From NCBI GenBank assembly GCA_964247055.1, contig OZ176056.1, forward strand, positions 930,001 through 994,000: a stretch of 64,000 nt of DNA, written 5' to 3'. The notes below the pieces were generated by a model. That model was not told the origin of the DNA and did not search any database. It saw nothing but the letters and a program-made list of their open reading frames with translations. The position numbers were made by a program, and so were the translations under genes. Origin of the DNA: Paragordius varius (Eukaryota; Animalia; Nematomorpha). The stretch's first letter is position 1, and every line of letters begins with the position of its first letter. Of this stretch, positions 1 through 64,000 are shown piece by piece.

Positions 1-543
1 TTTTCAATCAATTGTAAATGTTTAAAAAAATTCATTTTTTATAGTAAAATATTAATTGGTAGTATAATAATAATAAAATTTTTCCCATTTAAAGTATTTT
101 TAAAATTGAAAATTTTAAATTAATTTTATAGCGATAATTATTGCAAATTTTTCATAGTAAATTATTTAAATTATTAAAATTAAACAACTTAACAAAACCC
201 CAAAGAAAAAAATTTATTAAAATAACATATAATTTTTTTCAAGATTTTTATTAAAGACTATCAATGTTTTATGAATAATTAATTTTTTGAGTCTAAATTT
301 TTATATATATTTTAATAAAATATGAATTTAACATGCCCCTAATTACAATTATTTTATTTTTTTTATTTATATAATTGATGATATTTTTAAATCCTAAAAA
401 TTAAACGTTTATAATATTAAAAATAAGAAAAATAATTATTGAAAAATTATCAAAAAAATATGATTTATACATGGTTATTTAAGGTTTTTATTAAATTAAA
501 GAATATTATTTTTAATATATTTTAATTTTTAAATCCATTATAG

Positions 544-3500
544 ACATTTGTCGCCAAAGTTATGTTGTTTCAAACCTCTATGATTAGATTGGGAAAATCG
601 TCAATGCCTAAAAAAGTAGTTTTAATATTTTGTTTTTTAATATTAGATTCAAATTTTTTTATTAACGCTATTTTTGGTAATGTTAAAATAATTTTTTAAA
701 CAGATTAATAATATATACCATTTACAGTTTAAATTCACCCTAAAAATAAATTAGGTGTGTTTTCGAACTAATATAACTCACTCATTATTAATATGAAATA
801 TATCTTTATGGCATAGTTTTTATTATTTTTTCAGTATTATTTTAAGTTAAAACAAAATTTCTTTTTTCAAAAATATAAAAAAATATAGGTAATTTTTAAC
901 TTTAAAAAACACATAATTCATTTTAAGGTAAATTTGTGTTCGAGATTGAATTTGAATTGTTTAAGGGTATAAATGGTATACATATGGTTAAAAAAAATTA
1001 ATTTCGAATAAAGCCGTTTAAAAATTGCTTTAAATTAAGCTCATATTTTTATAAATAAATGTCTCTTATATTAAAGAATATAAACTGCCCTGATTTGAAA
1101 TTTACTTAAATAAATTGCACTTTTATCCATTGTAATCTTAAGTTTAATAATATAATTTATTCAAACAAATTATGTTTTTTTTAATTTTTTCCATAATTGT
1201 AACAATTTTTTTTATTTTTTATAGTTAAAAAATTAATTTTTTTAATTTTTTTTAATTAAAAAATTTATTTTCTTGCATATAGCCTATTACATTGGATGAT
1301 AGTGATCGTATTATGTTATGTATTCGCGTTTTGGCTCAATGTTCAATAACTTTGAAACAAAGTAACGATTTGGGAAATTCTCTGAAATTAGTTGAAGCTT
1401 TTCTAGAAAATTCGAGGCAAGCCACACAAATTATTGTACAAAATCAATTGGATAGTTCCTCGGGAAAGAATATACTATCTACCAAAACTGATATTGGGGT
1501 ACCTAATTTTTGGATTTTAAATTATAAAATTAGGGGGTTGAAATTGAAAAGTAGAGTAAAAATTGAAATTATACTACAATGGACAAAACGTAAAAATATA
1601 AAGACAATAAATATTTTTTTTTCTTAAAGACAACCATACTTTTTTAAAATATAACTCATTGTTTTAAAAATAACTCATGTTTTAAACTGCAAAGTATGAA
1701 ATTGATATGTATATTGGTAAAACAATCAATTTTTTATTTTTACAATCGTACTTATATAATTTATAGGAGAAAAATTATGGGTTGAAAAAGTTTGGTTGTT
1801 GAAAAAAAAGTATTTGGCTTTATATATTTACGTTTTGTCCATAGTATAATTTTTACTGTAATAAAAAATGAGTTTTAGTAAATATATATGGGAAAAATTA
1901 AAATTATACAACTATTAAAACCAAATTTATTACATTTCATTAGGTATATAGATAGTAAAATTGAAAAGCAAGAATTTAAAGCGACCTAATATAAAACTTA
2001 AATCTATGATTTAAAACTGACATTGAGATTTCAAATTAAGATTTTTATATATATATTTTAATGGATTTTATTGAAATATTTATTAATTTATAAAGTTGAA
2101 ATTAGAAAGATAAACCAAATGTTGGAGCATGGAATTGTGTTGTTTTAAAATCCTATTTAATAGATTTTTTAGAAATTAAAATTATATAAAATATAATTTT
2201 AAACTTTACTTTACGATTATTAATCATTTGGGTTGGAAAATTAGATAAGATATAGAAATGTAAATTGGCACACTCCAATTATTATAGAATAAAATATAGA
2301 TGATTAATAATAAAAAATATTAGTTTTTTACAAATTTTTTATGCTCTTTGTTTTAATAATGTTTTTTACTTTATATTCATTGATATTTTTTTTGCAAAAA
2401 CTTTTATATTTTAGATTTTGGGAAAACCGGAGAAAAATATTTTATCACAACCCGATTCTGAGTTAGCTTTCGGCGATTTTTTTAAAACAGGCAGCGAAAA
2501 ACAGAAAGAGGTTTATTTATATATATAAATTTTAAAAATTTTTACTTTTTTTTGTTTAAAAACATACATTAATAAATATTTTAATTTGTATAATAAAAAT
2601 TAATTTTTAGGACCAGTTTGAAACGAGCCTTTTGAAAGCGATTGGAGATAACACGGATGAAAATGAATTTCAAAATATTGTTGATTCCTCGAAGCTTAAT
2701 AAGGTAAACTTTTTTTTCCATGTGAATAATATTTTGTTTAATTTTTTTTTATAAATTAAATAATTTATTACATAGAATAAATTTAAAAATCTACCTACCT
2801 ATTTATGTCGACCAGATGATATAATTTATATAACTATATGAGGGCAATGTTTTTTCCTAGCAATAAACCCTTTTTTAAATGACTATTTACAATTTTGACC
2901 TTAAAATTTTTTTTTCCAGGAAACACTCAATTAACCGGTTTTTTAGATCCAGTTTATGCGGAAGCCTATATTGAAACAGCTAACTCTCTAAAATTAATAT
3001 ATTTTACCATAATCTAGTTTATAACCCTAATTTATATATATATGAGACCAGCCTTAACATAATTTTCAAAGATTGATAAATCTTTAGTTTATGGCTTTTC
3101 ATCATTGAACTAAACTGTAAACTAAGTTTTTGCTATATCAAAAATGATGCCCAGTTTTTATTTTTTAAGCTTTACAACTTTGCTTTTAAAAATTTTTTTT
3201 CCAACTTACTCAATAAGTGGTTTTTCGGATCCTGAAGCCTACGTAGAAACAACTAACTCTAAAAGATAAATTAATATTTAACTCAATCTTTTATATCCCA
3301 ATTATGTAAACGTATTATTTTAATATTAAAACGATACGTACACTTTTAGTTTTTTTTTGAAAGTTTTTTTGGAATTTCAAAAATTGATTCTAAACAAAAT
3401 AATTTCAATTATATAAAATTCCGAGAAAGGCTTTAACGCATTTTATATTACAAAATGGCACTCTTTTATTTTTTTAAACTAACGGGTTTTTATATCCAGT

Positions 3501-6500
3501 TTACGCCCAGGCTTATGTAGAAATTTTAAACTTATAATAATATTTATATTTGACATTTGTTGACATAATATAAACTTTAAACCCAACTTCATTATAATAA
3601 AATGACATTCTTTTAGTGTTTTGAAAGTTTCTATAAATTTTAACCTTTAAAATATTTTCCAGTTTACACAATTAATAACGTTTTGTCGGTAGCCTAAAAT
3701 ATAAATAAAATAATTTTTCAGTCTTTGAAATTTTCATTTTACACTTAAAATATTTTTTTACAGGTAACTCAATTAACCGGTTTCTCAGATCCGGTTTATG
3801 CCGAAGCCTATGTAGAAATAACCGGTGGACGTGATATAAGACTTGATATTTTACTTGTGAACCAAACTAATGATACCCTACAACATTTGGAACTTGAGCT
3901 ATCTACCATTGGTAATTAATTCGTTTTTGGTTAAATTTTTTTTGGTTGAAATTTTAATATTAGTAGTTATTTAACTTTTTTTTATAATTGCAAATTGGTA
4001 TTTATGATATTAACTTATTTATCTGCAATAATATGCATTTGCCTTTAGTTTAAAATTTGGAGTTTTAAATTCCTAATATCTGGCATTATATGACTATTGT
4101 TTAAGTTTGTTTTGATTTTGTTGTTTATAAGGATGTTTTTAAACTAACTAATAAACACTTTATTTATCAATGTTATATTTAAACTAAAAATATTATATTT
4201 TATGTTAACTAATTATGTAAAACTCATTGATCTATAATACTTAAAATGATTGTATAATTCAATTTTTAATAAAAAAATATATAATTTATTTCACCCTTAA
4301 ACAATTTAAATTCACCATCTAACAATTCAAATTCCACCTCAAATAAGATATATGTTTTTTAAGATTAAAAATTACTTATATTTTAAATAATAAAATTTTG
4401 ATTTTAAATTAAAATAATACTGAAAAAATAATAAACTATGAAAGATATATTTCATTTCATATAAATAATGAATTATATTTTGAAAACACATAATTTATTT
4501 TAACGGCGAATTTGAATTGTTCAAGGGTGAATATGCATGTTCAAGGTTTAATTTGAATTTCGAGGGTGAATTTGAATTTTTCGAGGGTGAGTTTGTATTA
4601 TAAGGGTAAATTTGAATTGTTTAAGGTAAATTTGAATGTTCAAGGGTGAATTTGAATTGTTTAAGGGTGAATTTGAATATTTAAGGGTGAATTTGAATGT
4701 TCAAGGGTGAATTAGAATTGTAAATGAAAAATTTTATTTAATTCATTTAAATACTTTTAGGTGACTTAAAATTGGTTGAAAAACCGAGTCCCCTAACGTT
4801 GGCCCCCAATGATTTTTGTAAACTTAAGGCAGCCGTCAAAGTTTCATCAACGGAGAATGGCATGATTTTTGGAAATATTGGTATATGCATTTTTTATTTT
4901 TTGAAATATAAATTATACATAAAAGTTTTTTTAAAGTTTTTATCAATAGTTTAATATTATTTAAAATATGTTGTTGATTTACATTTTTATTTGAAATTAA
5001 CCCATAATAGGGAATATTAACGACAGATTAAGTTTAAAATATAGAAAATGTCTATTACTTTTTATTTGTCTTTACCGTATTTAACTAAAAGAAAACAAAG
5101 TAATATATTGTTAAAAAACTTTTTCAAACCTTTTTTTGAGGTAACTTATCGTTTTTTTTGTAATGGGCATGCATTTTAATTAGTAATATATATATATAAT
5201 AAATTTTGCAATTGTAATTATTTAGGTTATATAGAAAAAATATTAGTTTGATTAAAAATAATTGTCTTTTGTAATATGTTATATAAATTTTATTTTTTGT
5301 CTTTTTAACAATTTAATTTTTATTACAAAACACTAAATAATCAAGTTATATTGGCAAAATTAAGGTTGAAAAAAATCACATTTTGTCAATTTTGTCATAT
5401 ATTTTTTACAAATTTGTCTTATAAATTTATTTTCATAAAACACCAAATAAGCTATGTTATATTTGCAAAATTAAGGTTGAAAAAAAAATATTTTGTCAAT
5501 TTTGTCTATATTTTTTTGTCTTTTTAACAATTTAATATTTATTATGAATCACTAAATAATCCAAGTTATATTTGCAAAATTAAGGTTGAAAAAAAAAACA
5601 TTTTGTCAATTTTGTCTTTATTTAGTTTTCTTTTTAACAATTTGATTTTAATTATAAAACACTGTCCAAGTTATTTTAGCAAAAAATTAGGGTTGAAAAA
5701 AATATTTTCTCAATTTTGTTTAATATATATTTTTTGTCTTTTTAACAATTTAATTTTTATTGCAAAACACTGAATATTCCAAGTTATATTAGCAAAATTA
5801 TGGTTGAAAAAAACACATTTTGTCAATTTTGTCTTTATTTAGTTTTCTTTTTAACAATTTAATTTTAATTATAAATCACTAAATAATCCAAGTTATATTG
5901 GCAGAATTAAGGTTGAAAAAAATATTTTGTTAATTTTGTTTAATATATTTTTTTTAATATTACAACTTTTTGTGTTTTTCCTTTAGTTTATGACATAAGC
6001 TCATCAGGTCAACAGGAAAGAAACGCCGTAATCATGAATGAAATTCACGTTGATATTTTGGATTATGTCGTTATAAGTAACAATAATTCCAAAGACGCAA
6101 AAACTTGTTTAATTTCAGATTCTGAGTTTCGACGTATGTGGCAAGAATTTGAATGGGAAAATAAGGTACATAGACTGATGGATGGTTTTAAAATTGATTA
6201 TATACTTTGAAATTATTAATTTTTTGTTTTTTAAGTTTTTTTGTTTTTTGATTATGTTTTAATTTCAAAGTTTGTTTGTCTCTTTGAATATTTTGAATAA
6301 TACTTGTGTAGTATTATGATTTTTTATAAAAAAATCTGTTTGGGTATCTAAAACTAATTTTGTAATTTAAATCAACCTTTATTTTTTATATGTGTTTTTT
6401 TCATGTTTACTGTTTTAATTAGCCATTCATCTATATTTTTGTTAATAGAGTAGGTTATTGCCTTTTCTTTTAAACCAGCTAAGATCAATTTATAAAAAGT

Positions 6501-7534
6501 TTATCTAACAATAAAATCGCTTAAAAAATATTTTTTCTTCCTTATTTAACATTATGAACTATAAATTTTTTATTTATGCTTTTAAATTAAACATTTAAAA
6601 GCATAACATACAAATTAAGTAATTATTTTTTTGATAATAAAATCATAATTTAATTTTAAATTCTAGACTTATTTGCTTATGCAATTAACCCTCGTATCTT
6701 TTACAATATTTTAGACGTTATTTTAAAAACTAAAATTGAAAAATATTCTATATGATAGTTTATAACTTTTATATTAGGTTTTGTCGTCTATATAATTTCA
6801 TCGAGCGTTGTTTACTCAAATAAAATTTTACAGTAAAAATTGGATTAATACGGACAAAACGTGAAAATATAAAGACAAATATTGACAACCATACTTTTTT
6901 AATCTTGATTTTTTTGAATATAACTCATTGTTTTAAACTACAAATTATAATATAGAAATGTCAATTGGTAACACAATCAATCAATTATGTATTTTACGAT
7001 TATAATGGATAAATTAAGGGTTAAGAAAGTGTGGTTGGTTGTCTTTTTGTAAAAAAAATTTTGTCTTTATATTTTTACATTTTGTCCGTATATTACATGA
7101 TATATATTAATCCAGGTATGTATCAATAAAACTATCATAAAACCGTGTAATTCTACAAAAAAGACTACTCTTTTGAAGGAATCAAATGAATTTGAGAATT
7201 CTGATGATCTTAATTCAGAAACGAATAAATCCGCTCCTTTAGACACGACGGATGAATTGACCGAATTCCTGGAATATTTGATGGCGAAAACGCATATGAC
7301 ATGCTTAACACCTCGTGAAGTATTTTTTTTGTTTTTATACAACTAATTGTTTTTTTTAAAAATAATATAGTTTAGGTAGGTAAGGGTCAGATAATCTTTA
7401 TATTGTTCTGTCGTAAGGTTACGTTGATTCAAGTCCATTTTTATATTATCATTTGGCGTCTCTTCTCTGAGTATGACCGTAGAGACGCAACTTTTAAAAT
7501 ATATTTATAAATATATATATATATTTATAAATAT

Positions 7535-7579
<45 letters not shown>

Positions 7580-8732
7580 TATATACAGTGTTTTTAGATA
7601 AAATTTTTATAGTTTTAAAAATTTTATTTTCGATTTTAAGATGGGATTTTCACAAAATCTAACAAAAGTGTTTGTTAACTTTTGTAGACTGTTTTAAAAG
7701 CCGAACTTTTAAAAAAAATATATTTATCTTTATATTTTATAATTTTTTCTCTATCATTTAAATTTTGACATTATATTTTATAATTTTTTTTATAAATTTT
7801 TCCCTATATTTTAGGCTTTGAGTGGCAACTGTGGTTTCCTGGCTGCTAACTTGTATGCAAAATCTATTTTTGGCGAAGATGCCTTAGCTAATATATGCTT
7901 GGAAAAATGTAAGATTTTTTTTGATTTTTTTTATATATTTGCAATTTAAATGAGTCAAATAAAGGTATGCTCTATTTTAAGTTCAACTGCGTCTTTTTTT
8001 ATGGCATGTAAAGAAATCAATAATTTTAAATAAGATTTGCAAAAAAGCGACATTTTCATTTTTTATAGATTTAGGGTTTTGAAAATGTAGTTAAATTAGT
8101 CCTGACTTCATATTTTATTATACTTTTTGTTGCAAATTTTAACATTTAATAAACTTATTTCACGCCTTTTAGCTTTATAAACTTAATAATTTTATGGATG
8201 TGTTAATTGTTAGTTTTTGTTGTTTTTGCGTCAATTAATTGCAAAATAAATTATAATTTTAAATGCTTAAAATATTTCATTTTCATTACCCTTGTTAATA
8301 CACAGATATTACCTGAGTGAAAAAAATTATTGGTTTCTTATCAAAATTTTGGGTTAAGTTTCTACTTAGCACCCCTTTATTTATAAATTTTTACAATTTT
8401 TTTCAATATTTATGTATATTGCTTTTAAATTCTTTTTTTCATCAACCCACATAGCTAAACAGGTAAAAATAATAAGTGGGCGAAATTATGAAGGAAATAA
8501 TAAAGTTGTTGATGATGAGCAAATTGAAGATTATCCAGAAACTGAAAACTCTGAAGGCAAAAATATTGGTTCACCCGCCCGATCAACTAACAACCAATTA
8601 CAAATCCTTTCAATTCATATAGTTGGGCATGTTCGAATAAGAGCTAAAACACAAGTTTGTGTCAATCTTTTTTTATAAGTGTTAAAAAATATTTTTTTGA
8701 TAAAAAAAATGTTGGAAAAAACATTTAATATC

Positions 8733-8769
<37 letters not shown>

Positions 8770-9222
8770 ATTATGAAATTTATTTATTTGACGTTAAAGT
8801 TAAACCAACTCTTCGTTGTTTTTTTACATTTTAAATCATGTAATAGATTACACATTAAAAATACAATAGTAAATTGATTTACAGACAAAACGTAAAACAC
8901 AAATATTTCTAAAAGTCCATCTTAAACTTAAAGTAATTTTTTTAAAATATTTGACAACAATTTTACACATGTAATTGATCCTTATAAAACATAAAGTTTT
9001 ATTTATACGAGTTTAAAGATATATCAATTAAATATAAAATAAATTCTAATAAAGTTTAATGGTGCTATAAAATAAATATTTTCATATTTGATTATAAATT
9101 AAATGTTGATTGATTAGCTCACTGCAAGTTAAAATATTATATATTATTTTATACATATTTTATAGGGAATGGCTTTGAGTTTGGGTGACAAAATCAATCA
9201 AATACAGAAAGCTGCACAATAA
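544..9222 (+). CDS. COPB1: Coatomer subunit beta (beta-COP), 3' portion; the 5' end lies upstream of the window. Exons: 544-615, 1283-1498, 2415-2510, 2611-2703, 3764-3911, 4761-4880, 5987-6165, 7116-7319, 7815-7908, 8455-8654, 9166-9222
   Basis: All exons are GT-AG bounded with consistent phases. The spliced protein carries beta-COP C-terminal motifs: [139 protein letters not shown]-stop (TAA 9220-9222). Confidence 0.96.
718..976. mobile_element. MITE family A copy
   Basis: TATA|CCATTTACAG...TAAATGG|TATA with the shared core TAATATAACTCACTCATTATTAATATGAAAT. Confidence 0.75.
1554..1858. mobile_element. MITE family B copy (COPB1 intron)
   Basis: Same TIR and core (GGACAAAACGTAAAAATATAAAGACAA, AACTCATTGTTTTAAA) as 28520-28821. 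Confidence 0.75.
2903..3700 (+). repeat. Degenerate tandem partial duplications of the acceptor and 5' end of COPB1 exon 3764-3911
   Basis: Copies at about 2911-2980 ([17 protein letters not shown]), 3205-3255 ([10 protein letters not shown]), 3478-3525 ([15 protein letters not shown]) and a faint one at 3650-3700. Confidence 0.85.
4284..4726. mobile_element. MITE family A copy with an expanded subterminal repeat array
   Basis: Family core plus about 11 tandem GGGTGAATTTGAATTGTTCAA-like units (4504-4726). Confidence 0.75.
5295..5945. repeat. Minisatellite, about 6 copies of a 110-bp unit, in a COPB1 intron
   Basis: The anchor (A/T)AGGTTGAAAAAAA recurs at about 5362, 5473, 5582, 5691, 5800 and 5910, with TTTTGTCAATTTTGTC and CCAAGTTATATT between copies. 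Confidence 0.9.
6831..7092. mobile_element. MITE family B copy ending just upstream of COPB1 exon 7116
   Basis: TACAGTAAAAATTGGATTAATACGGACAAAACG...TTTTGTCCGTA. Confidence 0.75.
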
Positions 9223-9370
9223 ATCATTATTTTATTATATTTTTTTACTTATTATATTTGTAGATTTCATTAATATTGTTATTTATAAATTTGGGTTTTT
9301 TTTAAAATATTTTTTTTTAATTTTATATTACTTTATGCTTTATATGGTAGGGCACTAATAAATACTTTTG

Positions 9371-9373
<3 letters not shown>

Positions 9374-9454
<81 letters not shown>
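9374..9454. repeat. (TA)n microsatellite, about 40 units
   Basis: Uninterrupted TA run just downstream of the COPB1 stop. Other (TA)n tracts lie at about 7539-7585, 8726-8768, 9894-9938, 41073-41099 and 49195-49240. Confidence 0.95.
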
Positions 9455-9459
<5 letters not shown>

Positions 9460-9888
9460 AATTATTGATAAATACTAATTTTGTTTTTTAATATTGATAT
9501 TTATTTAACAGTATGGTATGACTAATTTTTTAAGAGATTGTTAATAATTGAATATTTAATAATTCAAAATAATAAAACTGTTTTGTAAAAACAAATAATA
9601 AAATTAATTTTACTGCAAAATTATTTCAAGGTAATTTTAACCATTAATATTGGTCAATTTTATTTTATAATACATCAAATAAAACAACTATTACCTACTT
9701 AAGAATTATCAGTTAATTGATTAAATCATTGTTTTAAGAGGTTGTTATTATTTTTCGAAACTGATTTTTGATGTCGCAAATTCGGTGACATAAAACACAT
9801 AGATTTATTTTTTTATATATCACGTAACATGATTATTTTTTTGTTTTTGCATATATTTTTTTGCGTTTTAATAAATAATTATGATTTT

Positions 9889-9941
<53 letters not shown>

Positions 9942-10994
9942 TCTTACTTACTTTTGAATAAATATCAATTTTTTCAATGTCAATGTTAAATATAGTTTTT
10001 GTTACGTGTTAATAAAACGCAAAAAAATGTATAATTAATAATTGATTTTTATATATTCCTCAATAATTTAAGGAAAAGATATAGAGTTGTGAAAATTTAA
10101 AATGATAAAATTTTGTACTAATTCGGTTCATGTTTAACAAAAAATAATAATTTTTAGCCTTTTTAATACGGTGAATATTAAAGTTGATAGAACCAGTAAA
10201 AAGGTAAAATACTCAAAATAATTCAGAGTTTTGACATTGTAGAGGTCGATCCAATTTGAACTTTAAAAAAATATACGAAATGTATAATTTTTTTCCTTTT
10301 GAAAACCTTGAAATCAAAAATATCAAAAAAAATAATTATCTAATCAACAGGCTAATTATCGTAAATCATTCATTGCTATGTATCCAAAAATATTTTTAAC
10401 CATATAAATATTACTGCGAAATTTTACGCCGCATTAATTTAATTATATGCGAAAATATTGATTTAATAATTGCTAAATATTTATATATTATTGACATTCC
10501 ACTCTTTTGATTATGCGTACTTCTTTTAGATTAAAACAAAATTTTTTTATATTTATAAATGCAAAAACCGAATTTCCCAGCCAAAAAAACAGTTTTTTAT
10601 TATATTAAAGAAAGTAAGAAATTGATTTTTTTTGGTTCAATATCTATAACTAAATGGCTAAATAATTGTACTATTTACGGTTATTTATGCTAATTTTAGC
10701 AATAAAAATAGATTACAAAAATGGAAGTATCTAAAAAAACATTTTTTAGCAAATATTATATAATATTATAAATATTAAAGAGATCCGTTTTCCACATTTA
10801 TACCTACTTACCTATACCTGTTTTGATCAAATTATAAATAAAGTGATAAACATTTAGTTTTTGCATAATGTTATTCAAAATTAATTATCAATAACAATTT
10901 TTGTTGCGATTTTCATATATATTTTAAAAATCATTTTTTTCCTTTAGAATAGTATTTTTTTGCTTAAAAATTCATTTAAAATATAGTTTTTAAA

Positions 10995-13900
10995 ATGGCA
11001 GCCAATATTGGTAAAATGTTGCAAAAGGATCAATCCCATTCTCGGAATAATGTTAAATCCTCGGCTCATTTAAATCATCTTTTATTAACCAAAAGTCTGA
11101 GCGTTGAGGTAATTTTATTTCATTTTTTAAAAAAAAATTATATTAAAAATTTTAAAATATCCAAAAATTTGATATATTTTCTTTTACGCACCCAAAATTT
11201 GAGGGTTAAAAACAAGGTTAATTACATAAATATGTTTGGTTGATCCAAAACCAAATATGCGATATAAAAATTTAAATATAAAATTTAAATCATGTCTTTT
11301 AGCTTTAAATTGCTTTATATCAAACATATTTTTAACAAGAAATGAACCGGACTGCTAAGGTATACAGATTTATCTTTGTGACAATTTTTATATAGTTTTT
11401 AACCAAATTATAATTTTTTTTTAAAAAAAGTTATTTATAAATATATATATATAAAATCATAAGTATACTTTTGATATTTGTATAATTGCAAAAACAAATG
11501 CCCTAAACAGCTGGTTATATCATTTACCATTTAATATACCCTTAAAGCCTTTTTAAACATGTGATTTTTATATATTTTAATATCATTGAAAAAATATATA
11601 ATCATAATATAAAATTAACTCTAGATTATATTTTATGATGTCATTATCAAAAACTAAGGCTTAAGTATCGTTTATTAAAAACTGCATCATATTTTTCTAT
11701 ATTCATTCTTAAATCATATGCTTAATGGCATTGGGTTCACACAAATAATTGCTCATAAATCATATTAAAAAGATCATATTTTTAAATATATTTAAAAATA
11801 TCACGGTTTGGGTTTAAAGCTCTGATTAATTTTACACTAGAGATACCTAAAATATAAATAATCCTTGTAAAAAAGTTTTATATAATCCAAAGGGTCAAAG
11901 ATTTTAAAAATAATCAACCCTCTTTAATATATATATATATATATATATGTCAAATATATATTATCTTTTTAAACCTTGTTTTTGTCATTAAAAGCGTTAT
12001 ACCCTAAAAAAGTAATAACCTTACTAAATTTATAGATACGTTAAAAAATTTATACGAATTAGGATTCATATCGAACAACTGGACGAAAACGTAATCTCAT
12101 AAAAGATGCCATGTTTGAAAAAGCATTTCACCATAACTCTCAACAGGAGGGAGAAATGCTCAAGGATATTAACAATAATGACATTTGTCCATCACCAAAT
12201 TTCAAGCAGCTGTCTCTTGAACCTGATTTAACAACAGTAAAGGAATGTAAAACTAAAAGATGTTCGACAAATTCCACCCAATCTCAACGAACAACGGAAG
12301 ATGATTTATACGGATTTGCTTGCAAAGAAAACCACCCGTATTTAAATGTGATGGGAATAAATAAATCAAAAAGTAAACTAGTGTCCAGAAAAATTGAAAT
12401 TACACAACTAAACATAAAAATTAATTTTTTTCAAAGGATTAATTTTTTAAACATAAAATTTTGGTTTTAACGGGAATCAGAGATGCTAATTGATAATATA
12501 ATAATTTTATTGGTTGTGAAAGAAAATATATGTTTCCAAAAAGTAAGGTTATCTTTTGCAAAAAAATATTTGTCCTTATATTTTTACGTTTCCGTATGAT
12601 TTTAATTTTCACATTAACGATTCTCCGTTTTAATTTTGGAAATTTAATTAAAAATATCTAAGAGCGTGTGTAAAACAGTCCCTTTTTTACTTAGGTTACA
12701 ATGAAGAACTTATGGCTCAAGCGTTACCAAATGATGTGTTGAACGGCCATTCTTTTAACACTAAAGCTTACCTAATCCTAATTATCTATGAAATCGAGGA
12801 TATGCTTTCTCCTACCCTAGACACTTTGCTTAAATTATCTAGAGTTTATTTTATTTTTACACTATTTTTACGCATACTTTTTTTATAATAGAAATGGGAT
12901 AGAGTTATTTAGTTAACATTGCTTTTACTTTGTAAAAAAATACATTTATTAAAATTGGCATTTTAGGTATATCGATATGAAATAATTCATATTGATACGC
13001 GAATCTCGACAACCCATTCGAAAGAAGCTGTTGAAACGAAAACCAATCAACCCAAATTGAGTATGGATATTTTGGTTAAAATCCAGTTTACGGACACGCA
13101 ACCAAATAAAAAAGATTTGACGGCACTCATGACATGTCTAACCAAGAAATATGAGGGAAAACTCAAATTTTTAACACCATACCTTCAAATTCCAAATGAA
13201 TACGATTTTCAAACTCAGAACGGTGCAAAAATGCAACACGAAAGCACGGAAGAAAAGACAGATTTGGTTGATGATAAAGGTATTTGATTATTAAAAAAAC
13301 ATGACACCCCAAAACTTGGGAAATTATAAAATTTGTCGCGCAATTACGGATTAAATAATTATTAATATATAAAACTGAATCTTATATATAACATGAAAAT
13401 ATAAAAATCCCAACATATTTTTTATTGGATTCAAAACTTCCTTATTTTATGAAAACCCTAATTTAATTTAGCATTTCTTCCATTGATTAAACTGGTTTGT
13501 TTAAAAAAATTTAGAAATTTGGGTTCCAACTCATCTCAATGATTTAGATTTGTGCAATCACGTCCTAGTAAAGTTTGAACCAGAATTGCATTGTTCTCAT
13601 CCGGTATTTAATTAGTTTTTCTTTTTTAATTTAATTATATTTTTACAGTAAACTTTAGTTTTCAGTTCGTTCATTGAAAACATGTATCAAAATTTGGATA
13701 TAATATAATTTAATTATTTTTACAGTATAAACGCTAAATTATACGGATAAAACGTAAAAATATAAAGACAAATATTTTTTTGAAGAGAACGATGTACTTT
13801 TTTATACTTGTTTTTTTTAAATTAACTCATTGGTTGAAACTGACAGTATGAAATTGAAATGTAAATAGGTGTAATTATATATTCATCTAATAAAAATTAA

Positions 13901-16900
13901 GGTTTAAAAGTAAGGTTATTGTCTTTTGAAAAAAAACTACTTGTCTATATATTTTTACATTTTGTCCGTATAGTCTCAATATTTACTGTAAATAAAAAAC
14001 GAAAACTAAAATAAAAATCTTTTGGATATTGGTTAGGGCTTTCTGGACAAGGAGTACAGGGATCGGCGTGCTAACATAGTAAAAATGGCATTCAAGTATA
14101 AATTGTAAGCATTTTCAATTATTTTCGTATAAAAAATAATTTAAGGTAAATTTAAAATATATTTATTATTGATGATTTTAGCTCTGAAGGTGGTCCCCTA
14201 CCCCGGGTGGATTATTCGCCTCAAGAAACTCAAGCATGGTAAAATTTTTACATTAAAAATTGGAGTTTTAATAAAATATAAAAATTAAAAAAATTTATTA
14301 AAAAAAAGACAACCATACTTTTTCTTACCTAGATTTTTAGCACATAAACTATTTAATGTTTGTCTTGAAAAAAACATGTCTTTTTATTTTTACGTGTTGT
14401 CCGTATAATTTTAATTTTTACTGTACATATCGTAAACTAATTACGTCCATAATAATTAAAAAAATAGGAAAAATATAGTTTGATTTCAACCATTTGTTGT
14501 TTTTTACCCAAACGTTACTGTATTGCCAATTGGTTAACAATAATTCGAATTGTCTAACCTAAAATAATTTAGTGTGTTACCTATTTAACTCAAAAAAATG
14601 ATTAAATTTTAGAAAAACAGAGCATCTTTTGCTGTATAATTTCAATTTTAACTGTATATATATTTTTTTAGATAAATTAATTTAATAAAATTATTTGATT
14701 TGCAGGGGTCTCGTGTATAAAAAATGCAAAGATATGCATAAAAAACATGCTTGCACTGAATACAATAATGTATTTGCCATGTTGGAAAAAGAGGGCATTT
14801 TTCGACCCGATGTTGTTCCTCAACTGGAGGAGCTATCCAAATTTCTTCAAAGTACACACAAATGTTTTTTTGATATAAAAATTTATTTTTAATTTAAATA
14901 AACCTAATATATTAAATTTAATTCAAATCAATAATATGTTTCATTTTGTAACGGGAAGGGTGAAATACCCGATTATTTTGACAAAATATTTTAAAATCTG
15001 ATTTTTTTAATTATGTGATTTTAGCAAATTTTATGAATTTCTAAACACATATTTATTATTTTGGAAAAAACATATAAATTTTTAATATTTTCATAGTTTT
15101 TTTGTGATAATTAAGTTCTATTAAAGACCGAGCGAACCAGAGAACCAAACAAGCAATTAGGCAAATAGGAATCAAAACTATTTGTCTGTAACCTAAAGGC
15201 ATCTTATATGAATATAAAAAGGGATAATCTACTTATATTTTTTTATTTGCACCTTTAGAAAAATCGGGTTTTCGGTTAAGACCTGCAGCTGGACTCCTAA
15301 CTGCAAGAGATTTTTTGGCCAGTTTAGCTTTTAGAGTGTTTCAAGCAACACAATACATGAGACATACGTCAGCCCCTTGGCACACTCCTGAACCGTATAT
15401 AACTAAATTTTTTCGTTATTTTTATATTTTTATCAAAAAATGGGTTATAATTGATACCATTTTGAATAAATAGAATAATATATCCTAAGAAACCCGTAAA
15501 AAGTAAGCTAAAATCCTTTATAGCGAAATAATGGCGACAATGAGAATACGCTTAACAGCTGATTATATTTATTTTTCCTTTTTTTAAATTATTTTGACCA
15601 TTCATCGTTTTTGGCTTAATAATGGGAATCATAGATGTAAATTGATAATACATTCAATTATATTACTATATTGCCATTTTTTGTTTAAAAATATAAAGTT
15701 TCAAAATCTACAGCGTTTTTTTCAACTAATATTTGTCTCTAAATTTTACATTTTGTCCGTATAACTTCAATTTTTACTATGTTAGTGATGTAATTCACGA
15801 AATCCTTGGACACATACCAATGCTTGCAGATCCTGAGTTCGCTCAACTTTCTCAAGAAATAGGTCTGGCTTCCTTAGGAGCCACCGATGAAGAAATTGTC
15901 AAGCTTGCTACTGTAATTACCCTAAAAAAATATTTTAATAACGTTATTTTAGAGAAGGTAACGCGTTTAAATTTGAATAAGTCTCTCTGGGGAATATTTA
16001 AAAATTTGCAAAGTTTTTTCCATATTCCCTAGTCTTTCTGGAAGCGAGCGTTACTTTTACGTTTCACGCAATTTAGTACTTTTAAATAGGATAAAATTAA
16101 TTTACTAAGGTATAAACAGCTGTACATTAATTATGGAAAGTGAGTTTGAAATTTTAGGCAAGTTTATTAGGTTTAGGTTATTTAATAACTATATTTTAAA
16201 TTGGTTAAAACATCCTTTTTTATTAAAAGATTTTTATTTAATCCTAGCTGTATTGGTTTACTGTTGAATTCGGACTATGCAAAGAAAACAATGAAATAAA
16301 GGCATATGGTGCTGGCCTGATGTCATCTTTCGGAGAACTTGAGGTAATCAAAACGATTTTTTACATATTTTATAAATAAAATTTTCATTTTAAATTTATT
16401 TTAATTAAGGATTAAATATCATTATTTACATAAAATAATTAAAAGGATTCCATTATTCCTAGGTTAATTAGAAAGATAAAAATGCTATCTGTAAGATTAA
16501 AAGAATATTATCGAAATCAAAAGCATTTTACATGAATAGATATTGAGTCATAATAATAATTGCGAAACCGTATTTTTCCAAAAAAGCAAGTAAAAACTTA
16601 TTTTAAGGGCTCTGATTTCATTTTTTTTATAAAAAATTTGATCTTTATTTGATTTATAAAGCATGCGCTATCAAATAAACCTCAATTGTTACCATTTGAT
16701 CCAGAAAAAACAGCCATTCAACCTTACCAAGATGAAACGTATCAAGGCGTTTACTTTGTTATGGAAAGCTTTAAAGATGCCAAGGAACAATTATTGTAAA
16801 TTTTTAAATTATATCTTAAATTTGATATTTATTAAAATTTATACAATACTTAACATAAATCATTAAATGTAAACGATTAATATGATAAATAAGAACCATA

Positions 16901-17226
16901 TTTTTAAACCTTTTATCGTTTTATAAAAAATAACTTATTTCATACTTGACAGATGTATATCAAGGTTATATATAGAAAACAAAAATTTAATTTTTTTCAA
17001 TATTCTAGTAATTTATACCATATTCCTTTAAAATTTTCTCTTAAATCTAAAATATAGGAAATATACGACGACCAAACTAAAACGCAATTATGAAGCCACG
17101 TATAATCCCTTTACCAATTCCGTAATTTTTCTGGATGGAAAAGACGGCATTAAATACTTATCTGATCGTATAGCTCATGATACGGTTAAACTCAATTCTG
17201 CCCTCTCAAAATTAATTGTGATTTAA
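10995..17226 (+). CDS. TH: Tyrosine 3-monooxygenase (tyrosine hydroxylase), about 635 aa. Exons: 10995-11108, 12063-12372, 12695-12843, 12967-13279, 13515-13603, 14037-14104, 14182-14238, 14706-14851, 15259-15394, 15786-15912, 16248-16343, 16662-16795, 17058-17226
   Basis: Aromatic amino-acid hydroxylase fold with an ACT-like region and iron ligands HEILGH and VEFG. TH-diagnostic residues are present: RVFQATQY (Q310-equivalent), PWHTPEPD (H323-equivalent), QPYQDETYQ (D425-equivalent), plus [19 protein letters not shown] as in invertebrate TH. The N-terminus TKSLSVE|[19 protein letters not shown] resembles Drosophila pale KKSYSIE|NGYPSRRRSLVDDARFE. All phases are consistent; the exon 2 donor at 12372 is the least certain junction. 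Confidence 0.93.
13723..13988. mobile_element. MITE family B copy (TH intron)
   Basis: TA|CAGT...ACTG|TA with the family core. Confidence 0.78.
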
Positions 17227-17879
17227 ATGGACAAAAAAATTAATTTTGTTTAAAACATTTTAAAGTCTAGTCTATGGAAAAACTTGTATCGATTTTAAAT
17301 TGATTTTCAAACAATTTGAATGCAATACAAAACATTATTTTAATTATTTATTTATTTTTCTCATTAAAAAATTTATTTTTCGTACAAAGTTTTTTTTAAA
17401 GATTTCGACTTTTGTCATTTTTTATATACATTGTGATAGTATTTATCTCTTTTTGTAATATTATATATAGTAAGGTGAAAATGGAATTTAAATTATACAA
17501 TTAAATTTTAAGGAATTGAAAAAAGAAGTTATCTATTTCAATCCAATATATTAATTCATTTTTTACAAACACAATTTTTTTATAATATATAAATATTTAT
17601 TCAAAAATGTTATTTTTATAAATACATATTTATATAATTCAAAATTTATAATTTATTTATTTATATAACAAGCTGCATAAAAAATTGTGCAAAAGCAAAA
17701 TTTTAATACATTGTTTAACAAACAAGCATATAATTAACAAAAAAACAACTGTAACCGTTAAATAAATGCAACTATTATACATTTTGTGTTTAAATAAAAT
17801 TAACAATTTTGCGAACAAATTTGCAAGATATATGGAGATGACTTTGTTTTGATATATAATAAATTTTAACGAAATACTT

Positions 17880-18120
17880 GTAGAAAATATAAGGACACAA
17901 CGTAAAAATACAACAAATATTTCTTTAAAAAGACAACCATACTTTTTTAATATTGATTATTTTAAATATAACTCATTGTTAGAAATGTAAATTAGTAAGA
18001 CAATCAAGTAATTTCACGATTGAATGTTTTTTATAGGATAAATCAAGTTTTAAACAAATATGGTGGTTTTTTAGCAAAAAATATTTGTCTTTATATTTTT
18101 ACGTTTTGTCTGTTTAATTT
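17880..18120. mobile_element. MITE family B copy, degenerate, between the TH and DUF4211 3' ends
   Basis: Family core AAAGACAACCATACTTTTT...AACTCATTGTT...TATTTGTCTTTATATTTTTACGTTTTGTC. Confidence 0.65.
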
Positions 18121-18194
18121 AAATTTATACCATACTTATTAGAGAAAAAAAATTAAAATAAAGCAACCAATATGGTAAAGACAACAATGTAATA

Positions 18195-19699
18195 CTAACA
18201 AATATGTTGTAAGGGTGAGGGTGATTTAGTTTTTTCTATATAAGCCAATGTATAATCCCAAGTTTGCCTAATTTCTTTTAAAGTCTGCAATAAAATATAG
18301 AAAATAAAAAGTTAATATATTTTTTTGGGGGAGATGTTTTTAAGTTTTAAAACTTTTTAATTACCTTTTCAACAAAATTTGGCGGTTCAAAACAACGATC
18401 TAACAAAAAGGAAAAATTGTGCTCTAATTCTGGGTTTTGGACTTTTATTAACATAATCTAAAACAAAAAAATTATTTGCATAAAAAGTGTTACAAAACGC
18501 TTTAAAGACTAATGTTTTTCCTGAAAAATAAAACAGGAATATTTTATTTTATAAAACCTAATAATTAAGTAAAATAGTTTAGTGACTTGTAAAATTAACA
18601 TCTTTATTACTCGTTCGAAAATATCTAAAACGAGATTAACCAAATGAGGCTAGTTTTTCAAAAAATGTATTATACTTTTACTTTTTGTCTAAGACATTCA
18701 ATTTTTACTGGAACAATAAGATTGCGCATAAAAAAGGCATTTAATATTCAATTTTAAAAAAAAAAGTTTACATAAAAGGAGTTTTTCGCTATTAACTAAA
18801 ATGTAAATAAATAATTTTTAGGAAAAAATAAATTAGACAAATAAACATGAGGACAACCATAGTTTAACAACCTTGATAATATAACTTATCGTTTTGAGTT
18901 GCAAAATAACAATAATATTTGTATGGTACAAAGTTCATTTAAGTTATATAAAATAAGTTGTGGCTGTTTTTGTGGTAAAATACTTATTCATAAGTTTTAA
19001 GGTGTATTTGTTTTTATATTGTAATAAAAATCCGTTTTAAACTTATATATGCCACCAATACAAACCAACTTAAATAAACTTTATAAATATTAACCTACTT
19101 ACAAATAAATTAATATTTTAAAAAAAGATGGAAATTTAAATAAATTTTATAGGAATTCAAATTATTATTTAACAGAAACTAACATATGTTGAGCACTTTT
19201 GGTATATTTGAAAGAGTTGATGCCGTATATTGTGATAAACTTGAGCAAGTTCCTGACAAGTAGGACATAAAAAATATTCTACGATTGGCAAGTTTCCGAT
19301 ATTCTGCAATTCTAAGTTGTAAGCTGGGCCAAATAACTCTATGATTGAATAACACTTTGCTTCCTCGCGTTTACAAGCCTGACAAATATGTAACTTCAAA
19401 GAATTTTTTATGTTAATGGTTGAATGCTTCGTTAAACTAATCTTTAATATAATTTGCATTTACAATTAAAGATTTGTCCCAATGTAATCCTTCCATTCTT
19501 GCTATAAGAGGCTTCGTCAATGATTCGATATAAGTTGTAACTTTGGTGTATGAATCATAAAAGTACTCATCTATATTTAATTTTGGTAAAAACCTTTCTC
19601 TGTATTGACCACAACCCAAAATTTTTGGGACAAAGAAGCGCTAAAAAGCACTTGCAAAAAAACTTTCAAATTAACCTCAAAAATATGCTCATAATTCAT
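18195..19699 (-). CDS. DUF4211-domain protein (QSER1/PRR12/CCDC82-like C-terminal domain), 217 aa from the first in-frame ATG; the 5' end may extend further. Exons: 19699-19594, 19570-19464, 19441-19184, 18457-18365, 18284-18195
   Basis: The spliced product reads MNYEHIFEVNLKVFLQVLFSASLSQKFWVVVNTEK|DEYFYDSYTKV...LHWDKSLI|ISLTKHSTINI...CQAC...LFGPAYN...FLCPTC...VYHNIRHQLFQIYQKCSTY|IMLIKVQNPELEH...FVEK|..KEIRQTWDYTLAYIEK. This matches my recall of DUF4211 motifs (DEYF, W, CxxC, G-x-x-YN, YH-x-x-x-H). It needs two micro-introns (19571-19593, 19442-19463) plus ordinary introns of 726 and 80 nt. Confidence 0.78.
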
Positions 19700-20563
19700 A
19701 CATCCCACATCTGACCATTTATCAACACCATTTATATTAATTATTAATATTTAACAGTATGAATACTCGTTTAAATTAAGTTTGTGTTATATTTTAAAGA
19801 ATATTAAATAAAATCAATATAAGTATAGATATATAGCCGATAAGATTTTATATTACCACTCTATACCAAATATTTCTTCATTTTATTTTATACATGTCTT
19901 TATATAAAACTATCATTATAACCCTAAAAGTCTACCCGATTCTCAACGCTACTAGACGGCTGACACTGAACCATCTATATTGGTGTATGGAAGGGCAGCA
20001 AGGGACGTCTTTTGTTGACAGTGGAGACGTGGGTCTAAAACACCTTGATATACCTTAATTACAATTTAAAATAGTCTTGTATCTTAGACGTTAACACTAT
20101 TTTGATTTTTCGATATGACATTTTAAGTTAAGGTGGCTTTATGACTCAGACTTAAGGCTATAAACAAACTAATGTTAAATATCTTTTAAAAAATAATTAA
20201 ACCCTCATTAAATAATTTAGTCACAGTTATTATCTCAAAATCATACAGCTCCAAACCACGATTGACACGAATATGATATTAAGATTGAGATATATTAAAA
20301 TTTCCTGGCAATATGTGTTTGAAAACCTTTCTTAATAATTTTTTCAACCATAACATCCTTGTCTGTTTTATCTCTGATTAAGTGAAAAAAAAATGGCAAG
20401 TTTAAGTTGCGGATATTTATGAAAAAAAAATCTGCATCATACGATAAGGCGAGCAAAAACATTTTTTAAATTTGACCCGGTGCCGAAAAATTGACTTTTT
20501 GCTTTGCGAATGACAGGAAAAATAATAAATGCAATGTTTCTTAAAGCGTTAATTTACATTTAA

Positions 20564-21062
20564 CACTTTGATTCAAATTGGGGTATCTTAATACCCCAGG
20601 CTAAATTTGAGTTAGGATATTTAAAAAACTACTGAAGGAAATGGTCCCAATTTAAAATTATGCTTCTATCTTAATAAAAACTATATAAATATGCCAAAAT
20701 CGTGTCAAAGTATTTCGACGGCATTTTTATTTTACAAAATTTTTGGAAAATATTGTCTTCATTTAATTTTAAGCGTAAAATTAAAAGGCGTCATTTTGTT
20801 TTATTTTTCAATTTTACCATTACACACATGTCATGTTGACTATATTTTTACCTTTCGGTTTTAGCTTAAAATAAGTAATATCAAGTTTTTTTGAATAATT
20901 TTTTTATATATTTCGGTTATTTAATGTTATGTGAGTGCAAAATTTTGCCATAGTTTCGATTGCTTCCATATTTGTTAAAAAATTTAATTTTAAACAGGCT
21001 TGAGGTATTTAACTATCCCAATTTGAATCGACGGACTAAAATAAATGTATTGTATCCAAGTG
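20564..21062. mobile_element. MITE family C (TTAA-flanked, piggyBac-like)
   Basis: TTAA|CACTT...GATTCAAATTGGGGTA...CCCAATTTGAATCGA...AAGTG|TTAA; homologous to 43540-44046 and 46287-46859. Confidence 0.8.
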
Positions 21063-21299
21063 TTAATCCATAATAAACCTATTATTACTTCTCGCATTAA
21101 GCATCTTATAAACCCAAAAAATGGCTGCGAAAAAAGAATGTGGTTTTTACAGTTGTGTGACTTTAGATATGACTAAAAGCGAAGAAAAATTATTTCGATA
21201 TATTAATAATTATTAGAATGTTCGGCTTTAAAGTCACTTTGGGGAAATCCCAAATCTTAAAGTATTATATAGATTATCACCCATAATTTTGTATTTAGC

Positions 21300-21480
21300 T
21301 TTTAAAAGCTTCTTAAGGAATGTTAACTAAAACATTTTTAATTTGGAGTCATTTACATTCGGCAATAAAGTTATTTCCAGCATTCATTACTTTTAGTAAT
21401 CTTTGTTAATAAATATAGCTCCAGGCCTCAAGTATCTCTTTATTATCTTTGGGTTCATGCATAGAGAGAATCTAAACTAA
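21300..21480 (-). mobile_element. Possible Penelope-like element GIY-YIG endonuclease remnant
   Basis: The minus frame reads ILSMHEPKDNKEILEAWSYIY*QRLLKVMNAG, which resembles the PLE C-terminal IL..E....R..LEAW.I.....MN..G pattern. Contains in-frame stops. Confidence 0.3.
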
Positions 21481-22591
21481 ATATTTAATCTTCTAAATAG
21501 ATTTTAAAAAAATTTGGGAATAATTTTTTAATACCATATATTTTAATTATTAGCTATATACGTAATTTCATTGAACATCCATAAAATATATTTCACAAAA
21601 ATTGTAATTGTTTTTTTTATACATAAATATTATTTATTCAAAAGCATCTTTGTATATAATTAAATTTGATATCATTTGTAATTTTTAAGTGGTCAGTATC
21701 CAGTAGTATAAGTGACTTAAAATAAAAGCATTGTATCTAAAATTATTTTGAGAACAAATATGTATTATTTTATTATATTTTTAACTTTAACCATAATTAA
21801 TAGCCAGATATAGTAAAATTTAAATAAATTGCGTGAGTACCATTTTTACCGCCATTTTTTATAATGGGAACTAAAAAAATCTGTTCCCTTATTAATATTA
21901 AATAGGATATCAATAAAGACGGTTTTAATTTCTTTTGTTTTGACATAATCGGTAAGATATTATTATTTTTAAATAACTAAAACGATGATCATCATACATA
22001 TAATTTTTAATTCAAACATCAACAATAAACAAATTTATTAAAATAAATTGAATATTCTAAATAAATAATTCATTGATTTAATATATAAATATAAACCAAA
22101 TTTATAAAAGTTAATATATATAAATGCAGGTGATATAAAGGCGAAAATTGTGTTTTCAAAATTTTCCATATATAAAATAAGATTCAAATTGAAATGAAAG
22201 AGATTATATTAAACTTATTATTTCTGAAGCGCTGTTTCTGATATTTAAAGATTGATTTTTGGGTATAAAATTAGTTTTAGAGGCTTCAATTGACTCGGTA
22301 TTGTAGGTATCTGTTAAATTTTGTGGATTATCTATTTAATAAAATTATATTAACAATAAAAATTATGAGTGAAAAAGAATGTAAAAATTAATAGTAATAA
22401 CTTTTATTATAAAAAAGCGTTTAACTCAGCTATAAAAACTATAGCATATTTTTAGGCATTTATATAAATATATTTTTGGTTGATAAATAGATTCATATTT
22501 AACAAATGGTATTGTTTATATAAAAAATATTTAAAATGTATAAATATGGTTGTCTTTATTAATAAACTAAACAATATTAAAATTCGGGTAT

Positions 22592-25500
22592 TCAAAAAAA
22601 ATTAATACTATAATATTTTGTAAAAATTGTTGAATAACTTGAGATGGAATTAGTAAAAAATCCTTCTCTTTCCAAATACCGAAGTATGCATTGATAAATG
22701 AAAGCGTATTGTTGTTCATTTTGAACCATACCATATCGGAAAAGGCGCATTTCTTTCACTGTACCTAAAAATTAACGTGAAAAAATGCTTTAATAATAAA
22801 TTAGTTTATAATGTAATACAATGCCTATAAGGAATTGCACAAATTAAAAAGTATTTTGATGGCTAACAATTTAAAAGTTATATCCTGGAAATTTTTTAAA
22901 ATAAAATATATTAAAACTAAAAATTTTTCTGTCCCATAATAAATATGGTTAATATGAGGTTGATTGATGGTCGAAATAACATAATTCAATCAATCAAATC
23001 AATTGAGAAAAAATGGCATTTTTATTGCTTTTTAACAAATATAAAATATTTAAAATAAAAAAACACATTAAAAACGTATATTGTTTCAATTAAAACGTAT
23101 AAAAACATTTCGCTAATAATAAAAATTATAATTTATATAAAATAATATCAACTAAAATCGACGGATATTATCAAACAGTTTCAAAAAAAACGAAAATATT
23201 CTACAATCTTACATAACTTACCAAATATATCAATGGATATTTTAGAAAGATAATCCACCGATAGCCCATTTATCAAAGTAAAACTTTGTTGAGTGTTTGA
23301 AAGTAACATATTTTCACTTGAACGATATTGTAAAATAGAGTTTTGACTATTCTTTTTTCCATACAACAAAGTATTACTTGTTAGATTTTGAGAATTATTA
23401 CAATAATTATGATTATTAAAATTTGGTTTTTCAACAAGCAAATCATCCACACTACTGACCCGTATTAAACTGGATGATGATTTTACTGTGTTGTCTAAAA
23501 GGCTAAGTTTGACATTTTGTAATTGTTGCATTATGCGATCAATACATATGAAAGCACCAGTTCGACCTATAAAAAAAGTAATAGATGAAAACGTATATAA
23601 AATATGGAAATATAAAAATATAAATACATTAAAATTCACAAAAGTAATATGACTTTTAATTGCAAAGGTAGGAGCTAATAATAATAATTTCCATATATAA
23701 ATAGATTTATTTTCACTCCAAAGATTGTTGTCTTGATGAGAAAAGGATTTGATTAATATTTCATATAATTAACCATATTTTATAATATCTTAACTAATAG
23801 ATAAAGGATTTTTGTTTAAGTTAATATTTCAAAACTATTTATCAATAAACTTTATTCGAATAGGCTATAAAGAAAAAACATAATAATTTAAAAATTATTT
23901 GACCATGTAGAATTTTTTTCGAAAACGAAATTCCTTAAATAAATAATACTTTGAATGTGCCCTGATTTAAAATTTTAAAGTTCATTACAAAAATAAACGA
24001 CCTTTATTGTTCCATAAGGAAGTTTAGTATATGCCAGATAATAATACCCATAAATTAAAGTATGTTAAGAAATAGAGTAAGTAAAAGACACAATAAGATA
24101 TTAAAACAATTTTTTTTACTCATAACCTTTTTTCTAAATAAACTATAAAAATATACGTATTTTATATACAAATAAGTGTATGTATTACCAAATTAACCCA
24201 AAACAATAATGAGTTATATTTATAAAATTATTAAAGCACATGGTTGCATTATCAAAAAGAATGGTCTTAAAGTTTGTACGACTGCATATTTTACATTTTA
24301 AAGTTTTTACAACTAGATTATAAAACAAAAATATAAATAGGAAATCATTACAAATTTTTTTTTTGCAAAAAAATTAACTCTTTTCAAATTTTTCTAAAAT
24401 AAAATATCTAACTGACCTACACCCGCGGAACAATGTATGACTAAAGGACGCCTCCCGTAAGGCACAATACTGCGGAAATGAACCAAAAAATCCAAAATAG
24501 AATTGGGGTCTGTGGGAACCCCAAAATCTGGCCAAGCCCGGTAATGAAAATGCTTGATTTGTCGCGATTGTGTTCCCTTAATAATCAATTATACATAATA
24601 TATGTGTGTAAAATATAAATATAACATTAAGACCTGAAATCACCATATATTTTGAGTTATATATAATCATAAAAAAGAGCACTTTATTTTACAAGTGATA
24701 TTCAAATATTAATTTCATTTAACAATACAACATTATATGGACAATGTTTAGAGATAAGAATCAGTTTTTCTGGCAACGATAGAATTCGGCATTTTAAAGA
24801 TTGGTAATATTTAACAAAAATAACCAAAATGTTAATTATTTATCCGATAATTTTTAATTATCATATGCCACAAATTAATAAATACATGACTTTTATTGAG
24901 TTTATGTATGACATGTTAGATATATAAATTAATTTTTTGTGATTCTTCGAAATAGATGTGTGACCATAAAAAATAAAAATAAAACAAACCGCAAATTTAG
25001 ATTTATAAATATAAAAATTAATTACCAAAACAAGTTTTAGATCAGTTTGATACCAATCTTCGAAAGATTTTTCCTCTAAAACATTGACTGTAATATCTCC
25101 ATATTGTGTTGAACAATTGTTTCCATTCAACAAATTATTTTGGCAAATTGATTTGTTAACATTTTGATAGGAATCCGGCCAGTATTTTATACATTTATCC
25201 TATATATTTTTTTTAATTAACAGAACTGAAAAAATTGTAAAAATAGGGGTAACTTATAATAATAGACAGTTTTTACTTAAATCATGATTTAAACCTTAAT
25301 TTAGGATATATATACGGAATTGTAAAAGATACCTCATATTTAAAATAAAAGCTTAATAAGCAATTGTATTCAATTTGAATTTTTCTAAAGTAAATTCCAA
25401 GAAAATTATAGTTCAAAAATAGTTAACTCTACTTTTTAAATATTTTATACCAGATTATTACTTTTGAAATCCTCCCCCAAAAAATTAATTTTTTTAAAAA

Positions 25501-28500
25501 AAAATTAAGAAAAAAAAGTAACTTTTCCAAGTTCATTGAAACGTGTCAACATGACAATAACTCGACAGTTCTGTTCCCAGATCATTCGCCAAAAATCACA
25601 AACTGTTTTTTGCAGAGGGCCCTGGGTAGCGATATACTCTTGTTTCGATTTTAAACCCTAAATTTTTTTTAAATTTAAAAATATTTATAAATTTATGGAT
25701 TTTTTCATAATTTTGAAAAAAAAGTAAATTAAACCTAATTTATATTTAAATATTCATAGAGTCTTAAAAGTTACATCATAGTTTTCAAGTTAATAATAAT
25801 ATGTGAATCATTTAAAAAGAATCCCCGTATTTTATTAAATAATTGGTTTAAATTGTTCATTTTTCTTTATAAAAAAAAATTTCTTTCCAAAAATAAACCT
25901 TCGGGCTAGCATAAACTTAAACATCTATCTATCTATCTAAAAAATACATTTAACAAACAAATTCAACAATTACAATATATACACTATACCGGTATATAAT
26001 TTGCATTTATATAATCGGATATTTGACCAATTTCATTCCCATTATTATTGTTGTTGAATTTAACATTTGCGGAAATAATATTTTCAAATCCATTTTGAAT
26101 TAAAGGGAGTAATTTAACCCTGGAATGATCGTATGGTAGGATATTGGTAAAACGATTTTTACACAAATTAATGCTTAAGTTTGCAGCATTGTATGTTTGA
26201 CCTTTACCCACGTTTTTAAGTTCCTAAATATAAAAATCATGAAAATTCGCTCGTTACAAAGGACAATAAAAAAAGTGTTTTATATTAAAAGGGATTATGG
26301 GATTAAATCTATGGTTTTCGTCATAAAAAGATTATACCATTTACAATACAAATTCACCCTTAAACAATACAAAGTCACCCTGTTGAACAATTCAAATTCA
26401 ACACACTCAAATAAATTATATGTCATTTTAAGATTAAAAATTACCTATATGTATAGATAGATTTATTGAAAAAATAAAATTGTGTTTTTTAAATTAAAAA
26501 TACTGAAAAAAATAAACTATGCCATAAAGATGTATTTTATATTAATAATAAGTTAGTTATATTAGTTCAAAAATACATATATTTTTAGGGTTAAGGGTGA
26601 ATTTGAATTAGTCAAGGGTGAATTTGAACTGTAAATGGTATAATTTAATTTTTAAGTTTTTTTAGCATAATATATTAGTTTAGTCGAAAGATAGACTTAT
26701 ATAAATATTAATAATTATTTGTTTTCATTGCACCTATATAAATTTACCGTTAATTGATATATTTCATATAAATCTCTATATAATAAAATATATATTTTAA
26801 GTCATGTCAATTAATAACCCCTTAAAATTCATTATTTAAAAACAAAAACCATGTGAGATTTAAAATCTTTTTATTTAAAATTTAAAATCTTTTTATAAAA
26901 AATATGTGTAAATAGTTTTAAAAAACTTACATCAAACTCTTCACTATATCCAATTTCGCCATCCGCGGATAAAGCTTTACAAACAGCTGGGAATGTTATC
27001 AGGGGTATGGCGCTTTTTTCATCTATCATTCTTGGTCTTTATGCATATAAAAACATATTAATTACTTTTTTAAAAAAAAGTAAATAGATAAAAAATGTCA
27101 TTCAAAAAATAAATACTTTTTGAAAGCATACATTCAAGACCTTTATATAATAAGAATTATTTTAATTTTTAAAATAAGAAAGAGTTTGATAATATATATA
27201 CCTAATTTCCTTATATCAAAAATAAAATTATATAGTTATATTAGGGAGATTAGGTTATAATAGGTATGGTTGCCTTTATAATAATGTCTGTTATTATATC
27301 TTGAAACTTTTCAAAAGAGAAAAAAAATAATTTGAAATCATATAAATATTTTCATAAAAAAAGTTTTGTTAGTAAAAAAAAGATAAATTACGAAATAGGC
27401 GCGACTAAACATATTGGTTTCTTTCCAATGATACTATTTTGACATTTCATATTATTCAAATTACTACTGCATAAAGTGTTATTTGAATTTTCATTTGCAG
27501 TCTTATAAAACGGATTTTGATAAAGCGAATTATTATTGGCTAAAAAATGCGGGGGTCCATTTAAAGATTGTTGGGAAATAAAATTTTGAGGATTAATTGT
27601 TGAGTTGACATACGCCGTTTTTATAACAGATAATCTAAAAGGATATAACATTATTTCTTCATTTACAGTTCAAATCACCCTTGAACAATTCAAATTCACT
27701 CTTGTACAATTCAAATTGACCCTAAACATAAATTATGTGTTTTCAAACTAATATAACTCACTCATTATTAATATGAAATGAAATATATCTTTATGGCGCA
27801 TAGTTTATTATTTTTTCAGTATTATTTTTTAATTTAAATCAAAATTTTTACCTTTTAAAAATTTATAAAAATATAGGTAATTTTTAATTTTAAAAAGCAT
27901 ATTTTATTTGTGGGTAAATTTGAATGGTTCAAGGGTGAATTTGAATTGTAAATGGTATATAATAGATATGAACTTTGCTAATACTTTATTAAACTCAAAA
28001 TATTTTAGGTTTCAAACATCTATCATAAATTATAATAGCTTTTCTATTCTAATATGTATATATGTTGCATAATTATGGTTAAAATTTTAATTTTTAGCAT
28101 CCAGTAGATTTTTTGGGTAATATGGTATTATTTGCATGTTTTATTAGCAATTTTAGGGAAAATATATTGGAGTTATAAAATTTAGTTATATTTTTTCGCA
28201 TTCTGAAACCAAATATTTTTTTGAAATATATTAAAAAAGGTGTGAAATCAAATAATTCTTCATTTATGAAATAATATAATAGATTGTTTTCAAGATGTTT
28301 AAATTCGACCAAACTAATTCAAAAAAAAGTTATCCTATAATGGAATATTTACTCATTTAGAGATTCTGAGTTTCGAACACCTGAATTATTGGTATTGTTG
28401 CAAGATATACGTTTTGTATTGCTTTTATTGCCAACTTTAGTTAGTTTAAATAGGCGTGAAAGGGAAGTTTTAGGATTATATCGCTCTATAAAACAAATTA

Positions 28501-31500
28501 ATCAAAAATCGATAAAATACAGTAAAAACTGAACTTATACTACGGACAAAACGTAGAAATATAAAGACAAATATTTTTTCTAAAAGCGAACGCATTACTT
28601 TTTTTTCAAATCTTGATTATTTGAATATAACTCATTGTTTTAAATGGCAAAGGGTGAAATAGAGATATATATTACTAAAACAATCAATTCTATCGTAAAA
28701 TTGTAACTAAGTAGCTTATATGGGAAACATTAAGGTTTTAAAAAGTATGGGGTTGTCTTTTAGAAAAAAATATTTGTCTTTATATTTTTACGTTTTGTCT
28801 ATATAATTTCAATTTGTACTGTAATTATATAACATCTTAATAATTAAGTTGGAAACATGTTTAATACTGGTTCTGATGGATTTATTTTTTAATTATAAAA
28901 AATTTGAAAGTTTTCATGATTTTTTTTTCAAAACTTTGTAATTATCTCTTGGAATTTAGAAATAGTTAACTTATTTTAAAATAATTTGAGATAAATTCCT
29001 AAAAAATTTAAAATCATATAACACAAAAATACTATTATTAGACCAGGTGGTGATTATAACCTTCTCATTACTAATGAAGTAAAAAATATTTTTTAAACGA
29101 TTTTAAAACCGTGGCTACCAGTTTTAGCAGTGCAGGAGTTACTTTTAATATCCGTTATTAAATTTAACAAAAAAACCCTTGTTTAAATATTCTTTTAAAA
29201 AATGTAAAATTACTTTTATTTTTAGTATCCAACACTTGAAGACTTCTAGAAACCTGTCCAAAAGTATTCGGATGATCGTTTTTATCTGAATCAAATTGAA
29301 TGGGTTCAATTTTATTCGTAACGTTGTTTGAGGTGACATTTTTTTTAACATTCATAGTGTTGAATGTTAAAAGACCTTTTATAGTATTCCCACCTAAAAT
29401 ATTTGTAGTTTTATCGATATTATCCAAATTCGAAAAGCTTTGCATTCGATTTAAGTTACTACTGTTGAGATGCGGTGCATTTTGCGATTCTGATTGTAAA
29501 AATATGTAGGAAAATTATAAGAAAAGAAAATCTATACCTAATTTAAAAGATGGAATATTTCTTTAAAAGACAACCATTTGTTTTATAAATATCTTGATTT
29601 TTCTAAATAAACACTTTTTACTTTTCAAAAATATATAATGGGTATTTATTATGAATTAGAATCTCTAAACCGCGTTTGGCAATTCAAAATGCTTAGGTAC
29701 ATTTAAAAATAAATAAGTTTTAAAATTGTCTTTTATCAAAAATATTGTTTTATTGTTTTGTCCCTATAAGATCAATTTTTACTGTAAGTCTTAAAACAAA
29801 AAATGAATTTAACTGCATAATTTTTTTCAAAAAAGTTATCAAATAAAGTAAACTTACCTTTATTAATTTTATCAGCATTATTCATGTAATTTCCATGGGT
29901 TGATCGTCGTTTTTCAAATCCTGTCGTAAACTTTTGTATGAAATCAGAACTTTTGAGGCCCAAAATGCTGGTTGGATTAAATTTTAAGGTGACAAATAAT
30001 TTGTGATTATTTGTAGTAAAATTATTACCAAGTGAATTTTCTGTGCCAACTACATTATTCTTATATAGAAAGAAAACTATGCCTACAATGGTAATGATTG
30101 AACATATTAAAAGTCCTAAAAGTACATTAAAAAGCTGAGTTTTTTGACTTCCATATTCTTGAGTAGTAGAATAGTCTTTAAGATTGAAAGATTTGAAATT
30201 TTGATGTTCTGATAAAGTCATATTATTCAACAAACTATTTTCAGAAATATTTATCTTATTTGGAATTTGATCACCCGAGTAATTTGACCTTAAAAAGGGG
30301 TCAATCAACCAATTTTTTTGGAATAATAAACTATCAGTTTTCTCGATAGGTAATTTTAAGCGAGAAGAATTTAACGATGCATAGGAATTCAAGTGTCGAA
30401 ATAAGGTTAAAAGGGTTTTAGGGGACAATTTCAAGGTATTATTTGATTTATCCAGAGTAGACCAAATATCCAAGTAATCTATATAATTATTGTTTAAAAA
30501 TTAGAAAAATTTCGTATTTAAAAAATTAAATCATTAAAATTCATTACCCTTGAACAATTCAAATTCAGCCTAAAATATAAGTTTTTAAAGAATAAAAATT
30601 ACCTTTTTTTTATATTTTTAGAAAATGAAATTTCGTTTGAAATTAGTATAATACTGAAACAATAATAAAATATGCCATAAGAACATATTTCTTATAAATA
30701 GTAAATTATATTAGCCCGAAAACACATAATTTATTTTTAGGGTGAATTTGAATTGTAAATGGTATATTACAAAAATTTATTCTCAAATATAAAACCTTGC
30801 AGACTTATTCTAGGTCCAGTGCTTGATAAATTTGTTAGAGGAGTTTCCGTATAATTTTTTTCAACGTTAAAACTATCACTAATGAAACTGTTTAAATTTT
30901 TGGCGGTTAAATTATTATAAAATTTAAATTTTGATTTGCTTTGTAAACGGACAGGATAAGCTCTAAGCTTGACCGAATATGAAATTTTAAAACTTTTAAA
31001 CAAAGTTTTTATGAATTGCGGCGTTTCGTTATGATCTCGATCTGATGGAAATTTAATGATTTCCATAAAAGCCAACCAAAATAAGGGTAAATGCAAGAGG
31101 GGACCATTGTAAAAATTATGAGTATCCCCTTGAAAAGAAGAACCATTTATTGATGAATTAAGAAATAAGAGGGATAATATTTGATTGTCATTTCCACCTA
31201 AGGATAAATGATAAGTTTAATAAATTTAATAAGAAATTAAAATATATTTGTTATAAAAAATGGTACACACAAGTTATATCCATATTTTGTAAAATGTGAT
31301 CTCTTTTAATCAATAAGAGTAAAATAATTATCTTTTAACACAATATTTAATTTAAATTTTGAAAAAAAAATAATTTTTTAATATTAATAAAACTTTACCT
31401 ATATAATCTATTTTCCATTTCGAAATATCGGTGGAATCGTTTAAGTCTGATGGTGATCTTTTAATTTTTCGTAACGATGAGTTAATATCATCCTTATTAT

Positions 31501-34500
31501 TCATGGGTGAATTTATATTATCAATCTTAAAAACGTAAGATGTTTCAAAAATTGGATAAATATGGTTTATTAAAGTATCAGAAGAATTAAAATTTAGGTT
31601 AAAATTTTTCACAAATTTTATCGCCAATTTGCGACCAAATTTCATGATTTCTATCAAAGAATCCATCCAAGATTTAAGATTATCAGTCTTTTCATAGTTG
31701 GTTTTGTAAAAAGTTTTATTATTCCCACTTTTATTTATAAAATTTTTATCAAAAAGGGCGAAATTATTCGTGTATAAAGTTAAAGTAGCTATATATTGTA
31801 CAGTGTTTATAGGACCATAGATTGTTGAAAAAATGTTGGGTACAACTTTGTTTAAATGCACATATGGAATACTTAGGGGTGAAATATTACTATTGTTAAA
31901 AAGCAAAAATTTTTGATAATAACCACAAAATTTATCAATCATTTCATTTGTAGTATCGCGGTTAAAATTTGTTGTTATACGGAGATTTTCAGAAATTTTC
32001 ATATCAACTGAATTTCGTAAATTTTTAATATTTATGGAAGTATTTTTGACAGAATTGCCATCAGAATATGAAAACGTGGCATTTTGTGGAAAAAACAATG
32101 AAGGACAATTTGATAAAATTATTGGAGATTTCGAGTCTAATGGTTTTGGGGGAGCTAAGTACAAACAAATAAAATAAAAAGTGTAGAAATATATAATTAT
32201 AATATTATAATATAACCTTTAAAATTAAAAATATACGGAGTTAAAAATTCAAAATCCACCAAGTTTAATATAAAACTATTACCCAGATTAAATTACCATT
32301 TGAGATAATATTTTCAATCTAATTTATGTAAAAAACCCTCTATAGTACGGTTAAGAAATAAAGTACATCTGTTTTATATATTAGACAACCTTATTTTTAT
32401 ATTTTACATATATTAATACGGTTTTTTTTTATTTTGAGTTACTTTCGATTTATTTTAATACAATCCGTATGAATTCTAATGAAAATACTCAACTTAGTAT
32501 AAACCTTCAAGTTTTCAAAAATTAGTAAAACAAAACATAAAATAATAAATTGTACCCCAGATAGGCGGTTGAATATACAGATCGCTAGGTAAAGTAGGTC
32601 CTAAGCCACGCCTAGTTTGTGCTTGAATATTGAATCCATACAATATTCCAGGTTTTAGATTGTCATCACTTATGCTTATATAAGGCTGATGTGGACCCAC
32701 AAAACGATATTCAATACTATTTGTCTTAATTATAAATAAAGGAAAATTACATTAAAAAAATGTAAAAAATAAAAAGACCAATATTTTCACCTTATATAAT
32801 CATCATATATTCAATAATTTTCATTCATTTTTTGAAATTATATTAAAAAAAACTTAAAAATCAAAAGACCAATATTTTTTCCTTAAAATGGACAACCATA
32901 TATGTTCAACATTTCTTGACTAAGCCAAATTTAAATTATGAAAAAAAAACTTCGTTAAAAATCTAACGAATATTTAAGTTAAAATAACGATAGTTTTTTG
33001 AACCTTAATTTTTTTAATCTAACTTATTGTTTTGGGTTGAGTCATAGTTTATATCAAAAATTAAGGATAACTGTCATTACATAAAAATTTTTTGTCTTTC
33101 AGTTGACAAAACATAGGTATTTTATTATTAACAAGCAAAAAACACTAGTATTCGATTGAAATTAGTATATGATAATTTTATAACATGGATTATTCCACTG
33201 CAAAAAAGCATTCGTAAGTTTTATATTATATTTTTAGTTAATTCCAATGTTAAAAGTTCGTTATCAAAATTATTTAACAATAATTAAATATTAAACTTAC
33301 TTGTAAGTTGATACATTGAATTTTGTAACCAACTAAGAGACCGCCTATGGGGTCTGGCGGTTCCCAACCCAAAGAAACAAAATTCGGTCTTATATTTATT
33401 GCATGGAAATTTCTAACATACCCAGGGGCTAAAATGTTATCATAGATATAAAATATTTTTTTTGGAAATTTCAAAGGCTTCGAATAAAATTATTAATCTA
33501 AAAAATATTGTTACACATTTTACAACGGACTTATTGTTTCAGAGAAATATTTAGTAAAAATTTTATCAAAATAAATTATTTGCAGAATTACAAATACAAG
33601 ATTATAGTGATTTTATATTAGGAACTAAAACATTGATAAAATGTTTATAGTATGTATAAATGTGTTGAATAAAAAACGGTTGAAAACTAAAATGTCTTAG
33701 GTTCAAGAAAAAAATGGGTTCTAATTTAAAATTAATTCACAAGAACAACAAAACTTAACTGTTCTCTAAAAGAATCTAAATAAAATATAAAGCATTAAAC
33801 AATGTTAACATTATAATAAAACTAAAAAAAGAAGCAAATAAATTAATATCCCATTTTTAAAACGATAAAAACCGGATAAATTAAAACAAGAAGACATCAT
33901 AATCGTTATAAAATAAATTTTTCCAAAAATTGAAAAATTGGAATCAAAAAAAATTCAAACATTTTCACTATAACCATTAAAAATCACAAAAAAAAGATTT
34001 TAAACTTATAGATTATTAAATTCATTATTTGCATTTTAAAAAACGATTTTAAACTATAAAATCAAGTTTTCATGATGCTGTAAAAATTTAAAAAACGCAG
34101 GAAATCTAGTTTTTAAAACTTTCAAAACAAAATTATACTTGTATCAAGCGTTTTAGCCTTCAAATAAAGTGATTTACTCATCGCACCATTCCTGCTAACG
34201 GTAATAATTTCCAATCCATAAAATGTAAAAGCATTCAAATTTTTCATTCGAATTTCTAACGTTTCACGAGGCAGACTGGTAAACTTATTGTATGTCAATT
34301 TTTTTCTGTTGTAAAAAAAATAAAGTAATAATTAACCGGTTTTAAAAAACTAAGAATTAATAATAAAAATTAATTTATAAGTTTTATAAATTTTAAAATT
34401 TTTACGTAATTTGATAATCCTTGGTAGAATATACGGTATACATTGAGGTTTTTGTCATTTTTGGATCGTTTGTAGAATTGTCAACAATCTAGAAAAAATA

Positions 34501-37500
34501 TAATAAAATTACAGTAAAAATTCACCCTTGAACAATTCAGATTTACCCTCTTCAAATTTACCCTAAAATAAATTAAGTTTTTCAAGATTAAAAATTGCCT
34601 ATATTTTTTTATATTTTTAAAAATAATTTTTGTTTTAAATTATAATAATACTGAAAAAATAATAAACTATGACAATAAGATATATTTTATATTAATGATG
34701 AGTTATATTAGCCCGAAAACACATATTATTTTTAGGGTAAATTTGAATTGTAAATGGAATATATAAACATTAGAAAAAAATTAAAATTATACGGTGAAAA
34801 GGTAAAAAATTAATAGTAATATGTTATTTATAAAAGACAACCATACTTTTTAAATCTCAAATTTTCCCATATAAACCAATTAATTACAATTTTAAATTAT
34901 ATAAATGTATAATATATATATATATATATATATATTCCTTATTTTAAAACGCAAAATAATGAATTATAATTAATAAAATCAAGATTTTAAAAACCGAATC
35001 GTTGTTTATAAATATATTGCCTTTTAGTTTATTGTTTCTTCTATATAATTCCAATTTATATTATATATATATATATATATATGTATATATAAATTCTTTT
35101 TATACAAATTTCTGGAGAATAAAAAAATATTTAATTACTGGTGTCAAATACAGGGTAAAATATTCAAAAAATCCGACATCAGGTGTTTTCCATCGCACAA
35201 TGAATGCTGTTTCAAATGGTGTTATAGAAACCTCATTAGCGTTAACTGACATTGGTTCTATGAATATATATATATATATATATAAAATTTACAAATTAAG
35301 TCAATTAATTGAAAAAATTTAGGTTTTACAGTAAAAATTTGATAAAAATTAAGCTATATTGTGGAAATCAGCAGTTTTTTATAAAAGCAACTTGTAAAAC
35401 ATGTAAATATTATGAAATTAATTATATTTTAAAAAATTATTATAAAGTCGATATATGAAATCGTAAAGTATGATAAAAGTCACATTACCCCATATTTAAA
35501 CCAGGGACATATAGATTAAAATCATAAAAAATGATTAACTTTAAAAATTATTTTTATAAGAAAAAAACTTAAAAATTATACATTATCATAAAATTTAAAC
35601 AACTTTAAAAGTAAATATTCTAAAACACTTGAACAAAAATTAAAAATTAAACATACTCATAGGTATATTGTCAAGTGATGTACATATTTCTTCACTAATT
35701 TTTCCATTTGATTCTAACATAGCTTTTACATTATAAATATTTCCTGGTTCTAGGAAATGGTCATCTCCCCCGATCAGCTTATCTGTTAAAGAAAAAGTCC
35801 AATTTTTATTCTCAACAGTTTTTTCAATTGAAAATTTTAGTCGTATTGTAGACGAAATATTTTTACCATTATAGGATATACCATGGTAATTAATATCAGA
35901 ATAGACCATGGGTATAATATGAGGTGTAATTTCAAGTCTAAAAAAACAAAATAAGATCAAATAAAGCAAAAAATTAAAAGATCGCTATAACTTTTTATGA
36001 TTTTTTTTAAATAGATATAACTAATTCATTGTTTAAAAAAAAGAAAAATGGTAAACACAATAGATTATACATATTACAATTGTAATTTAAATAATTTTAT
36101 AAAGGATAAAAATACGATTTAAAAAAGTATGATAAATGTCTTTTGTTGGTTATATATTTTATTACCTTTTATCAGTATATTATATTACCTTATATTACCT
36201 TATAAACTGATTATTTTTTAAATAACATAAAACAAATTTTTTTGATATTAATTACATCTTATTAAATAGAACACAAATTAAATATTAATTTTTAAAAAAA
36301 AATTAATTTAAAATATTAAAATTAATTTGACTTACACAATGTTCTGGAACCATCCAAGAATGGCAATAGAAACATTTAAGCGAAAATTGTCAGTTTTCAC
36401 GTTAAAAACATTCATTGTCGATCTACTGGAACTGCATTTCGGTTCTAAAATTAATTAAATTTAAATATTTTTTTACAAAAATCAAACTTTAAAAAAATAT
36501 TTTTTCTAAAATTTAAAAAAAAAATTTTGAAGAAAATTACCCAAAGATATATAGATTGATGGTGTTTCACTTAAGGCATTAGAGTGTCCACTGGTAAAGG
36601 CATAAACGGATGCTCTAAAAATAAAATTTAAAAATAATAAAAATTTAATCATTTTTTTAATTTTTATAAATATATATATTTTTATTTGTTAGAAAGAAAA
36701 ATTAACATACTTATATTTCATTCCATAGATAAGATTGGGTATTTCCAATTTAATAGGATTCGTTTTATTATCTGAAGTAGAAACCATATAAATTCGATTA
36801 TTTAGCACATTTAATAAGTTGGTTAAAAAACTCGAATTGTCATAAAAATTGGACAAGACAGGACTTAACGTTATTACAAATGTTTCAATATAATTCTCAT
36901 AAATACGAAAGGAATAAGATGGGTGTCGGTAATTTTCTTTGAAATTAGTAGTAACTAAAAGATGATTTGATGATAAATTAGTATTCTCCGAATTTGTAAA
37001 ATTAGTTTTTATGTCATTGTGCCATGTTAAAAATCCTACTGTTGTAATAGTTTCATAATTTGGGTTTTTAGTATATTTTTCTGATATATTATGGAATAAA
37101 CAATGTTTCACACTGTTTATGAAATCAAAATTATTTGCAATAGTAAAATTACTATTATCATTTGTGGGACAAATTGATAAAATTTGTCCCACAAATAAAC
37201 CATTAACATTGTTCGAATCGTATAGGTTATGCCCTCTGATGATTGATTTTGTGGGGAAAATACTGATTGAATTTTTATATAAATTTTCAAAATTTTGGTG
37301 AAATATTTCGTTTAGGGTATTGAAACATTCATAACCATTAATTTTGTCCTTACTAACGTTTGAAATATTTAGTGGACATAAAGTAATGGCATAATAGTAA
37401 TTTTCATTTTTATTATTGGAATCGATTAATACAGGTGAATTAGATTGATTTTCAATCTCTAAAGGGTTCAAAATATTTGCTTCCTTGATTGTTTGAAATG

Positions 37501-40500
37501 ATAATCGGTTAACTGGCATAGGAGCTAGGGATTTAAAATGTAAAATCAAGTATAAGTTTATTTTCAATAAAATAAATTTTATTAATTTTTAAGAAATATT
37601 TTGTAAATATCTCCAAAAAAAACTAAATATTTACCCGTAATGAATGGGGGTACTGTCAAGACTTTAGAAAAATATTTAGTTTCTTTTTCTTTTTTAGAGT
37701 TTTGTTCAGATGCATTTTTATTAGTAGTATGGTGTGATTCAACAATAAAACTGGTTATAAATGAACAATTATAGAGGTATCCTGTATATTGTATATCAAC
37801 TTCAAAAGTTATATTTCGATTTGTCGAATAAAATTTGGTAAAATTTTCCAAGTTTTTTTTATTTTCCGGACATGTGTCATTTAGAGATTGAGATAAGGGT
37901 ATTGGTATGATTTTGTGAAAATAATGTTTTTTTACGTTGATATGTGACATTTTTTCCGTTAAAACACCGTGTCGCCTTTGTTTAGGTTTTGAAATATTGC
38001 AATTCATTCTAACAAGAAAAATAATAAATTTAAAAACCATTTTTCTAAAACCTTTTTTTAAAAACCGTTTTAAAAATTAATAGTGTTTTCAAAATTTAAA
38101 TTTTAAATACACTAAAAAATAATTATTTTTTATAAAAATGTAAAATTATATATGATTTTAATGCAAAACCCGTATTTAAATAACAAACTTACTCTAGAAC
38201 CAATTTTTCTGTATTATAAGTATTGGAATTTCTAGGGATATTTTTCCGATCACATATACATTCATCCAAAGGTTGGGCCAAATTAAACTGATATTTATAT
38301 TTTTGAAATGGATAAAAATTGTTCATTATTGGTGTATCGGGCTCTAAATATTTTGAATAATATATATTATATTTTGAAATTTTTTTTGATAATTATATTA
38401 ATGGATAGTTACATTAATAAAAAAATTATTTTTAATAGTCCATATAAATCCGATATATCATTTAATTACAAAGTTATTTTAAAATTTATATTTTTATATT
38501 ACTTTGATATTTACTCAATTTTTAATCAATTATATTTGAAACTTCCTTTCTTAATTATATTAATTCTTAAAATAATATTCTGAAAAAGTAAATATCTGCA
38601 ATTTATAATCAAATTTTAATTATAAACGCTAATTATTTTATCCAATGTTTTTAAAAAAAAGTAAAAACTAAAAAAGATAAAATAACTCACCAAGTACAAA
38701 ATCAATCACATTTCTATTTGAATAATTAAAATTTTCAGGTTTTTTGATGTCCAAATGAATGGTTTTATCTTGAAATGCACCATTTTTTCCCGTTTTTTCA
38801 GCATTAATGATTCTTTCAATACTAAGACTGTACGTACAGGCATATGGTAAGTTTGGTTTATAAATTTTAATTGGCTCCTTTAATGCCAATAAATTACCAT
38901 GATTAAAATCCAATATAATGGATTTGTGTTCTAAAGTAAAAGAATCAATTTTTGGTGAGATTTTATTGAGATTTTCAAAATTTCCATCGGTTGTTGTGTT
39001 CCAAACTAAATGGCCTTTTTGCCAAATCAAGATCTAATAAGAAGAGGGCATAGAATTTTGTTAAACAACTTTTTTATGGGTATTGAAATTTCGAAAAAAA
39101 AAAGTTTTTTTCCCTACGAAACAAATGAGAAACGTCTAAAACAATTCAAATGGAAATCGATAATTGATAAGGGTAAAATTATGCTTTTAAATTAGGAGAT
39201 CAAAAAACAAAAGTTTTGGCTATTCATTGATTTTGTTAAATGAATTTAATCATGCATGATTAAACAACTTTTTTATGGGTATTAAGATTTCAAAAAAAAG
39301 TTTTTGTTCCTACGAAACAAATGGAGATTCAACGTACAAAAAATAATAATTTTCCAATAATGGATAAATTATAAAAGTAGATTTTTCTTTTAACAAAACT
39401 ACAAGTCAGTAACTATTCTTTTTAAAACATACAAATTAGATTTATAGTTATAAGGTATCAAAGCTGCCAAATATATAAATTATAAAGATTACCAAATTAA
39501 ACCATAAAAACCAGAGTTAATTACGTTAGAAGCAGTTTTTATCAAGAAAAAGAAAACTTTTAGAAATTATTTAAAAATATTAAACACTGCAACACTTGGA
39601 TGAAAAAAAGAGTTAAAAACCAATTAAATCATAAAATTTATGTCCCTCTCAATAAAATTTTCACTCTATACGATACAGAAACTTGGTTAAAATCAAATCT
39701 TTTTATTCTTGATTCTAATAGTAATTTTAATTTTATAGTTATTCCCAGCCCAGTTTGGGGTATATATTGCAAGATTTGACATATATACCATATAATGAGT
39801 CGTAAATTGGCACGTATCTCTAGGTATCGTCCAATTCAATTGCATTATTCGTAATGATTCCGTTGAAAGCTGGCTTAATTTCATATCCATTATTTGAGTT
39901 GGTTCTATAAACAATGTTGTTTAAAAATAAAAAAAAGTTAATTTAGTATTTCATTTTAAAATAAAATTTCTTTTTTTTTAAAAAAAAGAGATAAAAATTT
40001 TTACTTGTCCATATGAAAAGATTGTGAGTTTGGGTTAATGAAACATTCTCAAACACATCAAGTTGCACGTAATATTGTGTACAGGGCGAAAGATCTGACA
40101 ATGTATAACTGATTTCTCGACTATAAATATAAATTATTGATGATTCATTATAATTACAGAAATTTAATTTTATATGGACAAAATGTGGAGACTAAAAGTT
40201 ATAAATATTTTAATCAGTCATATTTTTACAAAACGTTGATTAATTTTAACATTATATCCTATCAGGGGAATAGCGATAATTGGTAATAAACTCAATTTTA
40301 CAAAAGAATAAAAATTAAGGATAAATTTATTGTTTTCTTTATGAAAAAAAAATTAAATTTGTTTTGATATTTTGAGATATAAATTTAACTGTATTTCAAA
40401 AAATAAAATAATTTAAATATTTATTTAAACTTAAATCTGTGTTGTTGATAAAAAAAAGTTATAAATTGGCAATAAACAAGTTTATTTCCAAATAATTTAT

Positions 40501-41066
40501 CAAAAAAATATTAACTAAAAAAGTTAAAAAACTGTAAATAAAAATGTTTTTGAAAAACAAAAACTATTACTTTTTAAAAAATCGATTTTCAATCGTTTGG
40601 AGAGGTGTGGAAACGTTCAAGAAATAAAACAGAGCACTAGTGTAAGGTGAAATATATTTTAGCGTTAATGTCCAATCTATGGTAAAGGCGTTTTGTGAAA
40701 CATTAACGATAATAATTTCAATTTTTTTATCGGAAAAATTTGTTTTTAAAGTTTGATTTTTTTGTTTCCAATCAATCGAGATATCTTCCATTACATTATC
40801 GTGAGCAGAATAAATTTGGGCAAAATAATCATCTAAATTATTATTGTCTGACACCATGTTGTTTGATTCATTAATCATTAGTGGGTTTTTAATATCAATA
40901 TTTTTATTTTTATCATTATTTATTGTTTGAAGAATTAGAGTAGATTGATTTGCGGAATTGAATTCCAAGTTTGTAAGATTATTAAAGAGCCATGAAAGGG
41001 CAGATAAATTGGAAAACACTGTAGAAACAGAATACGTAAATATATTTAAAACAAAAATAATTATTT

Positions 41067-41104
<38 letters not shown>

Positions 41105-44100
41105 TAAAAAGTTAAGCAGAAAACGACTTGCAATTACGGTTTTCGAAAAAATGAATTTATTGGTTTTTAAATTTAAAATTTCCTCAATATTTTGGTGTGT
41201 CGTATTTTATTATAATTATTTAACGTTATATTCCTGTTTATTTATAACCAAAGGTTAAAAATCTGATTTTTTAAAAAAGCTCTAAAAATTTATCCAATTT
41301 TGTTTTAATTTTATTTCAAAATGTTTCATAGCTGGTTTACAAATGATATATATTTTAACACGATTAGAAAAATGGGTCTAAAAGCTTTATTTTTTTTTCA
41401 AAAAACCCACAACAGGTTGTGGTTTAAACCATATCGCTTTGAATTTTAGCGGTTATTATTTAGCGTTGTTTCAAATAAATTTAAAGTAAAAAACCAAATT
41501 AAACCAAAAAAAATTGTACTTTGATTAAAATCTAGGAAAGTGACGGCATCACTAAAAACCGGAAGAGTTTGATTCCACCATCCGCTCACGCTTTGAATCA
41601 CAAATTTTTGAGAAACAAATTTTTGAGGTGAAAAACTGTTTTTATCGTTTAAAGACATGTTCAAAGGTTCTTCTTTTAGATCTATCCGAGTAGCAATTTC
41701 TGAATACGGTCGTATAAATATGTGGGCTAAAGTATTGATATCTATAATGATAGTTAAGTAAAGATACTAATTTAAAGGCTAGCTTATATCACTAACATAT
41801 TAAAGTTTAATTTGTAAAGAAATGTATTTTAATAAGAATAGATTTTGGATTAAAAGTGTCTTAAAATTCAAGAGAATTCGAATATTTTATTATAGGTAAG
41901 ATCCCCTTTAATTCAACAAAGATTTTATTTGACATTTTATATATTTATAACTGTTACTAATTATTTTACCATTTTTACTAGTTCATTGCCGCAATTCGGA
42001 AAGATTTATTCATAAAATTTGTTTAAGCAAAATCATTTTATCAAGCAATTTTTTAAACTTTAGTTTTTAAAATTTCTCGCACGCTGATATTTTAAAGGGC
42101 CTCATGGGGCCCGCGGGATATATATGATAAATATGTCATTTAAAACTCATCCGCGTATATTTAACCATAAAAATTTAATAAAAAAACCTTTTTCTATGAT
42201 ATTTATTTTACCCAATTCATAAGCCTTCATAGATTTATGTACTATAAACGGATTCTGATGTGGAATACTAATTCGATAAGCATCAAATGAATTATCTAGC
42301 GCCGGTTCTTTCCAATCAACCGTTAAAGTGTGATCATGGTTTGAAATGCTAACTTGAGATATGACAGGGGGTAAGGGTTCTAACATATTTTTAAAATATT
42401 TTTTAAAAAAATGATAATATTTTCTTTTCTGATAATATTTTACTAAGTCTTTTGTTGTTCAAGCGTAAATTTTTTGGATATTAGTCGCAATATATCTAGG
42501 ATATTACATAACTATTTTTGATATTATAATATTACGCATATTGGTACAAATTTTGTACTCTGAAGATATCTAAGTGTTAATAAACCAGTTAATTTTAAAC
42601 CAATTTTTCACATTGTTTAAAACTTTTTACTAATTGATTAATTAATTAGGGCGTTTTTCTAAAATTTTTTATAATTTTAAAAACATGTTTCAATTGGTTT
42701 AGATTTAAATTGCAACTTTGTTGCATTTATAAATTTTGAACAGAAATTCAGTGATTGGCAAAGACAATAAAAAAGAGACAATGTAAAACAATATGAATAT
42801 GAAAAGGTGTAAAAAAACTTTTTTAATAAACAATGAAAAGGCATCTTTGATTGAATTTTAAAGAATGAAAGGTATAAAATCAAACAACAATATAATATAA
42901 AAGAACCAAGTAAAAATAAAAAAAGTGGTGGAAAATTCCTAATCAAAATCAACAAAAATAGTTTTAAACAGTAAAAAAATTATTATTATTTAAAAAGCAA
43001 ATATAATATAAATATATTTTTCAAATAAAAATTTTAATTAAGCTGATATAAATTCGGCTTTAAACAAAGTGTTTAGAGTAAATAAGAAAAAAAAGTTTCG
43101 AAAGATGAAAAATAGGTGACGAAACAACTTTTTTGTAAAGTTTTAATGAAAAACAAAAATCAAAAAGATTATATAATAATAATTAAAAGTTGACAATTAT
43201 CACGCTATGAATAAATGAATATATATAAACAAATGTAAATCGAATGAATTCTAAACTAATGGCAAAAAATTATTGAAACCATTTTAAAAAATTATTTAAG
43301 CAAGTATTTGTCTTAAATTTTGACAATAATAATTAAAGTTAGTTTTGTACAAAATTTTATATTTGTCCCACTTTGAGAAACATATGGCACAAATATTTTT
43401 TATTTTCGTCATTTGGCTTTCATTATGGAATTAAAAGAATATTATGTGTAATACTTTCACTATATAATGCTAAAAAATTAGTATTTAAAATATTTTCACA
43501 ATAAATATTCTTGACAAAACTAAAAATAGCTTCTATTAACACTTCGATTTAAATTGGGGTTTCTAAATACCCCACACTAAATTTGAGTTAGGACTAAAAA
43601 CTACATGCCAACATATCTAAATAAAATTTTGTTTGAAAAAAATGTTCCATGTCAAACTACTTCGTCGCCATTTTTATTTTAATTTTTGCAAAATATCGTC
43701 TTCATTCAATATTAAGGGTAAAATTAAAGCTAATTTTTATTTAAATTACATCTAACATTAATAGAAATAAAAAAAGCGGTTTAATTTGTATTATTTTTCA
43801 ATTTTACCATTGCACACATGTCGCGTTGACCAAATTTTTACCTTTCGGTTTTAGCTTTAAATAAGTAATATAAAATATTTTAAATAAATTTTTTTATATA
43901 TTTCGGTTTATTAATATTATATAAGTGCAAAATTTTGCTATGGTTTCGATTCCTTCCATATTTTTTAACGAATTTAATTTTAAACAGGCCTGGGGTATTT
44001 AACTACCCCAATTTGAATTGAAGGACTAAAATGATGTATTCAAGTGTTAATTAAATTTCAAAATGATATATACTTGTTCGAAAGATATAGGTAGTTTCTT

Positions 44101-45613
44101 GTTGTCCGCCATTTTCTAAATTATCGTCTGCATCTGCCCATTTTAGGGTAGTTGCATTAATGAGATCATTACGCATGCGCACAATATTGATTTTTTGAGA
44201 TGGTATATTAGTCGAATTTTCTGGGTTTTCAAAACCGAAAAATTGTGGTTTAAACAAAGTAACATTTTTGTCATTTATATTTTCAAGCGGTTCTATCGTT
44301 CGATGTAAACAAACATGTCGCCAACAAGGTTTTACCCGGATGGCGTATAATTGACCTGGGTTTGGGTTCAAAAGCACACTACTTTGCACGATATATGTTG
44401 CATTTAAATTTTTATTGCTTTGCCCATTGACATCTGAAAGTTTAATATTTTAATTTTTATTGCAAATATTTAATAGAGCTGTCTCCCTGATAAAGAAGTT
44501 TTTAAATACCACCTATATATAAAATTTCTATATACTTAATTTTTAGTAACTACCGTTAAAAGTGGTAATTTTTAACACACATATATTTGGCCATTTTAAT
44601 TAGTCCAACGGGTATAACAAAATATATTTAATCATAATTCAAATTTTTTGGTATAATATAAAATATAAACGTCTAAAAAAGGCATTAAATGGCTAGAAAT
44701 CAATCATGACGGGAGCCTTATTTTTATGAAAATTTGTTGCTAAATTTGAAACAAATCAATCATGTTCCATTTTTTCATGTGCCAAAATTATACCTGTCGC
44801 GTCTAGAAGATCATAAAACAGGTGTTGGTTCGTATCCAAATTCCAAATTTCAACTAAGAATGATAAGTGAGTTTTTAAAGAAAATTCATTGAGAATAAAT
44901 AAGTCTTGATCTTTTAATACAACTGATAAATTAATTTTTGGTAAGTTGTGGCTTTGAGCAAAATGAGATCGGCTGCCATTATTTAAGATATCGGAATGTT
45001 GGTATATTATTTCGAAAAAATATGGAAATTTTATGTTTGCCTGGTTAGATGGACAAATATAATCAATATTTTTGCTGTCAAATATATTTTTGTCATTCTG
45101 AGTGTAATTTACATAATTTGGAGGGGTACTTAAATCACGTTCCCATTCAGAAGAATTAAATATAAAATGTTGTGGTAATAAAAAATTTTTGGTTTCTAAA
45201 GTGGAAGATTTATTTATAACAAAATAAATGAGATAATTTGAATAAATGCTGCTTGGAATAATAGGTGATTCTATAGATGTGAAATGCGACGAGAGATCAG
45301 TTAAAATATATGGCAGACAAGATATATAATTATATAAAGTTAAAAAACTATGACTATCATCATTAATCGTATATAATGGAAAAAAATTTGTATTAATATC
45401 TTTAAATAAAGTTTTTTGACTAAAATTATTTTTAGTATTGTAAGAATTTATATCTAAATTAAACTGATCCACCCCCTGAACGTACCATTTCAATTGGATA
45501 GAATAGCTTGCTACATCATATTCCAAATAAACTATGGTATATACCAAATTGATAAAGAAACAAAATAGAAAAATAAAAATTTGCAAAAATTTCATAAAAA
45601 TTAAAAATCGCAC
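22592..45613 (-). CDS. Receptor-type protein tyrosine phosphatase, R3 subtype (PTP10D/PTPRB-like): signal peptide, many FN3 repeats, one TM helix, single catalytic domain, about 2,939 aa. 32 exons: 45613-44794, 44433-44074, 42379-42212, 41741-41520, 41018-40571, 40120-40005, 39904-39789, 39033-38691, 38343-38193, 38008-37635, 37524-36711, 36614-36541, 36444-36336, 35937-35657, 35257-35139, 34488-34406, 34305-34139, 33428-33301, 32724-32556, 32154-31399, 31197-30796, 30478-29858, 29489-29214, 28485-28353, 27634-27392, 27036-26931, 26223-25990, 25657-25523, 25199-25026, 24576-24417, 23566-23222, 22764-22592
   Basis: All junctions are GT-AG with matching phases. Features: hydrophobic N-terminus [20 protein letters not shown]; FN3 motifs ([56 protein letters not shown]); R3 juxtamembrane YNGPL...VKLRAY; [26 protein letters not shown]; catalytic motifs [78 protein letters not shown]. 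Confidence 0.92.
26337..26638. mobile_element. MITE family A (CCATTTACA...TGTAAATGG, TATA-flanked, subterminal 20-21 bp repeats), reference copy
   Basis: TATA|CCATTTACAATACAAATTCACCC...GGGTGAATTTGAACTGTAAATGG|TATA. Confidence 0.82.
27659..27955. mobile_element. MITE family A copy
   Basis: CATTTACAGTTCAAATCACCC...GGGTGAATTTGAATTGTAAATGG|TATA. Confidence 0.75.
28520..28821. mobile_element. MITE family B (Tc1/mariner-like, CAGT...ACTG, TA TSD, TIRs of about 70-90 bp), reference copy
   Basis: TA|CAGTAAAAA...GGACAAAACG...AAAGACAAATATTTTT...AAAAATATTTGTCTTT...CGTTTTGTC...TACTG|TA. Confidence 0.85.
30541..30762. mobile_element. MITE family A copy, left end degenerate
   Basis: Core and right TIR GGGTGAATTTGAATTGTAAATGG|TATA. 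Confidence 0.7.
34510..34757. mobile_element. MITE family A copy
   Basis: TTCACCCTTGAACAATTC...GGGTAAATTTGAATTGTAAATGG. Confidence 0.7.
43540..44046. mobile_element. MITE family C copy in a PTP intron
   Basis: TTAA|CACTTCGATTTAAATTGGGG...CCCCAATTTGAATTG...AAGTG|TTAA. Confidence 0.8.
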
Positions 45614-46286
45614 ATGAAAAAATATGAATGTGTGATTTTCTGTAAGGATATAAAAAATTTTAAATTTTTATTGTTTTTAATAAATAATATTAAAATATAT
45701 TAGTTGTCTCCTAAATTTTAAATAATTTTATTATCTCCTAAAACTTTGGCAATAATAATATAGGTCATAAATATTTAAATTTAACATAATTTTTTCATTG
45801 TTAGAGGAAAGAATTATAAAATTAAAATAAATATTTGTTTAACATAAAATTTAATTTACTTTTAAAAACTTAGCTTAAACATTTTTGCTTTGAATCACAA
45901 ATTAAATTTAAAAAAAGCATGTTAACAAATTAAATAAATAATTAATACCCAAAATATTTTTAGGGCCACATGCGGACAGCCGGCCGATATTTAAATATCA
46001 CTGATTTAAGCAGTCAAAAAAAATTGTTTTCCCTACTTTGATATTGAGTATCTCAACCCAGACTATTAAGTTAATATTTTTAGAAAATTACTTATGGAAA
46101 CGGTACCAATTTAAATTTATGCCTGTATCCTAATTATATATATAAGTTAAAATATCTAAATAAAATTTTGTTTTGAAAAAAAAGTTCCATGTCAAACTAC
46201 TTCGACGCCATTTTTATTTGACACAATATTTGCAAAATATCGTGTTCATTTTAATTTAAAGGTAAAAGTTATCTAATCTCATTTAA

Positions 46287-46859
46287 CACTTGGATACAAC
46301 ACACTCATTTTAGTCCTTCGATTCAAATTGGGGTAGTTGGATACCCCAGGCCTGTTTAAAATCAAATACTTAAAGAAGTATGGAAGGAATCGAAACCATG
46401 ACAAAATTTTGCACTTATATAACATTAATAAACAGAAATATATAAAAAATTTAATTCAAAAATACTTGATATTACTTATTTTAAGCTAAAACCGAAAGGT
46501 AAAAATTTCGTCAACGTGACATGTGTCAAATTGTAAAATTAAAAAATAATACAAAATAAACCGCTTTATCTATTTCTATCAATGTTAAATTTATTTAAAA
46601 AATTAGCTTTAGTATTACCCTTAAAATTAAATGAAGACGATATTTTGAAAAGTTTTTTAAAATAAAAATGGCGTCGAAGTAGTTTGAGATGGAACTTTTT
46701 TTTCAAAACAAAATTTTATCCAGCTATTTTGGCATATATTAATAATTTTTATTAAGAGAGAAGCAATTTAAATTGGGACCGTTTTCTTCAATACTTTTAT
46801 AAAAATGTTAATTTAAATTTAGTCTGGAGTATTTAGATACCCCAATTTGAATCGAAGTG
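46287..46859. mobile_element. MITE family C copy in inverted orientation, nested in an older family C copy (about 46030-47127)
   Basis: TTAA duplicated at 46283-46286 and 46860-46863. The flanks join to rebuild the forward family C consensus ending AAGTG|TTAA at 47127. Confidence 0.78.
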
Positions 46860-47939
46860 TTAATTCAGATATAAAAATAGAGAAAGTTTTTTATTTTGCT
46901 TTTTTTATTTAGTCAATGCACACATTTCGGGTTGACTAATTTTTACCTTTGGGTTCCTATAAATAATTGATATCAATTATTAATTTTTTTTATAATCCAG
47001 TTTATTAATTGTATAAACGGCAAAATTTTTCTATGGCTTCGATTCCTTCCCTATTTTATAAAGTATTTAATTATAAATAGGCCCCAATTTGAATCAAAGG
47101 ATGAAATGAATGTGTTGTATCCAAGTGTTAACTCGATGTTAAAATAAGTTTGTTTTACAAATAACACCGATTATAAAAACGATTAAGTTATTAATATATC
47201 TATAAACACATAGGTGGCTTTCATATGCCTAAAATTAATAGAATCTGCAGAAATCAGTTAGATTTTATTAAATATAATCGTTGAGGTATTTCGTTTTAGG
47301 GTTTTTTATAAAAATTAGTGAAAGAGTTATAAATAGAATACGTTTGATACAAAACTGTGTTAAAATTATTTTACGCTTTAGCCCCATCTCACTAAATAAA
47401 CGAATTATATTTTTATTTGAAACTTTTTCGTATTATAAAGGGGTTAAACCAAAATTATTTTTAGTATTATCTCTCAAAAACATCCACAATTTAATTTTTG
47501 TAATATGGGCTTTAACAATTATTTTTATTGAATTTAACCATATAAGACTTTCTAAAAAACTCCCAAAAATATAATTAACTATTTTTTTAGGGCCGCGTGT
47601 TCAACACTCCTGTTCTAAGGCAGCTTTTTAAATTTTATTCTAAATTATGTACACTAAATATTTTATATGTTATTTTACTATTTTTTATATACCCTGTGGA
47701 TATCCTCTAGGTATTGTAGTTTATTTATTTATTGATATAATAAAAATTTTAACGATTCATATGGTAGATAAATTTGTTTGATACATTATTTATCCAATCT
47801 TTATTAAATTCAAAATTGTTTGATTAGTAAATTTTGTTGCAATTTAAAAAAACCATTAATAAAAATATCATCGGGTCTTGTTTGTACGCTACGAGACCGA
47901 AATTAGAAAGAAGAAAAAAATAGCTCTTTTCGAGAAAAA

Positions 47940-49207
47940 ATGCAAAAATTGAAATGTAAAAAACAGCTGAATATCAATATTTTGCCTATTTTCGAAACAT
48001 TAAGTAGGATCCTCTTGCCTTATTTGATTTTGGATTTATTATCTCTTTGGGCGCGTTTGATTCCCCATTGTTTAAAATTTTTGCTTAAACGGATTCCAAA
48101 ATGACACATATAAAAAACTATGTTAACAATTTTCAAACCAAATATTAAAATATAACCTACCCCCCTAATACATTTTTATTTTTATGATTTCCTAATATAT
48201 GTTACAATAAAGTTTCATAAAACAAAAATTTAGTTTTTATTGGAAATGCGTCGACTAAGCTTAACTCTGCGTGTGAACATCACAGCGAATGTATGCACCA
48301 TTTCTGTCGCCGTGGGTTTTGTCGATGTCCTCCTGCCACGTATGAGAAAAAGGGCGCCTGTCTTTTGGGTTTCAACTTTTAACATTTAATATTGTTTTAT
48401 GAATTTAAAATTGTTTTTTAAGTATTAAAATCCAATTAAAAACAATTAATCCCTTTTAAAAGCTAAAATTTAGTAATTAAAGATGATTAAATTAAACGTG
48501 AAAACCTAAAAGCAAAAAATAAAATAATTCCTACTAAGAAAATTAATAAACACTTAAGCATATTTTAAATTTCCTAAATATCAACAATAAAAAGTAAAAC
48601 ATACAGACAAAATGAAAAAAACATAAGGACAAACCTTTTTTTAAAAGACTGGTGTGCTTTTTTAAACATAACTCATTGTTTTAAATTGTAAAGTATGAAA
48701 TAATATGAATTATTAACACAATCAATTACATATTTTAGTTAAATAATTTATATAGGAAAAATTAAGAAAAAGATTGGCGGCCTTTTGATAAAATATATTT
48801 TTACGTATTTGCATAATTTCAATTTTTACAGTACTAAAAAAATTATTATAGAAACATTTTTACTAATATATCTCTAAATATAACGTAAAAAAGTTGCTCT
48901 ACAATAAAAAAATCGTTCTATAAATATTAATAAAAGACTTAAAACCCGTACATTTTTATTTTCGAATTATTATAAAAAACACAATTTTATAATTAATGTA
49001 AGGTTTAAAATTGAATCAACCATGCAAATATGCGTTACAATGCACTTCTACGATAGCACACAGCAATTGCCAAGAGTCTCACACATTGGTGAATATGCAA
49101 ACAAAATCGAAAACTGTAGGAGCTCAAAAAATTTGTTTGTGTGATAAAAATTATGAGAGTTTTGATGGATTTTGTCAACCAAGTTTCTACATACATATAT
49201 ATATATA

Positions 49208-49244
<37 letters not shown>

Positions 49245-52200
49245 AGACATATAAAAGGGGGGTTTATAAATGCCACATTTTTAAAAAAAACAAAGGGCTT
49301 TAAAGCATTTTATAGGAAATGTTTTGGACAGTTTTGATATAATAAAATCTATAATTATGCGGTTATATATAAACTATTATTTAAATCAGAAAATTTCTAA
49401 TACGCGACATTCCAAATAGGATCATCTACTTTGCAGTAAATGCTCATAAATTCTTGATAAAATCGATATATTTCTTAATATCTAAGTATGATTGGCAAGA
49501 GCTAGAACAGACATTCTTATGGTTGAAATCTAATAAATTATCATCAATGAATGCCGATATATATCTGAAATTCGGCTCGCGAAGCCATTTTTGTTAAACT
49601 AAAAATATAGAGAGATTTGATATTTAGTCAATTACGAAACCAAAACTATTTAAAAGCTTGGTGTCTGTAGCAGCGTGCATCTAAGATCATATAAAAATCA
49701 ATATTTTCATATATTTGCTATTATATGTCTATTATTGACTTTTGGGCTCCCTGTGCCAAAAATTTGACTCGATTGTAAATTTTACTGTATATAAATTCCT
49801 AACATATCTAATTTATACATTCTACATATAAATTTGTTTAATTATAACATAATACTATAATTTAAAACATGGTTAATACAATTAGTTTACCCGGATATCT
49901 ATTCATGTTTGGTGTCTATTGATTTTACAGTAGAAGCTAATATGTCTCAACAGCTCAAAGGCGAATTAACTGAAGAAATTATGTTTCTTAAACGATTAGA
50001 ACATCAAGTATATCAATAAATATCATAGCTAAAAACCCATTTAGTTTTTGATAATATGTATCCTATTATATCTATAGCTAGATGCCAATTTCGGAACTCA
50101 TTTGGAGAAATATTTAACCGTACGGGTTAATTTTAAGTGAGCCTATTTGATTTATTTTGTATCAAGGGTTAACTTTTATTGAAATTAATGATTATTATTA
50201 GAGGATAATTGTTGTTTTAAATTTAAAAATTTAAGAAATGAAATTATAGAGTTCTAATATGGCGTCAGGAAACCTAAATTTATATATACCATTTACAATT
50301 CAATTAACCCTCGAACAATTCAAATTCACCCTCAAATAAATATGTTTTTTAAGATTAAAAATTACCTATATTTATATATATTTTTAAAAAATAAAATTTT
50401 GTTTAAAATCAAAATAATACTGAAAAAATAATAAATTATGCCATAAAAATATATTTTATATTTATAATAAGATATAGAAGTTCAAACAGAATTTATTTTT
50501 AGAGCGAATTTGCATTGTTCAAGGGGGAATTTGAATTGTTCAAGGGTGATTTTGAACTGTAAATGGCATATATATATTACAATTTGGAGAATCCTTCTTT
50601 TGACTAACATTGTATATTAATCATAATCTTAACCATAAAATTTCAATTTATATTAAAGCAGGAAAGTCTATAAATATATATTCCTACCTGACAAAATAAT
50701 TAATATAAATCACTATTGAAACCGAGACAGTTATTTTGATTTAAAAACCGTCAATCTAAAAATGTTTTGAACCCGTTTTTGAACAATACCGCGCTTGCAA
50801 TCAATCGATTTTTAATTTATGGTTTTATTTTTTTTTCATAGTGAAAGTACAGACCATATGGAATTTCGAATTTTCTTTAATGATCTTTATACTGATCCCA
50901 CTCTCCAATTAAAAACCATGTTTGGAGAGAAATTTAGCATTAAGTTCCATGGGAAAACTATTTTGCCTTTAAACCTTACCATTACCATCATAAAAGGTTA
51001 ATAATATCTCAAAAAACTCTAAATATATTTTAAAAATCCAAATCCCGCTTTTGTATAGTTTATAGGGATTAAAACCGAAATCCGATTTTTAAATCCGTTT
51101 TGATACTAAAAATAGTTTTACAAGTAAAATTTATTTTGTATATCCACATTTTCATAATATTTTAGCCTTTTTGTTTAAAAGACTAAACATAGTAATTCAG
51201 AAGAAAGTAGCATATAAGCCTATTTATATGACTATCTTTTCAGTAATCGCCTATTGAAATATCTAGGGGGGGAAGGAGCAAAAAATTTCGAAAAACAATT
51301 TTAAATTTAGGTTAATAAACATAATGTGTAATATTATTCAATAATTGGATAAAATAAATTTGATTACTGTAAATTAGTATCATTAGATTGTTGGATTCCC
51401 ACATATTGTAACTAATTATTTTTTTTACTGGTTCTTACTAAATATTATATTAATGAGGATATCAGATGTATATTATCAAGATTTGTCCCAACAGAAATAT
51501 TATTTTAACAATTAAATATAAGAGGATATCTATCATTGATTGTGATTTTTACAATAATAAATAAATTGTGCATTTTTATATCAGTTTTTTGGAAGGAGGG
51601 AGGGGTGTGAGGGCGCAAGAATATTTTTTTCAATTTAGTTAGCCATGAACAAAAAAAAGGTTTGGAACCATTGGTCTATTGAAATTGAATCGAATACAAC
51701 ATTAAACTAAAATATAAGTGATATGATGTTATATAATATGCAACAAAACATAACTCTATTTTATATATTACTTTGCTATTCAATGCATACTTATAATACT
51801 TTTCTGTTATTAATATTTTACGTGACATGTTATATACTACGTGACTGTTTTATAAATGCACACTCATCATTCTTAGAAATTTGTATATGTTAATGCACGA
51901 TAAAAATATATAATAAGATCCGTATACATTTCTCGGAATTAAATTTAACCTATATAAACAACAAATTCTTTAAGTCCATTGCATTACTGTGTTTTCCCAT
52001 TATTGTGTTATAATAAATTATACCCAACTGATATTATTTGGCGACGAGAAAAAAAATTTATTCTGCCTAATGGAAAATCCCGGAGATACATCATTTAGTA
52101 ATGCACAAAATCCTCTAAATCGAATAATTCTTGAACCATTTGACGAATGTTACAATTTCAAAAATTATGTCAAGCACATAGAAAGGGTACTCGCGGCATG

Positions 52201-55200
52201 GGATATTCCTGTCACGGATTCCAATATAAAAAATTATTTTTAGCTTTCGGTGGTATTAAAATTTTGAACAAAATTGAAAATATTCTATATCCTGATACCA
52301 TCGAAGATTTGGAATGGCCGGAAATCTATAAAATTGCAGTTCAAATCTATGCCCCAGACAAAAGTCTATGGGTGAATAGATGTGCATTTTATCGTATTCG
52401 TCGTGGTGATAATGAATCTATTCTTTCGTATTTAGAACGTTTGATTTTGGCCGACAATTCTGGATTTGATTCGGACATTTCTAACAAAATCAGGGATATA
52501 TTTTTGATTGGATTAAATCAATCCAGATTAGAAAGAGAACTCCACATAAAATATCCGCTCGGTAAGTTAGATGACAAACCACTGACACTACAAATGTTGG
52601 TCGATATGGCTTTAAGTTTTGAGGAAGCCGATAATCTTCCCTCGCAAATCAATAAGCTTAAAGTGGATAGATCCAGAAATGTAAAACCTCATGGAAGTTT
52701 TAACAAGGGCCATTATAACAATAATAATTATAAAAACAAAAAGAATAATGATGTCCGGGATAATAATGATACTAAAGTAAATTGCCGAAATTGTGGATCA
52801 CTGCATGTGAGAAACAGGTGTCCGGCTTGGGGCAAAACGTGCTACAATTGCAACAAAAATAACCACTTTAGTTCAATGTGCAAAACAAAGTTGGTGAGAA
52901 ATTTAGATCAAATTAGATCTATAAAAGCGGGCACTACCCCTAAAATAAAAGTGAAGATCAACAATAATATGATAGATATAATTTTCGATACCGGTGCTGA
53001 CTGCTGTCTCATAAGTCAACAAATATGGAAGCAGATCGGTAGCCCTAAGTTAACGTGGTCCGATCAAATAACCACGTATGATAATAATAAGATAACAATC
53101 TTAGGGAAAACTATGGTCAACTGTGACGTTGTACAATGAAAAGAAAACGTTACCATGTATCGTAACTAAAAGCAATTTTGATCCAATTTTTGGATTACCT
53201 TGGATAAAAGCGTACAAGCTACCTTTTCCAAAAGGTGTAATCAATAATATAAATTCTAATGAGAAGATGGAGCTTACCAAAATATTTCCAAAACTATTCT
53301 CAAAGGAACTTGGTTGTTACAACGGCAATCCGATCAAAAATTTTTTGACACCGGATGTAAAACCAAAAGCTTTTCCATGTCGTAGAGTTCCTCTACCATT
53401 GCAACCATTGGTAGAAAATGAATTGAATAGATTGTTAGATTTGGGGATTATATAACCAATAGACCCGACAACAACTGAGATATCTTGGGCAACCCCAACG
53501 GTCAACGTGTTAAAATCCAATAGGGAGGCTCGTATCTGCGCCGATTTTCGTGTCACAATCAATCCTTATCTATCAAAAGATTCTCATATCATTCCGACAT
53601 TTGATCAATTATTGGGTAAAATCGGAAATGGACATTCATTTTCAGTTTTGGATCTCAAGGATGCCTACTTACAACTACCGGTTGATAAAGAATGCTCTAA
53701 TATTCTGACAATTACAACACACAGAGGTTACTTTACGTATAAACGATTACCTTTCGGGCTCACAAATGCTCCAATGATATTTCAACAAGTTATGGATCAA
53801 ATTCTAAATGATTGCACAGGCGTTTGTGCTTATCTGGATGATGTTCTGGTAACCGGCAATACAGACACTCAACACAAAGCAAATCTTGAGCATGTGTTGG
53901 AGAAACTTGAACAGGCCGGATTCCGTTTGCAACCAGATAAAATGAAATTCTTCCAGGAAAAAGTATCCTACATGGGATACGAAATATCTAAAAGAGGTAT
54001 TAAGCCAACGGATGAAAAAATCAAGGCTATTTTGAAATGTCCTGTTCCAAAGGACAAAACAACATTACGGTCCTTTTTAGGACTATTAAACTTTCATGAA
54101 AAATTTATTCCAAGATTACATTCAGTCATAAGTGATCTGCACACTTTAACTGGAAACAAAATGCCATGGAAATGGGAGAATATTCATGATAAACAATTTG
54201 CACTGTCAAAACAACTAATAGCAAATTTTGTGGAACTGATTCCGTACATTCCGCAATTGCCATTATTGATTGAGACCGATGCTTCAAACAAAGGTTTGGG
54301 TGCCATCCTTTTTCATGTAACCGAAGATGGCAAGCGGCCAATCTCTTTCGCATCCAGGAAATGTTTAAATTCTGAAAAACATTATTCGACGATCGAAAGA
54401 GAGGCCAAGGCGATTTTGTTCGCGGTAAACAAATTTCACCCTTTAATATATGGGAGATCTTTTAAAATATTGACTGATCATAAACCACTGATTAAATTAT
54501 TTGGGGAAGACCGGAACTTAACCGGAGTCACTAATATAAAATTATTACGTTGGATTTATAAAATATCGGGGTATGATTATACCATTCATTTCAATAAAAG
54601 GGTTCAAAATTTAGCTGATCCCCTATCAAGATTAGCAATTGACGATCCTGAAATGGATGATGATCATGCTGTAACTTAAAAAAATCGGTTCTTATCTATG
54701 AACGATTTGAACATTAATAAAAAAAATGTATTAGTTCAGTCCAATAAGGACCCGGTGATAAAAAAATTTAAAATTGCATTAAATTCCAACAATTGGGACG
54801 ATCCAGATCTAAAATATTATCAACCACATCGCAACGCTATCCAAGCATCGTATGGTTTAGTTTATTTGGAGGATAGACTCATTGTTCCTAATCCATGCAA
54901 AATGAAGTCCTAAACTACTTTCACACTGGACACCCAGGGATAAGTACCATGAAGTCCCTTGCGCGCCACAGTGTATATTGGCCAGACTTGGACCAAAGTA
55001 TTGAATTGCTTGCGAAGACATGTGACTCATGTCAAAGATACAAGCCCAATGTCCAGGAAAATCCAACATACAAATGGAATTTCAACACAGCCGTCTGGGA
55101 AAGAATACACATAGATATTGCTGGTCCCATTGATAATTTCTACTGGCTGGTAACAATTGACAGCTCGTCCAGATGGCTGGAAGTTAATTTATTGAAACAA

Positions 55201-58200
55201 GTTACGAGCAGGTCTGTTTTAAGTTGCTTAGAACAATTGTTTGCGAGATATGGTTTTCCTAAAATGATAGTAAGTGATAATGCATCGTATTTTGTTTCGC
55301 ACGATTTTGATGAAAGGCTTAAACACTTAAACATCAAACATGTTACGTCGAGTCCGTATCATCCACGAACGAATGGGTTGGTAGAAAGATCTATTTACAC
55401 ATTGAAAACTAAATATAAAGCTACGAAGAGGGCTGACATCTCTCCGCAAGAAGCAATGAATACCATTTTGTGGAGCTATCGGCAAGCAATTCATAGTGCA
55501 ACGAGAGCAACACCGTGCTCATTATTCCTAAAAAGAGAATTGTTAGGTCCCTTGTCATGGTTAAAGACAATACAATCAGATTTTATGGATAATACTAGAG
55601 CCCCCTTACGAGAATTAGACGTTGATGATGCTATTCTGATTAAAAATGAACAGCAGAGGGGTGGCGGAAAGAAAAAGTAATTGAAAGAACAGGATTATTA
55701 TCTTACAAGACTGATGACGGTAGCAAAATTCAGCGAAAACACGCCGATCAGCTACAGAAGTCTGTTATGTCACAACCCGCCCTTGACATTGTACCAGAGA
55801 TCCCAGTTACGGAAGCTGTGGAGTCGGAGTGTAACTTGACAGAAGTACAAAGCCGTTATCCTCGCCGGGAACGAAAAGCTCCGGATCGTCTTTCTTATTA
55901 AAGGTGCGAGATATGATATGATGTTATATAATATGCAACAAAACATAAATATATTTTATATATTACGTTGCTATTCAATGCATACTTATAATACTTTACT
56001 GTTATTAATATTTTACGTGACATGTTATATACTACGTGACAAGTTTTAGACTATGTGACTGTTTTATAAATGCACAGTCATCATTCTCAGAAATTTGTAT
56101 ATGTTAATGCACGATAAAAATTTATAATAAGATCCGTATACATTTCTCGGAATTAAATATAACCTATATAAACAACAACTTCTTTAAGTCCATTGCATTA
56201 CTGTGTTTTCCCATTATTGTGTTATAATAAATTATACCCAACTGATATTAATAATGGAATGAGAACCAGAGAATTAAATTTCTTTGAAACCGCCTAAAGA
56301 TTTTGCACAAATAAAAATTATTTGAATGTACAAAATCTGCCATCTAATTTGTCATATTATTTTATATATTGCAGGCACATGTTTCCATAGGGATCATGAA
56401 GGTGTCATTGACATTAATATATCATCCAAAGTTCTTCCCGCCCTTCTCATAATATTATCGGCATATTTTTGGTCTCGACACCATACAAACAACAAAGGTT
56501 TACAATTTTTGAAATCGTTTTAAAATCGATAAAAATAATTTTTTTTTAAATTTTTTTTATAACATTATTGAAAGATTATAATTTTAAATGATTACTGATA
56601 AAAGATTATAAAAAAAGTAAAGAATTACGCACGCATTTTTATATACAAATATTATAAAATAAATGGCAAAAACGCGTATAAATGATTCTTTCAAAAATTA
56701 ATAATTAATTTATTTAATAAATATCAATTTTCGGTTATATTAATATTTGTATCACCTTTTTCAGGATTAAAAAAAATTTAAAACGAATCAAAAAAAATAT
56801 AAAATCCTGAAAAAGGTTACACAAAAATAGATTTTTATTAAAAATAAATTAACTATTTTAAAAATCATTCGCGTTTTTGCCATTTATTTTAACGAGAGAA
56901 AAAATTATGTTTTTTAGTATTAAAGGGTCCCTATCCAATAACAATACCGTGGAAGTACCCTCCAACCCAAACTACCATTTGGAACATTCAAAAACGCAAA
57001 ATTTGCCCCACACATTTCTATGTTCATATACCCAAAGATTTATTTAACGTTGCACGCATGCTTAACCATGTAGGCTATCTGCCTAAATCGTATGAGGGCG
57101 GTCGTTTAAACGATATGGAATTGGTTTAGATTATAATAAACCTCAAATATTCTCAACCTAAAAATAAATTGTGTGTGTTTGGGCAGCTAATATAATTCAT
57201 ACGACATAGTTTATTATTTTCAGCATTATATTAATTTTAAACAGAATTTCCCATTTCATAAATATTAAAAATAAAGGTAATTTTTAACGCAGAAAAAACA
57301 TAATTTATTTTAGGGTGAATTTGAGTTTGAGTAGTTTAAGGTATTATTTGAACTGTAAATGGTGTATAATTGTACTCAGAAAATCTTATTAATTGTATAC
57401 TATACATATTACAGTAAAAATTCAAATGATACAAACAAAATGTTAAAAAAAGGCCTATGTTAATAAGATATTTAATTGGTTTTCCTTATGAAAAAATTGT
57501 TCTTTGAAAAATCTTTTTGAACCTTACTACAGTAAAAATTGAAAAAAGTCGGAACATTTTTTTAAACTTATTTTGAAATAAACTCACTGTTGCAGAATGA
57601 ATTAGAGATGTTAATTGGTAACACAATCCACGTATTTATTGTAACAACTGTAATTAAATAGGTTATCTGGGTAAAAAACACGGTTATAAAGTATAGATAC
57701 TGGAAAAAAAATTGACTTTTAATTTTTACGTTTTTTGTTTGTATAATTTCAATTTTTACTGTACATAATAGATTCAAAATTTTTTGGATTACTTCTATAA
57801 TCATTACTATGATTTTGATTTTGAGTATCAGTATGATTGGTCTTTTGTATACAAAGGCGTGCGTAACTTAAGCCAAAGTGAGACAGTTAGATATGCTTGG
57901 AAAAAGGAAGAAAAAATATATGATACCTCACCATGGTATGAATCCAAAGATTCTGCTGCATTCCAAAGGAAGAATTCCCAATTACAATATGTAATTTTGA
58001 AATTTTTCATAATTGTTAATAATTTTGGACCCTAATAAATCAATAATTTTTAAAATAAGGTTTTTTTATGACTAAAAAATTGGATAGATATATTAGCAAT
58101 CTTGTAGATAATGTATCGCCCCTTGAACAAAGCTGGTCATCGAAGCTTAATTTAATTTTATAAATTTCTATATTCTGAAGTTGCAGAAATGCAATATTTC

Positions 58201-58975
58201 AACATATTTTATAAAACTAGCCATGATATAATTTAAACTATATCTAAAATTAGTCGGCATAAAAGGGCAAAAAACATTTTAAGGAAATTATAAAACCATT
58301 AGATAAATGGGTAAAAATAAAAATTTTATTTTGTGCAAATTCGAATCTAAGCGCATAAATAGCACTGCACTTAAAAGATAAGAATGGAACTTACCATCCG
58401 CATAGTAAAATCCGTATTACATTGCTGAAGAGTTATTGATTGTCAAATGGTTAATAAAACAAAGGGCAGTATATTGGCTTATAGTTATCTTTTTAACATT
58501 TTACCATTATTAGCCAATAATACTGCTTTTTGTTGTATTGACTATTTGGCAATAATTAATAACTTTCTAACTTACTCATAATGTAATTATAAATTTAATA
58601 ATTTATCATCACCTACAGAGCTATGGGAACGATTATGAAATGATAAAAGATTTGAATGGCCAAAACTACTTTATCAATAATTCCAAAGAAGGAGAATATT
58701 ATATATCACCAGATGGAAGTACAGAAAGCCAAGATTACGAGGCTGATTATTACGAAGAAGAACAGCCACAAAATCAAATGGAAATCAAAATTCAAGAAAC
58801 GTCTCAAAGCCATACTAAAATCTCCAAACAAATTGAAATTCCAATTGGTGTAAATAGGAATATAAATAATTATACCAGATTACCTCATAAAACTATAAAA
58901 AGTAATGAGAATTCTTCGCCAGAAAGTCCACAAGAGTATGATCAAGATGATGAAGAGGATAGCGAAAATGAATAA
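47940..58975 (+). CDS. Uncharacterised predicted membrane protein, about 546 aa, with two Cys-rich EB-type modules, a SEA-like spacer, a hydrophobic segment and a Tyr-rich, acidic C-terminal region. Exons: 47940-48069 (tentative), 48234-48368, 49003-49182, 49931-50007, 50078-50136, 50842-50996, 56375-56497, 56918-57123, 57772-57990, 58619-58975
   Basis: Two symmetric phase-1 Cys exons (CEHHSECMHHFCRRGFCRCPP..GAC; CKYALQC...SNC...ICLCDKNYESFDGFC) fit the EB-module pattern. Downstream exons join in phase across the LTR element to VLPALLIILSAYFW and on to stop 58973-58975. The first exon and the linkage of the last three exons are inferred from phase only. Confidence 0.62.
48595..48833. mobile_element. 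MITE family B copy, degenerate
   Basis: Core ACAGACAAAATG...AACTCATTGTTTTAAATTGTAAAGTATGAAA...ATAATTTCAATTTTTAC. Confidence 0.6.
49390..49690 (+). mobile_element. Possible decayed non-LTR (LINE) reverse-transcriptase fragment
   Basis: The frame reads IIYFAVN...FLWLKSNKLSSMNADIYLKFG...KLGV, which resembles the LFADD...W...NKL.LN..K...FG...KYLGV tail of LINE RTs. Heavily degenerate. Confidence 0.35.
50289..50566. mobile_element. MITE family A copy
   Basis: TATA|CCATTTACAATTC...TTTGAACTGTAAATGG|CATA. Confidence 0.75.
51600..51673. mobile_element. Possible hAT/Charlie-type MITE right end
   Basis: AAAAAAGGTTTGGAACCATTG followed by GTCTA resembles Charlie-like AAAAGGTTGGGAACCACTG ends. The left end was not found. 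Confidence 0.3.
51719..52036 (+). repeat. 5' LTR (318 bp)
   Basis: TGATATGATG...CTGATATTA. By manual alignment it differs from the 3' LTR by 9 substitutions and a 19-bp indel (about 97% identity). Confidence 0.95.
52039..52048 (+). other. Primer-binding site TGGCGACGAG, complementary to the 3' end of tRNA-Ser(GCU)
   Basis: Lies 2 nt after the 5' LTR. Eukaryotic tRNA-Ser(GCU) ends ...CUCGUCGCCA. Confidence 0.8.
52070..55901 (+). pseudogene. Disrupted gag-pol polyprotein (gag, protease, RT, RNase H, integrase)
   Basis: ATG at 52070. Frameshifts at about 52240, 53130, 54900 and 55670; in-frame TAA stops at 53453 and 54677. Domains appear in gypsy order across ORFs 52147-53139, 53123-53455, 53507-54679, 54698-54913 and 54895-55680. 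Confidence 0.9.
55914..56250 (+). repeat. 3' LTR (337 bp)
   Basis: Direct repeat of 51719-52036 with the extra 19 bp AAGTTTTAGACTATGTGAC; preceded by the purine-rich AAAGGTGCGAGATA. Confidence 0.95.
56656..56890. repeat. Imperfect foldback (inverted repeat) of about 235 bp
   Basis: AAAATAAATGGCAAAAACGCG...CCTTTTTCAGGATT pairs with AATCCTGAAAAAGG...CGCGTTTTTGCCATTTATTTT. Confidence 0.75.
57140..57362. mobile_element. MITE family A copy, partial and in opposite internal orientation
   Basis: Right TIR GAACTGTAAATGG plus the family core. Confidence 0.6.
57530..57761. mobile_element. MITE family B copy directly upstream of exon 57772
   Basis: TA|CAGTAAAAATTGAAA...TTTCAATTTTTACTG|TA; a further left-end fragment lies at about 57412-57510. 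Confidence 0.7.
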
Positions 58976-59082
58976 AAATTGATTAATTATTGTTCACTAT
59001 TTATTTTGAGTAAAAAAGATCGGTCTTTTAATTATAAACAATATACATTGCGTTTCTGAGGCTATATATCTTGTCATCTATA

Positions 59083-59225
59083 TCTATATATTTATAAAAA
59101 TGGAAAATGCTGGCTTTGTGATCTGGTACAGGAAAACCGGTAGACCCAATCAAATCTAAATATCGAAAAAATATAATCATTAATAAATGTCCCGACAATA
59201 GCTTCGCCCTTTTTTTGAAATAGGC
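59083..59225 (+). mobile_element. Second Helitron-family 5' terminus; 3' end not identified
   Basis: A|TCTATATATTTATAAAAATGGAAAATGCTGGCTTTGTGATCTGGTACAGG is near-identical to 59659 onward. Confidence 0.6.
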
Positions 59226-59658
59226 CCCCAGTTCGGGCCCACCCCGTATGAAAAACGGGTTTTTTTGAAAACAGATGTCCACAAAAATCGTGTTTTTGAG
59301 ACAATTTTCCGGAGAACGCGGTGGACCATTCAATTTAAAATATAATTTTTGTTTACTTATTTTCGATTGCGCCGAACATAGTCGAGTCACTTTTTTGATT
59401 TAGGCCCTCTTTTTACCCGCTACCCCCGTAAAATGCCACCTTTTTCAAAAAACAAAGTCCACAAAAATAAATTTTTAAATCGATTTTTCGCCCTAGGTAT
59501 GAGACAGTAAAAATTCAATAAAGATTCCACGTATTCCCTGTTAAAAGGCAAAAATTTTAGTCAAGCGTTTCTTTGATGATAGATGCTGAGTAAGGAGTAT
59601 CTATCATATGTATAGCATGTTAAAAGATATATGGATATTAATACATTATTTATGGTAA

Positions 59659-59818
59659 TCTATATATTTATAAAAATGGAAAATGCTGGCTTTGTGATCT
59701 GGTACAGGAAAAACGGTAGACCCATTCAAATCCAAACTTCGAACCCCCCCCCCCCCCCCCCCCCCCAGAAGTCCGAAGGACTTCCTCGGGCTGCGTAGCA
59801 GCACGAGATTCACGCTAG
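59659..59818 (+). mobile_element. 160-bp non-autonomous Helitron (mini-Helitron)
   Basis: 5' A|TCTATATATTTATAAAAATG; 3' GC-rich hairpin CTCGGGCTGCGTAGCAGCACGAG followed by CTAG|T. Inserted between A and T with no TSD. The 5' end is repeated at 59083 and, inverted, at about 61040-61172. Confidence 0.8.
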
Positions 59819-60473
59819 TATATATATATATATATTCTGATATAAAATGTATCAGGATTTTCATGTTACTTTTGTTTAGTCGAGTGATTTAAGAGCTGTG
59901 TACACCTTTGTAACTGTTCCATAAAAAAATGGCAAAATTTATTCACATTTTCTTAAATGAATTTTTTTGGGGAAAGCTTAATGCTTCTCTAAAAAATAAT
60001 AAAGTATCATCCATTGCATATAAAATAATTTTTAGTTGTAGGTTCCAAAAGTTCCGAATTTCTTATCCTTCTAAAATGGCTAGTTTTCCTAAAGTATACT
60101 CAAAAATCCCAAAATTGCCCCAAATCTTTAATATAGGCAAAATTTCGACTTCAAAACATGTGTTTATCCGAAAAAATAAATGATAATCTCATAAATTTTA
60201 TGACCTGAAAATTTTAATTAAAAGGTTCGTTTGCTTTTAATTTGGGTGGTACAAATTCATCAAATTAATAGAAAATAGAATGTTTATACCGTTTCCCCCA
60301 TTCCAAAATACCCTAAAACTTGATATAAAATCTTTTAACCATATCCATTTTTTACAAATAAATAAAAGATATCAATAAAATGATCCATATATGTGGATTA
60401 TTTCGATACATTATTTAATAGCTATGATCTCATAGGATTTTCAAAACGCTGCATTCATACTAATATATTGTTT

Positions 60474-61172
60474 ACTAGTGTAAAGGCCCCAAATTGACGG
60501 CTAACGGAAAAAACCGCTATAGTATATTTTTTACCTTTTTATGGGTAATATTTAAAGCCTTTATTGAATTCGTATGGCTTCTTAAATTTTTCAATTAGCT
60601 CCAAAGCCAGGCCATTTTTGTATGGTGTCTCAGTTTTACACCGGTAGATCCCTACCCATAAGTCTATATGGAAAAAGCGCTAAGTTAAATTTTTTGCCCT
60701 GATAGGGAAAATATTTGGTATCATCTTGGAGACCATCATCTCATGGGTTATTCGAATACCTCAGCACTAAATAATCGTTATATGATGGTTTATTTTTAGG
60801 GCATAAAGGCCCCAAATTAACGGCTAATAAAAAAAGGCCTGACCTTAATTTTTACCTAATTACGGGTAATATTTCGAACTTTAAATGAGCTCATATGGCA
60901 TAAGTTTTCTTTAAATTTATTCCAAAACAACGTAATTTCTATATAGTTGCGCAGTTTTAGGCTCCCTACCCAGAGGCTGATGTAAAAACGCGCTTGATAA
61001 ATTTTTTTTCCTTTTTACGGAGAATAATTGGAATCATGATTGATTATTAAAAAAAAGGGCGAAGCTATTGTCGGGGCATAATGATTATATTTTTTCGACA
61101 TTTGGATTTAAATGGGTATACCGGTTTTTCGGAAACAAATCACAAAGCCACCACTCTTCATTTTTATAAATA
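60474..61172 (-). mobile_element. Probable reverse-orientation member of the same Helitron family, with an internal degenerate duplication of about 320 bp
   Basis: 61040-61172 is the reverse complement of 59085-59220. ACTAG at 60474 could be the 3' end, but its hairpin is weak. The AAGGCCCCAAATT.ACGGCTAA units at about 60484 and 60806 are diverged duplicates. Confidence 0.45.
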
Positions 61173-61174
61173 TA

Positions 61175-62105
61175 CACAGTGTGCAAAAAAAGGGTCATTT
61201 TGATTTAACGAAAAAATTTTTTTTTCATGAGATAGCTTATGACCAGCGTATTCATTTGCCGCAAATATTTTTATTTGTTGACAACCTAGTTTTTGAAATA
61301 TTGAGAGAAAATCGAAATCGGGCAAAAACTGAAAATTAAGGATAATTCAAAAAATAATGATAAAATTTGAAATATTATCGTTTATTATCATTTTATATTT
61401 TCAATATATAAATAGCCTAAAATCATATAGTTAAGGTTTTCATGAAATTTCAGGTCAAAAGATGGCGTTTTTCTTTTATCACACTTAAAAGACAAAAAAG
61501 TTTAATGAAACTATATCAAAATAATTTTTTTTAATTATTTACTACCTAAACTCACTACTAAAATCTTAACATTCACATTTTATTCGGGAAAATAAACTTC
61601 TATATCAAAATAAAACCAAAAATATTGTTTTTTATTTTTGCATTTTTTGTCATCTGGTTTATGAGTGTATAAAAAATTTATATTTTGGATTTTTAAGAGT
61701 GGGAATTATTAAGTATATAATTTATGCAATAGATTGAAAATTAGTGGAATATCAACAAACAATCCGTACAAATCCCAATACAAATTAATTTGTCATAAAA
61801 CAGACTTGTTACAGGAAATTGTAAGCATTGAACCCTAACTATATGATTTTAGTCTAGGCTATTTATATATTAAAAATATAAAATGATAATAAACGATAAT
61901 ATTTCAAATTTTATCACTATTTTTTGAATTATCCATAATTATCCTTTATTTTCACTTTTTGCCCGATTTCGATTTTCTCTCAATATTTCAAAAACTAGGT
62001 TGTCAACAAATAAAATTTTTTGCGGCAAATAAATACGCTGGTCATAAGCTATCTCATAAAAAAATTTTTCATTAAATCAAAACGACCCTTTTTTTGCACA
62101 CAGTG
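61175..62105. mobile_element. Non-autonomous Tc1/mariner-type element with long TIRs of about 260 bp and a TA TSD
   Basis: TA|CACAGTGTGCAAAAAAAGGGTC...GACCCTTTTTTTGCACACAGTG|TA. Arms 61175 to about 61440 and about 61830 to 62105 are reverse complements. No transposase ORF. Confidence 0.85.
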
Positions 62106-63009
62106 TATATATATAAATTAACTGCAATCGTTGAAATATATTTTCCCTATCGGCGACTAATCTTAATAATTTGCACCTGAGATCATTATTAACCTTCGAT
62201 TTGTTTCTACTTAAATATTTTAATTGATTCTCCAATTTTTCTCGCCCCCTTTACATTTTACGCCCTTTTCGGAATCACTGCTCTAAGAGAACTAGCCTAT
62301 TTTAAAAGAAACAAGGGAATTTGGGAACCCACATATACTTGTTATAATATTGTCTTTTAAATGCAGTTTATGATAATATTTTGAAATAAAGTATTAGGAT
62401 TTTACCAAAAAATTTTAATTTAACAAAGCGCATAATTGGCCATCTTCTGATATGAAACAGTTATCACAAAGTACAAATAACTTTCTTATAGCAATCGTAA
62501 CGGCCTAAAACCAAAATAATAATTTATATGCATTCTATCAGTATATATATATATATATCATCCAGATATTTTTTGTGTAAACTGTGTATATTCAACGATT
62601 GAATATTTTTAAATGAAATGGTTACAGAAATAATTGCCTAAAAATGGACCTGTTAAGATGGATTATCTTATTTTATGTTGTATTCTTAAGTAAAAATGGC
62701 GGAGAAAAAATTGGAGATGAAGATTTTTTACAATTCAACATTTTTTTGCATCATGCACCTAAGGCTAAAGAAAGCATATTTATTGAAATATTTAATTTTT
62801 AAATGCCCTAAGCAATAAAACTACCCCAAAAGGTCATCAAGTAGATTATAAGGTGGAGGAACAAAGTTGACAGTCTGTATATAATATATATACTTATATT
62901 AAACCGATAATGCAAAAGATGTTGAATCGATTTAGCTAGGTTAGACGCCTAGAAAAAAGGAAATGTTAATTTCGTAAAAAGCGATAAATAGATACGGTTA
63001 AATGAAACA

Positions 63010-63140
63010 TGTCAAAACACTTAAAATTCGAAGATGGCATAGACAGAGTTCCATGGAAAGATTTACATATGCCGTTCGAAAGAGTGATGTCATATTTATA
63101 TTACCACCCTGTTATGAAATCGGTAGAATCCATTTTTTAA
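63010..63140 (+). mobile_element. Possible LINE RT remnant
   Basis: HLKFEDGIDRVPWKDL resembles the LDFEKAFDRVPW..L RT motif; short and isolated. Confidence 0.25.
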
Positions 63141-63665
63141 TATATCTAATCCAAAAAAATTAAGTATTAGATAAAATTAAACATTTTGTTTTCACCAAAC
63201 AATTATATAATTGGTTGTCTGCCATATGTAAAATCCAACAGATCAATATGAATTTTCATATTTCATGATGGATGAATAAATAATCATTTAACAATAATAT
63301 TAAATTATAAAAATGGATGTATAATTCCTATTATTACAAAGGGAAAAATTCAGCAGACACTCTCAAATAAAAAAATTTGTAAGACATGTATGTAAAATAA
63401 TTTTTGTAGCAAAATGCATATTCACATGATATATGGTATTGATGATAAAATAACATATAAATTTATATATAAAAATTTTGGTAGCATAATTTCACGAATA
63501 AACATTGTATTTTGACGTAATGCTGATTATTTTTTACCTAAATATTTAATGCCTGTGTCCATAAAAAGGAATAACGTAAACCTATGTTAAAAATGTTGAT
63601 TAAAAAAGTTACAAAATAAAATCACAACAAGGAGAGAGACTTCCTGCTCTTTATTAATATGTAGT

Positions 63666-63998
63666 TCATTTATCGCATGATTCGCTACACGGCGTCATAA
63701 TACTTTGGTTGAGGGTGTTTAATATAGGGTTTGTAGTTGTAACATCGTTTTCCGATACCATATTTCTTGTTTCATCAACGCACAGTTTATTATTACTGCT
63801 GGTTTCATTAGCATTCCAGGAAGATGCTGGGGATGCCACAGGTCCTCCGAAATTATTTTCTTCTGTGTTATGATGTTGACCAGTAAGTCCGCTTGAAACA
63901 TGGCCTTCGTTTTGTCCTCCATTACTGCTAGTTTGACTCGCAGTTGTTCCACCTCGAAACTTTTTGTGAGGAATGGAGGGATCTGATTCATTATTGTT
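63666..63998 (-). CDS. C-terminal, low-complexity coding segment of an unidentified gene entering from the right edge of the window
   Basis: GC content is elevated. An open frame different from the track ORF reads NNNESDPSIPHKKFRGGTTASQTSSNGGQNEG...MTPCSESCDK-stop (TGA 63668-63666), with the N/S/T/G-rich composition typical of this genome's proteins. No recognisable domain. Confidence 0.5.
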   Translation of the reverse strand, partial: NNNESDPSIPHKKFRGGTTASQTSSNGGQNEGHVSSGLTGQHHNTEENNFGGPVASPASSWNANETSSNNKLCVDETRNMVSENDVTTTNPILNTLNQSIMTPCSESCDK

Positions 63999-64000
63999 GT

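Follow-up and report, generated by a model that had tools for sequence, protein, structure and literature searches.

The window, by which the whole analysed stretch of 64,000 nt is meant (GC ~23%), contains on its minus strand a CCDC82-like gene with a DUF4211 domain, and the coding sequence of this gene lies in three successive open frames (19750-19580, 19640-19440 and 19459-19172). The preliminary description had proposed that two GT-AG segments of 23 and 22 nt rejoin these frames, and the sequences, positions and joins given there were all reproduced. The first segment, putative micro-intron 1 (GTTTTTACCAAAATTAAATATAG, 19593-19571, minus strand), is 23 nt long, begins with GT and ends with AG, interrupts the frame in phase 1 and has a GC content of 17%. 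The second, putative micro-intron 2 (GTAAATGCAAATTATATTAAAG, 19463-19442, minus strand), has 22 nt, the same GT..AG ends, phase 0 and a GC content of 18%. Read on the minus strand, the 23-nt segment has the in-frame TAA and both segments have the CAAA(A)TTA that had been noticed before.

Around these segments the gene can be modelled as five exons, all on the minus strand. Exon 1 (19594..19699) starts at the first in-frame ATG (19699) and encodes MNYEHIFEVNLKVFLQVLFSASLSQKFWVVVNTEK plus one nucleotide, its frame being open back to 19750. Exon 2 (19464..19570, 107 nt) encodes (D)EYFYDSYTKVTTYIESLTKPLIARMEGLHWDKSLI in a frame that stays open for 67 codons (P ~0.005 at the stop density of the window), while exon 3 (19184..19441, 258 nt) holds the conserved core of DUF4211 (ICQACKREE.., GPAY, YHNIRH, QKC). 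The joins across the two micro segments read NTEK|DEYF (phase 1, with the split codon G|AT) and WDKSLI|ISLTKH (phase 0). Two introns of ordinary length follow: intron 3 (19183-18458, 726 nt, GTTAGT..TTTTAG, phase 0) leads to exon 4 (18365..18457, 93 nt), the counterpart of exon 11 (84 nt) of the homologous gene of Ptychodera flava, and intron 4 (18364-18285, 80 nt, GTAATT..TTGCAG, phase 0) leads to exon 5 (18198..18284), which ends in a TAG stop at 18200-18198. The 726- and 80-nt introns with GT..AG ends and the intact stop behind them agree with what had been described. Excision of both micro-introns together with the two longer introns yields a single 216-codon ORF, which opens with the ATG at 19699 and closes with the TAG at 18200-18198.

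Exon 3 alone matches the Pfam profile DUF4211 (PF13926) with E = 4e-4 over profile positions 93-134, at 20.9 bits against a gathering cut-off of 27. In a HMMER search with the same exon, 1.84 billion representative proteins yielded a single genuine relative (P0002, E = 8.5e-5), annotated as 'coiled-coil domain-containing protein 82-like [Ptychodera flava]' and itself carrying DUF4211 at E = 3.9e-16. The other three matches were repeat-rich or low-complexity proteins without DUF4211 and were rejected as relatives. Word-index searches with P0002 for further DUF4211 homologues returned P0002 alone, and no transcript-derived protein of the gene is present in the library of 1.84 billion proteins.

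Alignment of the spliced protein with this homologue shows colinearity through all three frames. The model matches P0002 residues 255-409 with a BLOSUM62 local score of 142, which 0 of 1000 shuffles reached, and identity is ~25% over 212 residues and 36% in exon 3. Domain order is colinear, and the motifs KVxLxxxF, IK(N/T)SL, ICxxCKRxE, GPxY, YHNxRH and QKC as well as a conserved W are common to both proteins. Exon 1 is colinear with residues 255-287 of the P. flava protein and is weak when taken alone (shuffle p ~0.1), and exon 2 alone shows no significant similarity to P0002 in a shuffle test; exons 1 and 2 taken jointly reach a score of 43 at the expected place of P0002, which 7 of 1000 shuffles attained (p ~0.007). 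A MAFFT alignment of the separate exon pieces to P0002 misplaced pieces and was set aside. The earlier argument from a 'gap-free spacing' at the joins turned out to be overstated: relative to P. flava the model has 6 additional residues before junction 1 and 4 fewer after junction 2, so that spacing cannot tell splicing from read-through.

Compared with the P. flava protein, the model either lacks a 250-residue N-terminal region or carries that region on undetected exons. An AG at 19712-19711 (minus strand) is a possible phase-1 acceptor and lies two residues from the phase-1 intron of P. flava at residue 252.33, which hints at undetected upstream exons. No upstream exon was found. Just upstream of the gene lies a GC-richer element (19770-20163), which is moderately repeated (depth 13,000-40,000, against ~400 for unique DNA) and in which neither ARAGORN nor Rfam found an RNA gene.

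Sequence correctness and the rejoining of frames

Frame changes of this kind could in principle arise if the exon were continuous and single bases had been sequenced or assembled wrongly, an explanation that the short homopolymers (T5, A4) in both segments and the very AT-rich genome would favour. Indel errors at the junctions were looked for in Logan contigs of sequencing run X3, which were assembled separately and cover 19071-19525 and 19496-19756. These contigs reproduce both segments and their flanks exactly, with 0 differences and 0 gaps at a word depth of 342 over micro-intron 1 and 376 over micro-intron 2, a match whose independence is qualified by the possibility that X3 derives from the same sample as the assembly. 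No indel relative to the X3 contigs is listed between 18693 and 21494, and the gene as a whole shows none. With corrections of 1 nt, each site would keep 7-8 additional residues, at positions where introns lie in the orthologue. Because contigs at ~350x match exactly (with X3 possibly being the sample of the assembly), assembly error is removed as an explanation, and what probability it keeps is extremely small. Excision of the segments at the DNA level is likewise not indicated, as the X3 contigs show the unspliced form only.

In composition the micro segments (GC 17-18%) resemble the long introns (19-21%) and differ from the exons (30-33%). Both are rich in A and have CAAA(A)TTA and ATTAAA in common, two examples being too few for a branch-point consensus. 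Neither length is a multiple of three. Retention of micro-intron 1 would bring a stop after six codons, and retention of micro-intron 2 would shift the frame and expose a TAG one codon past the end of the segment. The runs in which searches located the sampled words were all DNA-like. Among RNA-labelled runs under the same species label, none of these words was present, and the RNA-labelled run X6, when compared with this stretch, gave nothing at the DUF4211 gene and three spurious matches elsewhere.

The rejoining of frames was also weighed against chance. Segments of 18-30 nt with GT..AG ends that connect ORFs of 30 codons or more, with no read-through, number 48 on the plus strand and 31 on the minus strand of the window. 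Control pairs in the same scan (TG..GA, GA..TG and AG..GT) range from 37 to 69, TG..GA alone giving 63 on the plus and 56 on the minus strand. Since bridging by GT..AG is no commoner than bridging by control pairs, the rejoining of frames alone carries little weight.

Intron positions compared with Ptychodera flava

The CCDC82-like protein of P. flava was threaded exactly onto its own gene (L001), which gave 12 exons with every intron GT..AG. Its introns include two in phase 1, at residue 252.33 and at residue 287.33 (inside codon 288; ..NNYE|(N)GQY), and five in phase 0, at residues 319 (..AWKPDFM|AIMERC), 344, 379, 411 (..QKCTKK|) and 439. Micro-intron 2 falls in the same column and the same phase 0 as intron 319 (WDKSLI| against WKPDFM|), the W being followed by five residues before the junction in both species. 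Micro-intron 1 is in phase 1 and lies one residue from the phase-1 intron 287.33, with an N-x-E-x motif locally in both proteins. The 726-nt intron shares column and phase with intron 411 (QKCSTY| against QKCTKK|, that is QKC and three further residues in both), and the 80-nt intron shares column and phase with intron 439 in a BLOSUM45 alignment. All four introns of the hairworm gene correspond to P. flava introns in order and phase, three of the four in the identical column, in a comparison that uses one homologue of ~25-36% identity and an alignment that is indel-rich near junction 1.

The exons between these introns correspond as well. Exon 2 is the equivalent of P. flava exon 7, which has 95 nt and runs from phase 1 to phase 0, and exon 3 (19441-19184) is the equivalent of P. 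flava exons 8-10 in fused form (L001 8972-10612), introns 344 and 379 being absent here. These two introns have been lost, so that the gene would combine intron loss with intron shrinkage.

For a random frameshift site, the chance of an exact match to one of ~7 intron sites among ~636 positions is p ~0.01, and that of a match within one codon in the same phase is p ~0.03. For both micro segments jointly the value is p ~1e-3 or less. This bears directly on the possibility of a decaying pseudogene, in which two small indel lesions would separate the frames and the GT..AG ends would be coincidental: both lesions would have had to hit ancestral intron sites, or come within one codon of them, and in the right phase as well. 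Such decay would be in keeping with the commonness of short ORF-bridging GT..AG segments, which in this AT-rich window equals that of control pairs, and also with the absence of detected expression (X6 being without a match at the gene) and of any close relative of the gene from the protein libraries searched. By spacing alone, read-through (+3 residues after the W) and splicing (-4) agree with P. flava about equally well. However, the rest of the 216-codon model is free of stops despite ~7.5% stop codons per codon in the window, both long introns retain canonical GT..AG ends at conserved positions, and none of the conserved Cys/His and KR motifs is disrupted. A pseudogene is thus quite improbable, and the earlier impression that the gene does not look like one is borne out by the intron positions, the stop-free frame and the intact motifs.

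The conservation of intron positions and phases with P. flava is the decisive evidence, and because of it both segments are read as real ultra-short introns. The 23- and 22-nt segments are, with good confidence, true U2-type GT-AG spliceosomal introns that would have shrunk to near-minimal length at ancestral positions in a functional CCDC82-like (DUF4211) gene. Judged from sequence, the proposal of genuine ultra-short introns beside ordinary ones is therefore upheld, being supported by the P. flava positions and phases and by the exact confirmation of the DNA.

Even for real introns the boundaries might differ from those modelled. At junction 1, 22 GT..AG choices restore the frame, including a second one of 23 nt (19663-19641) and three of 44-50 nt, and at junction 2 the donor at 19463 can also be combined with acceptor 19427 for an intron of 37 nt. 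An alternative model would use acceptor 19427 at junction 2 or an intron of 44-50 nt at junction 1 (donor 19609, 19612 or 19615, acceptor 19566). All of these choices restore the frame; the 44-50-nt options bring the spacing of exons 1 and 2 nearer to that of P. flava (69-71 against 72 residues), and the 37-nt option keeps the same conserved donor position. Against them, the 44-50-nt options are in phase 0, whereas the P. flava intron there is in phase 1, and the 37-nt option passes over two upstream AGs and drops 5 more residues where the model is already 4 shorter than P. flava. The donor at 19463 is, in addition, the sole GT that is usable if the conserved W of exon 2 is kept, and since every model that keeps the W needs it, the intron at junction 2 stays below 40 nt either way. 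Boundaries of this kind are unlikely, and the 23- and 22-nt introns are preferred.

Two other arrangements were considered and rejected. The second 23-nt GT..AG segment (19663-19641, minus strand, GTTTTTTTGCAAGTGCTTTTTAG) lies inside exon 1 and also joins the frames free of stops, yet its phase is 0, none of the P. flava introns corresponds to it and its fit to the homologue is poorer; it probably represents a cryptic site or a fortuitous resemblance. Skipping of exon 2 by means of a single intron of 168-174 nt would leave the domain ~35 residues short of that in P0002.

With the 23- and 22-nt introns, the course of events would be as follows. Introns at ancestral positions would have shrunk to near-minimal length, and splicing of the pre-mRNA would create the junctions 19594/19570 and 19464/19441 and would also remove the 726-nt and 80-nt introns. 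The predicted product would have ~216 residues, and its CxxCKRxE, GPxY, YHNxRH and QKC motifs match those of the hemichordate orthologue.

Intron lengths and repeats across the window

Three neighbouring genes, each with confirmed identity, were traced for comparison: the 3' part of COPB1 (3.7-8 kb, plus strand), an aromatic amino-acid hydroxylase gene (13.5-17.2 kb, plus strand) and the phosphatase domain of a receptor tyrosine phosphatase (23-27 kb, minus strand). A search of these three for micro-introns found none, all introns traced there being longer than 100 nt. The minimum of 70 nt that had been given for other introns of the window holds in these three genes. The suggested bimodality of intron lengths also fits this window, with lengths of 22-23 nt on one side and of at least 80 nt on the other and nothing between them among the traced introns.

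The hydroxylase gene (13500-17230, plus strand) is phenylalanine-hydroxylase-like (Biopterin_H) and has at least eight long introns. The FHCTQY(I/V)RH motif of hydroxylases is usually invariant, and it reads FQATQYMRH here, a sign of a fast-evolving lineage.

Repeats of several kinds occupy the window. A very high-copy short interspersed repeat is found at 17900-18130 and 20560-21066, with related copies at ~12547-12630, 13930-13992, 14341-14475 and 15730-15790; the copies have a translatable core in common, and they lie in many of the hydroxylase introns and adjoin the DUF4211 gene. Its X3 word depth exceeds 1e6 against ~400-700 for unique DNA, which corresponds to thousands of copies. A Ty3/gypsy retrotransposon at 52147-55680 (plus strand, 35-37% GC) encodes a gag zinc knuckle, protease, RT, RNase H and integrase, in a frame split over four ORFs. 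Its RT is best matched by a filarial nematode protein (52%), by Thelohanellus kitauei (47%), and by Trichuris, fish and turtle copies. Scans of the window for Rfam families and for tRNAs gave no match.

In two further runs (X5 and X11), which bear the labels of two other organisms, there are contigs of depth 2-5 that match the window at 17800-23700 without a difference. This pattern fits a parasite or epibiont in host samples, or carry-over between samples, and not a related species. As the DNA is identical to the window and does not come from diverged relatives, these runs yield no substitution pattern.

Probable ultra-short introns in the hairworm and their known counterparts

Animal introns of less than 30 nt were long considered impossible. 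As a kind, ultra-short introns are already known in animals, where lengths of 20-27 nt have been documented (PMC13644364; PMC6543705); the novelty appears to lie in the lineage and in the presence of both tiny and long introns within a single gene. More tentatively, spliceosomal introns of 21-25 nt may form a separate class in the hairworm genome, occupying ancestral positions beside long repeat-filled introns and clustering in certain genes or in the 5' parts of genes. If this were true, it would represent a third independent animal origin of introns below 30 nt and the first clearly bimodal architecture. Tiny and ordinary introns within one gene, in what is probably an ecdysozoan genome, would show that one spliceosome copes with both extremes, and would provide a natural system for studying the determinants of minimal intron length and the recognition of tiny introns.

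There would also be practical consequences. Annotation and completeness tools with a minimum intron of 30-60 nt will break or miss such genes, and claims of gene loss for the lineage would therefore need rechecking. A 'rampant loss' of universal genes has been reported for hairworms; if the intron class is real, gene finders and BUSCO-type searches cannot model its members, and part of that loss would be an annotation artefact. For orientation, the genome of the hairworm Gordionus has 288 Mb, 26.9% GC and a mitogenome of 15,085 bp (10.1101/2023.06.26.546503). A search of the openly accessible literature found no report of micro-introns in Nematomorpha.

The closest parallels come from two animal groups, the only ones for which the searched literature documents introns below 30 nt (PMC13644364). 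In dicyemids (Dicyema japonicum and Dicyema sp.), GT-AG introns of ~20-30 nt with a median of 27 nt occur at conserved exon/intron positions, about two thirds of the introns are below 30 nt, and the mean is 38 nt (PMC6543705; PMC6736024; PMC13644364). The hairworm segments belong to the same GT-AG class of ~20-30 nt at conserved positions in an animal lineage. Micro-introns are the majority in dicyemids, whereas here nearly all traced introns exceed 100 nt and micro-introns are seen in the DUF4211 gene only.

In the myxobolid myxozoans Henneguya salminicola, Thelohanellus kitauei and Myxobolus rasmusseni, introns have medians of 22-27 nt and reduced splice signals, their positions are conserved with respect to those of other animals and some are longer than 100 nt, and A residues upstream of the AG have been proposed as the branch site (PMC13644364). 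The length class, the conserved positions and the coexistence with long introns are shared with the hairworm gene. Tiny introns are, however, the majority class in myxobolids, in compact genomes of 75-200 Mb, while here they form a local minority among long repeat-filled introns. A survey of 51 animal genomes listed no introns below 30 nt outside myxobolids and dicyemids (PMC13644364). In base composition, the window (~23% GC) lies below both D. japonicum (36.7%) and H. salminicola (29%) (PMC6736024; PMC13644364). With this GC content and its mostly long introns, it is unlike both groups.

Outside animals, ciliates and chlorarachniophyte nucleomorphs likewise have tiny GT..AG introns, of 15-25 nt. 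These are unicellular systems in which essentially all introns are tiny, and many ciliates, unlike the present case, have altered stop codons. In Paramecium, lengths that are not multiples of three, or in-frame stops, expose retained introns to nonsense-mediated decay. Both hairworm introns are similar in this respect, having non-3n lengths and giving an immediate stop if retained.
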